Assembly (NCBI RefSeq): GCF_988242995.1
Contig: NZ_OZ547043.1
Reading direction: 5' to 3' (one strand)
Length of the DNA stretch: 64,000 nucleotides
In this document: positions 1 to 64,000 of the stretch, in pieces
How the letters are laid out: each line of letters begins with the position of its first letter
Position numbering within the stretch: position 1 is the first letter of the stretch
Program-made: the position numbers and the translations under genes
Notes under the pieces: model-generated
Seen by the model: only the letters and a program-made list of their open reading frames with translations
Databases searched by the model: none
Told to the model about the DNA's origin: nothing

Positions 1-297
1 GATAACGCCATCGATTTTACCCCCGAGAGCGGTCGTATAACGCTAAGCGCCGAAGTGGATCAGGAACACGTCACGCTTAAGGTGCTGGATACCGGTAGTG
101 GTATTCCTGACTACGCGCTGTCACGTATTTTTGAACGCTTTTACTCTTTGCCGCGTGCAAATGGGCAAAAAAGCAGCGGTCTGGGGTTGGCGTTCGTCAG
201 TGAGGTCGCCCGTTTGTTTAACGGCGAAGTCACGCTGCGCAACGTGCAGGAAGGTGGCGTGCTGGCCTCGCTTCGACTTCACCGTCACTTCACATAG
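1..297 (+). CDS. creC: Sensor histidine kinase CreC, C-terminal fragment (5' end lies outside the window)
   Basis: Frame-1 translation from position 1 is open to the stop at 295-297 and contains an HATPase-type motif (LKVLDTGSGIPDYALSRIFERFYSLP...GLGLAFV); sits just upstream of creD as in E. coli. Confidence 0.85.
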   Translation, partial: DNAIDFTPESGRITLSAEVDQEHVTLKVLDTGSGIPDYALSRIFERFYSLPRANGQKSSGLGLAFVSEVARLFNGEVTLRNVQEGGVLASLRLHRHFT

Positions 298-354
298 CTT
301 CAAATTCTTCCCACATAGCCTTCGTATCCTGCTGCCATTGCAAAGGAGAAGACT

Positions 355-1707
355 ATGTTGAAATCCCCCCTGTTCTGGAAAATGACCACCCTGTTTGGTG
401 CCGTATTGCTGTTGTTGATTCCGATAATGCTGATTCGGCAGGTGATTGTCGAACGTGCCGATTACCGTAGCGATGTGGAAGATGCGATTCGCCAAAGTAC
501 CAGCGGGCCGCAAAAACTCGTTGGGCCGCTTATCGCTATTCCTGTGACCGAGCTTTATACGGTACAGGAAGAGGATAAAACCGTGGAGCGGAAACGAAGT
601 TTTATCCATTTTTGGTTACCTGAGTCATTGATGGTTGATGGCAATCAGAACGTGGAAGAACGCAAGATAGGGATTTATACCGGTCAGGTCTGGCACAGTG
701 ATTTAACGCTAAAAGCCGATTTCGATGTTTCGCGTCTTAGCGAACTCGACGCGCCAAATATCACCTTTGGCAAGCCATTTATTGTGATTAGCGTCGGGGA
801 TGCGCGTGGTATTGGTGTGGTGAAAGCGCCTGAAGTTAACGGAACGGCGCTGACCATTGAACCCGGCACCGGGTTAGAGCAAGGCGGGCAGGGCGTGCAT
901 ATCCCTTTACCCGAAGGGGACTGGCGGAAGCAGAACCTGAAGCTGAATATGGCACTGAATTTAAGCGGTACCGGCGATCTTTCTGTGGTGCCTGCGGGGC
1001 GTAATAGCGAAATGACCTTAACCAGCAACTGGCCGCATCCCAGTTTTTTAGGTGATTTTCTACCAGCCAAACGGGAAGTTAGTGAGTCAGGTTTTCAGGC
1101 GCAATGGCAAAGCAGCTGGTTTGCTAATAATCTCGGTGAGCGTTTTGCTTCAGGCAATGATACCGGCTGGGAAAACTTCCCCGCGTTTAGCGTTGCAGTG
1201 ACGACGCCAGCCGATCAATACCAATTAACTGACCGGGCGACTAAGTATGCCATTCTGCTGATTGCGCTGACTTTTATGGCGTTCTTTGTTTTTGAAACGC
1301 TCACCGCGCAACGCTTACACCCAATGCAATATTTGCTGGTGGGGCTTTCATTAGTGATGTTTTATTTGCTCTTGCTGGCGCTTTCTGAACATACCGGTTT
1401 TACCGTGGCATGGATAATCGCCAGTCTGATTGGGGCGTTAATGAACGGTATTTATTTGCAGGCGGTATTGAAAGGTTGGCGCAACAGCATGTTGTTTACC
1501 CTCGCGCTGTTGCTGCTGGATGGTGTGATGTGGGGACTGCTCAACTCTGCCGATAGCGCGCTGTTGTTGGGAACCAGTGTGCTGGTGGTGGCGCTGGCCG
1601 GCATGATGTTTGTGACCCGTAATATCGACTGGTATGCGTTTTCACTGCCGAAAATGAAAGCCAGTAAAGAAGTTACAACGGACGATGAATTACGTATCTG
1701 GAAATAA
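355..1707 (+). CDS. creD: Inner membrane protein CreD
   Basis: 450-aa ORF with multiple hydrophobic segments; position between creC and arcA matches the E. coli cre operon. Confidence 0.9.
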   Translation: MLKSPLFWKMTTLFGAVLLLLIPIMLIRQVIVERADYRSDVEDAIRQSTSGPQKLVGPLIAIPVTELYTVQEEDKTVERKRSFIHFWLPESLMVDGNQNVEERKIGIYTGQVWHSDLTLKADFDVSRLSELDAPNITFGKPFIVISVGDARGIGVVKAPEVNGTALTIEPGTGLEQGGQGVHIPLPEGDWRKQNLKLNMALNLSGTGDLSVVPAGRNSEMTLTSNWPHPSFLGDFLPAKREVSESGFQAQWQSSWFANNLGERFASGNDTGWENFPAFSVAVTTPADQYQLTDRATKYAILLIALTFMAFFVFETLTAQRLHPMQYLLVGLSLVMFYLLLLALSEHTGFTVAWIIASLIGALMNGIYLQAVLKGWRNSMLFTLALLLLDGVMWGLLNSADSALLLGTSVLVVALAGMMFVTRNIDWYAFSLPKMKASKEVTTDDELRIWK

Positions 1708-1719
1708 GGTTGAAAAATA

Positions 1720-1750
1720 AAAACGGCGCTAAAAAGCGCCGTTTTTTTGA
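1720..1750. terminator. Bidirectional rho-independent terminator between convergent creD and arcA
   Basis: GC hairpin ACGGCGCT-AAAAA-AGCGCCGT flanked by an A-run upstream and a T-run downstream (aaaaataaaaacggcgctaaaaagcgccgtttttttga). Confidence 0.6.
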
Positions 1751-1765
1751 CGGTGGTAAAGCCGA

Positions 1766-2482
1766 TTAATCTTCCAGATCACCGCAGAAGCGATAACCTT
1801 CACCGTGAATGGTGGCGATGATTTCCGGCGTATCCGGCGTAGATTCGAAATGTTTACGAATACGGCGGATCGTCACGTCTACAGTACGGTCGTGTGGTTT
1901 CAGCTCACGGCCGGTCATTTTCTTCAGCAGTTCAGCACGAGACTGAATTTTGCCTGGGTTTTCACAGAAGTGAAGCATGGCGCGGAACTCACTGCGCGGC
2001 AGCTTGTACTGCTCGCCATCAGGGCCGATCAAAGAACGGCTGTTGATGTCCAGTTCCCAACCATTGAACTTGTAGCTTTCAACGCTACGACGTTCTTCGC
2101 TGACAGTACCCAGATTCATGGTACGGGACAGCAGGTTGCGTGCACGAATCGTCAGTTCACGCGGGTTGAACGGTTTGGTGATGTAGTCATCTGCACCGAT
2201 TTCGAGGCCGAGAATTTTATCGACTTCGTTGTCACGGCCAGTCAGGAACATCAACGCAACATTCGCCTGCTCGCGCAGTTCACGCGCTAACAGAAGACCG
2301 TTCTTACCCGGCAGATTGATATCCATGATCACCAGGTTGATGTCATATTCAGAGAGGATCTGATGCATTTCCGCGCCATCTGTCGCTTCGAAAACATCAT
2401 AGCCTTCCGCTTCGAAAATACTTTTCAACGTGTTGCGTGTTACCAACTCGTCTTCAACGATAAGAATGTGCGGGGTCTGCAT
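1766..2482 (-). CDS. arcA: Two-component response regulator ArcA (OmpR family)
   Basis: 238-aa ORF starting [30 protein letters not shown]... with a receiver domain and winged-helix C-terminus; recognised as ArcA. Confidence 0.95.
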
Positions 2483-2577
2483 GTTTGCTACCTAAATTGC
2501 CAACTAAATCGAAACAGGAAGTACAAAAGTCCCTGACCTGCCTGATGCATGCTGCAAATTAACATGATCGGCGTAAC

Positions 2578-2718
2578 ATGACTAAAGTACGTAATTGCGT
2601 TCTTGATGCACTTTCCATCAACGTCAACAACATCATTAGCTTGGTCGTGGGTACTTTCCCTCAGGACCCGACAGTGTCAAAAACGGCTGTCATCCTAACC
2701 ATTTTAACAGCAACATAA
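2578..2718 (+). CDS. yjjY: Small uncharacterised ORF (46 aa) at the position of K-12 yjjY
   Basis: ATG at 2578 with an in-frame stop after 46 codons; position relative to arcA and lasT matches annotated yjjY. No independent coding evidence. Confidence 0.3.
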   Translation: MTKVRNCVLDALSINVNNIISLVVGTFPQDPTVSKTAVILTILTAT

Positions 2719-3117
2719 CAGGCTAAGAGGGGCCGGACACCCAATAAAACTACGCTTCGTTGACATATATCAAGTTCAATTGTAGCACGTTAACAGTTTG
2801 ATGAAATCATCGTATCTAAATGCTAGCTTTCGTCACATTATTTTAATAATCCAACTAGTTGCATCATACAACTAATAAACGTGGTGAATCCAATTGTCGA
2901 GATTTATTTTTTATAAAATTATCCTAAGTAAACAGAAGGATATGTAGCATTTTTTAACAATTCAACCGTTAGTACAGTCAGGAAATAGTTTAGCCTTTTT
3001 TAAGCTAAGTAAAGGGCTTTTTCTGCGACTTACGTTAAGAATTTGTAAATTCGCACCGCGTAATAAGTTGACAGTGATCACCCTGTTCGCGGTCATTTGG
3101 TCAAGAAGAGTGGCAAT

Positions 3118-3804
3118 ATGCGTATAACGATTATTCTGGTCGCACCCGCCAGAGCAGAAAATATTGGGGCAGCGGCGCGGGCAATGAAAACGATGGGGTT
3201 TAGCGAACTGCGGATTGTCGATAGTCAGGCACATCTGGAGCCAGCCACTCGCTGGGTCGCACATGGATCTGGTGATATTATTGATAATATTAAAGTTTTC
3301 CCGACGCTGGCTGAATCGTTACACGATGTCGATTTCACTGTCGCCACCACTGCGCGCAGTCGGGCGAAATATCATTACTACGCCACGCCAGTAGAACTGG
3401 TGCCGCTGTTAGAGGAAAAATCTTCATGGATGAGCCATGCCGCGCTGGTGTTTGGTCGCGAAGATTCCGGGCTGACTAACGAAGAGTTAGCGTTGGCTGA
3501 CGTTCTTACTGGTGTGCCGATGGTGGCGGATTATCCTTCGCTCAATCTGGGGCAGGCGGTGATGGTCTATTGCTATCAATTAGCAACATTAATACAACAA
3601 CCGACGAAAAGTGACACAACGGCAGACCAACATCAACTGCAAGCTTTACGCGAACGAGCCATGGCATTGCTGACGACTCTGGCAGTGGCAGATGACATAA
3701 AACTGGTCGACTGGTTACAACAACGCCTGGGGCTTTTAGAGCAACGAGACACGGCAATGTTGCACCGTTTGCTGCATGATATTGAAAAAAATATCACCAA
3801 ATAA
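3118..3804 (+). CDS. lasT: SpoU/TrmH-family RNA methyltransferase (YjtD/LasT)
   Basis: ORF-track ORF 3097..3804; start chosen at the internal Met (MRITIILVAPARAENIGAAARAMKTMGF...) to give the 228-aa K-12 length. Confidence 0.8.
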   Translation: MRITIILVAPARAENIGAAARAMKTMGFSELRIVDSQAHLEPATRWVAHGSGDIIDNIKVFPTLAESLHDVDFTVATTARSRAKYHYYATPVELVPLLEEKSSWMSHAALVFGREDSGLTNEELALADVLTGVPMVADYPSLNLGQAVMVYCYQLATLIQQPTKSDTTADQHQLQALRERAMALLTTLAVADDIKLVDWLQQRLGLLEQRDTAMLHRLLHDIEKNITK

Positions 3805-4014
3805 AAAACGCCTTAGTAAGTATTTTTCAGCTTTTCATTCTGACTGCAACGGGCAATATGTCTCTGTGTGGATTAAAAAAAGAGTGTCTGATAGCAGCTT
3901 CTGAACTGGTTACCTGCCGTGAGTAAATTAAAATTTTATTGACTTAGGTCACTAAATACTTTAACCAATATAGGCATAGCGCACAGACAGATAAAAATTA
4001 CAGAGTACACAACA

Positions 4015-4083
<69 letters not shown>

Positions 4084-4105
4084 CGCGTACAGGAAACACA
4101 GAAAA

Positions 4106-4138
4106 AAGCCCGCACCTGACAGTGCGGGCTTTTTTTTC
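4106..4138 (+). terminator. thr attenuator (rho-independent terminator of the leader transcript)
   Basis: AGCCCGCACCTGACAGTGCGGGCT hairpin followed by a run of 8 T, between thrL and thrA. Confidence 0.85.
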
Positions 4139-4163
4139 GACCAAAGGTAACGAGGTAACAACC

Positions 4164-6626
4164 ATGCGAGTGTTGAAGTTCGGCGGTACATCAGTGGCAA
4201 ATGCAGAACGTTTTCTGCGGGTTGCCGATATTCTGGAAAGCAATGCCAGGCAGGGGCAGGTGGCCACCGTCCTCTCTGCCCCCGCCAAAATCACCAACCA
4301 CCTGGTGGCGATGATTGAAAAAACCATTAGCGGCCAGGATGCTTTACCCAATATCAGCGATGCCGAACGTATTTTTGCCGAACTTCTGACGGGACTCGCC
4401 GCCGCCCAGCCGGGATTCCCGCTGGCGCAATTGAAAACTTTCGTCGACCAGGAATTTGCTCAAATAAAACATGTCCTGCATGGCATTAGTTTGTTAGGGC
4501 AGTGCCCGGATAGCATTAACGCTGCGCTGATTTGCCGTGGCGAGAAAATGTCGATCGCCATTATGGCCGGCGTATTAGAAGCGCGCGGTCACAACGTTAC
4601 CGTTATCGATCCGGTCGAAAAACTGCTGGCAGTGGGGCATTACCTCGAATCTACTGTCGATATTGCAGAGTCCACCCGCCGTATTGCGGCAAGTCGTATT
4701 CCGGCTGATCACATGGTGCTGATGGCAGGTTTCACCGCCGGTAATGAAAAAGGCGAACTGGTGGTACTTGGACGCAACGGTTCCGACTACTCCGCGGCGG
4801 TGCTGGCTGCCTGTTTACGCGCCGATTGTTGCGAGATTTGGACGGACGTTGACGGGGTATATACCTGCGACCCGCGTCAGGTGCCCGATGCGAGGTTGTT
4901 GAAATCGATGTCCTACCAGGAAGCGATGGAGCTTTCTTACTTCGGCGCTAAAGTTCTTCACCCCCGCACCATTACCCCCATCGCCCAGTTCCAGATCCCG
5001 TGCCTGATTAAAAATACCGGAAATCCTCAAGCTCCAGGTACGCTAATTGGTGCCAGCCGTGATGAAGACGAATTACCGGTCAAGGGCATTTCCAATCTGA
5101 ATAACATGGCAATGTTCAGCGTTTCCGGCCCGGGGATGAAAGGAATGGTCGGCATGGCGGCGCGCGTCTTTGCTGCAATGTCACGCGCCCGTATTTCCGT
5201 GGTGCTGATTACGCAATCATCTTCCGAATACAGTATCAGTTTCTGCGTTCCGCAAAGCGACTGTGTGCGAGCTGAACGGGCAATGCAGGAAGAGTTCTAC
5301 CTGGAACTGAAAGAAGGCTTACTGGAGCCGCTGGCGGTGACGGAACGGCTGGCCATTATCTCGGTGGTAGGTGATGGTATGCGCACCTTGCGTGGGATCT
5401 CGGCGAAATTCTTTGCCGCGCTGGCCCGCGCCAATATCAACATTGTCGCCATTGCTCAGGGATCTTCTGAACGCTCAATCTCTGTCGTGGTAAATAACGA
5501 TGATGCGACCACTGGCGTGCGCGTTACTCATCAGATGCTGTTCAATACCGATCAGGTTATCGAAGTGTTTGTGATTGGCGTCGGTGGCGTTGGCGGTGCG
5601 CTGCTGGAGCAACTGAAGCGTCAGCAAAGCTGGTTGAAGAATAAACATATCGACTTACGTGTCTGCGGTGTTGCTAACTCGAAGGCTCTGCTCACCAATG
5701 TGCATGGCCTTAATCTGGAAAACTGGCAGGAAGAACTTGCACAAGCCAAAGAGCCGTTTAATCTCGGGCGCTTAATTCGCCTCGTGAAAGAATATCATCT
5801 GCTGAACCCGGTCATTGTTGACTGCACCTCCAGCCAGGCAGTGGCGGATCAATATGCCGACTTCCTGCGCGAAGGTTTCCACGTTGTCACGCCGAATAAA
5901 AAGGCCAACACCTCGTCGATGGATTACTACCATCAGTTGCGTTATGCGGCGGAAAAATCGCGACGTAAATTCCTCTATGACACCAACGTTGGGGCTGGAT
6001 TACCGGTTATTGAGAACCTGCAAAATCTGCTCAATGCAGGTGATGAATTGATGAAGTTCTCCGGCATTCTTTCAGGTTCGCTTTCTTATATCTTCGGCAA
6101 GTTAGACGAAGGCATGAGTTTCTCCGAGGCGACTACGCTGGCGCGGGAAATGGGTTATACCGAACCGGACCCGCGAGATGATCTTTCTGGTATGGATGTG
6201 GCGCGTAAACTATTGATCCTCGCTCGTGAAACGGGACGTGAACTGGAGTTGGCGGATATTGAAATTGAACCAGTGCTGCCCGCAGAGTTTAACGCCGAGG
6301 GTGATGTTGCCGCTTTTATGGCGAATCTGTCACAGCTCGACGATCTCTTTGCCGCGCGCGTGGCGAAGGCCCGTGATGAAGGAAAAGTTTTGCGCTATGT
6401 TGGCAATATTGATGAAGATGGTGTCTGCCGCGTGAAGATTGCCGAAGTGGATGGTAATGATCCGCTGTTCAAAGTGAAAAATGGCGAAAACGCCCTGGCC
6501 TTTTATAGCCACTATTATCAGCCGCTGCCGTTGGTACTGCGCGGATATGGTGCGGGCAATGACGTTACCGCTGCCGGTGTCTTTGCCGATCTGCTACGTA
6601 CCCTCTCATGGAAGTTAGGAGTCTGA
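4164..6626 (+). CDS. thrA: Bifunctional aspartokinase I / homoserine dehydrogenase I
   Basis: ORF-track ORF 4122..6626; canonical start [33 protein letters not shown] at 4164 gives 820 aa. Confidence 0.95.
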
Positions 6627-6627
6627 C

Positions 6628-7560
6628 ATGGTTAAAGTTTATGCCCCGGCTTCCAGTGCCAATATGAGCGTCGGGTTTGATGTGCTCGGGGCGGCGGTGA
6701 CACCCGTTGATGGTGCATTGCTCGGAGATGTAGTCACGGTTGAGGCGGCAGAGACATTCAGTCTCAACAACCTCGGACGCTTTGCCGATAAGCTGCCGTC
6801 AGAACCACGGGAAAATATCGTTTATCAGTGCTGGGAGCGTTTTTGCCATGAGCTGGGCAAGCAAATTCCAGTGGCGATGACTCTGGAAAAGAATATGCCG
6901 ATCGGTTCGGGCTTAGGCTCCAGCGCCTGTTCGGTGGTCGCGGCGCTGATGGCGATGAATGAACACTGTGGCAAGCCGCTTAATGACTCTCGTTTGCTGG
7001 CTTTGATGGGCGAGCTGGAAGGACGAATCTCCGGCAGCATTCATTACGACAACGTGGCACCGTGTTTTCTTGGTGGTATGCAGTTGATGATCGAAGAAAA
7101 CGACATCATCAGCCAGCAAGTGCCAGGGTTTGATGAGTGGCTGTGGGTGCTGGCGTATCCGGGGATTAAAGTCTCGACGGCAGAAGCCCGGGCTATTTTA
7201 CCGGCGCAGTATCGCCGTCAGGATTGCATTGCGCACGGGCGACATCTGGCAGGCTTCATTCACGCCTGCTATTCCCGTCAGCCTGAGCTTGCCGCGAAGC
7301 TGATGAAAGATGTTATCGCAGAACCCTACCGTGAACGGTTACTGCCTGGCTTCCGGCAGGCGCGGCAGGCGGTCGCGGAAATCGGCGCGGTAGCGAGCGG
7401 TATCTCCGGCTCCGGCCCGACCTTGTTCGCTCTGTGTGACAAGCCGGATACCGCCCAGCGCGTTGCCGACTGGTTGGGTAAGAACTACCTGCAAAATCAG
7501 GAAGGTTTTGTTCATATTTGCCGGCTGGATACGGCGGGCGCACGAGTACTGGAAAACTAA
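6628..7560 (+). CDS. thrB: Homoserine kinase
   Basis: 310-aa [27 protein letters not shown]..., GHMP-kinase motif, directly after thrA. Confidence 0.95.
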
Positions 7561-8847
7561 ATGAAACTCTACAATCTGAAAGATCACAATGAGCAGGTCA
7601 GCTTTGCGCAAGCCGTAACCCAGGGGTTGGGCAAAAATCAGGGGCTGTTTTTTCCGCACGACCTGCCGGAATTCAGCCTGACTGAAATTGATGAGATGCT
7701 GAAGCTGGATTTTGTCACCCGCAGTGCGAAGATCCTCTCGGCGTTTATTGGTGATGAAATCCCGCAGGAAATCCTGGAAGAACGCGTGCGCGCGGCGTTT
7801 GCCTTCCCGGCTCCGGTCGCCAATGTTGAAAGCGATGTCGGTTGTCTGGAATTGTTCCACGGGCCAACGCTGGCATTTAAAGATTTCGGCGGTCGCTTTA
7901 TGGCACAAATGCTGACCCATATTGCGGGCGATAAGCCAGTGACCATTCTGACCGCGACCTCCGGTGATACCGGAGCGGCAGTGGCTCATGCTTTCTACGG
8001 TTTACCGAATGTGAAAGTGGTTATCCTCTATCCACGAGGCAAAATCAGTCCACTGCAAGAAAAACTGTTCTGTACATTGGGCGGCAATATCGAAACTGTT
8101 GCCATCGACGGCGATTTCGATGCCTGTCAGGCGCTGGTGAAGCAGGCGTTTGATGATGAAGAGCTGAAAGTGGCGCTGGGGTTAAACTCAGCTAACTCGA
8201 TTAACATCAGCCGTTTGCTGGCGCAGATTTGCTACTACTTTGAAGCAGTTGCGCAGCTGCCGCAGGAAGCGCGCAACCAGCTGGTTGTCTCGGTGCCAAG
8301 CGGAAACTTCGGCGATTTGACGGCGGGTCTGCTGGCGAAGTCACTCGGTCTGCCGGTGAAACGTTTTATTGCTGCGACCAACGTGAACGATACCGTGCCA
8401 CGTTTCCTGCATGACGGTCAGTGGTCACCCAAAGCGACTCAGGCGACGTTATCCAACGCGATGGACGTGAGTCAGCCGAACAACTGGCCGCGTGTGGAAG
8501 AGTTGTTCCGCCGCAAAATCTGGCAACTGAAAGAGCTGGGTTATGCAGCCGTGGATGATGAAACCACGCAACAGACAATGCGTGAGTTAAAAGAACTGGG
8601 CTACACTTCGGAGCCGCACGCTGCCGTAGCGTATCGTGCGCTGCGTGACCAGTTGAATCCAGGCGAATATGGCTTGTTCCTCGGCACCGCGCATCCGGCG
8701 AAATTTAAAGAGAGCGTGGAAGCGATTCTCGGTGAAACGTTGGATCTGCCAAAAGAGCTGGCAGAACGTGCCGATTTACCCTTGCTTTCGCATAATCTGC
8801 CCGCCGATTTTGCTGCGTTGCGTAAATTGATGATGAATCATCAGTAA
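7561..8847 (+). CDS. thrC: Threonine synthase
   Basis: 428-aa ORF MKLYNLKDHNEQVSFAQAVTQGLGKNQGLFFP... abutting the thrB stop. Confidence 0.95.
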   Translation: MKLYNLKDHNEQVSFAQAVTQGLGKNQGLFFPHDLPEFSLTEIDEMLKLDFVTRSAKILSAFIGDEIPQEILEERVRAAFAFPAPVANVESDVGCLELFHGPTLAFKDFGGRFMAQMLTHIAGDKPVTILTATSGDTGAAVAHAFYGLPNVKVVILYPRGKISPLQEKLFCTLGGNIETVAIDGDFDACQALVKQAFDDEELKVALGLNSANSINISRLLAQICYYFEAVAQLPQEARNQLVVSVPSGNFGDLTAGLLAKSLGLPVKRFIAATNVNDTVPRFLHDGQWSPKATQATLSNAMDVSQPNNWPRVEELFRRKIWQLKELGYAAVDDETTQQTMRELKELGYTSEPHAAVAYRALRDQLNPGEYGLFLGTAHPAKFKESVEAILGETLDLPKELAERADLPLLSHNLPADFAALRKLMMNHQ

Positions 8848-8868
8848 CATCTATTCATTATCTCAATC

Positions 8869-8904
8869 AGGCCGGGTTTGCTTTTATGCAGCCCGGCTTT
8901 TTTG
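8869..8904 (+). terminator. Probable rho-independent terminator of the thr operon
   Basis: GCCGGG...CCCGGC stem followed by TTTTTTGT, 20 bp after the thrC stop. Confidence 0.6.
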
Positions 8905-9060
8905 TGAAGAAAATATGGAGAGAAACGACAGGGAAAAAGGAGAAATTCTCAATAAATGCGGTAACTTAGAGATTAGGATTGCGGAGAATAACAACCGCCG
9001 TTCTCATCGCGTAATCTCCGGATATCGACCCATAACGGGCAATGATAAAAGGAGTAACCT

Positions 9061-9357
9061 GTGAAAAAGATGCAATCTATCGTACTCGCACTTTCCCTGG
9101 TTCTGGTCGCTCCCATGGCAACGCAGGCTGCGGAAATTACGTTAGTCCCGTCAGTAAAATTACAGATAGGCGATCGTGATAATCGTGGCTATTACTGGGA
9201 TGGCGGTCACTGGCGCGACCACGGCTGGTGGAAACAACATTATGAATGGCGAGGCAATCGCTGGCACCCACACGGACCGCCGCCACCGCCGCGTCACCAT
9301 AAGAAAGCTCATCATGATCATCACGGCGGTCATGGTCCAGGCAAACATCACCGCTAA
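9061..9357 (+). CDS. yaaX: Small secreted His/Pro-rich protein YaaX (DUF2502)
   Basis: 98-aa ORF with a GTG start, signal-peptide-like N-terminus ([23 protein letters not shown]) and low-complexity tail [30 protein letters not shown]. Confidence 0.7.
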
Positions 9358-9390
9358 ATGACAAATGCCGGGTAACAATCCGGCATTCAG

Positions 9391-9497
9391 CGCCTGATGC
9401 GACGCTGGCGCGTCTTATCAGGCCTACGTGAATTCTGCAATATATTGAATCTGCATGCTTTTGTAGGCCGGATAAGGCGTTCACGCCGCATCCGGCA
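9391..9497. repeat. BIME: two inverted REP palindromic units
   Basis: CGCCTGATGCGACGCTGGCGCGTCTTATCAGGCCTAC and the inverted GTAGGCCGGATAAGGCGTTCACGCCGCATCCGGCA match the E. coli REP/PU consensus. Confidence 0.7.
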
Positions 9498-9509
9498 TTG
9501 ACTACAAAC

Positions 9510-10286
9510 TTAACGCTGCTCGTAGCGTTTAAACACCAGTTCGCCATTGCTGGAGGAAGCTTCATCAAAGAAGTAACCTTCGCTATTAAAACCAGTCAGT
9601 TGCTCTGGTTTGGTCAGCCGATTTTCAATAATGAAACGACTCATCAGACCGCGTGCTTTCTTAGCGTAGAAGCTGATTATCTTAAATTTGCCGTTCTTCT
9701 CATCGAGGAACACCGGCTTGATAATCTCGGCATTCAATTTCTTCGGCTTCACCGATTTAAAATACTCATCTGACGCCAGATTAATCACCACATTATCGCC
9801 TTGTGCTGCGAGCGCCTCGTTCAGCTTGTTGGTGATGATATCTCCCCAGAATTGATACAGATCTTTCCCTCGGGCATTCTCAAGACGGATCCCCATTTCC
9901 AGACGATAAGGCTGCATTAAATCGAGCGGGCGCAGTACGCCATACAAGCCGGAAAGCATTCGCAAATGCTGTTGGGCAAAATCGAAATCGTCTTCGCTGA
10001 AGGTTTCGGCCTGCAAGCCGGTGTAGACATCACCTTTAAACGCCAGAATCGCCTGGCGGGCATTCTCCGGCGTGAAATCTGGCTGCCAGTCATGAAAGCG
10101 AGCGGCGTTGATACCTGCCAGTTTGTCGCTGATACGCATCAGCGTGCTAATCTGCGGAGGCGTCAGTTTCCGCGCTTCATGGATCAACTGCTGGGAATTG
10201 TCTAACAGCTCCGGCAGTGTATATCGCGTGGTGGTCAACGGGCTTTGGTAATCAAGCGTTTTCGCAGGTGAAATAAGAATCAGCAT
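9510..10286 (-). CDS. yaaA: Peroxide stress protein YaaA (DUF328/UPF0246)
   Basis: 258-aa [32 protein letters not shown]...; conserved position. Confidence 0.9.
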
Positions 10287-10355
10287 ATCCAGTCCTTGCA
10301 GGAAATTTATGCCGACTTTAGCAAAAAACGAGAATGAGTTGATCGATAGTTGTGA

Positions 10356-11786
10356 TTACTCCTGCGAAACATCATCCCACGCGTCCCGAGAAAGCTGGCG
10401 ACCGATATCCGGATAACGCAACGGATCAAACACCGGGCGCACGCCGAGTTTACGCTGGCGTAGATAATCACTGGCAATGGTATGAACCACAGGCGAGAGC
10501 AGTAAAATGGCGGTCAAATTGGTAATAGCCATGCAGGCCATTATGATATCTGCCAGTTGCCACATCAGCGGAAGACTTAGCAAGGTGCCGCCGATGACCG
10601 TTGCGAAGGTGCAGATCCGCAAACACCAGATCGCTTTAGGGTTGTTCAGGCGTAAAAAGAAGAGATTGTTTTCGGCATAAATGTAGTTGGCAACGATGGA
10701 GCTGAAGGCAAACAGAATAACCACGAGGGTAACAAACTCAGCACCCCAGGAACCCATTAGCACCCGCATCGCCTTCTGGATAAGCTGAATACCTTCCAGC
10801 GGCATGTAGGTTGTGCCGTTACCCGCCAGTAATATCAGCATGGCGCTTGCCGTACAGATGACCAGGGTGTCGATAAAAATGCCAATCATCTGGACAATTC
10901 CTTGCGCTGCCGGATGCGGAGGCCAGGACGCCGCTGCCGCTGCCGCGTTTGGCGTCGAACCCATTCCCGCCTCATTGGAAAACATACTGCGCTGAAAACC
11001 GTTAGTAATCGCCTGGCTTAAGGTATATCCCGCCGCGCCGCCTGCCGCTTCCTGCCAGCCAAAAGCACTCTCAAAAATAGACCAAATGACGTGGGGAAGT
11101 TGCCCGATATTTATTACGCAAATCACCAGGCTGGTCAGTACCCAGATTATCGCCATCAACGGGACAAACCCCTGCATGAGCCGGGCGACGCCATGAAGAC
11201 CGCGAGTGATTGCCAGCAGAGCAAAGACAGCGAGAATAATGCCTGTCACCAGCGGGGGAAAATCAAAAGAAAAACTCAGGGCTCGGGCAACAGCGTTTGC
11301 CTGAACTCCGCTGAAAATTATGCCGTAGGCGATGAGCAAAAAGACGGCGAACAGAACGCCCATCCAGCGCATCCCCAGCCCGCGCGCCATATACCATGCC
11401 GGTCCGCCACGAAACTGCCCATTGACGTCACGTTCTTTATAAAGTTGTGCAAGGGAACATTCGGCAAACGAGGTCGCCATGCCGATAAACGCGGCAACCC
11501 ACATCCAAAAGACGGCTCCAGGTCCACCGGCGGTAATAGCCAGCGCAACGCCGGCCAGGTTGCCGCTACCCACGCGCGCCGCAAGACTGGTACACAATGA
11601 CTGAAATGAGGTTAAACCGCCTGGCTGTGGATGAATGCTATTTTTAAGACTTTTGCCAAACTGGCGGATGTAGCGAAACTGCACAAATCCGGTGCGAAAA
11701 GTGAACCAACAACCTGCGCCGAAGAGCAGGTAAATCATTACCGATCCCCAAAGGACGCTGTTAATAAAGGAGAAAAAATCTGGCAT
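10356..11786 (-). CDS. yaaJ: Alanine/glycine:cation symporter family transporter
   Basis: 476-aa polytopic membrane ORF; conserved position downstream of yaaA. Confidence 0.9.
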   Translation of the reverse strand: MPDFFSFINSVLWGSVMIYLLFGAGCWFTFRTGFVQFRYIRQFGKSLKNSIHPQPGGLTSFQSLCTSLAARVGSGNLAGVALAITAGGPGAVFWMWVAAFIGMATSFAECSLAQLYKERDVNGQFRGGPAWYMARGLGMRWMGVLFAVFLLIAYGIIFSGVQANAVARALSFSFDFPPLVTGIILAVFALLAITRGLHGVARLMQGFVPLMAIIWVLTSLVICVINIGQLPHVIWSIFESAFGWQEAAGGAAGYTLSQAITNGFQRSMFSNEAGMGSTPNAAAAAASWPPHPAAQGIVQMIGIFIDTLVICTASAMLILLAGNGTTYMPLEGIQLIQKAMRVLMGSWGAEFVTLVVILFAFSSIVANYIYAENNLFFLRLNNPKAIWCLRICTFATVIGGTLLSLPLMWQLADIIMACMAITNLTAILLLSPVVHTIASDYLRQRKLGVRPVFDPLRYPDIGRQLSRDAWDDVSQE

Positions 11787-12064
11787 GCATATCCCTCTTA
11801 TTGCCGGTCGCGATGACTTTCCTGTGTAAACGTTACCAATTGTTTAAGAAGTATATACGCTACGAGGTACTTGATAACTTCTGCGTAGCATACATGAGGT
11901 TTTGTTTAAAAATGGCGGGCGATATCAACGCAGTGTCAGAAATCCGAAACAGTCTCGCCTGGCGATAACCATCTTGTCGGCGGTTGCGCTGACGTTGCGT
12001 CGTGATATCATCAGGGCAGACCGGTTACATCCCCCTAACAAGCTGTTTAAAGAGAAATACTATC

Positions 12065-13018
12065 ATGACGGACAAATTGACCTCCCTTCGTCAGTACACC
12101 ACCGTAGTGGCCGACACTGGGGACATCGCGGCAATGAAGCTGTATCAACCGCAGGATGCCACAACCAACCCTTCTCTCATTCTTAACGCAGCGCAGATTC
12201 CGGAATATCGTAAGTTGATTGATGATGCTGTCGCCTGGGCGAAACAGCAGAGCAACGATCGCGCGCAGCAGATCGTGGACGCGACCGACAAACTGGCAGT
12301 AAATATTGGTCTGGAAATCCTGAAACTGGTTCCGGGCCGTATCTCAACTGAAGTTGATGCGCGTCTTTCCTATGACACCGAAGCGTCAATTGCGAAAGCA
12401 AAACGCCTGATCAAACTCTACAACGATGCAGGTATTAGCAACGATCGTATTCTGATCAAACTGGCTTCTACCTGGCAGGGTATCCGTGCTGCGGAACAGC
12501 TGGAAAAAGAAGGCATCAACTGTAACCTGACCCTGCTGTTCTCCTTCGCTCAGGCTCGTGCTTGTGCGGAAGCGGGCGTGTTTCTGATCTCTCCATTTGT
12601 TGGCCGTATTCTTGACTGGTACAAAGCGAATACCGATAAGAAAGAGTACGCTCCGGCAGAAGATCCGGGCGTGGTTTCTGTATCTGAAATCTACCAGTAC
12701 TACAAAGAGCACGGTTATGAAACCGTGGTTATGGGCGCAAGCTTCCGTAACATCGGCGAAATTCTGGAACTGGCAGGCTGCGACCGTCTGACCATCGCAC
12801 CGGCACTGCTGAAAGAGCTGGCTGAGAGCGAAGGGGCTATCGAACGTAAACTGTCTTACACCGGCGAAGTGAAAGCGCGTCCGGCGCGTATCACTGAGTC
12901 CGAGTTCCTGTGGCAGCACAACCAGGATCCAATGGCAGTAGATAAACTGGCGGAAGGTATCCGTAAGTTTGCTATTGACCAGGAAAAACTGGAAAAAATG
13001 ATCGGCGATCTGCTGTAA
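12065..13018 (+). CDS. talB: Transaldolase B
   Basis: ORF-track ORF 12002..13018; canonical start [40 protein letters not shown] at 12065 gives 317 aa. Confidence 0.95.
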
Positions 13019-13132
13019 TCATTCTTAGCGTGACCGGGAAGTCGGTCACGCTACCTCTTCTGAAGCCTGTCTGTCACTCCCTTCGCAGTGTATCATTCTG
13101 TTTAACGAGACTGTTTAAACGGAAAAATCTTG

Positions 13133-13720
13133 ATGAATACTTTACGTATTGGCTTAGTTTCCATCTCTGATCGCGCATCCAGCGGCGTTTATCAGGATAA
13201 AGGTATCCCTGCGCTGGAAGAATGGCTGACATCGGCGCTAACCACGCCGTTTGAACTGGAAACCCGCTTAATCCCCGATGAGCAGGCGATCATCGAGCAA
13301 ACGTTGTGTGAGCTGGTGGATGAAATGAGTTGCCATCTGGTGCTCACCACGGGCGGAACTGGCCCGGCGCGTCGTGACGTAACGCCCGATGCGACGCTGG
13401 CAGTAGCGGACCGCGAGATGCCTGGCTTTGGTGAACAGATGCGCCAGATCAGCCTGCATTTTGTACCAACTGCGATCCTTTCGCGTCAGGTGGGTGTGAT
13501 TCGCAAACAGGCGCTGATCCTTAACTTACCTGGTCAGCCGAAGTCTATTAAAGAGACGCTGGAAGGTGTGAAGGACGCTGAGGGTAACGTTGTGGTACAC
13601 GGTATTTTTGCCAGCGTACCGTACTGCATTCAGTTGCTGGAAGGGCCATACGTTGAAACGGCACCAGAAGTGGTTGCTGCATTCAGACCGAAGAGTGCAA
13701 GACGCGAAGTTAGCGAATAA
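13133..13720 (+). CDS. mog: Molybdopterin adenylyltransferase Mog
   Basis: MNTLRIGLVSISDRASSGVYQDKGIPALEEW...; 195 aa from the second Met of the ORF-track ORF. Confidence 0.9.
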   Translation: MNTLRIGLVSISDRASSGVYQDKGIPALEEWLTSALTTPFELETRLIPDEQAIIEQTLCELVDEMSCHLVLTTGGTGPARRDVTPDATLAVADREMPGFGEQMRQISLHFVPTAILSRQVGVIRKQALILNLPGQPKSIKETLEGVKDAEGNVVVHGIFASVPYCIQLLEGPYVETAPEVVAAFRPKSARREVSE

Positions 13721-13745
13721 AAAAATCCCCCCGAGCGGGGGGATC
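13718..13745 (-). terminator. Probable rho-independent terminator downstream of satP (also between mog and satP)
   Basis: CCCCCCGAGCGGGGGG hairpin preceded on the + strand by an A-run, which is a U-run for the minus-strand transcript. Confidence 0.5.
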
Positions 13746-13754
13746 TCAAAACAA

Positions 13755-14321
13755 TTAGTGGGATTCACCAATCGGCAGAACGGTGCGACCAAACTGCTCG
13801 TTCAGTACTTCACCCATCGCCAGATAGATTGCGCTGGCACCGCAGATCAGACCAATCCAGCCGGCAAAGTGGATGATTGCGGCGTTACCGGCAATGTTAC
13901 CGATCGCCAGCAGGGCAAACAGCACGGTCAGGCTAAAGAAAACGAATTGCAGGACGCGTGCGCCTTTCAGAGTGCCGAAGAACATAAACAGCGTAAATAC
14001 GCCCCACAGACCCAGGTAGACACCAAGGAACTGTGCATTTGGCGCATCGGTCAGACCCAGTTTCGGCATCAGCAGAATCGCAACCAGCGTCAGCCAGAAA
14101 GAACCGTAAGAGGTGAATGCGGTTAAACCGAAAGTGTTGCCTTTTTTGTACTCCAGCAGACCAGCAAAAATTTGCGCGATGCCGCCGTAGAAAATGCCCA
14201 TGGCAAGAATAATACCGTCCAGAGCGAAATAACCCACGTTGTGCAGGTTAAGCAGAATGGTGGTCATGCCGAAGCCCATCAGGCCCAGCGGTGCCGGATT
14301 AGCCAACTTAGTGTTGCCCAT
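13755..14321 (-). CDS. satP: Succinate-acetate/proton symporter SatP (YaaH; GPR1/FUN34/YaaH family)
   Basis: 188-aa hydrophobic ORF MGNTKLANPAPLGLMGFGMTTILLNLHNVGYF... Confidence 0.9.
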   Translation of the reverse strand: MGNTKLANPAPLGLMGFGMTTILLNLHNVGYFALDGIILAMGIFYGGIAQIFAGLLEYKKGNTFGLTAFTSYGSFWLTLVAILLMPKLGLTDAPNAQFLGVYLGLWGVFTLFMFFGTLKGARVLQFVFFSLTVLFALLAIGNIAGNAAIIHFAGWIGLICGASAIYLAMGEVLNEQFGRTVLPIGESH

Positions 14322-14469
14322 AATTCCTCAAAAATCATCATCGAATGAATGGTGAAATAATTTCCCTGAATAACTGTAGTGTTTTCAGGGCGCGGCATAA
14401 TAATCAGCCAGTGGGGCAGTGTCTACGATCTTTTGAGGGGAAAATGAAAATTTTCCCCGGTTTCCGGTA

Positions 14470-15183
14470 TCAGACCTGAGTGGCGCTAACTATCCGGCGC
14501 AGGCAGGCGATTTGCAGTACGGCTGGAATCGTCACGCGATAGGCGCTGCCGCTGACCGCTCTAACCCCATTTAATGCTGCGCCCACAGGGCCTCCCAGAC
14601 CCGCGCCGCGCAGCAAACCATGCCCAAGCACGCTCATTGCTGCGTGGGTGCGTAAAATTCGGGTCAATTGGCTGGAAAGCAAATGCGACACACCTTTTGC
14701 CAATAATTTGTCTTTCATCAGCAGCGGCAGCAGCTCTTCCAGCTCATTCACCCTGGCATCGACCGCGTGCAGAAACTCCTGCTTATGTTCCTCGTCCATT
14801 TTCTTCCAGGTATTACGCAGAAATTGTTCCAGTAACTGTTGCTCAATTTCAAACGTAGACATCTCTTTGTCGGCTTTCAGCTTCAATCGCTTTGAAACAT
14901 CGAGCAAAATGGCCCGATACAATTTACCGTGTCCGCGCAGTTTGTTGGCGATACTATCGCCACCAAAATGCTGTAATTCTCCGGCAATCAGCTGCCAGTT
15001 GCGGCGATGTTGCTCGGGATGTCCTTCCATCGATTTAAACAGTTCGTTGCGCATCAGTACGCTGGAGAGGCGAGTTTTGCCTTTTTCATTATGGGTGAGC
15101 AGTCGGGCGAAATTTGCTAACTGTTCCTCACTACAATGCTGGAGAAAATCCAGATCTGAATCATTCAGGTAATTAACATTCAT
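14470..15183 (-). CDS. yaaW: UPF0174 family protein YaaW
   Basis: 237-aa ORF MNVNYLNDSDLDFLQHCSEEQLANFARLL...; conserved position. Confidence 0.8.
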   Translation of the reverse strand: MNVNYLNDSDLDFLQHCSEEQLANFARLLTHNEKGKTRLSSVLMRNELFKSMEGHPEQHRRNWQLIAGELQHFGGDSIANKLRGHGKLYRAILLDVSKRLKLKADKEMSTFEIEQQLLEQFLRNTWKKMDEEHKQEFLHAVDARVNELEELLPLLMKDKLLAKGVSHLLSSQLTRILRTHAAMSVLGHGLLRGAGLGGPVGAALNGVRAVSGSAYRVTIPAVLQIACLRRIVSATQV

Positions 15184-15208
15184 TTTTTGTGGCTTCTATA
15201 TTCTGGCG

Positions 15209-15613
15209 TTAGTCGTCGCCGATAATTTTCAGCGTGGCCATATCCGATGAGTTCACCGTATGACCGGAAAAGGTGATTTTTGAGACGCAGCGTTTATTGT
15301 CGTTATCGCTGTTAATGTTGATCCAGTCAGTGGTTTGCCCTTCTTTTATTTCTGAAGGAATATTCAGGCTCTGACTGGCGCTACGGGCGGCTTTGAAATA
15401 AACCGATGCACCGCTTAACTGTAAATCGCCATGGTCGGCAGAGAGTTGTATGCGTTTCACAATGCGACAAACAGGAAGTTTCAGCGCCAGATCGTTGGTT
15501 TCGTTATGCGGCATTGCAATGATGCCGAGGAGTTTATGGTCGTTTGCCTGCGCCGTGCAGCACAGCATCAGGCTAATCGCCAGGCTGGCGGAAATCGTAA
15601 AAACGGATTTCAT
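15209..15613 (-). CDS. yaaI: Periplasmic DUF2541 protein YaaI
   Basis: 134-aa ORF with a signal peptide ([23 protein letters not shown]). Confidence 0.8.
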
Positions 15614-15835
15614 AAGGATTCTCTTAGTGGGAAGAGGTAGGGGGATGAATACCCACTAGTTTACTGCTGATAAAGAGAAGATTCAGGCACGTAATCTTTT
15701 CTTTTTATTACAATTTTTTGATGAATACCTTGGCTGCGATTCATTCTTTATATGAATAAAATTGCTGTCAATTTTACGTCTTGTCCTGCCATATCGCGAA
15801 ATTTCTGCGCAAAAGCACAAAAAATTTTTGCATCT

Positions 15836-15945
15836 CCCCCTTGATGACGTGGGTTACGACCCCATTTAGTAGTCAACCGCAGTGAGTGAGTCTGCAAAAA
15901 AATGAAATTGGGCAGTTGAAACCAGACGTTTCGCCCCTATTACAG
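15836..15945 (+). promoter_or_regulatory. Tandem sigma-32 heat-shock promoters of dnaK (P1 and P2)
   Basis: P1: CCCCCTTGATGA (-35) then CCCCATTTA (-10) around 15836-15868. P2: TTGAAA at 15915-15920 then CCCCTATTA at 15934-15942. Both fit the sigma-32 consensus (CTTGAAA / CCCCATnT). Confidence 0.65.
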
Positions 15946-15989
15946 ACTCACAACCACATGATGACCGAATATATAGTGGAGACGTTTAG

Positions 15990-17906
15990 ATGGGTAAAAT
16001 AATTGGTATCGACCTGGGTACTACCAACTCTTGTGTAGCGATTATGGATGGCACCACTCCTCGTGTGCTGGAGAATGCCGAAGGCGATCGCACCACGCCT
16101 TCTATTATTGCCTATACCCAGGATGGTGAAACTCTGGTTGGTCAGCCGGCTAAACGTCAGGCAGTGACGAACCCGCAAAACACCCTGTTTGCGATTAAAC
16201 GCCTGATTGGCCGCCGCTTCCAGGACGAAGAAGTACAGCGTGATGTTTCCATCATGCCGTTCAAAATTATTGCTGCTGATAACGGCGACGCATGGGTCGA
16301 AGTTAAAGGCCAGAAAATGGCACCGCCGCAGATTTCTGCTGAAGTGCTGAAAAAAATGAAGAAAACCGCTGAAGATTACCTGGGTGAACCGGTAACTGAA
16401 GCTGTTATCACCGTACCGGCATACTTTAACGATGCTCAGCGTCAGGCAACCAAAGACGCAGGCCGTATCGCTGGTCTCGAAGTAAAACGTATCATCAACG
16501 AACCGACCGCAGCTGCGCTGGCTTACGGTCTGGACAAAGGTACTGGCAACCGTACTATCGCGGTTTATGACCTGGGTGGTGGTACTTTCGATATTTCTAT
16601 TATTGAAATCGACGAAGTTGACGGCGAAAAAACCTTCGAAGTTCTGGCAACCAACGGTGATACCCACCTGGGTGGTGAAGACTTCGACAGCCGTCTGATC
16701 AACTATCTGGTTGAAGAATTCAAGAAAGATCAGGGCATTGACCTGCGCAACGATCCGCTGGCAATGCAGCGCCTGAAAGAAGCGGCAGAAAAAGCGAAAA
16801 TCGAACTGTCTTCCGCTCAGCAGACCGACGTTAACCTGCCGTACATCACTGCAGACGCGACCGGTCCGAAACACATGAACATCAAAGTGACTCGTGCGAA
16901 ACTGGAAAGCCTGGTTGAAGATCTGGTAAACCGTTCCATTGAGCCGCTGAAAGTTGCACTGCAGGACGCTGGCCTGTCTGTATCTGATATCGACGACGTT
17001 ATCCTCGTTGGTGGTCAGACTCGTATGCCAATGGTTCAGAAGAAAGTTGCTGAGTTCTTTGGTAAAGAGCCGCGTAAAGACGTTAACCCGGACGAAGCTG
17101 TAGCAATCGGTGCTGCTGTTCAGGGTGGTGTTCTGACTGGTGACGTAAAAGACGTACTGCTGCTGGACGTTACCCCGCTGTCTCTGGGTATCGAAACCAT
17201 GGGCGGTGTGATGACGACGCTGATCGCGAAAAACACCACTATCCCGACCAAGCACAGCCAGGTGTTCTCTACCGCTGAAGACAACCAGTCTGCGGTAACC
17301 ATCCATGTGTTGCAGGGTGAACGTAAACGTGCGGCTGATAACAAATCTCTGGGTCAGTTCAACCTGGATGGTATCAACCCGGCACCGCGCGGCATGCCGC
17401 AGATCGAAGTTACCTTCGATATCGATGCTGACGGTATCCTGCACGTTTCCGCGAAAGATAAAAACAGCGGTAAAGAGCAGAAGATCACCATCAAGGCGTC
17501 TTCTGGTCTGAACGAAGATGAAATCCAGAAAATGGTACGCGACGCAGAAGCTAACGCCGAAGCTGACCGTAAGTTTGAAGAGCTGGTACAGACTCGCAAC
17601 CAGGGCGACCATCTGCTGCACAGCACCCGTAAGCAGGTTGAAGAAGCAGGCGACAAACTGCCGGCTGACGACAAAACTGCTATCGAGTCTGCGCTGACTG
17701 CACTGGAAACTGCTCTGAAAGGTGAAGACAAAGCCGCTATCGAAGCGAAAATGCAGGAACTGGCACAGGTTTCCCAGAAACTGATGGAAATCGCCCAGCA
17801 GCAACATGCCCAGCAGCAGACTGCCGGTGCTGATGCTTCTGCAAACAACGCGAAAGATGACGATGTTGTCGACGCTGAATTTGAAGAAGTCAAAGACAAA
17901 AAATAA
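15990..17906 (+). CDS. dnaK: Chaperone DnaK (Hsp70)
   Basis: 638-aa [45 protein letters not shown]...; unmistakable Hsp70. Confidence 0.97.
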
Positions 17907-17994
17907 TCGCCCTATAAACGGGTAATTATACTGACACGGGCGAAGGGGAATTTCCTCTCCGCCCGTGCATTCATCTAGGGGCAATTTAAAAAAG

Positions 17995-19125
17995 ATGGCT
18001 AAGCAAGATTATTACGAGATTTTAGGCGTTTCCAAAACAGCGGAAGAGCGTGAAATCAAAAAGGCCTACAAACGCCTGGCCATGAAATACCACCCGGACC
18101 GTAACCAGGGTGACAAAGAGGCCGAGGCGAAATTTAAAGAGATCAAGGAAGCTTATGAAGTTCTGACCGACTCGCAAAAACGTGCGGCATACGATCAGTA
18201 TGGTCATGCTGCGTTTGAGCAAGGTGGCATGGGCGGCGGCGGTTTTGGCGGCGGCGCAGACTTCAGCGATATTTTTGGTGACGTTTTCGGCGATATTTTT
18301 GGCGGCGGACGTGGTCGTCAACGTGCGGCGCGCGGTGCTGATTTACGCTATAACATGGAGCTCACCCTCGAAGAAGCTGTACGTGGCGTGACCAAAGAGA
18401 TCCGCATTCCGACTCTGGAAGAGTGTGACGTTTGCCACGGTAGCGGTGCAAAACCAGGTACACAGCCGCAGACCTGTCCGACCTGTCATGGCTCTGGTCA
18501 GGTGCAGATGCGCCAGGGTTTCTTTGCCGTGCAACAGACCTGTCCACACTGCCAGGGCCGCGGTACGCTGATCAAAGATCCGTGCAACAAATGTCATGGT
18601 CATGGTCGTGTTGAGCGCAGCAAAACGCTGTCCGTTAAAATCCCGGCAGGGGTGGACACTGGAGACCGCATCCGTCTTGCGGGCGAAGGTGAAGCGGGTG
18701 AACACGGCGCACCGGCAGGCGATCTGTACGTTCAGGTTCAGGTTAAACAGCACCCGATTTTCGAGCGTGAAGGCAACAACCTGTATTGCGAAGTCCCGAT
18801 CAACTTCGCTATGGCGGCGCTGGGTGGTGAAATCGAAGTACCGACCCTTGATGGTCGCGTTAAACTGAAAGTGCCTGGCGAAACCCAGACCGGTAAGCTG
18901 TTCCGTATGCGCGGTAAAGGCGTCAAGTCTGTCCGCGGTGGCGCACAGGGTGATTTGCTGTGCCGCGTTGTCGTCGAAACACCGGTAGGCCTGAACGAGA
19001 AGCAGAAACAGCTGCTGCAAGAGCTGCAAGAAAGCTTCGGTGGCCCAACCGGCGAGCACAACAGCCCGCGCTCAAAGAGCTTCTTTGATGGTGTGAAGAA
19101 GTTTTTTGACGACCTGACCCGCTAA
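17995..19125 (+). CDS. dnaJ: Co-chaperone DnaJ (Hsp40)
   Basis: [40 protein letters not shown], Gly/Phe-rich region and four CxxCxGxG zinc-finger repeats; 376 aa from the internal Met of the ORF-track ORF. Confidence 0.95.
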
Positions 19126-19228
19126 CCTCCCCAAAAGCCTGCCCGTGGGCAGGCCTGGGTAAAAATAGGGTGCGTTGAAGATATGCGAGCACCTGTAAAG
19201 TGGCGGGGATCACTCCCCGCCGTTGCTC

Positions 19229-19381
19229 TTACTCGGATTCGTAAGCCGTGAAAACAGCAACCTCCGTCTGGCCAGTTCGGATGTGAACCTCACAGAGGTC
19301 TTTTCTCGTTACCAGCGCCGCCACTACGGCGGTGATACAGATGACGATCAGGGCGACAATCATCGCCTTATGCTGCTTCAT
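19229..19381 (-). CDS. hokC: Hok-family small membrane toxin HokC (Gef), type I toxin
   Basis: 50-aa frame MKQHKAMIVALIVICITAVVAALVTRKDLCEVHIRTGQTEVAVFTAYESE nested in the 3' part of the 80-aa ORF-track ORF. Confidence 0.85.
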   Translation of the reverse strand: MKQHKAMIVALIVICITAVVAALVTRKDLCEVHIRTGQTEVAVFTAYESE

Positions 19382-19438
19382 TGCTCTCTTCTCCTTGACC
19401 TTACGGTCAGTAAGAGGCACTCTACATGTGTTCAGCAT
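19229..19438 (-). CDS. mokC: MokC, overlapping reading frame that couples hokC translation
   Basis: Same frame as hokC, extended upstream to MLNTCRVPLTDRKVKEKRA...; typical hok/mok architecture. Confidence 0.7.
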   Translation of the reverse strand: MLNTCRVPLTDRKVKEKRAMKQHKAMIVALIVICITAVVAALVTRKDLCEVHIRTGQTEVAVFTAYESE

Positions 19439-19484
19439 ATAGGGGGCCTCGGGTTGATGGTAAAATATCACTCGGGGCTTTTCT
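19430..19484 (+). ncRNA. sokC: SokC antisense RNA (type I antitoxin), approximate ends
   Basis: Opposite the mokC start; TTGACC -35-like hexamer at 19396-19401 on the + strand; CCTCGGG...CTCGGGG hairpin followed by CTTTTCTC at ~19446-19484 fits a terminator. Ends inferred from the known hok/sok layout. Confidence 0.55.
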
Positions 19485-19966
19485 CTATCTGCCGTTCAGC
19501 TAATGCCTGAGACAGACAGCCTCAAGCACCCGCCGCTATTATATCGCTCTCTTTAACCCATTCTGTTTTATCGATTCTAATCCGGAAGACGCCTCGCATT
19601 TTTATGGTGTAATTTTTTAATGATTTAATTATTTAACTTTAATTTATCTCTTCATCGCAATTATTGACGACAAGCTGGATTATTTTTGAAATATTGGCCT
19701 AACAAACATCGCCGACTGACAACAAATTAATTATTACTTTTCCTAATTAATCCCTCAGAAATCCTCACCTTAAGCTATGATTATCAGGGCTTAGGGTCAC
19801 CCGTCAGCGCTTACAGCCGTCAAAAACGCATCTCACCGCTGATGGCGCAAATTCTTCTATAGATCGTAAAAAACGAATTATTCCTACACTATAATCTGAT
19901 TTTAACGATGATTCGTGCGGGGTAAAATAGTAAAAACGATCTATTCACCTGAAAGAGAAATAAAAA

Positions 19967-21133
19967 GTGAAACATCTGCATCGATTCTTTAGCAGTGATG
20001 CCTCGGGAGGCATTATTCTTATCATTGCCGCTATCCTGGCGATGATGATGGCCAACAGCGGCGCAACCAGTGGATGGTATCACGACTTTCTGGAGACGCC
20101 GGTTCAGCTCCGGGTTGGTTCACTCGAAATCAACAAAAACATGCTGTTATGGATAAATGACGCGCTGATGGCGGTATTTTTCCTGTTAGTCGGTCTGGAA
20201 GTTAAACGTGAACTGATGCAAGGATCGCTAGCCAGCTTACGCCAGGCCGCATTTCCAGTTATCGCCGCTATTGGTGGGATGATTGTGCCGGCATTACTCT
20301 ATCTGGCCTTTAACTATGCCGATCCGATTACCCGCGAAGGGTGGGCGATCCCGGCGGCTACTGACATTGCCTTTGCACTTGGTGTGCTGGCGCTATTGGG
20401 AAGTCGTGTTCCGTTAGCGCTGAAGATCTTTTTGATGGCTCTGGCTATTATCGACGATCTTGGGGCCATCATTATCATCGCATTGTTCTACACTAATGAC
20501 TTATCGATGGCCTCTCTTGGCGTCGCGGCTGTAGCAATTGCGGTACTCGCGGTATTGAATCTGTGTGGTGTACGCCGCACGGGCGTCTATATTCTGGTTG
20601 GCGTAGTGTTGTGGACTGCAGTGTTGAAATCGGGGGTTCACGCAACCCTGGCGGGGGTAATTGTCGGCTTCTTTATTCCTTTGAAAGAGAAGCATGGGCG
20701 TTCTCCAGCGAAGCGACTGGAGCATGTGTTGCACCCGTGGGTGGCGTATCTGATTTTACCACTGTTTGCATTTGCTAATGCTGGCGTTTCACTGCAAGGC
20801 GTCACGCTGGATGGCTTGACCTCCATTCTGCCATTGGGGATCATCGCTGGCTTGCTGATTGGCAAACCGCTGGGGATTAGTCTGTTCTGCTGGTTGGCGC
20901 TGCGTTTGAAACTGGCGCATCTGCCTGAGGGAACGACTTATCAGCAAATTATGGCTGTGGGGATCCTGTGCGGTATCGGTTTTACTATGTCTATCTTTAT
21001 TGCCAGCCTGGCCTTTGGTAGCGTAGATCCAGAGCTGATTAACTGGGCGAAACTCGGTATCCTGGTCGGTTCTATCTCTTCGGCGGTAATTGGATACAGC
21101 TGGTTACGCGTTCGTTTGCGTCCATCAGTTTGA
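19967..21133 (+). CDS. nhaA: Na+/H+ antiporter NhaA
   Basis: 388-aa polytopic [51 protein letters not shown]... Confidence 0.95.
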
Positions 21134-21192
21134 CAGGACGGTTTACCGGGGAGCCATAAACGGCTCCCTTTTCATTGTTATCAGGGAGAGAA

Positions 21193-22098
21193 ATGAGCAT
21201 GTCTCATATCAATTACAACCACTTGTATTACTTCTGGCATGTTTATAAAGAAGGTTCTGTGGTTGGCGCAGCGGAGGCGCTTTATTTAACACCACAAACC
21301 ATTACCGGACAGATTCGGGCGCTGGAAGAGCGCCTGCAAGGCAAATTATTTAAGCGCAAGGGACGTGGTCTCGAGCCCAGCGAGCTGGGGGAGCTGGTCT
21401 ATCGCTATGCCGATAAAATGTTCACCTTGAGCCAGGAAATGCTGGATATCGTGAACTATCGCAAAGAATCCAATTTATTGTTTGACGTTGGCGTGGCTGA
21501 TGCACTTTCCAAACGTCTGGTCAGTAGCGTGCTGAATGCTGCAGTAGTAGAAGGCGAGCCGATTCATCTTCGCTGCTTCGAATCCACCCACGAAATGCTG
21601 CTGGAGCAATTAAGCCAGCATAAACTGGATATGATCATTTCCGACTGTCCGATAGATTCTACGCAGCAGGAAGGCCTGTTCTCCGTGAGAATTGGCGAAT
21701 GTGGCGTGAGTTTCTGGTGTACAAATCCACCGCCGGAAAAACCGTTCCCAGCTTGTCTTGAAGAACGGCGGCTTTTGATTCCTGGGCGACGTTCAATGTT
21801 AGGGCGCAAATTACTTAACTGGTTTAACTCCCAGGGATTAAACGTAGAAATCCTTGGCGAGTTTGATGATGCCGCTTTGATGAAAGCTTTTGGTGCGATG
21901 CACAATGCAATCTTCGTTGCCCCAACGCTTTATGCATATGACTTTTATGCCGATAAAACTGTCGTAGAAATTGGTCGCGTCGAGAATGTGATGGAAGAGT
22001 ACCATGCTATTTTTGCTGAGCGGATGATTCAGCACCCGGCGGTACAGCGAATCTGCAATACGGATTATTCTGCGCTTTTTAGTCCAGCGGTGCGTTAA
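21193..22098 (+). CDS. nhaR: LysR-family transcriptional activator NhaR
   Basis: [48 protein letters not shown]...; 301 aa from the third Met of the ORF-track ORF. Confidence 0.9.
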
Positions 22099-30620: not shown

Positions 30621-33437
30621 ATGAGTGACTATAAATCAACCCTGAATTTGCCGGAAACAGGGTTCCCGATGCGTGGCGATCTCGCCAAGCGCGAACCGGG
30701 AATGCTGGCGCGTTGGACTGATGATGATCTGTACGGCATCATCCGTGCGGCTAAAAAAGGCAAAAAAACCTTCATTCTGCATGATGGCCCTCCTTATGCG
30801 AATGGCAGCATTCATATTGGTCACTCGGTTAACAAGATTCTGAAAGACATTATCGTGAAGTCCAAAGGGCTTTCCGGTTATGACTCGCCGTATGTGCCTG
30901 GCTGGGACTGCCACGGTCTGCCGATCGAGCTGAAAGTAGAGCAAGAGTACGGTAAGCCGGGTGAGAAATTTACCGCTGCTGAGTTCCGCGCCAAGTGCCG
31001 CGAATACGCGGCGACCCAGGTTGACGGTCAACGCAAAGACTTTATCCGTCTGGGCGTGCTGGGCGACTGGTCCCACCCGTACCTGACCATGGATTTCAAA
31101 ACTGAAGCTAATATCATCCGCGCGCTGGGCAAAATCATCGGCAACGGTCACCTGCACAAAGGCGCGAAGCCGGTACACTGGTGCGTTGACTGCCGTTCTG
31201 CGCTGGCGGAAGCGGAAGTTGAGTACTACGACAAAACTTCTCCGTCCATCGACGTTGCTTTCCAGGCGGTCGATCAGGATGCACTGAAAGCAAAATTTGC
31301 CGTAAGCAACGTTAACGGCCCAATCTCGCTGGTGATCTGGACCACTACGCCGTGGACTCTGCCTGCGAACCGCGCAATCTCTATTGCACCTGATTTCGAC
31401 TATGCGCTGGTGCAGATCGACGGTCAGGCCGTGATTCTGGCGAAAGATCTGGTTGAAAGCGTAATGCAGCGTATCGGCGTGACCGATTACACCATTCTCG
31501 GCACGGTAAAAGGTGCGGAGCTTGAGCTGCTGCGCTTTACCCATCCGTTTATGGGCTTCGACGTTCCGGCAATCCTCGGCGATCACGTTACCCTGGATGC
31601 CGGTACCGGTGCCGTTCACACCGCGCCTGGCCACGGCCCGGACGACTATGTGATCGGTCAGAAATACGGCCTGGAAACCGCTAACCCGGTTGGCCCGGAC
31701 GGCACTTATCTGCCGGGTACTTACCCGACGCTGGATGGCGTGAACGTTTTCAAAGCGAACGACATCGTTGTTGCGCTGCTGCAGGAAAAAGGCGCGCTGT
31801 TGCACGTTGAGAAAATGCAGCACAGCTATCCGTGCTGCTGGCGTCACAAAACGCCGATCATCTTCCGCGCGACGCCGCAGTGGTTCGTCAGCATGGATCA
31901 GAAAGGTCTGCGTGCGCAGTCACTGAAAGAGATCAAAGGCGTGCAGTGGATCCCGGACTGGGGCCAGGCGCGTATCGAGTCGATGGTTGCTAACCGTCCT
32001 GACTGGTGTATCTCCCGTCAGCGCACCTGGGGCGTACCGATGTCACTGTTCGTGCATAAAGACACGGAAGAGCTGCATCCGCGTACCCTCGAACTGATGG
32101 AAGAAGTGGCTAAACGCGTTGAAGTTGACGGCATCCAGGCGTGGTGGGATCTCGATGCGAAAGAGCTCCTCGGCGACGAAGCTGATCAGTATGTGAAAGT
32201 GCCGGATACGCTGGATGTATGGTTTGACTCCGGATCTACCCACTCTTCCGTTGTTGACGTGCGTCCGGAATTTGCCGGTCACGCAGCGGACATGTATCTG
32301 GAAGGTTCAGACCAGCACCGTGGCTGGTTCATGTCCTCTCTGATGATCTCTACCGCGATGAAGGGCAAAGCACCGTATCGTCAGGTACTGACCCACGGCT
32401 TTACCGTGGATGGTCAGGGCCGCAAGATGTCTAAATCCATCGGCAACACCGTTTCGCCGCAGGATGTGATGAACAAACTGGGCGCGGATATTCTGCGTCT
32501 GTGGGTGGCATCAACTGACTACACCGGTGAAATGGCCGTTTCTGACGAGATCCTGAAACGTGCTGCCGACAGCTATCGTCGTATCCGTAACACCGCGCGC
32601 TTCCTGCTGGCAAACCTGAACGGTTTTGATCCGGCAAAAGATATGGTGAAACCGGAAGAGATGGTGGTACTGGATCGCTGGGCCGTAGGTTGTGCGAAAG
32701 CGGCACAGGAAGACATCCTCAAGGCGTACGAAGCATACGATTTCCACGAAGTGGTACAGCGTCTGATGCGCTTCTGCTCCGTTGAGATGGGTTCCTTCTA
32801 CCTCGACATCATCAAAGACCGTCAGTACACCGCCAAAGCGGACAGTGTGGCGCGTCGTAGCTGCCAGACTGCGCTGTATCACATCGCGGAAGCGCTGGTG
32901 CGCTGGATGGCACCAATCCTCTCCTTCACCGCTGATGAAGTGTGGGGCTACCTGCCGGGCGAACGTGAAAAATACGTCTTCACCGGTGAGTGGTACGAAG
33001 GCCTGTTTGGTCTGGCAGACAGTGAAGCAATGAACGATGCGTTCTGGGACGAGCTGTTGAAAGTGCGTGGCGAAGTGAACAAAGTCATTGAGCAAGCGCG
33101 TGCCGACAAGAAAGTGGGCGGCTCGCTGGAAGCGGCAGTAACCTTGTATGCAGAACCGGAACTGGCGGCGAAACTGACCGCGCTGGGCGATGAATTACGA
33201 TTTGTCCTGTTGACCTCCGGCGCTACCGTTGCAGACTATAACGATGCACCTGCTGATGCTCAGCAGAGCGAAGTACTCAAAGGGCTGAAAGTCGCGTTGA
33301 GTAAAGCCGAAGGTGAGAAGTGCCCACGCTGCTGGCACTACACCCAGGATGTCGGTAAGGTGGCGGAACACGCAGAAATCTGCGGCCGCTGTGTCAGCAA
33401 CGTCGCCGGTGACGGTGAAAAACGTAAGTTTGCCTGA
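30621..33437 (+). CDS. ileS: Isoleucyl-tRNA synthetase
   Basis: 938-aa ORF with HIGH ([12 protein letters not shown]) and KMSKS motifs. Confidence 0.97.
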
Positions 33438-33931
33438 TGAGTCAATCGATCTGTTCAACAGGGCTACGCTGGCTGTGGCTGGTGGTAGTCGTGCTGATTA
33501 TCGATCTGGGCAGCAAATACCTGATCCTCCAGAACTTTGCTCTGGGGGATACGGTCCCGCTGTTCCCGTCGCTTAATCTGCATTATGCGCGTAACTATGG
33601 CGCGGCGTTTAGTTTCCTTGCCGATAGCGGCGGCTGGCAGCGTTGGTTCTTTGCCGGTATTGCGATTGGTATTAGCGTGATCCTGGCAGTGATGATGTAT
33701 CGCTCGAAGGCCACGCAGAAGCTAAACAATATCGCTTACGCGCTGATTATTGGCGGCGCACTGGGCAACCTGTTCGACCGCCTGTGGCACGGCTTCGTTG
33801 TCGATATGATCGACTTCTACGTCGGCGACTGGCACTTCGCCACCTTCAACCTTGCCGATACTGCCATCTGTGTCGGTGCGGCACTGATTGTGCTGGAAGG
33901 TTTTTTACCTTCTAAAGCGAAAAAACAATAA
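33437..33931 (+). CDS. lspA: Lipoprotein signal peptidase (signal peptidase II)
   Basis: 164-aa membrane ORF; its start shares one base with the ileS stop (TGATG). Confidence 0.95.
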
Positions 33932-33939
33932 TAAACCCT

Positions 33940-33988
33940 GCCGGATGCGGCCTACAGATTGCTGCGAAATCGTAGACCGCATCCGGCA
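33940..33988. repeat. REP-like palindrome between lspA and fkpB
   Basis: TGCCGGATGCGGCCTAC...GTAGACCGCATCCGGCA forms an inverted repeat built on the GCCGGATGCGG REP motif. Confidence 0.5.
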
Positions 33989-34018
33989 AAAATCCTCAAA
34001 ATATAAGAGCAAACCTGC

Positions 34019-34468
34019 ATGTCTGAATCTGTACAGAGCAATAGCGCCGTCCTGGTGCATTTCACGCTAAAACTCGACGATGGCACCACCGCCGAGTCTA
34101 CCCGCAACAACGGTAAACCGGCGCTATTCCGCCTGGGCGATGCTTCTCTTTCCGAAGGGCTGGAGCAACACCTGCTGGGGCTGAAAGTGGGCGATAAAAC
34201 CACTTTCTCGCTGGAGCCAGATGCGGCGTTTGGCGTGCCGTCACCGGATCTGATTCAGTACTTCTCCCGCCGTGAGTTTATGGATGCAGGCGAGCCAGAA
34301 ATTGGCGCAATCATGCTTTTTACCGCAATGGATGGCAGTGAGATGCCTGGCGTGATCCGCGAAATTAACGGCGACTCCATTACCGTTGATTTCAACCATC
34401 CGCTGGCCGGGCAGACCGTTCATTTTGATATTGAAGTGCTGGAAATCGATCCGGCACTGGAGGCGTAA
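34019..34468 (+). CDS. fkpB: FKBP-type peptidyl-prolyl cis-trans isomerase FkpB (SlpA)
   Basis: 149-aa [52 protein letters not shown]... Confidence 0.9.
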
Positions 34469-34469
34469 C

Positions 34470-35420
34470 ATGCAGATCCTGTTGGCCAACCCGCGTGGTT
34501 TTTGTGCCGGGGTAGACCGCGCTATCAGCATTGTTGAAAACGCGCTGGCCATTTACGGCGCACCGATATATGTCCGTCACGAAGTGGTGCATAACCGCTA
34601 CGTGGTCGATAGCCTGCGCGAGCGTGGGGCTATCTTTATTGAGCAGATTAGCGAAGTGCCGGACGGCGCGATCCTGATTTTCTCCGCACACGGTGTTTCT
34701 CAGGCGGTACGTAACGAAGCGAAAAGCCGTGATTTAACGGTATTCGACGCCACCTGCCCGCTGGTGACCAAAGTGCATATGGAAGTCGCCCGCGCCAGTC
34801 GCCGTGGCGAAGAATCTATTCTCATCGGCCACGCCGGGCACCCGGAAGTGGAAGGTACGATGGGCCAGTACAGTAACCCGGAAGGGGGAATGTATCTGGT
34901 CGAATCGCCAGACGATGTGTGGAAACTGACGGTCAAAAACGAAGAGAAGCTCTCCTTTATGACCCAAACCACTCTGTCGGTGGATGACACGTCTGATGTG
35001 ATCGACGCGCTGCGTAAACGCTTCCCGAAAATTGTCGGTCCGCGCAAAGATGACATCTGCTACGCCACGACTAACCGTCAGGAAGCGGTACGCGCCCTGG
35101 CAGAACAGGCGGAAGTTGTGCTGGTGGTCGGTTCGAAAAACTCCTCCAACTCCAACCGTCTGGCGGAGCTGGCCCAGCGGATGGGCAAACGCGCGTTTTT
35201 GATTGACGATGCGAAAGATATCCAGGAAGAGTGGGTGAAAGAGGTTAAATGCGTCGGCGTGACTGCGGGCGCATCGGCTCCGGATATTCTGGTGCAGAAT
35301 GTGGTGGCACGTTTGCAGCAGCTGGGTGGTGGTGAAGCCATTCCGCTGGAAGGCCGTGAAGAAAACATTGTTTTCGAAGTGCCGAAAGAGCTGCGTGTCG
35401 ATATTCGTGAAGTCGATTAA
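34470..35420 (+). CDS. ispH: 4-hydroxy-3-methylbut-2-enyl diphosphate reductase (IspH/LytB)
   Basis: [42 protein letters not shown]...; 316 aa from the internal Met of the ORF-track ORF. Confidence 0.95.
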
Positions 35421-35446
35421 GTCATTAGCAGCCTAAGTTATGCGAA

Positions 35447-35475
35447 AATGCCGGTCTTGTTACCGGCATTTTTTA
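35447..35475 (+). terminator. Probable rho-independent terminator after ispH
   Basis: GCCGGTCTTGTTACCGGC hairpin followed by ATTTTTTAT. Confidence 0.6.
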
Positions 35476-35485
35476 TGGAGAAAAC

Positions 35486-36400
35486 ATGCGTTTACCTATT
35501 TTCCTCGATACTGACCCCGGCATTGACGATGCCGTCGCCATTGCTGCCGCGATTTTTGCCCCCGAACTCGACCTGCAACTGATGACCACCGTCGCGGGTA
35601 ATGTCTCGGTTGAGAAAACCACCCGCAACGCCCTGCAACTGCTGCATTTCTGGAATGCGGAGATTCCGCTCGCTCAGGGAGCCGCTGTGCCGCTGGTACG
35701 CGCACCGCGTGATGCGGCATCTGTGCACGGCGAATCGGGAATGGCTGGCTACGACTTTGTTGAGCACAACCGAAAGCCACTCGAGATACCAGCGTTTCTG
35801 GCGATTCGTGATGCCCTGATGCGTGCACCAGAGCCTGTTACCCTGGTGGCCATTGGCCCGTTAACCAATATTGCGCTGTTACTTTCACAATGCCCGGAAT
35901 GTAAACCGTATATTCGTCGTCTGGTGATCATGGGCGGTTCTGCTGGTCGCGGCAACTGTACACCAAATGCCGAGTTTAATATCGCCGCCGATCCAGAAGC
36001 GGCTGCCTGTGTCTTCCGTAGCGGCATCGAAATCGTCATGTGCGGTCTGGATGTCACCAATCAGGCAATATTAACCCCTGACTATCTCGCTACCTTGCCG
36101 GAGTTGAATCGCACCGGAAAAATGCTCCACGCCCTGTTTAGTCACTACCGTAGCGGCAGTATGCAAAGTGGACTGCGAATGCACGATCTCTGCGCCATCG
36201 CCTGGCTGGTGCGCCCGGACCTGTTCACTCTCAAGCCGTGTTTTGTGGCAGTGGAAACGCAGGGCGAATTTACCTCTGGCACGACGGTGGTTGATATCGA
36301 CGGTTGCCTGGGCAAACCAGCCAATGTACAGGTGGCATTGGATCTGAATGTAAAAGGCTTCCAGCAGTGGGTAGCTGAGGTGCTGGCTCTGGTGCCGTAA
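35486..36400 (+). CDS. rihC: Non-specific ribonucleoside hydrolase RihC
   Basis: 304-aa [43 protein letters not shown] with the nucleoside hydrolase DTDPGIDD motif. Confidence 0.9.
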
Positions 36401-36551
36401 CCTGTCACATGTTATCGGCATGCAGTCATTCATCGACTCATGCCTTTCACTGATATCCCTCCCTGTTTATCATTAATTTCTAATTATCAGCGTTTTTGGC
36501 TGGCGGCGTAGCGATGCGCTGGTTACTCTGAAAACGGTCTATGCAAATTAA

Positions 36552-37388
<837 letters not shown>

Positions 37389-37794
37389 CCACAAAATGTT
37401 TATGATGATGCAAAAATAACACATTTAATTTATTGATTATAAAGGGCTTTAATTTTTAGCCCTTTTATTTTTGGTATTATGTTTTTAAATTTTATGTAAG
37501 TGCTAAAAATTACACGTTTTGTCTTCTGTTTTTGTTGTTTTAATGTAAATTTTGACCATCTGGTCCACTTTTTTCTGCTCATTTTTATTTCATGCAATCT
37601 TCTTGCTGCGCAAGCGTTTTCCAGAACATGTTATATGATCTTTTTGTCGCTTAATGCCTGTAAAACATGCATGAGCCACAAAATAATATAAAAAATCCCG
37701 CCATTAAGTTGACTTTTAGCGCCCATATCTCCAGAATGCCGCCGTTTGCCAGAAATTCGTCGGTAAGCAGATTTGCATTGATTTACGTCATCAT

Positions 37795-37834
37795 TGTGAA
37801 TTAATATGCAAATAAAGTGAGTGAATATTCTCTG
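37795..37834 (+). promoter_or_regulatory. Tandem ARG boxes (ArgR operators) overlapping the carAB P2 promoter
   Basis: TGTGAATTAATATGCAAA and GTGAGTGAATATTCTCTG resemble the ARG-box consensus (TGAAT..ATTCA) just upstream of the carA start and its GGAGGG Shine-Dalgarno. Confidence 0.5.
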
Positions 37835-37843
37835 GAGGGTGTT

Positions 37844-38992
37844 TTGATTAAGTCAGCGCTATTGGTTCTGGAAGACGGAACCCAGTTTCACGGTCGGGCC
37901 ATAGGGGCAACAGGTTCGGCGGTTGGGGAAGTCGTTTTCAATACTTCAATGACCGGTTATCAAGAAATCCTCACTGATCCTTCCTATTCTCGTCAAATCG
38001 TTACTCTTACTTATCCCCATATTGGCAATGTCGGCACTAATGACGCCGATGAAGAATCTTCTCAGGTACATGCACAAGGTCTGGTGATTCGCGACCTGCC
38101 GCTGATTGCCAGCAACTTCCGTAATACCGAAGACCTCTCTTCTTATCTGAAGCGCCATAACATCGTGGCGATTGCCGATATCGATACCCGTAAGCTGACG
38201 CGTTTACTGCGCGAGAAAGGCGCACAGAATGGCTGCATTATCGCAGGCGATAACCCGGATGCGGCGCTGGCATTAGAAAAAGCCCGCGCGTTCCCAGGTC
38301 TGAACGGCATGGATCTGGCAAAAGAAGTGACCACCGCAGAAGCCTATAGCTGGACACAAGGGAGCTGGACGTTGACCGGCGGCCTGCCAGAAGCGAAAAA
38401 AGAAGACGAGCAGCCGTTCCACGTCGTGGCTTATGATTTTGGTGCCAAGCGCAACATCCTGCGGATGCTGGTGGATAGAGGCTGTCGCCTGACCATCGTT
38501 CCGGCGCAAACTTCTGCGGAAGACGTGCTGAAAATGAATCCAGACGGCATCTTCCTCTCCAACGGTCCTGGCGACCCGGCCCCATGCGATTACGCCATTA
38601 CCGCCATCCAGAAATTCCTCGAAACCGATATTCCGGTATTCGGCATCTGCCTCGGTCATCAGCTGCTGGCGCTGGCGAGCGGTGCGAAGACTGTCAAAAT
38701 GAAATTTGGTCACCACGGCGGCAACCATCCGGTTAAAGATGTTGAGAAAAACGTGGTGATGATCACCGCCCAGAACCACGGTTTTGCGGTGGATGAAGCA
38801 ACATTACCTGCAAACCTGCGTGTCACGCATAAATCCCTGTTCGACGGTACGTTACAGGGCATTCATCGCACCGATAAACCGGCGTTCAGCTTCCAGGGGC
38901 ACCCTGAAGCCAGCCCTGGTCCACACGACGCCGCGCCGTTGTTCGACCACTTTATCGAGTTAATTGAGCAGTACCGTAAAACCGCTAAGTAA
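37844..38992 (+). CDS. carA: Carbamoyl-phosphate synthase small (glutamine amidotransferase) subunit
   Basis: ORF-track ORF 37817..38992; TTG start at 37844 preceded by GGAGGG gives the canonical 382-aa CarA ([24 protein letters not shown]...). Confidence 0.9.
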
Positions 38993-39009
38993 TCAGGAGT
39001 AAAAGAGCC

Positions 39010-42228
<3,219 letters not shown>

Positions 42229-42280
42229 TAGCGTGTCATGGCGGATATTTTTCATCCGCTAATTTGATCGAATAACTAAT

Positions 42281-42309
42281 ACGGTTCTCTGATGAGGACC
42301 GTTTTTTTT
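42281..42309 (+). terminator. Probable rho-independent terminator after carB
   Basis: ACGGTTCTCTGATGAGGACCGT imperfect hairpin followed by TTTTTTTTG. Confidence 0.55.
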
Positions 42310-42488
42310 GCCCATTAAGTAAATCTTTTGGGGAATCGATATTTTTGATGACATAAGCAGGATTTAGCTCACACTTATCGACGGTGAAGTTGCATACTAT
42401 CGATATATCCACAATTTTAATATGGCCTTGTTTAATTGCTTCAAAACGAGTCATAGCCAGACTTTTAATTTGTGAAACTGGAGTTCGT

Positions 42489-42884
42489 ATGTGTGAAGGA
42501 TATGTTGAAAAACCACTCTACTTGTTAATCGCCGAATGGATGATGGCTGAAAATCGGTGGGTGATAGCAAGAGAGATCTCTATTCATTTCGATATTGAAC
42601 ACAGCAAGGCGGTTAATACCCTGACTTATATTCTGTCGGAAGTCACAGAAATAAGCTGCGAAGTTAAGATGATCCCTAATAAGCTGGAAGGGCGGGGATG
42701 CCAGTGTCAGCGACTGGTTAAAGTGGTCGATATCGATGAGCAAATTTACGCGCGCCTGCGCAATAACAGTCGGGAAAAATTAGTCGGCGTAAGAAAGACG
42801 CCGCGTATTCCTGCCGTTCCGCTCACGGAACTTAACCGCGAGCAGAAGTGGCAGATGATGTTGTCAAAGAGTATGCGTCGTTAA
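42489..42884 (+). CDS. caiF: Transcriptional activator CaiF of the cai/fix operons
   Basis: MCEGYVEKPLYLLIAEWMMAENRWVIAREISIHFDIEHSKAVNTLTYIL...; 131 aa from the internal Met of the ORF-track ORF. Confidence 0.8.
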   Translation: MCEGYVEKPLYLLIAEWMMAENRWVIAREISIHFDIEHSKAVNTLTYILSEVTEISCEVKMIPNKLEGRGCQCQRLVKVVDIDEQIYARLRNNSREKLVGVRKTPRIPAVPLTELNREQKWQMMLSKSMRR

Positions 42885-42913
42885 TGTCGTTTCGTTGATA
42901 CCGTGCGACCTGG

Positions 42914-42997
42914 TCGCCGGATGCGATGCTGGCGCATCTTATATGGCCTACGGTTCCTTTCCAGCTAGGTCGGATAAGGCGTTTACGCCGCATCCGG
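42914..42997. repeat. BIME: two inverted REP units between caiF and caiE
   Basis: CGCCGGATGCGATGCTGGCGCATCTTATATGGCCTAC and TAGGTCGGATAAGGCGTTTACGCCGCATCCGG. Confidence 0.7.
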
Positions 42998-43002
42998 AAA
43001 GA

Positions 43003-43593
43003 TCACCGTTTCGGCGTCACATCCGTCGTCCCCTGCAAACGGGGGCGATTTTCCTCCATTTGCCTCAGTGGTTGTGTTTCATGTAACGATGCATGACAGC
43101 GCCCGACAAGATCCTGATACTCTTTGGTATTCAACCGTTTCCAGTGTAACTCGTCGCCACTAACAGTGCGTACAGCGTGGGCTGGCGTACCGATCAACAA
43201 CTGGCGTTTCTCGCCGCGAAAGCCCGCTTTGACAAAGCTCATGGCGGCAACAATGCTCTCTTCGCCAATGACCGCGCCATCCATAATCACGCTGTTCATC
43301 CCGACCAATGCATCGCGACCAATCACACAACCATGCAGGATCGCTCCGTGCCCGATATGGCCGTTTTCCCCAACGATAGTGTCAGTGTCGCAGTAGCCAT
43401 GCATAATGCAGCCATCCTGAATATTGGCTCCCGCTTGCACGATCAACCGCCCGTAATCACCACGCAGTGAGGCGAGTGGGCCGATGTAGACACCGGCTCC
43501 CACAATCACATCGCCAATCAATACTGCACTGGGATGGACAAACGCCGTCGGGTGAACCACCGGAATTAACCCCTCAAAGGCGTAATAGCTCAC
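43003..43593 (-). CDS. caiE: Carnitine operon protein CaiE (hexapeptide-repeat transferase family)
   Basis: ORF-track ORF 43003..43614; a GTG start at 43593 ([34 protein letters not shown]...) gives the 196-aa form, but the upstream ATG at 43614 cannot be excluded. Confidence 0.8.
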
Positions 43594-43598
43594 GGTTG

Positions 43599-44384
43599 TT
43601 AACGTCCTTTCCACACTGGATCGCGCTTCTCGGCAAACGCCAGCGGCCCTTCAATGGCATCTTCCGAATGCAGAACCGACGGATAGTGTTTCAACACGCC
43701 GCTGCGAATATAGCGATACGCTTCTTCTACCGGCATTTCGCTGGTGGTGCGGTAGATCTCTTTCAGCGCCGCAATCGCCAGCGGAGCGCTGTTAACCAGC
43801 TGCTGCGCCAGTTCGCGGGCGTTATCCATCAGTTCCGCCTGGCTAACCACGCGGTTGACTATCCCCCAACGCAGCGCCTCTTCTGCGCCCATTCGTCTGC
43901 CGGTCATCACCATTTCATTGACGATGGCAGGCGGCAGGATCTTCGGCAGACGCAGCACGCCGCCGCTGTCAGGAACGATGCCCAGTTTGGCTTCCGGCAG
44001 GGCGAAGCTGGCATTATCGGCACAAACAATAAAATCTGCCGCCAGCGCCAGTTCAAAGCCGCCGCCAAAGGCATAGCCGTTCACAGCTGCGATAACCGGT
44101 TTGTCGAGATTGAAAATTTCGGTTAATCCTGCAAAACCACCCGGGCCAAAGTCAGCATCCGGTGCTTCGCCTTCTGCTGCCGCTTTTAAATCCCAGCCCG
44201 CGGAAAAGAATTTCTCTCCGGCACCGGTAATAATGGCGACACGTAATTGCGGATCGTCACGGAAATTTAGAAATACTTCGCCCATTTCAAAGCTGGTTTT
44301 TGCATCAATAGCATTCGCTTTTGGGCGATCAAGGGTAATTTCCAGAATTGATCCATTGCGGGTCAGATGTAATGATTCACTCAT
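43599..44384 (-). CDS. caiD: Carnitinyl-CoA dehydratase (crotonase family)
   Basis: [38 protein letters not shown]...; 261 aa from the internal Met of the ORF-track ORF. Confidence 0.9.
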
Positions 44385-44492
44385 TCCTTTTCTCCATTTT
44401 TGCTTTTTCAGGGACGACAACATCCCTGCAAAAAATGCATATTGTTTTAGAGCGTGATTATTAGCTGGCAGGGTAGTTCCCTGCCGTTTCAT

Positions 44493-46046
44493 TTATTTAA
44501 GATTCTTTCTAATTATTTTCCCCGAGCAATTACGTGGCAGATCTTTTCTGATCTCCAGATAAGAGGGCACTTTAAATTTCGCCATATTTTGTTCGCAGAA
44601 GCGGAAAAATTCCTCTTCGCTCAATGTTTCACCTTCATTCAGCACCACAAATGCTTTGATGGCTTCATCGCGAATCGAATCTTTAATACCCACAACCACG
44701 ATATCCTGAATTTTTGGATGGGTGGCGATAATATTTTCCAGCTCCACGCAGGAGACATTCTCGCCACCGCGTTTGATCATATTGCAGCGGCGATCGACGA
44801 AATAAAAAAAGCCCTCTTCGTCGCGGTATCCGGTATCGCCGGTATGTAGCCAGCCATCGGCTTCCAGCACTTTCGCAGTGGCTTTCGGGTTGAGAAAATA
44901 CTCTTTGAAGATGGTTTTCCCTGGTACGCCTTTAATACAGATTTCACCGATCTCACCTGCCGGGAGCGGGCGATTGTGATCGTCGCGGATCTCCGCTTCG
45001 TAGCAAAAGCCCGCCCGACCAATCGACGGCCAGCGTCGTTTATCGCCAGGGCGATCGCCGATAATGCCCACAATGGTTTCCGTCATCCCATAAGACGTCA
45101 GCAAGCGAACGCTGAAGCGTTCACAAAACGCGTCTTTTTCCTGCTCCGACAGGTTGAGATAAAACATCACTTCCCGCAGGCAGTGTTGCCGATCGTTCGC
45201 TGAAGGCGGCTGCACCATCAACGTACGAATCATCATCGGAATACATTCGGTAATGGTGGCGCGGTACTTCTGCACCTGTCCCCAGAAGGCGCGGGCGCTG
45301 TATTTCTCGACCAGCACAAAGGTGGCCCCGGCAGAAAACGCCGCCATCGCCGCAGTACACTGGCAGTCAATATGAAACGCAGGCATTACCGTCAGGTAGA
45401 CGTCATCGTCACGCAGTGCACACTGCCAGGCGGAGTAATATCCAGCGAAGCGCAGGTTGTAATGGGTAATCACCACACCTTTCGGTCGGGAGGTAGTGCC
45501 GGAGGTGAAGAGAATTTCCGCCGTATCGTCAGTCGATAGCGGCGGTGCATAGCACAAGGTGGCAGGTTGTTGATTTTTCAGTTGAGTAAACGAACTCACG
45601 CCATCATCAGCGGGAAGTGCCACATCTGTCAGGCAAATGTGCCGCAACTGCGTGGCATCTTCCTGCTGAATCTGTTGATACATAGGATAAAATTGCGCAC
45701 TGGTCACCAGCAGGCACGCCTGGCTATTTTGCAGGAGCCACGCGCTTTCCTCGCGTAACAGGCGGGCGTTAATCGGCACCATAATCGCGCCAATTTTTGC
45801 CAGCCCGAACCAGCAAAAGATAAATTCCGGGCAGTTGTCGAGATGTAGAGCAACCTTGTCGCCTTTGCGAATCCCCAGCGTATAAAACAGGTTTGCCGTG
45901 CGGTTAATCTCCTGATTTAACTTAAGATAACTATACCGGTTAACGACTCCGCTGCTGGATTCACAAATCAGCGCCGTTTTATGACCGTAAACGTCCGCCA
46001 GATCGTCCCACATTTGACGTAGATGTTGTCCGCCAATGATATCCAT
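44493..46046 (-). CDS. caiC: Crotonobetaine/carnitine-CoA ligase
   Basis: [40 protein letters not shown]... with the AMP-binding motif [10 protein letters not shown]; the start may instead be 5 codons upstream at 46061. Confidence 0.9.
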
Positions 46047-46119
46047 TGCACCTCTATCCATTGTTGTTCGTTTGTTATTGGGCGGGCGCTAGTCAGGCAA
46101 GCCGACTGACGCCACGCGT

Positions 46120-47355
<1,236 letters not shown>

Positions 47356-47371
47356 TTATGTAGCGCATGAC

Positions 47372-47444
<73 letters not shown>

Positions 47445-47454
47445 GCGCACGGAC

Positions 47455-48597
47455 TTAGCGGTATTGCTTCAGCACCGCGCGACCCAGCGTCAGGATCTGC
47501 ATTTCGTCAGATCCTCCGGAGACGCGGTCTACACGCAGGTCACGCCAGAAGCGGCTGATGCGGTGGTTGCCCGCAATCCCGACACCGCCCAGCACCTGCA
47601 TTGCGCTATCCACCACTTCAAATGCCGCATTGGCGCAGAAGTATTTGCACATCGCTGCATCGCCAGAGGTGGTGGTGCCGTTGTCTGCTTTCCACGCTGC
47701 TTCATACAGCATGTTTTTCATGGAGTTTAATTTGATCGCCATGTGGGCGAATTTTTCCTGAATCAACTGGAAACGACCAATAGCCTCGCCAAACTGCACG
47801 CGCTGGTTGGCGTAGCGCGCCGCATCTTCAAAGGCGCACATCGCCGTACCGTAGTTGGTCAGGGCTACCAGGAAACGTTCATGGTCGAACTCTTCTTTGA
47901 CGCGGTTAAAGCCGTTACCTTCGCGACCGAACATGTCTTTCTCGTCCAGTTCCACGTCGTCAAAGGTGATTTCACAGCAGCTATCCATACGCAGACCGAG
48001 CTTTTCAAGTTTGGTCACTTTGATGCCCGGTTTGCTCATATCAACAAACCATTCGGTGTAGACAGGTTTGTCCGGAGAAGCCCCGTCGCGCGCCATCACC
48101 ACGATGTACGGGGTGTAGGCGCTGCTGGTAATAAAACACTTACTACCATTAAGATAAATCTTACCATTTCTACGGGTATAAGTCGTTTTCAGGCTACCCA
48201 CGTCGGAGCCCGCGCCCGGTTCGGTAATCGCTGAGTTCCACATCTGCTTACCGGTGCCGCGGAAAGCCATAATCTTGTCGATCTGCTCTTGTGTGCCTTC
48301 GCGCAGGAAGGTATTGAACCCGCCCGGCAACTGGTACAGCACATAGGTTGGTGCCCCCAGACGTCCCAGCTCCATCCACACGGCGGCGAGAGTAACAAAC
48401 CCCGCGTCCAGACCACCGTGCTCTTCAGGGATCAGCAGACTGTCGATCCCCATATCCGCCAGTGCTTTGACAAAACGTTCCGGGTAGACGCTGTCACGGT
48501 CGCACTCGGCAAAATAGGCCTCCCAGTTTTCGCTGGCCATCAGTTCGCGGATACCGGCGACAAACAGTTCCTGCTCATCATTTAAATTAAAATCCAT
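47455..48597 (-). CDS. caiA: Crotonobetainyl-CoA reductase (acyl-CoA dehydrogenase family)
   Basis: 380-aa [53 protein letters not shown]... Confidence 0.95.
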
Positions 48598-48627
48598 CTT
48601 TCAACCTCTTGATATTTTGGGGGTTAA

Positions 48628-50145
<1,518 letters not shown>

Positions 50146-50392
50146 TTAATTCCACTGTGAAAACGAATATTTATTTTGCGTTCCCGTTTGTTTTATTTTT
50201 GTTAACATTTAATATAATTATTATTAACCTCGTGGACGCGTTAATGGCTAACTCATAATGGGTATTCAATTGGCTGCGTTCTGTGATGTTAGTCACGGTT
50301 TTTTATCGGGTAAAAACAGGGCGTCTTTGTGTAAATATTAATTGTTTATCAATGTGATAAGTTTGATTGTGAGTAAAAAAATAGCATCTGAC

Positions 50393-64000: not shown

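Follow-up and report, generated by a model that had tools for sequence, protein, structure and literature searches.

The gap between arcA and yjtD in Escherichia coli as a partly conserved arcA control region with yjjY as a probably incidental antisense reading frame

Several global regulators, among them rpoS, csgD and flhDC, have long regulated 5' leaders, and overlapping divergent 5' untranslated regions make up the antisense arrangements of the excludon type. The arcA gene of E. coli, which codes for an oxygen-response regulator, has its own well-described control region. According to the summary of Compan & Touati 1994 relayed in PMC5748706, arcA has an upstream region of 530 bp with five sigma-70 promoters, and a single FNR box at -284 through which one arcA promoter is activated and another repressed. 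The control of arcA from multiple promoters is thus already known and is textbook biology. In this study we placed the published elements on the sequence of the gap between arcA and its divergent neighbour, compared this gap between genera and families, and asked what the small reading frame yjjY within it represents.

Promoters and regulatory sites in the gap

The window analysed here is a stretch of 64,000 nucleotides from E. coli (NCBI RefSeq assembly GCF_988242995.1, contig NZ_OZ547043.1) with the gene order creC-creD-arcA(-)-yjjY(+)-yjtD/lasT(+)-thrL-thrA. Positions 2483-3117 are exactly the 635-bp gap, start codon to start codon, between the divergent genes arcA and yjtD, the latter also named lasT. 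Of 5,426 complete E. coli genomes, 5,424 contain the 2.2 kb around it with at least 95% identity, and arcA, yjjY and yjtD are annotated there. A preliminary description of this DNA had reported a long AT-rich gap between arcA and lasT, and its location and base composition are borne out (GC 0.384, against 0.504 for the entire window). The limits given there for the AT-rich part, about 2700 to 3000, need to be shifted: GC is 0.329 over 2700-3000 and 0.309 over 2750-3050, the truly AT-rich part is that at about 2750-3050, and 2750-3049 lies at the 1.8th percentile among 300-bp windows. The AT-rich string quoted as an example occupies positions 2838-2881. The same description had rightly placed yjjY inside the gap, but called the stretch non-coding and overlooked ytjE (b4824), a second ORF annotated in K-12. 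The features of the gap and of the flanking genes are listed in Table 1.

Table 1. Features in and around the arcA-yjtD gap, in window coordinates, with sequence identity between genera where a segment was compared.
Feature	Position	Strand	Basis	Identity between genera
arcA CDS, response regulator ArcA	1766..2482	-	ORF list; NCBIfam NF008378, 503 bits; annotation	85-91%
arcA translation-initiation region, predicted hairpin of Shine-Dalgarno GGUAGC with AUGCAGACC	2474..2492	-	helix 8 of consensus fold	
Near-invariant arcA-proximal promoter/leader segment	2483..2810	-	alignment of Enterobacteriaceae genera	82-99%
Segment between arcA and yjjY	2483-2577			90-98%
Long-range helix GUAC..AGUC (2590..2580) with GACU..GUAC (2531..2521)	2521..2590	-	consensus fold	
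yjjY, 46-codon ATG ORF	2578..2718	+	matches K-12 b4402, NCBIfam NF052365	91-99%
Leader hairpin UUGAUG-gaaagug-CAUCAA	2603..2621	-	conserved; compensatory G-C to A-U in Pantoea	
FNR-activated arcA promoter core: -10 TAGGAT (2697..2692), start G2684	2684..2697	-	published TSS and conserved block	
ArcA-type direct repeat TGTTAtgttgcTGTTA, 11-bp phasing	2705..2720	-	covers -35 region of 2684 promoter	
Segment beyond yjjY	2719-2800			82-96%
G/C-rich island AGAGGGGCCGGACACCC, between ArcA repeat and FNR box	2725..2745	.	varies between genera	
FNR box TTGACATATATCAA	2760-2773	.	FNR consensus search, one mismatch	
Extended -10 TGcTACAAT, upstream arcA promoter	2779..2787	-	sequence; fits 2771 start	
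Segment of distal half	2801-2893			60-83%
AT-rich distal half, poorly conserved	2811..3117	.	alignment	39-83%
ytjE (b4824), 17-codon TTG-start ORF in yjtD leader	2894-2947	+	K-12 annotation	
Segment next to yjtD	2948-3117			39-67%
yjtD/lasT, SpoU-family RNA methyltransferase	3118..3804	+	ORF list, profile matches	

When transferred to the window, the published starts on the arcA strand fall at 2684, 2748, 2771 and about 2991. The first of these is the FNR-activated start at K-12 position 4640508 (NC_000913.3), which the Reg-Seq supplement (PMC7567609) credits to Compan & Touati; relative to it, the Reg-Seq entry gives an FNR activator footprint at -99 to -63 (window 2747-2783) and a CpxR repressor site at -64 to -56 (window 2740-2748). 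Table S1 of PMC7373196 holds the other three, namely a minus-strand start of Thomason (4638618(-), window 2771), a minus-strand start of Dornenburg at window 2748 that is based on one read and has a poor -10, and the overlap of divergent transcripts of Conway at 2762-2991, which implies that yjtD starts near 2762 and that the distal arcA start is near 2991. The centre of the FNR box lies 284.5 nt from the arcA ATG and so agrees with the published -284. The multiple promoters proposed in the preliminary description are therefore upheld, both by the five promoters of the literature summary and by the positions of these four starts and of the FNR box. A scan for consensus promoters found no site on the arcA strand in the gap and a single plus-strand match, at 2559-2588; such a scan is uninformative for activator-dependent promoters.

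From these positions a simple mechanism can be proposed. Transcription of arcA runs leftward from several sigma-70 promoters that together span about 510 bp, and every arcA mRNA therefore has a leader between 200 and 500 nt long. The FNR box, about 82 bp upstream of start 2684, activates transcription there, while the same box covers start 2771 of the TGcTACAAT promoter and would repress it; since this start falls within the box, the TGcTACAAT promoter is probably the FNR-repressed one, as judged from its position and the literature summary. The repeat on the -35 region of the 2684 promoter is a putative ArcA site by its resemblance to the known ArcA consensus, and may serve autoregulation. 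On the other strand yjtD would be read rightward from about 2762, overlapping the 5' end of arcA and giving rise to double-stranded RNA.

Conservation of the gap and the coding status of yjjY

The gap was aligned from arcA to yjtD in Escherichia, Citrobacter, Salmonella, Enterobacter, Klebsiella, Raoultella and Siccibacter, seven genera in all of which the ArcA protein is identical. The first set of genera was fetched by way of YjjY-like proteins and is thereby biased toward conservation, and a set ascertained by a DNA pattern agrees with it. For the latter a metagenome scan with TTGAYNNNNATCAAHNNNNATTGTAGCACGT, a pattern of the FNR box and -10 element, gave 69 contigs, on 60 of which the arcA start is present, with an ArcA 91-97% identical to that of E. 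coli over the recovered sequence. Labels assigned to the contigs by exact ArcA match were Yersinia, Serratia, Hafnia, Pantoea, Winslowiella, Dickeya, Morganella and further Enterobacteriaceae. Among the matches listed by a contig search based on ArcA most were unrelated response regulators, with L002-L009 usable, and an exact look-up of ArcA returned E. coli places only.

The two halves of the gap differ widely. Over the arcA-proximal 330 bp (2483-2810, yjjY included) identity is mostly higher than in the arcA coding sequence itself. The distal half, 2811-3117, contains the distal arcA start (about 2991) and the 5' leader of yjtD (from about 2762 onward), and is conserved only in short islands at 2928-2941, 2951-2959, 2981-2994 and 3043-3067. 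Outside these islands the AT-rich half is typical intergenic DNA that evolves fast. The AT-rich tract as the core of the regulatory element, the emphasis of the preliminary description, is not supported: this tract is the least conserved part, and it is the less AT-rich 2483-2810 that hardly varies. Horizontal transfer as a source of the conservation was considered and rejected: identity falls sharply at the arcA ATG and synonymous sites vary from there on, which excludes a recent transfer.

Beyond the Enterobacteriaceae the conservation is concentrated in blocks. Read in the arcA sense, those shared across families of the Enterobacterales are the TGcTACAAT -10 with the FNR box; the ArcA repeat with GTTAGGAT; UGUUGUUGACGU with the hairpin UUGAUG-N7-CAUCAA; GUAC..AGUC and, some 50 nt on, its partner GACU..GUAC; and GUUGGCAAuuUUAGGUAGCaaACAUG. 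The repeat TGTTA-N6-TGTTA at 2705-2720 is invariant across families in the alignment, the GTTAGGAT block belonging to the 2684 promoter is likewise kept across families, and the TGcTACAAT -10 is kept as far as Photorhabdus. In the Enterobacterales loci with the arcA start (60 of 69) the FNR box is found upstream of arcA at a distance of 243-316 nt, or of 427 nt in a single locus, and in Photorhabdus and Vibrio both the FNR box and the ArcA repeat stand at distances from the ATG like those in E. coli, the repeat at 228 nt.

The yjjY frame lies within the most conserved part of the gap. Practically every E. coli genome has it as an annotated gene, and UniRef calls its product an "inner membrane protein"; it scores 96.5 bits against the NCBIfam equivalog model NF052365, for which the cut-off is 70; and it has homologues of 83-96% identity in Klebsiella, Enterobacter, Raoultella, Salmonella and Siccibacter. 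The frame is open in 12 of the 12 genus-level sequences first compared, with an insertion of 6 nt in Salmonella that keeps the frame, and is intact in one Yersinia contig. Double-stranded RNA captured over the ORF (PMC7373196) implies that plus-strand RNA is made there. These points speak for a genuine stand-alone gene for a small protein, whose coding constraint would then add to the conservation of the region. The pattern of substitution is nevertheless not that of a coding sequence. In the genus alignment the variable columns at codon positions 1, 2 and 3 number 21, 5 and 186 in arcA and 106, 63 and 212 in yjtD, but 9, 8 and 4 in yjjY (P <= 0.004 if at least half of the changes are expected at third positions). 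A repeat on the pattern-ascertained loci, in which yjjY was ignored for ascertainment, gave 9, 10 and 9, with 16 codons changed in amino acid and 2 changed only silently. The substitutions are thus mostly non-synonymous, and often radical (V to D, S to F, I to N, C to G). Constraint that the arcA leader imposes on the same DNA might hide synonymous variation in yjjY. The flanking segment 2483-2577, which is not part of the ORF, is conserved equally well.

Other properties of yjjY point in the same direction. We found no Shine-Dalgarno sequence for it better than in random sequence, since pairing with the anti-Shine-Dalgarno yields -1.7 kcal/mol where random sequence averages -2.4, and Enterobacter has GTG in place of the start ATG. 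At least three Enterobacteriaceae lineages whose leaders are 90-95% identical to that of E. coli (L134; L118; L119/121/125) carry a frameshift in yjjY. The frame is lost in most other families, being broken in Serratia and absent from Hafnia, Pantoea, Winslowiella, Dickeya, Morganella and Photorhabdus. No Pfam domain was matched in YjjY, and those parts of the peptide that are conserved coincide with elements of the opposite strand: MTKVR is the translation of one arm of a leader helix, VLDALSINVNN that of the leader hairpin plus UGUUGUUGAC, and ILTxLTA with the stop that of the ArcA repeat and the -10, the repeat read on the plus strand providing the final codons and the stop of yjjY. The literature searched contained no ribosome-profiling or tagging result for yjjY, either way, and the Stringer supplement, which has no entry for it, is not informative. 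The effects of insertions in yjjY on fitness have been ascribed to arcA (PMC12956098). Taken together, these observations make it unlikely that yjjY is a stand-alone gene.

The preliminary description had also doubted that yjjY stands alone, and this doubt was well placed; the reason offered, that it might be a leader or regulatory peptide, was not, and what speaks against the gene is its lack of coding-type evolution. A peptide of that kind, the translation of which would control arcA or the downstream yjtD/lasT, is suggested by the presence of a small ORF in a long regulatory gap, by its being on the same strand as yjtD, and by the proximity of a true attenuator, thrL, 1.3 kb away in the same window. 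It is nonetheless very improbable. Since yjjY is antisense to the arcA mRNA it cannot be an arcA leader peptide. With regard to yjtD, the ORF ends 400 nt short of that gene and upstream of its reported start at about 2762, no terminator-like hairpin follows it (a terminator scan of 2718-3117 found no terminator-like site), and it has neither a run of regulatory codons nor a Shine-Dalgarno sequence. The small ORF in the yjtD leader that is translated is ytjE rather than yjjY, as reported for E. coli in bioRxiv 10.1101/2021.07.02.450978, and ytjE shows no conservation between genera. Photorhabdus, moreover, has the control blocks of arcA while lacking both yjjY and yjtD, and as stated above the frame is shifted or missing in many relatives.

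We therefore consider it likely that the gap is a region for the transcriptional and post-transcriptional control of arcA, back-to-back with yjtD, and that yjjY is an incidental frame antisense to it. Judged by its sequence, yjjY is most probably not a functional protein gene, and is presumably untranslated. Its frame would simply happen to be open opposite constrained arcA control DNA, and the apparent conservation of a YjjY protein would be a by-product of selection on the arcA promoters and leader. With only about 21 variable columns the survival of the ORF by chance is plausible, though not proven. If yjjY is an incidental ORF, then NF052365 models non-coding conservation.

The arcA leader and overlapping transcripts

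A consensus fold of the arcA leader from 25 sequences (RNAalifold) has 37 pairs, and 96.9% of the cells of the alignment pair as predicted against 29-50% when the partners are slid, the structure having been derived from the same alignment on which the pairing was tested. Changes on both sides of the helix, that is compensatory ones, are found at 8 of the 37 pairs, a number reached by 0 of 500 shuffles, and stem mainly from one split, that of the Erwiniaceae from the rest. Cells with G-U number 103 and those with A-C 5, and the consensus fold is more stable in the sense (-19.9 kcal/mol) than in the antisense (-13.5 kcal/mol); both results favour the sense strand. Within the fold, pair 169-177 of the hairpin at 2603-2621 is GC in 17 sequences and AU in 6. 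The long-range helix (helices 6 and 7) has 4 pairs changed on both sides and encloses a domain that varies in a family-specific manner. The pairs of the translation-initiation hairpin (helix 8) are all invariant and thus have no support from covariation. Folding of single sequences, on either strand, gave no unusual stability (z about 0; z = 0.14), so that the leader has no globally stable structure. A scan of 1600-4300 against Rfam 15 found no match in the gap at E <= 1, the hits being confined to the Thr leader at 4019-4138 and to noise of the terminator type. Two minus-strand upstream ORFs, 2636->2559 and 2565->2488, were considered as conserved coding sequences and rejected, being without a Shine-Dalgarno sequence or codon periodicity and broken in L093 and Siccibacter; the second stops within the Shine-Dalgarno sequence of arcA.

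A conserved structure of the arcA leader is thereby suggested, not established, and the helices may contribute to the control of arcA. The proximal 200-290 nt would contain a few conserved helices together with an invariant ribosome-binding region. Tentatively, this part of the leader might be a structured cis-regulatory RNA, so far undescribed and common to the Enterobacterales, that gates arcA translation or stability by means of the hairpin 2603-2621, the helix 2580-2590/2521-2531 and the sequestration of the Shine-Dalgarno sequence and AUG, possibly through an sRNA like ArcZ or an antisense transcript. In Erwinia, ArcZ is reported to activate an arcA translational fusion (PMC6895013). Pairing of ArcZ with the arcA leader of E. 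coli was examined and rejected, the duplex energy being no better than with shuffled leaders. If a structured RNA of this kind does exist, it would have left its footprint in the extreme nucleotide conservation seen in the Enterobacteriaceae and in what is taken for a "YjjY protein family".

RNA from both strands of the gap, and double-stranded RNA, are on record in published data. Clusters of dsRNA captured with p19 cover window 2524-2748 in exponential and 2523-2944 in stationary phase, spanning the whole yjjY coding sequence, and the dsRNA locus of Lybecker corresponds to window 2397-2977 (both in PMC7373196, as is the Conway overlap). It could be that the plus-strand transcript over yjjY is a cis-antisense RNA which pairs with the arcA leader to form a substrate of RNase III and in this way tunes arcA mRNA or its translation. 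Such a divergent 5' overlap, similar to that of an excludon, could be an additional layer compatible with the arcA control region set out above, and selection on two strands would help to account for the near-invariance within the Enterobacteriaceae. The orientation dependence of transposon effects in yjjY (PMC12956098) also fits. There is, on the other hand, no mapped plus-strand promoter upstream of yjjY, and the sole consensus match on that strand, at 2559-2588, would start within the ORF; the consensus structure of the antisense strand is the weaker and has no conservation pattern of its own; and dsRNA is common at divergent genes in the same data set (PMC7373196). Antisense control of arcA is accordingly a possible but rather doubtful addition.

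The importance of the gap in vivo is apparent from studies of adaptation. ArcA is a master regulator of respiratory metabolism, and mutations in the gap are repeatedly selected since they change arcA expression. Transposon insertions in "yjjY" were enriched in a laboratory selection, which the authors attributed to altered regulation of arcA, and the same report (PMC12956098) gives an IS186 insertion from laboratory evolution at position 4640557, or window 2733, which falls in the variable G/C-rich island that separates the ArcA repeat from the FNR box. IS and 4-bp insertions in the yjjY-yjtD interval are described as adaptive in the mouse gut, where they raise anaerobic arcA expression (PMC5094792, PMC7064181). 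If yjjY is probably no gene, phenotypes of yjjY "knock-outs" should be reinterpreted as those of lesions in the arcA promoters or leader, and the annotation and NCBIfam family propagated through thousands of genomes become doubtful. The conservation map can also guide the choice of bases to mutate in the arcA leader.

Relation to described systems

Attenuators of the thrL type (Rfam RF00506, window 4019-4138) resemble yjjY in that a small ORF lies in the regulatory gap ahead of a gene. Unlike them, yjjY is on the wrong strand for arcA and lacks a Shine-Dalgarno sequence, a codon run, a terminator/antiterminator and conservation at the level of the peptide. The likeness to excludons, of which E. 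coli examples are given in PMC7373196, is that the arcA and yjtD transcripts overlap by at least about 230 nt and that dsRNA, a substrate of RNase III, is found across yjjY. This likeness is one of overlap only and is perhaps incidental; reciprocal regulation of arcA and yjtD is only putative.

With rpoS, csgD and flhDC the arcA leader has in common its length of several hundred nucleotides, its multiple promoters and conserved helices near the ribosome-binding site, and the likeness extends to post-transcriptional control, reported for arcA through ArcZ in Erwinia (PMC6895013). It differs in that the sRNA site or switch in E. coli arcA is only a candidate, the ArcZ duplex test having stayed at the level of shuffled leaders.

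The closest system is the arcA region of Compan & Touati 1994 (Mol Microbiol 11:955, via PMC5748706 and PMC7567609), which is the identical locus and, as relayed there, nothing different in kind: it shares the length of about 530 bp, the several sigma-70 promoters, the dual-acting FNR box at -284 and a putative involvement of ArcA. What is added to this picture is a map of conservation across families, the placing of the ArcA-type repeat and the TAGGAT -10 within the yjjY frame, and the evidence on yjjY itself. Two additions are of use: yjjY is probably no gene, and the strongly constrained and possibly structured part is the arcA-proximal leader, not the AT-rich tract.

Promoter layout and leader of arcA

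In E. coli the FNR box and the ArcA-type repeat lie 284.5 and 238 nt from arcA, and in Photorhabdus 274.5 and 228 nt. The same layout was found in Vibrio bivalvicida (L009:2200-2500), where a perfect FNR box stands 264.5 nt and the ArcA-type repeat 228 nt upstream of the gene. That this arrangement is common to Vibrio, Photorhabdus and E. coli indicates that the arcA promoter architecture is older than the Enterobacterales. Photorhabdus caribbeanensis (L003) has neither yjtD nor yjjY, and thrL/thrA directly adjoins its arcA upstream region.

The sole variable patch within the conserved arcA leader is a G/C-rich island, AGAGGGGCCGGACACCC. An IS186 insertion selected in an evolution experiment (K-12 position 4640557, window position 2733) falls inside this island (PMC12956098), which may be an IS186-type target. 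A strong hairpin in the creD-arcA gap, flanked by T-runs on either side, is probably a bidirectional terminator serving these convergent genes. In 300-bp windows, GC of 0.33 or less also occurs at 22341-22870, 25691-26000, 26701-28920, 37261-37740 and 50081-50650, with the minimum for the whole stretch (0.257) starting at 28461.

Features in and around the arcA upstream region
Feature	Coordinates	Strand	Description
Hairpin	1719-1746		creD-arcA gap
uORF	2636->2559	-	25 codons; arcA mRNA strand; within 2488-2636
uORF	2565->2488	-	25 codons; overlaps preceding uORF; arcA mRNA strand; within 2488-2636
G/C-rich island	2725-2745		arcA leader
ytjE (b4824)	2894-2947	+	17-codon ORF, TTG start, in yjtD leader; K-12 annotation
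Threonine operon leader	4019-4138	+	Rfam RF00506, 121 bits

Short reading frames in the arcA and yjtD leaders

The two uORFs on the arcA strand are joined at ATGTTAA, and the TAG stop of the one that starts at 2565 lies within the arcA Shine-Dalgarno sequence. Neither has a Shine-Dalgarno sequence of its own or a coding signature, and Siccibacter and an Enterobacter relative each carry a disruption in one or other of them. A translated sORF at this site has been reported in Salmonella (RIBOSS preprint). Translation of ytjE has also been reported (bioRxiv 10.1101/2021.07.02.450978); its identity between genera is only 43-70%, and no codon periodicity was found in a genus-level comparison. Despite this low overall identity, its final bases, GTAAACAGAAGGATAT, form a conserved island.

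yjjY variants and the threonine leader

In one Salmonella locus (L102:2001-2147) a tandem duplication of 6 nt (ATCATT), which falls within both the arcA leader and the yjjY frame, gives an ORF of 48 codons, and further Salmonella variants have 43 and 46 codons (P0011, P0012). Variants among the YjjY-like protein entries P0001-P0028 include frameshifted and stop-loss forms (P0001, P0014, P0015). Nucleotide-level conservation of the arcA leader seems to be what underlies both the NCBIfam equivalog model NF052365 ("YjjY family") and hundreds of entries in databases. The threonine operon leader, in contrast to yjjY, is a genuine leader-peptide attenuator.

Follow-up and report, generated by a model that had tools for sequence, protein, structure and literature searches.

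Several small exported proteins are the closest described counterparts of the product of yaaX. ZraP, a member of the Spy/CpxP family, works as a stress-induced, zinc-binding chaperone in the periplasm; it is small and exported, is associated with envelope stress, and binds metal through His-rich ends. Asr is an acid-shock protein of the E. coli periplasm; it carries a signal peptide, and its sequence is basic, disordered and enriched in both His and Lys. Ivy and MliC are lysozyme inhibitors under Rcs control. The Enterobacteriaceae also have a second DUF2502 protein, YpeC (b2390), which shares with YaaX the signal peptide, the core (..YEWR.NRW) and a terminal His cluster (GHGHGHHH). yaaX itself, fifth in the gene map of E. 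coli K-12, has stayed an unexplained “y-gene” for decades. Both the gene and its Pfam family, PF10697, were already catalogued with no function assigned, as the original prediction correctly said; the locus is thus a known gene and represents no new kind of system.

The window, that is, the whole stretch of 64,000 nucleotides that was analysed, contains the thr region in the order thrB (to 7560), thrC (7561–8847), yaaX, yaaA (9510–10286, − strand) and yaaJ. The features of the yaaX locus are listed in Table 1. The gene corresponds to b0005 of E. coli, and RefSeq genomes of E. coli with 100%-identical DNA label it “yaaX: DUF2502 domain-containing protein”. Pfam DUF2502 (PF10697) matches residues 25–96 of the protein with E = 6.7e-14 and 52.3 bits, the curated gathering cut-off being 27 bits. 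The gene name and the family given by the original prediction agree with both sources, and the two peptide strings that it quoted are found in the reading frame at exactly the positions reported. yaaX lies between thrC and the convergent yaaA, an order kept in ~65 Enterobacteriaceae species and also found in Enterobacter, and this location distinguishes the yaaX orthogroup from ypeC, which lies between an aldo-keto reductase gene and mntH. In a 27-genus alignment the GTG start of yaaX shares its column with the ATG start of the orthologs. All of the features tested were found, and YaaX is a member of the DUF2502 family and of the yaaX orthogroup.

Table 1. Features of the yaaX locus, in window coordinates.
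Feature	Position	Strand	Remarks
thr operon intrinsic terminator	8869–8903	+	GC-rich hairpin followed by a U6 run
Conserved upstream block	8944–8995	+	AATTCTCAATAAATGCGG at 8944–8961 and CTTAGAGATTAGGATTGCGGAGAATAACAAC at 8965–8995; near-invariant in 27 genera
Putative −10 hexamer, TAATCT	9012–9017	+	Inside the conserved GTAATCTC; 18 nt downstream of ATAACA
Shine-Dalgarno sequence, AAGGAG	9049–9054	+	Read from the sequence; 6 nt before GTG; kept in orthologs
yaaX coding sequence	9061–9357	+	From the ORF list; GTG start, 98 codons plus stop, 98 amino acids
Sec-type signal peptide, residues 1–23	9061–9129	+	From the reading of n-, h- and c-regions; predicted cleavage between TQA and AE
DUF2502 core, residues 24–71 (48 residues)	9130–9273	+	Trp/Arg/Asp-rich mini-domain, predicted folded
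His-rich tail, residues 72–98 (~27 residues)	9274–9354	+	Predicted disordered, pLDDT 45–66 (AlphaFold2)
PPPPP run, codons 73–77 (CCG CCG CCA CCG CCG)	9277–9291	+	Read from the sequence; marks the core–tail boundary
Hairpin directly after the stop codon, TGCCGGGTA-ACAA-TCCGGCA	9365–9386	+	No U-run
BIME with two REP hairpins (9392–9423 and 9467–9496)	9392–9496		Inverted repeats between the convergent yaaX and yaaA

The family is small: 1.84 billion proteins include 107 of its cluster representatives, and 100,044 species genomes contain 282 loci. It is centred on the Enterobacterales, the order having the Rcs system; outliers are rare, Jeongeupia and a gammaproteobacterial MAG being examples. The gene contexts of seven family members revealed no conserved operon partner, the genes being monocistronic throughout. 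One distant homolog adjoins an ECF sigma/anti-sigma pair and BufA1/MbnB genes. In addition, one Pantoea DUF2502 entry in UniRef is named “Zinc ABC transporter substrate-binding protein”, which is probably an annotation artefact transferred through the His-rich stretch.

Published transcriptomes place yaaX, ypeC and a Serratia homolog in the Rcs envelope-stress (Rcs/sigma-S) regulon rather than in a metal regulon. Expression of yaaX increases 1.9-fold under RcsB overexpression from pZE21-rcsB (PMC2731931), goes up by log2 4.1 upon exposure to colicin M, where the authors grouped it with Rcs genes (PMC3599342), and rises 8- to 12-fold with a LolCDE inhibitor, in a data set that annotates it as “RpoS stress induced” (PMC5105897). 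A Serratia DUF2502 gene is up-regulated in a gumB mutant with over-active Rcs, and its promoter was cloned as an Rcs reporter (PMC8470065). The paralog ypeC is down 23.7-fold in an O157:H7 isolate with disrupted rcsB (PMC5343319); it is also a target of MarA/SoxS, and its promoter carries a marbox reported for MarA. After 4 weeks in cold soil, one DUF2502 gene ranked among those with the strongest induction. Regarding metals, silver-adaptive cusS mutants showed differential expression of yaaX along with zraP and the cus operon, in a list that does not give the direction of the change (PMC10920338), and beyond this list no link to Zur, ZraR, CusR, NikR or RcnR was found. The metal-related hints, namely the co-expression with zraP and cus, the position of ypeC next to mntH and the BufA1/MbnB neighbours of the distant homolog, are scattered and weak.

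The thr operon terminator folds as RNA with −24 kcal/mol (z = −4.5), a stability reached by none of 200 shuffled sequences. It cuts yaaX off from the transcription of thrC, and the gene therefore needs a promoter of its own. The 150 bp between this terminator and the yaaX start are unusually conserved across 27 Enterobacteriaceae genera. The near-invariant upstream block, probably an activator site judging from its conservation, includes TTAGGA (8973–8978) and the −35-like ATAACA (8988–8993), and a variable spacer of 18 nt separates CTTAGAGATTAGGATTGCGGAGAATAACAAC from GTAATCTC, the conserved segment that holds the putative −10 hexamer. A stringent sigma-70 consensus scan called no promoter on the + strand and no terminator, so the promoter proposed here derives entirely from phylogenetic footprinting. 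In the ypeC promoters, TTAGGAGTT is found exactly 39 nt before a TAATAT −10 element, and the same 39 nt separate TTAGGA (8973) from TAATCT in yaaX.

The published RcsB homodimer box, TN(G/A)GAN4TC(T/C)NA (PMC7913699), was sought between positions 8848 and 9060, and no match with at most one mismatch was found. The only part of the box present is TAGGA, in the conserved block, which fits an RcsB half-site. A direct RcsB target would be expected to carry the box, and in this one respect the yaaX sequence does not resemble one. As the box is absent from the yaaX promoter, Rcs control of the gene may be indirect, or it may operate via a heterodimer or a non-canonical site. In the last case, TTAGGATTGCGGAG would be the candidate non-canonical site, if it is directly protected by RcsB.

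Downstream of the gene, the hairpin that follows the stop codon folds with −15.8 kcal/mol (z = −2.6, a weak signal) and may form the 3′ end of the yaaX transcript or stabilise it. The Rfam scan of positions 8700–9700 found REP-derived families downstream of the gene only, with nothing in the 5′ UTR; the families naRNA4 and ES036 match in the BIME. The flanks of yaaX match a median of 39 places per genome, versus 1 for the coding sequence alone.

The signal peptide was recognised from sequence features. Its n-region, MKKMQ, has a charge of +2 and is followed by an h-region of 14 hydrophobic residues, where the Kyte-Doolittle 11-residue window peaks at 3.19 (residues 7–17), the values elsewhere in YaaX being at most 1.3. 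The c-region, ATQA, has Ala at −1 and Thr at −3. In all of the 72 homologs compared, P18 and A23 are unchanged, residues 3–19 are modelled as a helix by AlphaFold2, and all distant DUF2502 homologs likewise begin with a signal-like sequence. There is no Cys in YaaX and hence no lipobox. The hydrophobic stretch, the predicted cleavage site after ATQA, the lack of Cys and the conservation together support a soluble protein of the periplasm over a lipoprotein. The signal peptide of the original prediction is thus recognisable in all three of its regions.

In the core that follows, 17 of the 48 columns do not vary over 31 diverse sequences, and a further 12 reach at least 90% conservation; the D/G/R pattern IGDRDxxGxYWDGGxWRD belongs to these columns, as does each of the five structural tryptophans. 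The core motif found after the signal peptide, IGDRDxxGxYWDGxxWRDxxWW, is present in YaaX, which holds all of the invariant positions (E25, L28, P30, L34, I36, G37, D40, G43, W46, D47, G48, W51, R52, W57, Y61 and W68). Trp is in excess in the mature protein (6/75, binomial P = 1e-3). Compared with 67 species-level orthologs, the core has a median dN of 0.118, with dS saturated in 51 of the 67 comparisons and a median dN/dS of 0.066 where it was computable. The YaaX core is under strong purifying selection (dN/dS ~0.07).

The AlphaFold2 model, built from a 72-sequence alignment, has a pLDDT of 86–94 over residues 31–72 and contains isolated β bridges, a helix at residues 54–60 and a hairpin formed by residues 61–64 and 67–70. 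The core is therein predicted to be a compact mini-domain held by the invariant tryptophans. A PDB sequence-profile search with YaaX returned no relative (best E = 2.2). More distant DUF2502 members contain two tandem copies of GxRDxxGxYWDGxxWRxxxWW, and in a two-unit Serratia homolog the core pattern is modelled twice (pLDDT 75–88). The conservation, the model and the tandem copies in relatives argue that the Trp-rich motifs form a folded, repeat-type mini-domain. The Trp-rich motifs to which the original prediction had drawn attention are therefore present, but they are no loose aromatic patch: they are the invariant and confidently predicted folded core of the family. Two other readings of this region were considered and rejected. 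D38-x-D40-x-x-G43 might be taken for an EF-hand-like loop, but the canonical loop positions 5 and 12 are unconserved; YWDGGHW might be taken for a WXXGXW repeat, but the family motif is W-D-G-x-x-W, and Pfam has no such match.

Using E. coli proteome background frequencies (2.3% for His), the His excess in mature YaaX is pronounced (14/75, binomial P = 1.5e-9), as it is in the stretch 71–98 (10/28, P = 3e-10). With these 10 His and the penta-proline run at residues 73–77, the His/Pro-rich tail of the original prediction is confirmed, although the proline run is a minority feature of the family, PPP being present in 15 of 89 homolog tails. A proline-related ribosome pause in yaaX was detected by both iNP and Ribo-seq (PMC13410324), which makes the PPPPP run a documented pause site. 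Tail sequences cannot be aligned between genera, and their length goes from ~20 to 45 residues. His nevertheless makes up 15–46% of every one of 89 intact homolog tails, whose overall composition is H 30%, D 20%, R 14%, G 11% and P 9%. Among 67 orthologs, one per species, the median is 9 His in 29 tail residues. Tandem Repeats Finder detected no DNA tandem repeat underlying the tail in the yaaX coding sequence. Among the homolog tails there is no fixed metal motif and no alignable His/Asp spacing, despite the conserved density of His, at 29–30%, and of Asp, at 20–21%, and the terminal HH. Judging from these comparisons, the tail is selected for composition only, that is, for His density, usually together with Asp. 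Since this density is kept, a ligand or proton-titration role is favoured and a conserved cationic, membrane-active role is disfavoured. Together, His and Asp form the classic combination of ligands of Zn, Ni and Cu. A functional His cluster, binding metal or protons, is plausible, so that the metal binding suggested by the original prediction is a reasonable candidate reading.

The alternative offered by the original prediction, a cationic membrane-interacting peptide, fails at the level of the family. Over 67 species, the median net charge of the tail (K+R minus D+E) is −2 and the values run from −7 to +4, so that a positive charge is not conserved across homologs. The E. coli tail, with a charge of +4 and one acidic residue, is the extreme, reached by only 4 loci. 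Furthermore, no amphipathic helix or hydrophobic face was found in this tail, which is predicted to be disordered and whose only hydrophobic residue is one Ala.

These data establish, or strongly support, that yaaX is a real, strongly constrained and separately transcribed gene that is induced by envelope damage, as several independent transcriptome studies indicate, and that its product combines a Sec-type signal peptide with a core predicted to fold and a His-rich tail predicted to be disordered. Our preferred reading of its function is tentative, with chances somewhat short of even: YaaX would be a periplasmic envelope-stress protein whose core docks on a partner while the His/Asp tail binds divalent metals or protons. 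The core would be the specificity module, docking on an envelope component. The tail, free in sequence but kept His-rich (~30%), usually with ~20% Asp and a terminal HH, would be a flexible multidentate ligand cluster for the low-specificity binding of Zn, Ni and Cu, and it would titrate protons near pH 6, changing its charge. YaaX might thus provide the periplasm of cells with a damaged envelope with metal- or pH-dependent buffering, switching or sensing. In Escherichia, to which it is specific, the PPPPP linker would slow translation between core and tail, in which case the synthesis of the protein should depend on EF-P. We would sooner expect metal binding by YaaX in vitro than its absence. 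That the protein has a physiological part in metal homeostasis is far less certain, as the regulators known so far (Rcs and sigma-S, and MarA/SoxS for ypeC) are not metal sensors. In vitro binding alone would be insufficient to establish such a role, as IMAC resin retains any His-rich peptide.

The function could also be imagined without metals. The Trp/Arg/Asp core may bind carbohydrate or phosphate (peptidoglycan, LPS core or colanic acid), with the His tail acting as a pH-switchable polycation on anionic envelope polymers, and the protein would then be a polymer-binding protectant, which we consider unlikely. The co-regulation of yaaX with the Rcs envelope-protection genes ivy, osmB, ymgD, spy and wca agrees with it, and so does the composition of the core, its invariant Trp, Tyr, Asp and Arg being typical of sugar-binding surfaces. 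The computed charge of the E. coli tail, which goes from ~+4.5 at pH 7 to ~+10.8 at pH 5.5, also suits a switchable polycation, but here E. coli is the outlier, the family tails being near neutral or acidic at pH 7 (median −2).

A low probability is likewise given to the core being the whole function, for instance as an inhibitor or decoy for a periplasmic enzyme of exogenous or endogenous origin, for which the Rcs-regulated lysozyme inhibitors are a precedent; the tail would then be a tolerated low-complexity appendage that drifts by slippage and indels. The contrast between a near-invariant core and a tail that is unalignable and variable in length is in line with this possibility, and variation within E. 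coli points the same way. There are two yaaX allele classes, with identical promoter, signal peptide and core, which diverge sharply right after the proline run, where a 21-residue stretch in one class faces RHNKHNDHRGDHRPEPDKHHR in the other. Between the classes, pN is 0.37 and pS 0.73 in codons 79–98, versus a pN of 0.017 and a pS of 0.056 in codons 1–78. The divergence extends downstream of the gene, the second class being without the BIME, and has the appearance of an old boundary within yaaX, of recombination or of polymorphism. Many database entries are, in addition, frameshifted in the tail, and these frameshifts, together with the large variation within E. coli, fit weak constraint on this region. 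Distant homologs have tails that are Gly-, Gln- or Pro-rich, or that end in CPPGQAKKGxC. Drift would, however, be expected to lose the tail composition, which disfavours an appendage of this kind: the His density is kept in every intact yaaX-type tail, both E. coli allele classes are His-rich with a C-terminal KHHR, and at least one His is found among the last four residues in 66 of 67 species-level orthologs, as well as a terminal His in the paralog YpeC. The placement of His and Asp is also non-random, D–H pairs at i,i+2 being enriched (z = +10) and H–H pairs depleted (z = −11), which suggests degenerate xHDD-like periods.

Improbable, in our opinion, is a disordered periplasmic holdase comparable to Asr or HdeA/B, in which the His tail, charged upon acidification, would keep damaged envelope proteins soluble. 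It would account for a tail that is predicted to be disordered and has a strongly pH-dependent charge, and yaaX is stress-induced, with ypeC slightly up, 1.3-fold, on rapid acid treatment (PMC2270276). No acid induction of yaaX itself was found in published data, however, Pfam and NCBIfam reveal no homology to Asr, HdeA/B, Spy or CpxP, and the strict conservation of the predicted folded core would be left unexplained. A more speculative extension of the folded-core idea, to which we give little chance of being correct, is that the DUF2502 core represents an undescribed Trp-clamped mini-fold, an autonomous unit of ~25–30 residues duplicated in some lineages, which would recognise an envelope target or an envelope-attacking foreign enzyme, with the His/Asp tail as a metal or pH switch. 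The Rcs-controlled inhibitors Ivy and MliC would be the model for the recognition of a foreign enzyme, and YaaX and YpeC would in that case count among the missing Rcs effectors. Finally, the idea that yaaX is not a functional gene but an ORF arisen by chance, or a remnant in decay, between thrC and yaaA may draw on the very small size of the protein and on the frameshifted database variants, but it is effectively refuted by the conservation data, namely a dN/dS of ~0.07 with saturated synonymous sites, the retained gene order, promoter and Shine-Dalgarno sequence and a single-copy coding sequence in 5424 of 5426 complete E. coli genomes, along with a regulated transcript and reported ribosome footprints.

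yaaX and ypeC are among the more strongly induced genes upon damage to the cell wall or to lipoprotein trafficking. A function for YaaX, such as the docking core and ligand-binding tail that we prefer, would fill a gap on the effector side of Rcs, a system that affects tolerance to antibiotics and antimicrobial peptides. The new points are modest: the conservation of the tail in composition only, the family-wide failure of the cationic-peptide idea, a core with no PDB relative, and a conserved promoter block that has no canonical RcsB box and shares its spacing with ypeC.

Pfam and NCBIfam show no homology of YaaX to any characterised metal-binding, chaperone or antimicrobial-peptide family, and the similarities to the systems described above are of other kinds. 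ZraP and YaaX have no sequence relationship. Pfam finds no LTXXQ/Spy-type domain in YaaX, and the NCBIfam scan, which has no DUF2502 model, gave sub-threshold matches on the signal peptide only (Spy, E = 0.36). The YaaX core is predicted to be β-rich, whereas ZraP is a helical hairpin, and we know of no ZraSR control of yaaX. Asr resembles YaaX in its size and its signal peptide, and in E. coli the YaaX tail contains a stretch, HHKKAHH, that is similar to it. Asr is, however, not homologous, has a different regulation and lacks a counterpart of the conserved, predicted folded core, and the tails of the DUF2502 family are rich in His and Asp and not basic. The ZnuA loop, the tails of SlyD and HypB, Hpn and the GHHPH repeats of histidine-rich glycoprotein are, like the YaaX tail, disordered and 30–40% His, often with Asp or Gly; the analogy is compositional only, as YaaX has neither homology to them nor a metal-linked gene context. 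Ivy, MliC, OsmB, YmgD, Bdm and Spy respond together with yaaX, being induced when RcsB is overexpressed and when the cell wall or lipoprotein trafficking is damaged. They are, as YaaX is predicted to be, small and exported, and they are likewise confined to enterobacteria, but their sequences and folds are unrelated to it, and lysozyme inhibition is a defined activity known for Ivy and MliC and not known for YaaX. ZraP, Asr, Ivy/MliC and the His-rich metal tails are thus analogies only. YpeC differs from YaaX in its tail, which is rich in Gly, Arg and Trp and has a conserved middle part, HDNGWHRGWDKRxAYERGYREGWRDRDDHRG, as well as in its locus and in the marbox and MarA/SoxS control of its gene; like YaaX, it is Rcs-dependent.

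Outside Escherichia, only a few genera share the run of consecutive proline codons found in yaaX. According to a review (PMC13410324), ribosomes show a proline-related pause on this gene in both peptidyl-tRNA profiling and Ribo-seq data; synthesis of the YaaX tail is therefore probably EF-P dependent. Many deposited yaaX variants contain a frameshift in or just past the proline tract, after which the protein continues in the +1 frame (P0009, P0010, P0012, P0015, P0017, P0019 and P0021), one cluster of these variants comprising 141 member sequences. They may be sequencing errors or real tail-less alleles.

Within E. coli, yaaX is found as two allele classes, one with at least 95% identity to the window coding sequence (4036 genomes) and the other with 90–95% (1388 genomes). 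The two are the same up to the poly-proline run and diverge strongly over the final ~20 codons (pN 0.37, pS 0.73), as seen by comparing window positions 9292-9420 with the loci L006 and L007. The second class is also devoid of the downstream BIME; together with the divergence after the proline run, this points to a boundary within the gene left by old recombination or polymorphism. In Rfam, the BIME is hit by naRNA4 and ES036, two families derived from REP elements, and the flanks give a median of 39 matches per E. coli genome. The thr operon terminator was not called by a simple terminator scan; the length of its stem and loop may be the reason.

Features of yaaX, its surroundings and the comparison loci
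Feature	Coordinates	Description
thr operon terminator	8869-8903	strong hairpin, then U6; -24 kcal/mol, z = -4.5
Conserved blocks upstream of yaaX	8944-8961; 8965-8995	followed by conserved GTAATCTC; cross-genus conservation
Proline codons of yaaX	9277-9291	five consecutive, CCGCCGCCACCGCCG
BIME	9392-9496	REP hairpins at 9392-9423 and 9467-9496; between convergent yaaX and yaaA
Neighbourhood with a weak metal link, L004	2537-4375	Gammaproteobacteria MAG
Neighbourhood with a weak metal link, L089	4001-5936	Rouxiella-like

In some DUF2502 proteins (P0138, P0144, P0100 and P0105) the His cluster is replaced by a C-terminal, Cys-containing (F/H)CPPGQAKKGxC motif. P0100 and P0105 join this tail to an N-terminal core of the E. 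coli type, a combination that could have arisen by recombination or chimeric assembly.

Regarding the gene neighbourhoods, a distant DUF2502 gene is the last of three consecutive uncharacterised genes, of which one is weakly BamE-like and another has a weak lipoprotein-signal match. Their neighbours are genes for an ECF sigma factor with its anti-sigma factor and for BufA1/MbnB, a set taken to be a bufferin-type cluster. Positional orthologs of ypeC, the yaaX paralog, face the Mn/Fe transporter gene mntH in convergent orientation. Each of these two metal ties of DUF2502 is a single case, and they are weak.

The region upstream of yaaX (8944-9017) is near-invariant among 27 Enterobacteriaceae genera. 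A search of positions 8848-9060, allowing at most one mismatch, found no canonical RcsB box. The TTAGGA element (8973-8978) lies 39 nt upstream of the putative -10 of yaaX, and the ypeC promoters contain TTAGGAGTT at this same spacing.

Follow-up and report, generated by a model that had tools for sequence, protein, structure and literature searches.

REP elements of the Escherichia coli thr-apaH region as hairpin-loop targets of the insertion sequence IS1397

Background

The insertion sequence IS1397 has been described as specific for REP sequences (Bachellier 1997, Clement 1999, Wilde 2001, 2003, as cited in PMC1525189), and the choice of the REP target is attributed to its transposase (Wilde et al. 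2003, via PMC1525189). The insertions analysed here involve the same element and resemble the published ones in their position in the central REP loop, in their 3-4 bp duplications, in the occurrence of both orientations and in the use of Y as well as Z REPs. Within the same IS3 family, ISKpn1 of Klebsiella and ISPsy8 of P. syringae also insert at the symmetry axis of REP hairpins (PMC1525189), the latter with a 3-bp duplication at the P. syringae REPs (PMC1525189). The hosts of these two elements, and the REP sequences found in them, differ from those of IS1397. REP-specific insertion is moreover known for IS621, ISPpu9 and ISPpu10, which belong to the IS110 family. Although these three are, like IS1397, REP-specific inserters, they depend on a DEDD recombinase of unrelated type, which an RNA guides to specific sequences, and leave no 3-4 bp loop duplication, and their mechanism is not comparable.

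REP hairpins are also classical barriers to 3' exonucleases, and REP-dependent mRNA stabilisation was reportedly described by Newbury and Higgins in 1987-88. At the level of translation, REPs lying no more than 15 nt from a stop codon have been associated with ribosome stalling and with reduced expression of the gene that precedes them (Liang et al. 2015, in the account of PMC12306157). Among the composite arrangements of REPs, the BIME-1 is defined as an inverted pair of one Y and one long Z (Z1) REP, present in single copy, with a conserved long L linker between them that contains an IHF site (Bachellier et al., as given in PMC3333891).

The REP specificity of IS1397 has thus been known since 1997-1999 and the targeting of REPs and BIMEs described below confirms known biology; as REP/BIME elements are textbook targets of IS1397 in E. 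coli, that finding in itself matters little. What is computed here is the occupancy of yaaX/yaaA, caiF/caiE and caiB/caiA across genomes, which had been predicted for one strain from sequence only, and the prediction, when set against 5,426 genomes, held for every intact BIME listed. We are highly confident in the following three statements taken jointly: the REPs and BIMEs of this region are loop targets of IS1397, the BIME at lspA/fkpB is decayed, and the elements probably act at the RNA level.

Results and discussion

Gene context and REP inventory

The window, by which we mean the whole stretch of 64,000 nucleotides that was analysed, is the thr-apaH region of E. coli. Positions 3829-58214 are colinear with K-12 1-50000 at 97-99% identity, and this colinearity gives the gene contexts yaaX/yaaA, lspA/fkpB, caiF/caiE, caiB/caiA and folA/apaH. 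The genome collection searched throughout consisted of 5,426 complete E. coli genomes.

The only major departure from this colinearity is a 6.5-kb insert (22274-28778) between nhaR and rpsT, encoding a chaperone-usher fimbrial operon and espX1; K-12 is without this insert and has IS1A there instead. Coverage of the insert reaches at least 80% in 1,192 of the 5,426 genomes, and its best matches, 99.5-99.6% identical, come from an ivory gull isolate and from pig O139:H1 strains.

The current RefSeq annotation of K-12 lists no REP or RIP features in its first 50 kb, and REPs were therefore called by motif and folding, with both head and tail required for a canonical REP. The head motif GCCKGATGCGRCG, with at most one mismatch, was found 12 times in the window as against 0.56 times expected from shuffles. 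Five canonical REPs carry head and tail, at 9392-9427(+), 9463-9496(-), 42916-42951(+), 47373-47406(+) and 47408-47443(-). A half-site scan added a degenerate Y-like REP at 42965-42998(-) and a REP split by an insertion sequence, with its halves at 58541-58554 and 59996-60012, and gave no further complete REP in the window, so that the list of elements in the initial annotation proved complete. The five canonical copies, the degenerate one and the split one show the features of the family, namely imperfect dyad symmetry over about 35 bp, the head GCC(G/T)GATGCG and the tail ...TTATC(C/A)GGCCTAC, and all copies are extragenic, lying between annotated genes. The predicted fold of a single REP is a hairpin of about -21 kcal/mol whose loop measures 4 nt (z-scores between -4.9 and -6.2). 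With 584 REPs counted in K-12 (PMC3333891), or about 8 per 64 kb, the roughly 7 REPs per 64 kb of the window represent a normal E. coli density.

Head-only matches at 1826, 7524, 8687, 10909, 13384, 14994, 34216, 38254, 52577 and 52925 are without a tail and were attributed to chance.

The location of the hairpins at gene ends, like that of terminators, could lead one to regard them as chance palindromes or as ordinary Rho-independent terminators outside the REP family. However, the head motif is enriched about 20-fold and none of the shuffles reached 12 occurrences, the consensus of head and tail, including GGCCTAC, is conserved, and no terminator with a T-run after the stem was found at yaaX/yaaA. 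Moreover, the yaaX/yaaA BIME used as a query finds 40 or more matching places in each of 4,183 records, and the BIME therefore belongs to a high-copy family. Enrichment, consensus and copy number already refute the interpretation as chance palindromes or terminators, to which we assign a negligible probability. The listed elements are ordinary E. coli members of the REP (palindromic unit) family arranged as BIMEs.

Architecture of the BIMEs

The paired inverted REPs which the initial annotation had reported at three BIMEs were recovered, its coordinates being right to 1-2 nt. The features of the window are the following:

9366-9387, plus strand: small GCCGG...CCGGC hairpin just upstream of the yaaX/yaaA BIME, looks like a truncated REP
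9392-9427, plus strand: long Z-type REP, yaaX/yaaA; loop TGGC at 9406-9409; -21.4 kcal/mol, z -5.5
9428-9462, no strand: L-type linker of 35 bp, BIME-1 (RIP); IHF-like site at 9438-9450(-)
9463-9496, minus strand: Y-type REP, yaaX/yaaA; loop at 9480-9483; 13 nt from the yaaA stop codon (9510-9512)
33939-33988, plus strand: decayed two-REP BIME, lspA/fkpB; REP cores gone, outer arms forming one long hairpin
42916-42951, plus strand: degenerate long Z-like REP, caiF/caiE; loop TGGC at 42930-42933
42965-42998, minus strand: Y-like REP, caiF/caiE; 4 nt from the caiE stop codon (TGA 43003-43005)
47373-47406, plus strand: Y-type REP, caiA-caiB; -21.3 kcal/mol
47408-47443, minus strand: long Z-type REP, caiA-caiB; loop at 47426-47429; 11 nt from the caiA stop codon (47455-47457)
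58541-58558, plus strand: folA/apaH REP, left half; its last three nucleotides are the GGT target duplication (58556-58558)
58559-59990, minus strand: IS1397, 1,432 bp; 99.9% identity, Pfam domains, terminal repeats, A6G
59991-60012, plus strand: second GGT (59991-59993) and right half of the folA/apaH REP

The element between yaaX and yaaA consists of a Z REP (9392-9427, +), a 35-bp linker and a Y REP (9463-9496, -) in single copy, and is a BIME-1. It has the same architecture as the described BIME-1/RIP/RIB elements, with the REPs tail to tail and a candidate IHF site in the linker, and no architectural difference from them was seen. The putative IHF site, ATTCAATATATTG, agrees with the consensus WATCAANNNNTTR at 12 of 13 positions, and such a site is found in this BIME only, none being present in the other BIMEs of the window. 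At this locus K-12 has an element of 99% identity, and 3,366 genomes or more carry an identical or almost identical BIME.

The L linker is also recognised by an Rfam model, ES036 (CssrF sRNA), at 9420-9462(-), its 38.8 bits lying just above the gathering threshold of 37.6; a literature search on ES036 gave no relevant report. Both REPs are matched by the REP-derived family naRNA4 (9366-9424 and 9466-9531, +) below threshold, with 47 and 43 bits against 59.5, and the small hairpin at 9366-9387 aligns with the first hairpin of naRNA4, likewise below threshold. These Rfam 'sRNA' families, ES036 and naRNA4, are in effect BIME sequences.

The two BIMEs of the cai region span 42916-42998 (caiF/caiE) and 47373-47443 (caiB/caiA). 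In the former the left REP folds more weakly (-12.9 kcal/mol, z -1.7), and the K-12 allele is shorter and without the second REP. In the latter the REPs are only 1 nt apart, the K-12 linker being 12 nt long. BIME-2 elements consist of Y and short z2 REPs with S/s/l/r linkers and are usually in tandem, whereas both cai elements contain a long Z and are present in single copy. Since they combine Y and long Z without an L linker they fit neither BIME-1 nor BIME-2, and we infer that both, with their short linkers, are atypical BIMEs.

The intergenic region caiF/caiE is highly polymorphic, as seen from the REP absence in K-12, from remnants of IS1397 and from an extra REP in strain Ch1.

At lspA/fkpB the initial annotation had reported a REP-like hairpin (33940-33988). 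The hairpin is there, with its position right to 1 nt, but it is not an intact REP. At the same place (25719-25785) K-12 has two full REPs, and the alignment shows two mirror-image deletions of 20 bp and 18 bp, one in each REP core, which leave only the outer arms and the linker; the lost cores include the loops that IS1397 uses. The remaining sequence (33936-33992) folds into a near-perfect hairpin of -33.3 kcal/mol (z -7.6). The mirror symmetry leads us to speculate that the deletions arose by palindrome-templated correction (template switching) and not as two independent deletions.

The resident IS1397 at folA/apaH

The insertion sequence at 58559, which had been called IS1397 from its letters only, is indeed an intact copy of this element. 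Over its 1,432 bp it is 99.9% identical to RefSeq copies annotated as 'IS3-like element IS1397 family transposase'. IS1397, an element of about 1.43 kb, belongs to the IS150 group of the IS3 family. The minus strand encodes the transposase orfAB (59939 to 58591), and an A6G motif for the -1 frameshift between orfA and orfB is found at 59466; near-identical copies are annotated 'programmed frameshift'. Pfam domains HTH_28 and HTH_Tnp_1 were identified in OrfA and HTH_21, rve and rve_2 (DDE) in OrfB. The terminal inverted repeats are imperfect and begin with TGAACTG, and the two ends agree at 15 of their first 16 positions.

This copy interrupts the 5-nt loop of a solitary REP and is flanked by a GGT duplication. 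In the 5,426 complete genomes IS1397 was not found beside folA in either orientation; the insertion is therefore private to the source strain, and the site differs in this from the published IS1397 insertions. An intact and strain-private copy suggests recent movement of IS1397 in this lineage. All intact REPs of the window are permissive targets for it.

Target specificity of IS1397

In order not to depend on the flanks, a sample of 15 IS1397 copies was drawn from searches with the element only, and represents 11 distinct events. In each of the 11 the element interrupts a REP hairpin within its loop and is flanked by a duplication of 3-4 bp: zinT/msrQ (two orientations), yphA/yphB, rrf/mobB, ybaL/gsk, trmL/cysE, ygcQ/ygcP, yggM/hemW, IS110/rrf, avtA/ysaA (another BIME-1) and tRNA-Pro/eptB. 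Together with six events at the BIMEs of the window and the resident copy, 18 of 18 distinct events are in REP loops with 3-4 bp duplications. The loop sequences vary (TGGC, GTGA, GCT, ATT, TTT, GTAC and others) and Y and Z REPs are used as well as degenerate ones, hence the feature common to the targets is a hairpin with GCCGGAT/ATCCGGC arms and not the sequence of the loop.

Strains differ in the orientation of the IS1397 copy in the zinT/msrQ REP loop and share its 3-bp duplication (GCT/AGC), and this REP outside the window has therefore been used more than once independently.

The statement that the element is PU-specific accordingly describes all 18 events, but an absolute specificity is contradicted by two cases. 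In CFT073 only one of two IS1397 copies was scored as REP-associated by Tobes & Pareja (PMC1525189), and a metagenomic junction has no REP. This second case is a contig that starts with an IS1397 end (97 of 99 nt identical), followed immediately by an rhs-family gene with 92% identity to E. coli rhs. Insertion outside a REP, a rearrangement next to the element and a chimeric assembly are all conceivable explanations.

IS1397, an IS3-family element with a copy-out/paste-in mode of transposition, integrates at the dyad axis of the REP, in the loop of 4-5 nt, and duplicates 3-4 bp. Judging from the literature, the transposase itself would read the REP.

Occupancy of the BIMEs in other strains

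A chimeric query, made by joining a unique left flank from each of the four loci with both ends of IS1397 and designed to rank genomes with junctions at the top, was searched against the 5,426 genomes. Full IS1397 junctions were found in 13 records: caiF/caiE is occupied in ten genomes, yaaX/yaaA in two, one for each REP, and caiB/caiA in one, while lspA/fkpB gave none among the 5,426 genomes. The exact junctions were read at eight loci, two of them remnant cases. The comparison with other strains that the initial annotation had proposed thus places IS1397 in REP loops at three of the four listed loci.

At yaaX/yaaA, strain 042 carries IS1397 in the Y REP with a GTTC duplication and strain 95-3322 carries it exactly in the loop of the Z REP with a TGGC duplication. 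In strain SK1144 the element is inserted exactly in the loop of the Z REP between caiA and caiB, with a GTCA duplication; being inside caiTABCDE, this copy would be expected to be polar on caiBCDE. In the left REP of caiF/caiE the loop contains IS1397 in both orientations, with TGGC or TGG duplications.

Remnants of IS1397 were found at caiF/caiE in 129 genomes, 128 with a 101-bp end and one with a larger deletion that leaves 204 bp. The left junction of the 101-bp remnant is that of one of the full copies at caiF/caiE, and the right half of the REP is lost; the remnant is a deletion derivative of that full-copy insertion. At least two, and probably three, insertion events have occurred at caiF/caiE, the genome counts being raw and without correction for ancestry. 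The insertions at yaaX/yaaA, caiF/caiE and caiB/caiA provide concrete polymorphic markers.

Hotspots or ordinary targets

Each of the listed elements had been proposed as a candidate insertion hotspot, and as targets three of them bear this out. Whether they attract IS1397 above the average REP is another question. In favour of true hotspots one can cite the left REP of caiF/caiE, hit in both orientations with TGGC/TGG duplications, with its 101-bp and 204-bp remnants and with some 139 of the 5,426 genomes now or formerly occupied, as well as the independent hits in both REPs of yaaX/yaaA. However, most of the caiF/caiE genomes share one left junction and thus descend from one old inherited event, and REPs elsewhere are also reused, such as the one at zinT/msrQ in both orientations.

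Full-length IS1397 is present in 1,707 of the 5,426 complete genomes and any match in 3,485; the collection contains 7,614 IS1397 places, many of which are short relics. Spread uniformly over about 584 REPs, these places would give some 10-13 occupied genomes per REP, a rough estimate that ignores kinship. The occupancy of yaaX/yaaA (two genomes), caiB/caiA (one) and lspA/fkpB (none) is at or below this value, and folA/apaH is occupied in no genome besides that of the window. Only caiF/caiE exceeds it, chiefly through the inheritance of a single old insertion by many genomes. The estimate gives the hotspot label no support and the listed BIMEs look like ordinary permissive REPs; we consider it improbable that they are true hotspots.

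A relic of 65 bp from an IS1397 end (95% identity) was noticed in K-12, BL21 and many other genomes free of IS1397, for instance at 258142-258206 of NZ_CP097882.1, a K-12 MG1655 derivative. Its left side adjoins the REP half GGCCGGATAAGGCGTTTA, and an ISEc1/yhhI element lies to its right. Many of the 3,485 genomes counted above as having any match owe it to this relic.

Position at gene ends and possible regulatory role

The initial annotation had also placed the elements at operon boundaries. From gene order and strands this is correct for yaaX/yaaA and caiF/caiE, which are convergent gene ends, but not for caiB/caiA, which lies between two cistrons of an operon that we take to be caiTABCDE; lspA/fkpB is intra-operonic too, presumably within ileS-lspA-fkpB-ispH. 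The distances from stop codon to REP are:

yaaX: 34 nt
yaaA: 13 nt (9496-9512)
caiF: 31 nt
caiE: 4 nt (42998-43005)
caiA: 11 nt (47443-47457)
lspA: 7 nt (33929-33939)

The hairpin distances for yaaA, caiE, caiA and lspA are in the published range of ribosome stalling.

A role in mRNA stability, as had been suggested, is plausible from the literature. The REPs would block 3' exonucleases at the RNA level independently of any insertion sequence, and those within 15 nt of a stop codon (yaaA, caiE, caiA, lspA) could, by the published rules, dampen translation of the upstream gene. The described systems of REP-dependent mRNA control likewise have intercistronic REPs, as in caiA-caiB and lspA-fkpB, or REPs at 3' ends, four of those here lying within 15 nt; the likeness is one of position only.

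One may go further and regard the elements mainly as RNA/DNA regulatory modules, serving 3'-end protection, translation damping and IHF binding, to which the targeting by IS1397 is incidental. The REPs found 4-13 nt past the stop codons of yaaA, caiE, caiA and lspA, within the 15-nt rule as presented in PMC12306157, speak for this, and so do the stability of the hairpins, the restriction of the IHF-like site to the L linker and the near-identity of the yaaX/yaaA BIME in those 3,366 or more genomes. The other three loci, however, are highly polymorphic with respect to K-12, with a REP lost, cores deleted or the linker shortened, and this argues against a strong constraint on their exact form. 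On balance we see the case for a mainly regulatory nature as evenly poised. It is compatible with our preferred explanation, in which the REPs are targets of IS1397, and insertions like those described above can split REPs from the genes that they follow.

Elements with similar termini

A scan of metagenomes with the terminal repeat of IS1397 returned 120 loci, of which only three are IS1397. About 115 other insertion sequences share its 25-nt termini (TGAACTGMACCCCAAA...TGGACA), their OrfB being 30-55% identical. When the empty sites were reconstructed, the insertion point was in a hairpin loop in 15 of 17 distinct complete copies, and the mean fold energy of these sites was -17.4 kcal/mol as compared with -9.4 kcal/mol in control windows (p = 6e-6). 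An A-run that stops about 11 nt short of the element's end is present in 60% of 113 distinct single-end flanks, as against 16% of the controls (p = 1e-25). The sites of these relatives look like Rho-independent terminators, in the order A-run/stem/loop/stem/T-run, and support a structure-based recognition of the target for the whole group. The behaviour of ISPsy8 at the REPs of P. syringae is like that of these relatives (PMC1525189). A search of the literature for elements of the IS3/IS150 group that target terminators found nothing specific, a result that does not by itself establish newness.

For IS1397, the varied loops together with the presence of these relatives in terminator loops suggest that a hairpin or palindrome would be recognised rather than the loop sequence. 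We tentatively raise the possibility, which we hold to be rather less probable than its opposite, that the REP specificity of IS1397 is one host-specific case of a wider, perhaps undescribed, hunting for hairpin loops by IS150-group elements with the same termini in many kinds of bacteria. If this were true, the transposase would recognise the geometry of a hairpin or palindrome and not the REP sequence.

The terminator-like sites include paired Neisseria uptake sequences, and this sequence was observed in 11 of the single-end flanks.

Follow-up and report, generated by a model that had tools for sequence, protein, structure and literature searches.

Organization of the hokC/mokC/sokC locus

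The window, by which we mean the whole stretch of 64,000 nucleotides that was analysed, is a segment of an E. coli chromosome that runs from creC, arcA and thrLABC through dnaKJ, hokC and nhaAR to the cai operon. The dnaJ gene ends at 19125, and the stop codon shared by hokC and mokC lies on the minus strand at 19229-19231, so that the spacer between the two is 103 bp long. No IS186-like sequence was found in this spacer or anywhere else in the 64-kb window. An earlier note on this DNA had described the hokC/mokC/sokC locus as uninterrupted, with no adjoining IS186 and with a contiguous 3' region of about 100 bp between the dnaJ and hokC stop codons, and the measured spacer agrees with it on each of these points. 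The span of 19126-19500 that it assigned to the locus is too short, as the 5' end of the hokC mRNA with its tac element lies at 19520-19531 and the TATAAT box at 19538-19543. The features of the locus are as follows.

19130..19531, minus strand: predicted full-length hokC mRNA, about 400 nt, from the 5' end GGGUGCUUGAGG to the terminator hairpin
19130..19160: terminator hairpin for the convergent dnaJ and hokC transcripts; the minus strand reads GGCCUGCCCACGGGCAGGC and then UUUU
19168..19180, minus strand: fbi (fold-back inhibitory) element CUUCAACGCACCC, mRNA nt 352-364
19202..19221, minus strand: G+C-rich 3'-UTR hairpin GGCGGGGAGUGAUCCCCGCC, holding the empty IS186 target G4N6C4 at 19205-19218
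19381-19229, minus strand: hokC toxin reading frame from the list of open reading frames, 50 aa, MKQHKAMIVALIVICITAVVAALVTRKDLCEVHIRTGQTEVAVFTAYESE
19229..19438, minus strand: mokC reading frame from the same list, 69 aa, ATG at 19438, containing the hokC frame and its stop
19391-19396, minus strand: hokC Shine-Dalgarno (SD) sequence AAGGAG
19395..19423, plus strand: sokC promoter, with -35 box TTGACC at 19395-19400, a 17-bp spacer and -10 box CACTCT at 19418-19423
19414..19418, minus strand: dcb (downstream complementary box) GCCUC, mRNA nt 114-118, overlapping the -10 region of sokC on the opposite strand
19430..19488, plus strand: sokC antisense RNA gene, 55-59 nt, across the mokC start region; transferred from MG1655 sokC (16952..17010)
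19446..19450, minus strand: mokC SD region GAGGC, mRNA nt 82-86, with the ATG 7-8 nt downstream
19474..19480, minus strand: ucb (upstream complementary box, the anti-SD for mok), mRNA nt 52-58
19520..19531, minus strand: tac (translational activator) GGGUGCUUGAGG, mRNA nt 1-12
19538..19543, minus strand: -10 box TATAAT of the hokC mRNA promoter, from direct reading and alignment to R1-type and IncY hok leaders

The HokC protein matches the Pfam family PF01848 (HOK_GEF) with 85.5 bits (cutoff 22; E = 1.8e-24), and its score against the NCBIfam Hok subfamily is below the cutoff (46.8 vs 73). The DNA of hokC is identical to that of K-12, and the protein accession, WP_000809168.1, is common to both. 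The mokC frame, which overlaps hokC, has its own intact SD and start codon, and the MG1655 annotation of mokC (16751..16960) maps onto the window with an offset of +2478. The hok leader is matched over the full length of Rfam RF01794 (model positions 1-157) at 19531-19379 on the minus strand, with 119.5 bits (gathering threshold 59; E = 1e-26). Every sequence part of the hok family is present and contiguous: the toxin, the in-frame mokC, the leader, sokC and four RNA elements, namely tac, ucb, dcb and fbi.

Although RF01794 is named 'sok antitoxin', its match is to the strand of the hok mRNA and stops at the AUG of hokC; it is in effect a model of the hok leader (19379-19531) and not of the Sok transcript. 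The label that PGAP gives to the 50-aa HokC coding sequence is 'mokC'.

Promoters and terminators

The -10 box of hokC is invariant in eight E. coli haplotypes, and no convincing -35 box was recognised in the sequence upstream of this TATAAT. A single-nucleotide difference from K-12 is located at 19563, where the -35 box would be. On the plus strand, a sigma-70-like match directed towards nhaA (19513-19542; CAGACA, 18 bp, TATTAT) overlaps the -10 region of hokC, which is on the minus strand; matches of this kind occur in the region at chance level.

The sokC promoter, which is the same as in K-12, has a near-consensus -35 box and a weak -10 box. In the alignment, the sok promoter regions of the R1-type and IncY loci fall at the same place, with TATCCT and TAATCT as their -10 boxes. 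The sokC RNA has a predicted folding energy of -20.7 kcal/mol (z = -3.7), with a terminator hairpin at about 19442-19482. Both of the elements named in the earlier note are thus present, but the -35 box lies at 19395-19400 instead of 19396-19401, and the hairpin is somewhat longer than the span of about 19446-19476 given for it. A consensus scan for promoters and terminators across 19050-19700 returned one match of each kind, with about 0.8 expected, and was not used as evidence. The scan missed the sokC promoter, which fell below the threshold, and both real terminators, that at 19130-19160 because it is followed by only four U.

Comparison with K-12 and the IS186 target

Alignment to K-12 matched 19002-19217 and 19206-19700 of the window to the two flanks of IS186. 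K-12 thus corresponds to the window plus a 1337-bp IS186 at the equivalent of 19206-19217, bordered by a 12-bp duplication, GGGATCACTCCC. MG1655 is annotated with IS186A, mokC, hokC and sokC at the matching positions. The distance from the end of IS186 to the hokC stop codon in K-12 is 23 bp by the boundaries determined here and 19 bp by the MG1655 annotation, in agreement with the figure of about 20 bp in the earlier note. The window does not carry the interrupted K-12-type hokC (gef) allele, its target at 19205-19218 being empty.

This target, GGGGATCACTCCCC, forms the loop-proximal part of the hairpin in the hokC 3' UTR and is the sole G4N6C4 site in the 64-kb window. According to SaiSree et al. 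in 2001, IS186 reportedly prefers targets with a G-run and a C-run, and the hokC target fits this description.

The remainder of the transcription unit is nearly invariant between the two strains. K-12 hokC (gef), mokC and sokC (sof), that is b4412, b0018 and b4413, have the same HokC and MokC proteins, the same leader and the same promoters, the sokC and hokC promoters being identical within 19382-19562. Besides IS186, the sole difference in the hok/mok/sok unit is at position 19444 inside sokC, which is G in the window and A in K-12. The G is also found in six other E. coli haplotypes, and in the mRNA it gives a C-G pair (U-G in K-12) at the base of the Sok-target hairpin. IS186 parts fbi and the terminator from hokC in K-12, whereas the window keeps them contiguous.

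Predicted folding of the hokC mRNA

In the published model of hok regulation, the closed full-length mRNA has tac paired with fbi and the mok SD held by ucb, while the open truncated mRNA has tac paired with ucb and the mok SD with dcb, and is the form that can be translated and to which Sok binds (PMC9841398). We folded the hokC transcript of the window with its 5' end placed by homology, from the start of the Rfam model and the R1-type hok leader; both ends are predicted. The full-length mRNA (402 nt) has a calculated minimum free energy (MFE) of -173 kcal/mol, with z = -7.4 relative to shuffled sequences. Its predicted MFE fold contains 12 tac-fbi pairs, and the ensemble probabilities are 1.0 for tac-fbi and 0.8 for mokSD-ucb; the fbi at 19168-19180 thus pairs with the 5' tac in the full-length folding that the earlier note had proposed as a check. 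The ucb pairing matches the consensus closing stem of RF01794.

When fbi was removed, tac was predicted to pair with ucb, with a probability of 0.67-0.85. For 3' ends at 19200 or 19222, the predicted probabilities were 0.85 for tac-ucb and 0.92-0.95 for mokSD-dcb, while an end at 19190 favoured a metastable 5' hairpin in which the SD was still sequestered. The refolding predicted for the hokC mRNA is thus dependent on the exact 3' end. Across the truncated and the K-12 chimeric transcripts, the predicted mokSD-dcb probability was 0.92-1.0. Transcripts that enter IS186 in K-12, in either orientation of the element, were predicted to be almost entirely in the open form, and only for the IS-free allele was a closed full-length reservoir form predicted. 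This prediction fits the published conclusion that IS186 in K-12 disrupts the fbi of hokC and removes fold-back inhibition (PMC3562002). In silico, the predicted transcript of the window reproduces each state of the published model.

Comparable tac-fbi duplexes were obtained for the hok loci of the R1 type and of IncY with RNAduplex, which replaced MAFFT for the 3' part, where MAFFT had left the R1 3' UTR and fbi unaligned to hokC. The shuffle control for these duplexes is weak for a G+C-rich 13-mer, as 18/500 and 71/500 shuffles equalled the real duplex, and therefore the argument for tac-fbi pairing is carried by the full-length fold and its pair probabilities. The tac element is invariant in eight haplotypes, and tac and fbi together in the seven that are uninterrupted. 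None of the defects that would speak against an intact system, namely a broken fbi/tac pairing, a damaged mok start or a truncated 3' UTR, was seen: the mokC start is intact and fbi is contiguous.

These predictions suggest the following scheme. The hokC mRNA would be made in a closed form, with the 5' tac on the 3' fbi and with ucb holding the mokC ribosome-binding site. Loss of the 3' end including fbi would flip the leader to tac/ucb and mokSD/dcb pairing, and this open leader would be the form that is bound by SokC and accessible to ribosomes. By analogy with the R1 hok/sok paradigm, pairing with SokC would lead to cleavage of the duplex by RNase III, and a fall in SokC would allow translation of mokC to drive the coupled translation of HokC, which would then damage the inner membrane.

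Distribution among E. coli genomes

An uninterrupted hokC was found in 3815 of 5426 complete E. coli genomes (about 70%; query 19050-19550). As this is the majority configuration, the uninterrupted hokC of the window is not unusual. The 501 bp of the query are 100% identical in several genomes, O157:H7 strains included. With 220-nt junction queries, IS186 was detected at the hokC target in 672 genomes in the K-12 orientation and in 924 in the opposite orientation; together with the uninterrupted loci, these 1596 genomes account for 5411 of the 5426. Counts of 1790 and 1800 obtained with 120-nt junction queries were discarded; other IS186 sites with G-rich flanks had reached 80% coverage.

The 12-bp duplication was identical in all four interrupted loci examined, those of K-12, 720632, EC052 and ABWA45. 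Strain 720632 carries IS186 in the opposite orientation between K-12-like flanks, EC052 carries it in the K-12 orientation with different dnaJ and nhaA alleles, and ABWA45 carries it in the opposite orientation next to a variant HokC. In the extracted loci, the element spans 1164-2500 (L001), 2121-3457 (L005 and L013) and 2109-3469 (L014). IS186 is present at the hokC target on at least three flanking haplotypes. [quoted passage not shown] The occurrence of both orientations at hokC suggests repeated insertion at a hot spot, or else inversion in place or spread by recombination.

Other lesions affect hokC as well. A nonsense allele, Q3* (CAG to TAG), was detected in 135 complete genomes by exact 60-mer match, and a few genomes have deletions at the locus. 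The Q3* change lies at the equivalent of 19373-19375 in loci that are otherwise uninterrupted (L006 and L007), and in these genomes PGAP calls a 44-aa 'Hok/Gef family protein' from Met7. It is conceivable, though we think it quite improbable, that intact hokC is an active and costly toxin module in natural E. coli from which lineages have repeatedly escaped, so that IS186 in both orientations, Q3* and the deletions would reflect recurrent selection for inactivation or re-tuning and not the mere chance of a hot spot. If this were true, IS186 would turn an mRNA of delayed activation into one under constitutive SokC control. What is mildly new is only the recurrence of disruptions at the IS186 target across the population, which lies outside the window.

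The region around hokC shows further variation. The segment from the hokC promoter to nhaA (19563-19700) is much more variable between strains than hokC; 2545 genomes align across 19000-20000, compared with 3815 across 19050-19550, and the alignments break near 19603 or 19648. Strain EC1515 is 100% identical to the window over 19000-20000 but only 98.8% identical over 50 kb. The interval between nhaR and rpsT (22136-28560) holds a chaperone-usher fimbrial cluster of four genes together with espX1, a homologue of a type III effector, where K-12 has only a fimbrial gene fragment beside IS1A. The reading frame of the usher (816 aa) is uninterrupted in the window and is annotated as frameshifted in EC1515, a close relative. 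Other Rfam matches above gathering were the Thr leader (4019-4138), ES036 (9420-9462), tpke11 in the dnaK-dnaJ spacer (17917-17994) and the ES003 sRNA (37744-37796), all of which are expected for this region of E. coli.

Functional state of the locus

HokC is toxic when overexpressed (10.1101/2025.08.07.668861; PMC8509063). For the IS-free hokC of ECOR24, neither post-segregational killing nor activation by rifampicin was seen, according to the work of Pedersen & Gerdes 1999 as reported in the preprint 10.1101/2025.08.07.668861, which gives negative results in the same two assays for the chromosomal hokA, hokB and hokC. On the other hand, knockdown of sokC was strongly deleterious to MG1655 in a CRISPRi screen (10.1101/2020.03.04.975888), in which dCas9 bound to sokC would at the same time occupy the transcription unit of hokC. 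Since the sokC knockdown is deleterious in MG1655, the IS186-bearing copy of K-12 may still be toxic, and the view that IS186 inactivates the K-12 locus, which the earlier note had mentioned, is not established. Its proposal that the copy in the window may be a functional toxin system holds as far as the intactness of the parts is concerned, and as read from the sequence the word 'functional' is justified only in part. A contrast between an active IS-free locus and an inactive K-12 locus is unsupported, because the ECOR24 locus reportedly gave no post-segregational killing and the MG1655 knockdown is deleterious.

That contrast, in its strong form, would make the copy in the window a fully active addiction killer of the R1 type and the K-12 copy a dead one. 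The contiguous fbi, the closed reservoir form predicted solely for the IS-free allele and the toxicity of the expressed peptide are all consistent with this, but the behaviour reported for ECOR24 and the MG1655 phenotype, by which the K-12 copy is probably not dead, argue against it, as do sokC and hokC promoters that are the same as those of K-12, and we consider it unlikely. The opposite view, in which the locus is an intact-looking but physiologically silent remnant whose expression or processing is too weak for HokC ever to be produced natively, seems to us improbable as well. It would account for the negative assays of the chromosomal hok loci, for the hokC promoter without a -35 box and for the loss or damage of hokC without obvious consequence in the IS186, Q3* and deletion genomes. 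However, the effect of sokC knockdown in K-12 speaks for genuine expression of the toxin, and most haplotypes show no variation in tac, fbi, the two SDs and the two reading frames, although the divergence within E. coli is too low for this to prove selection.

A third possibility concerns only the spacer, 19126-19228, which might be nothing but the terminator region of dnaJ, with no regulatory role for hokC. The hairpin at 19130-19160 does follow directly on the dnaJ stop codon, yet it has no T-run on the dnaJ strand and is followed by UUUU on the hokC strand, and the spacer contains the 13-nt fbi, which is complementary to the 5' end of the mRNA and is positioned as in the plasmid hok loci. 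This possibility is hardly credible. We conclude that 19130-19543 very probably holds the whole of the chromosomal type I toxin-antitoxin locus hokC/mokC/sokC of E. coli, in the wild-type state without IS186 that is common in the species, including the predicted switch between closed and open mRNA. The Rfam and Pfam E-values and the z-score of the full-length fold place the locus far from chance.

The strain analysed here thus has the standard wild-type hokC, and K-12, with the IS186-interrupted minority form, is the atypical reference. Comparisons that state what K-12 lacks or has can make a common allele look special. The natural allelic series, comprising the IS-free form, IS186 in either orientation and Q3*, would make the role of a native chromosomal hok locus testable in isogenic strains.

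Relation to known hok loci

The locus shares with hok/mok/sok of plasmid R1, the type system, a Hok/Gef toxin, an upstream mok frame, a cis-antisense Sok over the mok start, the tac, fbi, ucb and dcb elements and an mRNA of about 400 nt. Alignment with the R1-type IncFII and the IncY plasmid hok loci showed that the 5' end, the toxin and the ribosome-binding sites of mok and hok are conserved, and that the sok promoter keeps its position. The alignments to K-12 and R1 that the earlier note had suggested thus revealed IS186 and one base as the differences from K-12, together with a leader, SDs and toxin conserved with the R1 type. At the Tyr47 codon of HokC, TAC is followed by G (19240-19243; UACG on the minus strand), and the R1-type hok has the same GCUUACGAAUCC. 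A recent preprint describes A-to-I editing by TadA of the hokC, hokD and hokE mRNAs that recodes Tyr to Cys near Tyr47; the UACG site is intact in the hokC of the window.

The two systems differ in that hokC is chromosomal and the -10 box of sokC is weaker than that of R1. RF01794 matches hokC with 119.5 bits and the R1-type locus with 87.2 bits. The sequences of tac and fbi differ as well, each change in one element being matched in the other (GGGUGC/GCACCC in hokC and GGCGC/GCGCC in R1). Among the closest counterparts is the IS-free hokC/sokC of the wild E. coli strain ECOR24, which is described as occupying the same chromosomal site between dnaJ and nhaA, without IS186 and with a contiguous fbi. 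It was described in 1999 (Pedersen & Gerdes, as cited in PMC3562002 and in 10.1101/2025.08.07.668861). The hokC of the window is the ordinary form of a well-described locus, IS-free hokC having been known since that year.

Follow-up and report, generated by a model that had tools for sequence, protein, structure and literature searches.

The carAB control region in a 64-kb stretch of Escherichia coli DNA: tandem promoters, a phased pair of ARG boxes and a TTG start codon for carA

The interval between dapB and carA in the 64,000-nucleotide stretch of DNA analyzed here (the window) is almost certainly the textbook carAB control region of Escherichia coli, with a promoter P1 under pyrimidine and purine control, a promoter P2 controlled by ArgR, and a TTG start codon for carA served by the sequence GGAGGG (Table 1). 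In this work we determined the sequence identity with strain K-12, where each site lies, how the ARG boxes compare with chance and across species, and how widely the start codon is kept; protein binding, promoter activity, and ribosome initiation come from published studies of the same sequence in K-12. The region is a long-studied case, and our results add nothing to what has been known about it from 1984 onward (reviewed in PMC6245113). It makes a good positive control: an operator and a non-ATG start were recognized from the raw sequence, and public data agree.

The order rihC-dapB-carA-carB is that of the E. coli chromosome, according to the RefSeq annotation of a strain that is 100% identical over a 651-bp query, and K-12 MG1655 is annotated with the same arrangement. 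This query identified the dapB/carA interval in 5425 of 5426 complete E. coli genomes; identity was 100% in at least 15 strains and 95–99% in most other E. coli genomes. Only 123 of the 5425 genomes were at least 99% identical to the allele of the window over the 651 bp. K-12 coordinates are window positions minus 8193. In MG1655, the dapB-carA spacer lies at 29196..29650 and carA (b0032) starts at 29651, so that the spacer measures 455 bp in both strains. Alignment with the K-12 carAB promoter, which the sequence-only reading had suggested as a check, showed that 37636..37870 is base-identical; this segment comprises the GATC site, P1, the leader, P2, both ARG boxes, the Shine-Dalgarno sequence (SD), and TTG. 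All of the 15 substitutions in the spacer fall within its distal 247 bp, one of them in the stem of the dapB terminator and one at the non-consensus center of the RUT box. Given these distal differences, the quantitative regulation of P1 could differ from that of K-12 in this allele. The encoded CarA has a single substitution relative to K-12 CarA (L190Q), and carB starts with ATG, 17 nt past the carA stop.

Table 1. Features of the carAB control region and neighboring genes, in window coordinates
Feature	Position	Strand	Basis
dapB coding sequence, upstream neighbor	36567..37388	+	ORF list, RefSeq and K-12 annotation
IHF binding region, -324 to -287 of P1 +1	37420..37457		published footprint distances (PMC6245113)
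dapB intrinsic terminator, in dapB 3' UTR	37441..37475	+	fold, Rfam DapZ partial alignment
PepA-wrapped DNA (predicted), ~230 bp round one hexamer, -280 to -60	37464..37684		published distances (PMC6245113)
RUT box, RutR site TTGACCATCTGGTCCA, -192 to -177	37552..37567	+	consensus and published position (PMC6245113)
PUR box, PurR site GCGCAAGCGTTTTCCA, center -128.5	37608..37623	+	published position (PMC6245113)
GATC Dam site, ~106 bp 5' of P1 +1	37637..37640		sequence, published distance (PMC6245113)
P1, pyrimidine-controlled promoter	37709..37744	+	promoter scan, review, ES003 5' end
P1 leader, first 53 nt = Rfam RF02750 ES003 'sRNA' (K-12 29551..29603)	37744..37796	+	covariance model
P2, arginine-controlled promoter	37778..37811	+	67-nt start distance (review), hexamers inferred
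ARG box 1 TGTGAATTAATATGCAAA	37795..37812		consensus match, conservation
ARG box 2 AGTGAGTGAATATTCTCT	37816..37833		consensus match, conservation
Shine-Dalgarno GGAGGG	37834..37839	+	sequence; conserved in carA loci
carA, 382 aa, TTG start 37844..37846	37844..38992	+	annotation, structures, family model, profiling, comparison
carB, large subunit, second operon gene	39010..42228	+	ORF list, annotation

The sequence-only reading had placed the carA start at the TTG preceded by GGAGGG, and this was borne out by the sequence, in which GGAGGG is followed by four nucleotides (TGTT) and TTG, and by six lines of evidence. Both RefSeq/PGAP and the K-12 record begin carA at TTG. The expectation that an automated caller would choose an upstream in-frame GTG was thus mistaken, and the gene calls of Enterobacter, Klebsiella, and Salmonella (NCBI and Logan assemblies) also give 382 aa. 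The PDB chains of E. coli carbamoyl-phosphate synthetase start with MIKSALL, whose first residue is number 10 of the GTG ORF, and the chains of 1cs0 and 1kee differ from the window CarA at one residue (L190Q). The family model of the glutamine-hydrolyzing small subunit (TIGR01368) scored 510 bits against a cut-off of 307. Its position 1 falls on residue 14 of the GTG ORF, or residue 5 when counted from TTG, which leaves the nine extra residues outside the family. The PDB N-termini and the coverage of TIGR01368 argue against the GTG extension, in agreement with the earlier statement that only translation from TTG matches canonical CarA. The exact 382-aa CarA was found on 93 contigs of a collection of 15 billion proteins. 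A carA entry was not found in the TRAINSPOTTER N-terminomics supplements.

Ribosome profiling had been named as the observation that could overturn the TTG assignment in favor of GTG, and published K-12 data place initiation at 29651, the TTG. This start was detected in five of five in vitro INRI-seq replicates (Hor et al., 2022; PMC9825163, Tables S2/S3) and in the in vivo retapamulin data of Meydan et al., as tabulated in the same paper (Ribo-RET 421.9). No initiation site is given there at the GTG, and the sole additional site is a CTG 12 nt upstream of TTG. The review by Charlier et al. also states a TTG initiation codon for carA (PMC6245113).

A census of start codons was done with one genome per species and a protein pattern that began at codon 3 (K-x-A-x-L-V-L-E-D-G-T), which left the start codon unconstrained; the pattern missed Pseudomonadales, Xanthomonadales, Legionellales, and Betaproteobacteria. 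We kept 101 loci whose N-terminus was at least 60% identical to that of E. coli CarA. They represented 61 genus-level lineages (32 Enterobacterales, 8 Alteromonadales, 7 Vibrionales, 7 Methylococcales, and 7 other Gammaproteobacteria). TTG occupied the homologous position in 99 of the 101 loci, with GGAGG five bases upstream, and GGAGG kept this spacing in nearly all of the approximately 100 gammaproteobacterial carA loci. Codon 2 was variable across lineages (ATT, ACT, AGT, AAT, GGT, or GCT).

Two other ways of starting carA were weighed. Initiation at another near-cognate codon, either ATT (37847) or CTG (37832), the latter giving a minor extended isoform, is very unlikely. Piette et al. are reported to have left open in 1984 whether UUG or AUU is the carA initiator, an ambiguity that would speak for ATT. 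The census argues against it, since a codon 2 that varies while TTG is fixed in 99 of 101 loci excludes ATT as a conserved initiator. The in-frame CTG was detected in all five in vitro INRI-seq replicates; however, its signal in vivo was 0 (PMC9825163), and it overlaps the SD and lacks an SD of its own.

Translation from the GTG at 37817..37819 has even less to recommend it, and we consider it highly improbable. The reading frame is open from this codon, which would add MSEYSLEGV to the N-terminus and yield a protein of 391 aa, and GTG is kept in many Enterobacteriaceae. However, it has no upstream SD, and the P2 mRNA begins only about 6 nt before it. GTG was lost in Kluyvera, Mangrovibacter, Photorhabdus, Xenorhabdus, and RIT691, and a stop separates its position from TTG in Yersinia aldovae, Vibrio, Budvicia, and Pseudoalteromonas; in many species the frame is closed by a stop 4–9 codons upstream of TTG and offers no alternative start. 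Neither the PDB chains nor the family models include the extension, the Ribo-RET peak coincides with TTG (PMC9825163), and the 391-aa form was absent from the 15-billion-protein collection. At nine codons upstream of TTG, GTG is confined to a part of the Enterobacterales, where it coincides with the TGAGT half-site of ARG box 2; the other lineages have CTG, GCG, or ATG at this position. GTG is conserved because it belongs to this half-site. The in-frame GTG is a part of ARG box 2 and no start codon, and carA starts at TTG.

The operator of P2 consists of the two ARG boxes. Two palindromes had been reported from the sequence alone. Box 1 was confirmed, with one mismatch to the consensus WNTGAATWWWWATTCANW and the best match within the 64 kb. 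The string given for box 2, GTGAGTGAATATTCTCTG, is present (37817..37834) but stands one nucleotide out of register: 3 mismatches were counted in the canonical register against 11 in the earlier one. The corrected register restores the canonical 3-bp spacer (TAA) between the boxes; box 2 contains the in-frame GTG. A tandem pair with 21 bp from center to center, which puts both boxes on one helical face, was seen once in the window and neither in 200 Markov-1 sequences of 64 kb nor in 2 Mb of random DNA matching the AT-rich composition of the spacer.

Of the 32 Enterobacterales lineages, 31 had the tandem boxes at positions -49..-11 relative to the carA start codon, the exception being a symbiont with a reduced genome. 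Their total mismatches ranged from 3 to 6, against a mean of about 12.7 for shuffled sequences. Box 1 (-49 from the start codon) was almost invariant, box 2 was more variable, and the flanking bases varied. Several Vibrionales had weaker matches in the same place, and ARG boxes were not found at carA in Alteromonadales or Methylococcales. In K-12, where the operator sequence is identical, the review describes two 18-bp boxes, 3 bp apart and bound by one ArgR hexamer, and reports ArgR footprinting, operator-constitutive mutants, and arginine-dependent repression (PMC6245113). That the palindromes arose by chance in AT-rich DNA and form no ArgR operator has a negligible probability, the lowest of the alternatives: the spacer is AT-rich, ARG boxes are AT-rich palindromes, and single boxes with three mismatches number 21 in the window, but the phased pair is unique there and missing from the composition-matched random sequence, it keeps its position across Enterobacterales while the flanks vary, and it is the same as the footprinted and mutationally defined K-12 operator (PMC6245113).

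P2 was not called by a simple promoter scan. Its likely hexamers, as judged from the sequence, are TTGATT (-35, 37778..37783) and TAATAT (-10, 37802..37807), with 18 bp between them. The review puts the P1 and P2 start points 67 nt apart (PMC6245113), which gives a P2 +1 at about 37811. The ARG boxes then span approximately -16 to +23 of P2 and overlap the core promoter; the same review places them over the P2 '-35' (PMC6245113), in contrast to the span obtained from the window coordinates.

P1, a sigma-70 promoter, was identified from the sequence and from the 5' end of ES003, which in K-12 is at 29551 and marks the P1 start at 37744. A -35 hexamer TTGACT (37709..37714) and a -10 hexamer CAGAAT (37732..37737) are separated by a 17-bp spacer, and the -10 is followed by GCCGCC and the +1 G of GTTTGCC. 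According to the review, P1 transcripts begin with G and three U, and this T run allows UTP-sensitive reiterative transcription (PMC6245113). The sites upstream of P1 are given there as distances from its start (Charlier et al., PMC6245113), and we placed them relative to +1 = 37744. All published sites fell on matching sequence at their published distances.

The individual motifs differ in how well they stand by themselves. The IHF core WATCAANNNNTTR is matched by AATCAATAAATTA on the minus strand (37426..37438), a match that alone is not above chance. The RUT box is the sole match to TTGACCANNTGGTCAA with two mismatches or fewer in the 64 kb, and it differs from the K-12 box TTGACCATTTGGTCCA at one central N position only. 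The PUR box, which is the same as in K-12, has three mismatches to the consensus and by itself is not above chance either. Wrapping of DNA around PepA would be expected here from the identity or near-identity of the segment with K-12. Binding of IHF and PepA shields the GATC site from methylation, as the review reports (PMC6245113).

The dapB-carA spacer (37389..37843) has a GC content of 0.323, compared with 0.504 for the whole window, which puts it within the lowest 2.2% of 455-bp windows in the 64 kb; its distal 247 bp have 27.5% GC. The AT-richness noted in the sequence-only reading is therefore real, although the length of about 430 bp given for the tract fell short of the 455 bp found. 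The spacer is a control region of carA overall, except for the first 85 nt or so, which are the 3' UTR and terminator of dapB. The terminator has an 8-bp stem (AAAGGGCU/AGCCCUUU) and a 9-nt loop, followed by UUUUAUUUUU; the hairpin occupies 37441..37465 and precedes the U tract, and its fold has -10.5 kcal/mol (z -1.77). This segment overlaps the IHF site. We also considered the dapB 3' UTR as a member of the DapZ family, the sRNA from the Salmonella dapB 3' UTR (Rfam RF02551), and rejected this, since its 26.3 bits fall short of the gathering score (56): the terminator part of the model aligned well and the 5' part that bears the seed did not.

The ES003 model (RF02750) matched the P1 leader over its full length (1–53) with 87.4 bits and E 7e-18, the gathering score being 37. 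ES003 is exactly +1 to +53 of the P1 transcript, and its 3' end lies at the 5' border of ARG box 1. It has been reported to decrease 133-fold in stationary phase (Rau et al., 2015; PMC4676190). No RNA stability beyond that of shuffled sequences was found for the P1 leader with early carA (z -1.47), for the P2 leader (z +0.66), or for ES003 alone (z -0.47).

The region would thus work as in the established model. P1, starting at the G of 37744, would sense pyrimidines and purines through an AT-rich upstream architecture of approximately 350 bp, its inputs being the bend made by IHF, wrapping by PepA, activation by RutR, and the PurR site; further inputs would be reiterative transcription on the GTTT start, which is UTP-sensitive, and ppGpp. 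P2 would start about 67 nt downstream of P1, and an arginine-loaded ArgR hexamer would occupy both phased ARG boxes, covering the -10 region and the start site of P2 and so turning it off. Both mRNAs would be translated from the strong SD GGAGGG and the TTG at 37844 into the 382-aa CarA.

The side observations on the conservation of TTG with GGAGG and on a constrained block at the beginning of carA are the only parts of this analysis that could open new work. TTG and GGAGG are kept at fixed spacing across several gammaproteobacterial orders, while the 5-nt spacer between them and codon 2 have diverged. The pairing spans at least Enterobacterales, Vibrionales, Alteromonadales, Methylococcales, and lineages of sulfur-oxidizing symbionts. 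A TTG start has also been reported for carA of A. baumannii, and only about 3% of E. coli genes use TTG as a start codon. In the literature searched, we did not find a description of a conserved TTG/UUG start of carA.

The second observation is that synonymous codon diversity across 19 Enterobacterales genera is about half of that expected in the first 60 or so carA codons, amounting to 0.50 bits where matched amino acids would lead one to expect 1.04 (p < 2e-4). In codons 2–13 it was 0.21 bits. The nucleotide identity of this block to E. coli is 95–99% in the closest genera, compared with 84–85% for the rest of carA. The constraint was absent in carA of Vibrionales, Alteromonadales, and Methylococcales.

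Three possible causes of the constraint were tried and rejected. RNA structure does not account for it, as the native -33..+210 segment was less stable than its synonymous-codon shuffles (z +1.75). RNAalifold paired the SD with +169..+175, with a clear compensatory change in one pair only, and the fold of the single sequence paired it with +124..+128. The accessibility of the SD was the same as in synonymous-codon shuffles. No overlapping ORF of at least 20 aa could be placed over codons 1–60, and a CarZ-like sRNA does not explain the constraint either. The last part of the constrained block is a C-rich, G-poor tract (+100..+180; 30% C, 9% G) that ranks within the top 0.44% of 80-nt windows. 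This tract resembles, speculatively, a Rho-loading site; our literature search turned up no specific report of Rho termination in E. coli carA.

Maintenance of TTG with GGAGG across the orders named above suggests that the pair is held by selection. Taken together, the conserved combination of a weak TTG and a strong GGAGG, the synonymous constraint over about 60 codons, and the Rho-like tract raise the possibility, on balance doubtful, that carA carries a conserved and undescribed layer of post-transcriptional control, for which the retention of TTG and GGAGG is one basis. If this were true, the initiation rate at TTG could be sensed and coupled to transcription or to the fate of the mRNA, as with CarZ in Vibrio. 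The deep conservation of TTG and GGAGG and the constraint specific to Enterobacterales also suggest that translation initiation of carA is under tighter selection than the transcription-centered literature implies.

The carAB operon of Vibrio cholerae is the same operon, and Vibrionales have the same initiation region of TTG and GGAGG. There, the initiation region of carA is a post-transcriptional target of CarZ, an sRNA from the 3' UTR of carAB (Hoyos et al., 2020; PMC7398697). V. cholerae has CarZ, whereas no convincing equivalent was found in the E. coli window. The candidate that we considered came from the carB 3' UTR (42229..42310), whose linker CUAAUUUGAUCGAAUAACUAAUACG pairs over TTG with -13.1 kcal/mol; it was rejected, being matched by 10.7% of shuffles and not conserved in Salmonella, Klebsiella, and Enterobacter. 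The Rfam search of this 3' UTR gave chance-level matches only.

In Salmonella, Klebsiella, and Enterobacter, the core of P1, the GTTTGCC start, both ARG boxes, the SD, and TTG are almost invariant, whereas the P1 leader has diverged from that of E. coli between +20 and +55. The spacer of Salmonella is about 1 kb long and has a call for a 98-aa ORF on the minus strand, in contrast to the 455 bp of E. coli. Tandem promoters and ArgR control are also reported for Salmonella carAB in the review (PMC6245113). The other ArgR operators of the arginine regulon likewise consist of paired 18-bp imperfect palindromes, spaced by 3 bp, which cover the promoter and bind one ArgR hexamer. Unlike them, the carAB operator governs only the downstream promoter of a tandem pair, and transcription from P1 reads through it, as the review describes (PMC6245113).

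A TTG start codon with GGAGG five bases upstream was present in 99 of the 101 gammaproteobacterial carA loci analyzed, which represent 61 genus-level lineages from at least four orders, and variation was found in the spacer and in codon 2. The exceptions were two MAGs, one of Methylococcaceae with GTG and one of Endozoicomonadaceae with ATG one codon upstream. An in-frame CTG located 12 nt upstream of the TTG has been detected by INRI-seq as an initiation site in vitro in five out of five replicates, and is absent in vivo (PMC9825163).

Positions of the features discussed (L numbers, carA loci from other genomes; L007, Salmonella)
Feature	Position in window	Other position	Loci or remark
GGAGG and TTG of carA	37834..37846		homologous place in L009-L128
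Upstream CTG	37832..37834	K-12 about 29638-29639	overlaps Shine-Dalgarno
ES003 match	37744..37796		
dapB 3' UTR and terminator	37392..37475		
carA codons 1-60	37844..38023		
C-rich, G-poor tract	37944..38023	carA +100..+180	
CarA residue 190	38411..38413		
carB 3' UTR	42229..42310		
Distal part compared with K-12	37389..37635		
Proximal part and carA start compared with K-12	37636..37870		
Terminator stem substitution	37458		
RUT box substitution	37560		
Salmonella dapB-carA spacer		463..1500	L007
CCCGTTTT(TT), Rheinheimera group		-25..-12 from TTG	L021, L029, L044, L080, L081
CCCGTTTT(TT), Pseudoalteromonas		-25..-12 from TTG	L009, L022, L049
CCCGTTTT(TT), Methylococcales		-25..-12 from TTG	L012, L056, L092

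Synonymous variation is suppressed in the first 60 codons of carA in Enterobacterales. Codon entropy was about half the expectation for identical amino acids. Nucleotide identity between E. coli and its closest genera was 95-99% in these codons versus 84-85% in the remaining gene. Vibrionales, Alteromonadales, and Methylococcales did not show this suppression. Neither RNA structure, nor overlapping ORFs, nor a carB 3'-UTR sRNA accounted for the constraint. The carB 3' UTR has an sRNA-like layout, with two hairpins and a U tail; possible pairing of its AU-rich linker across the carA TTG (-13.1 kcal/mol) was not significant against shuffled sequences, and this UTR lacks conservation across genera.

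The early coding region also contains a tract rich in C (30%) and poor in G (9%), which ranks in the top 0.44% of 80-nt windows on the same strand and resembles a Rho-loading site. A second tract of a similar kind lies near carA +700.

In the control region, the Rfam "sRNA" ES003 matched (87 bits) the first 53 nt of the transcript from P1, the pyrimidine-controlled promoter, and its 3' limit lies at the upstream boundary of ARG box 1. The level of ES003 is reportedly 133-fold lower in stationary phase (PMC4676190). ES003 may represent a piece of the P1 leader that is paused, roadblocked or processed. The dapB 3' UTR and terminator gave a sub-threshold match to the DapZ sRNA family of Salmonella (26 bits vs. 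56), in which the terminator part aligned and the model's 5' portion did not. The hairpin of this terminator overlaps the IHF site of carAB P1.

All 15 substitutions between this spacer and that of K-12 fall in the distal 247 bp, and the proximal 208 bp match K-12 throughout. One of the 15 lengthens the dapB terminator stem relative to K-12, and another places C for T at a non-consensus position in the centre of the RutR site (RUT box). Within a set of 5425 E. coli genomes, just 123 were at least 99% identical to this allele. CarA residue 190 is Q here and L in K-12 and PDB chains; the exact Q190 protein occurs on 93 contigs in public assemblies and is therefore a natural polymorphism.

The dapB-carA spacer of Salmonella is about 1 kb long, compared with 455 bp in E. 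coli, and includes a called minus-strand ORF of 98 aa without a Pfam match. Members of Alteromonadales and Methylococcales carry a CCCGTTTT(TT) motif immediately 5' of the Shine-Dalgarno sequence, and ARG boxes are absent from these loci. The motif resembles the GCCGTTTGCC at which E. coli P1 starts reiterative transcription, or the tail of a terminator.
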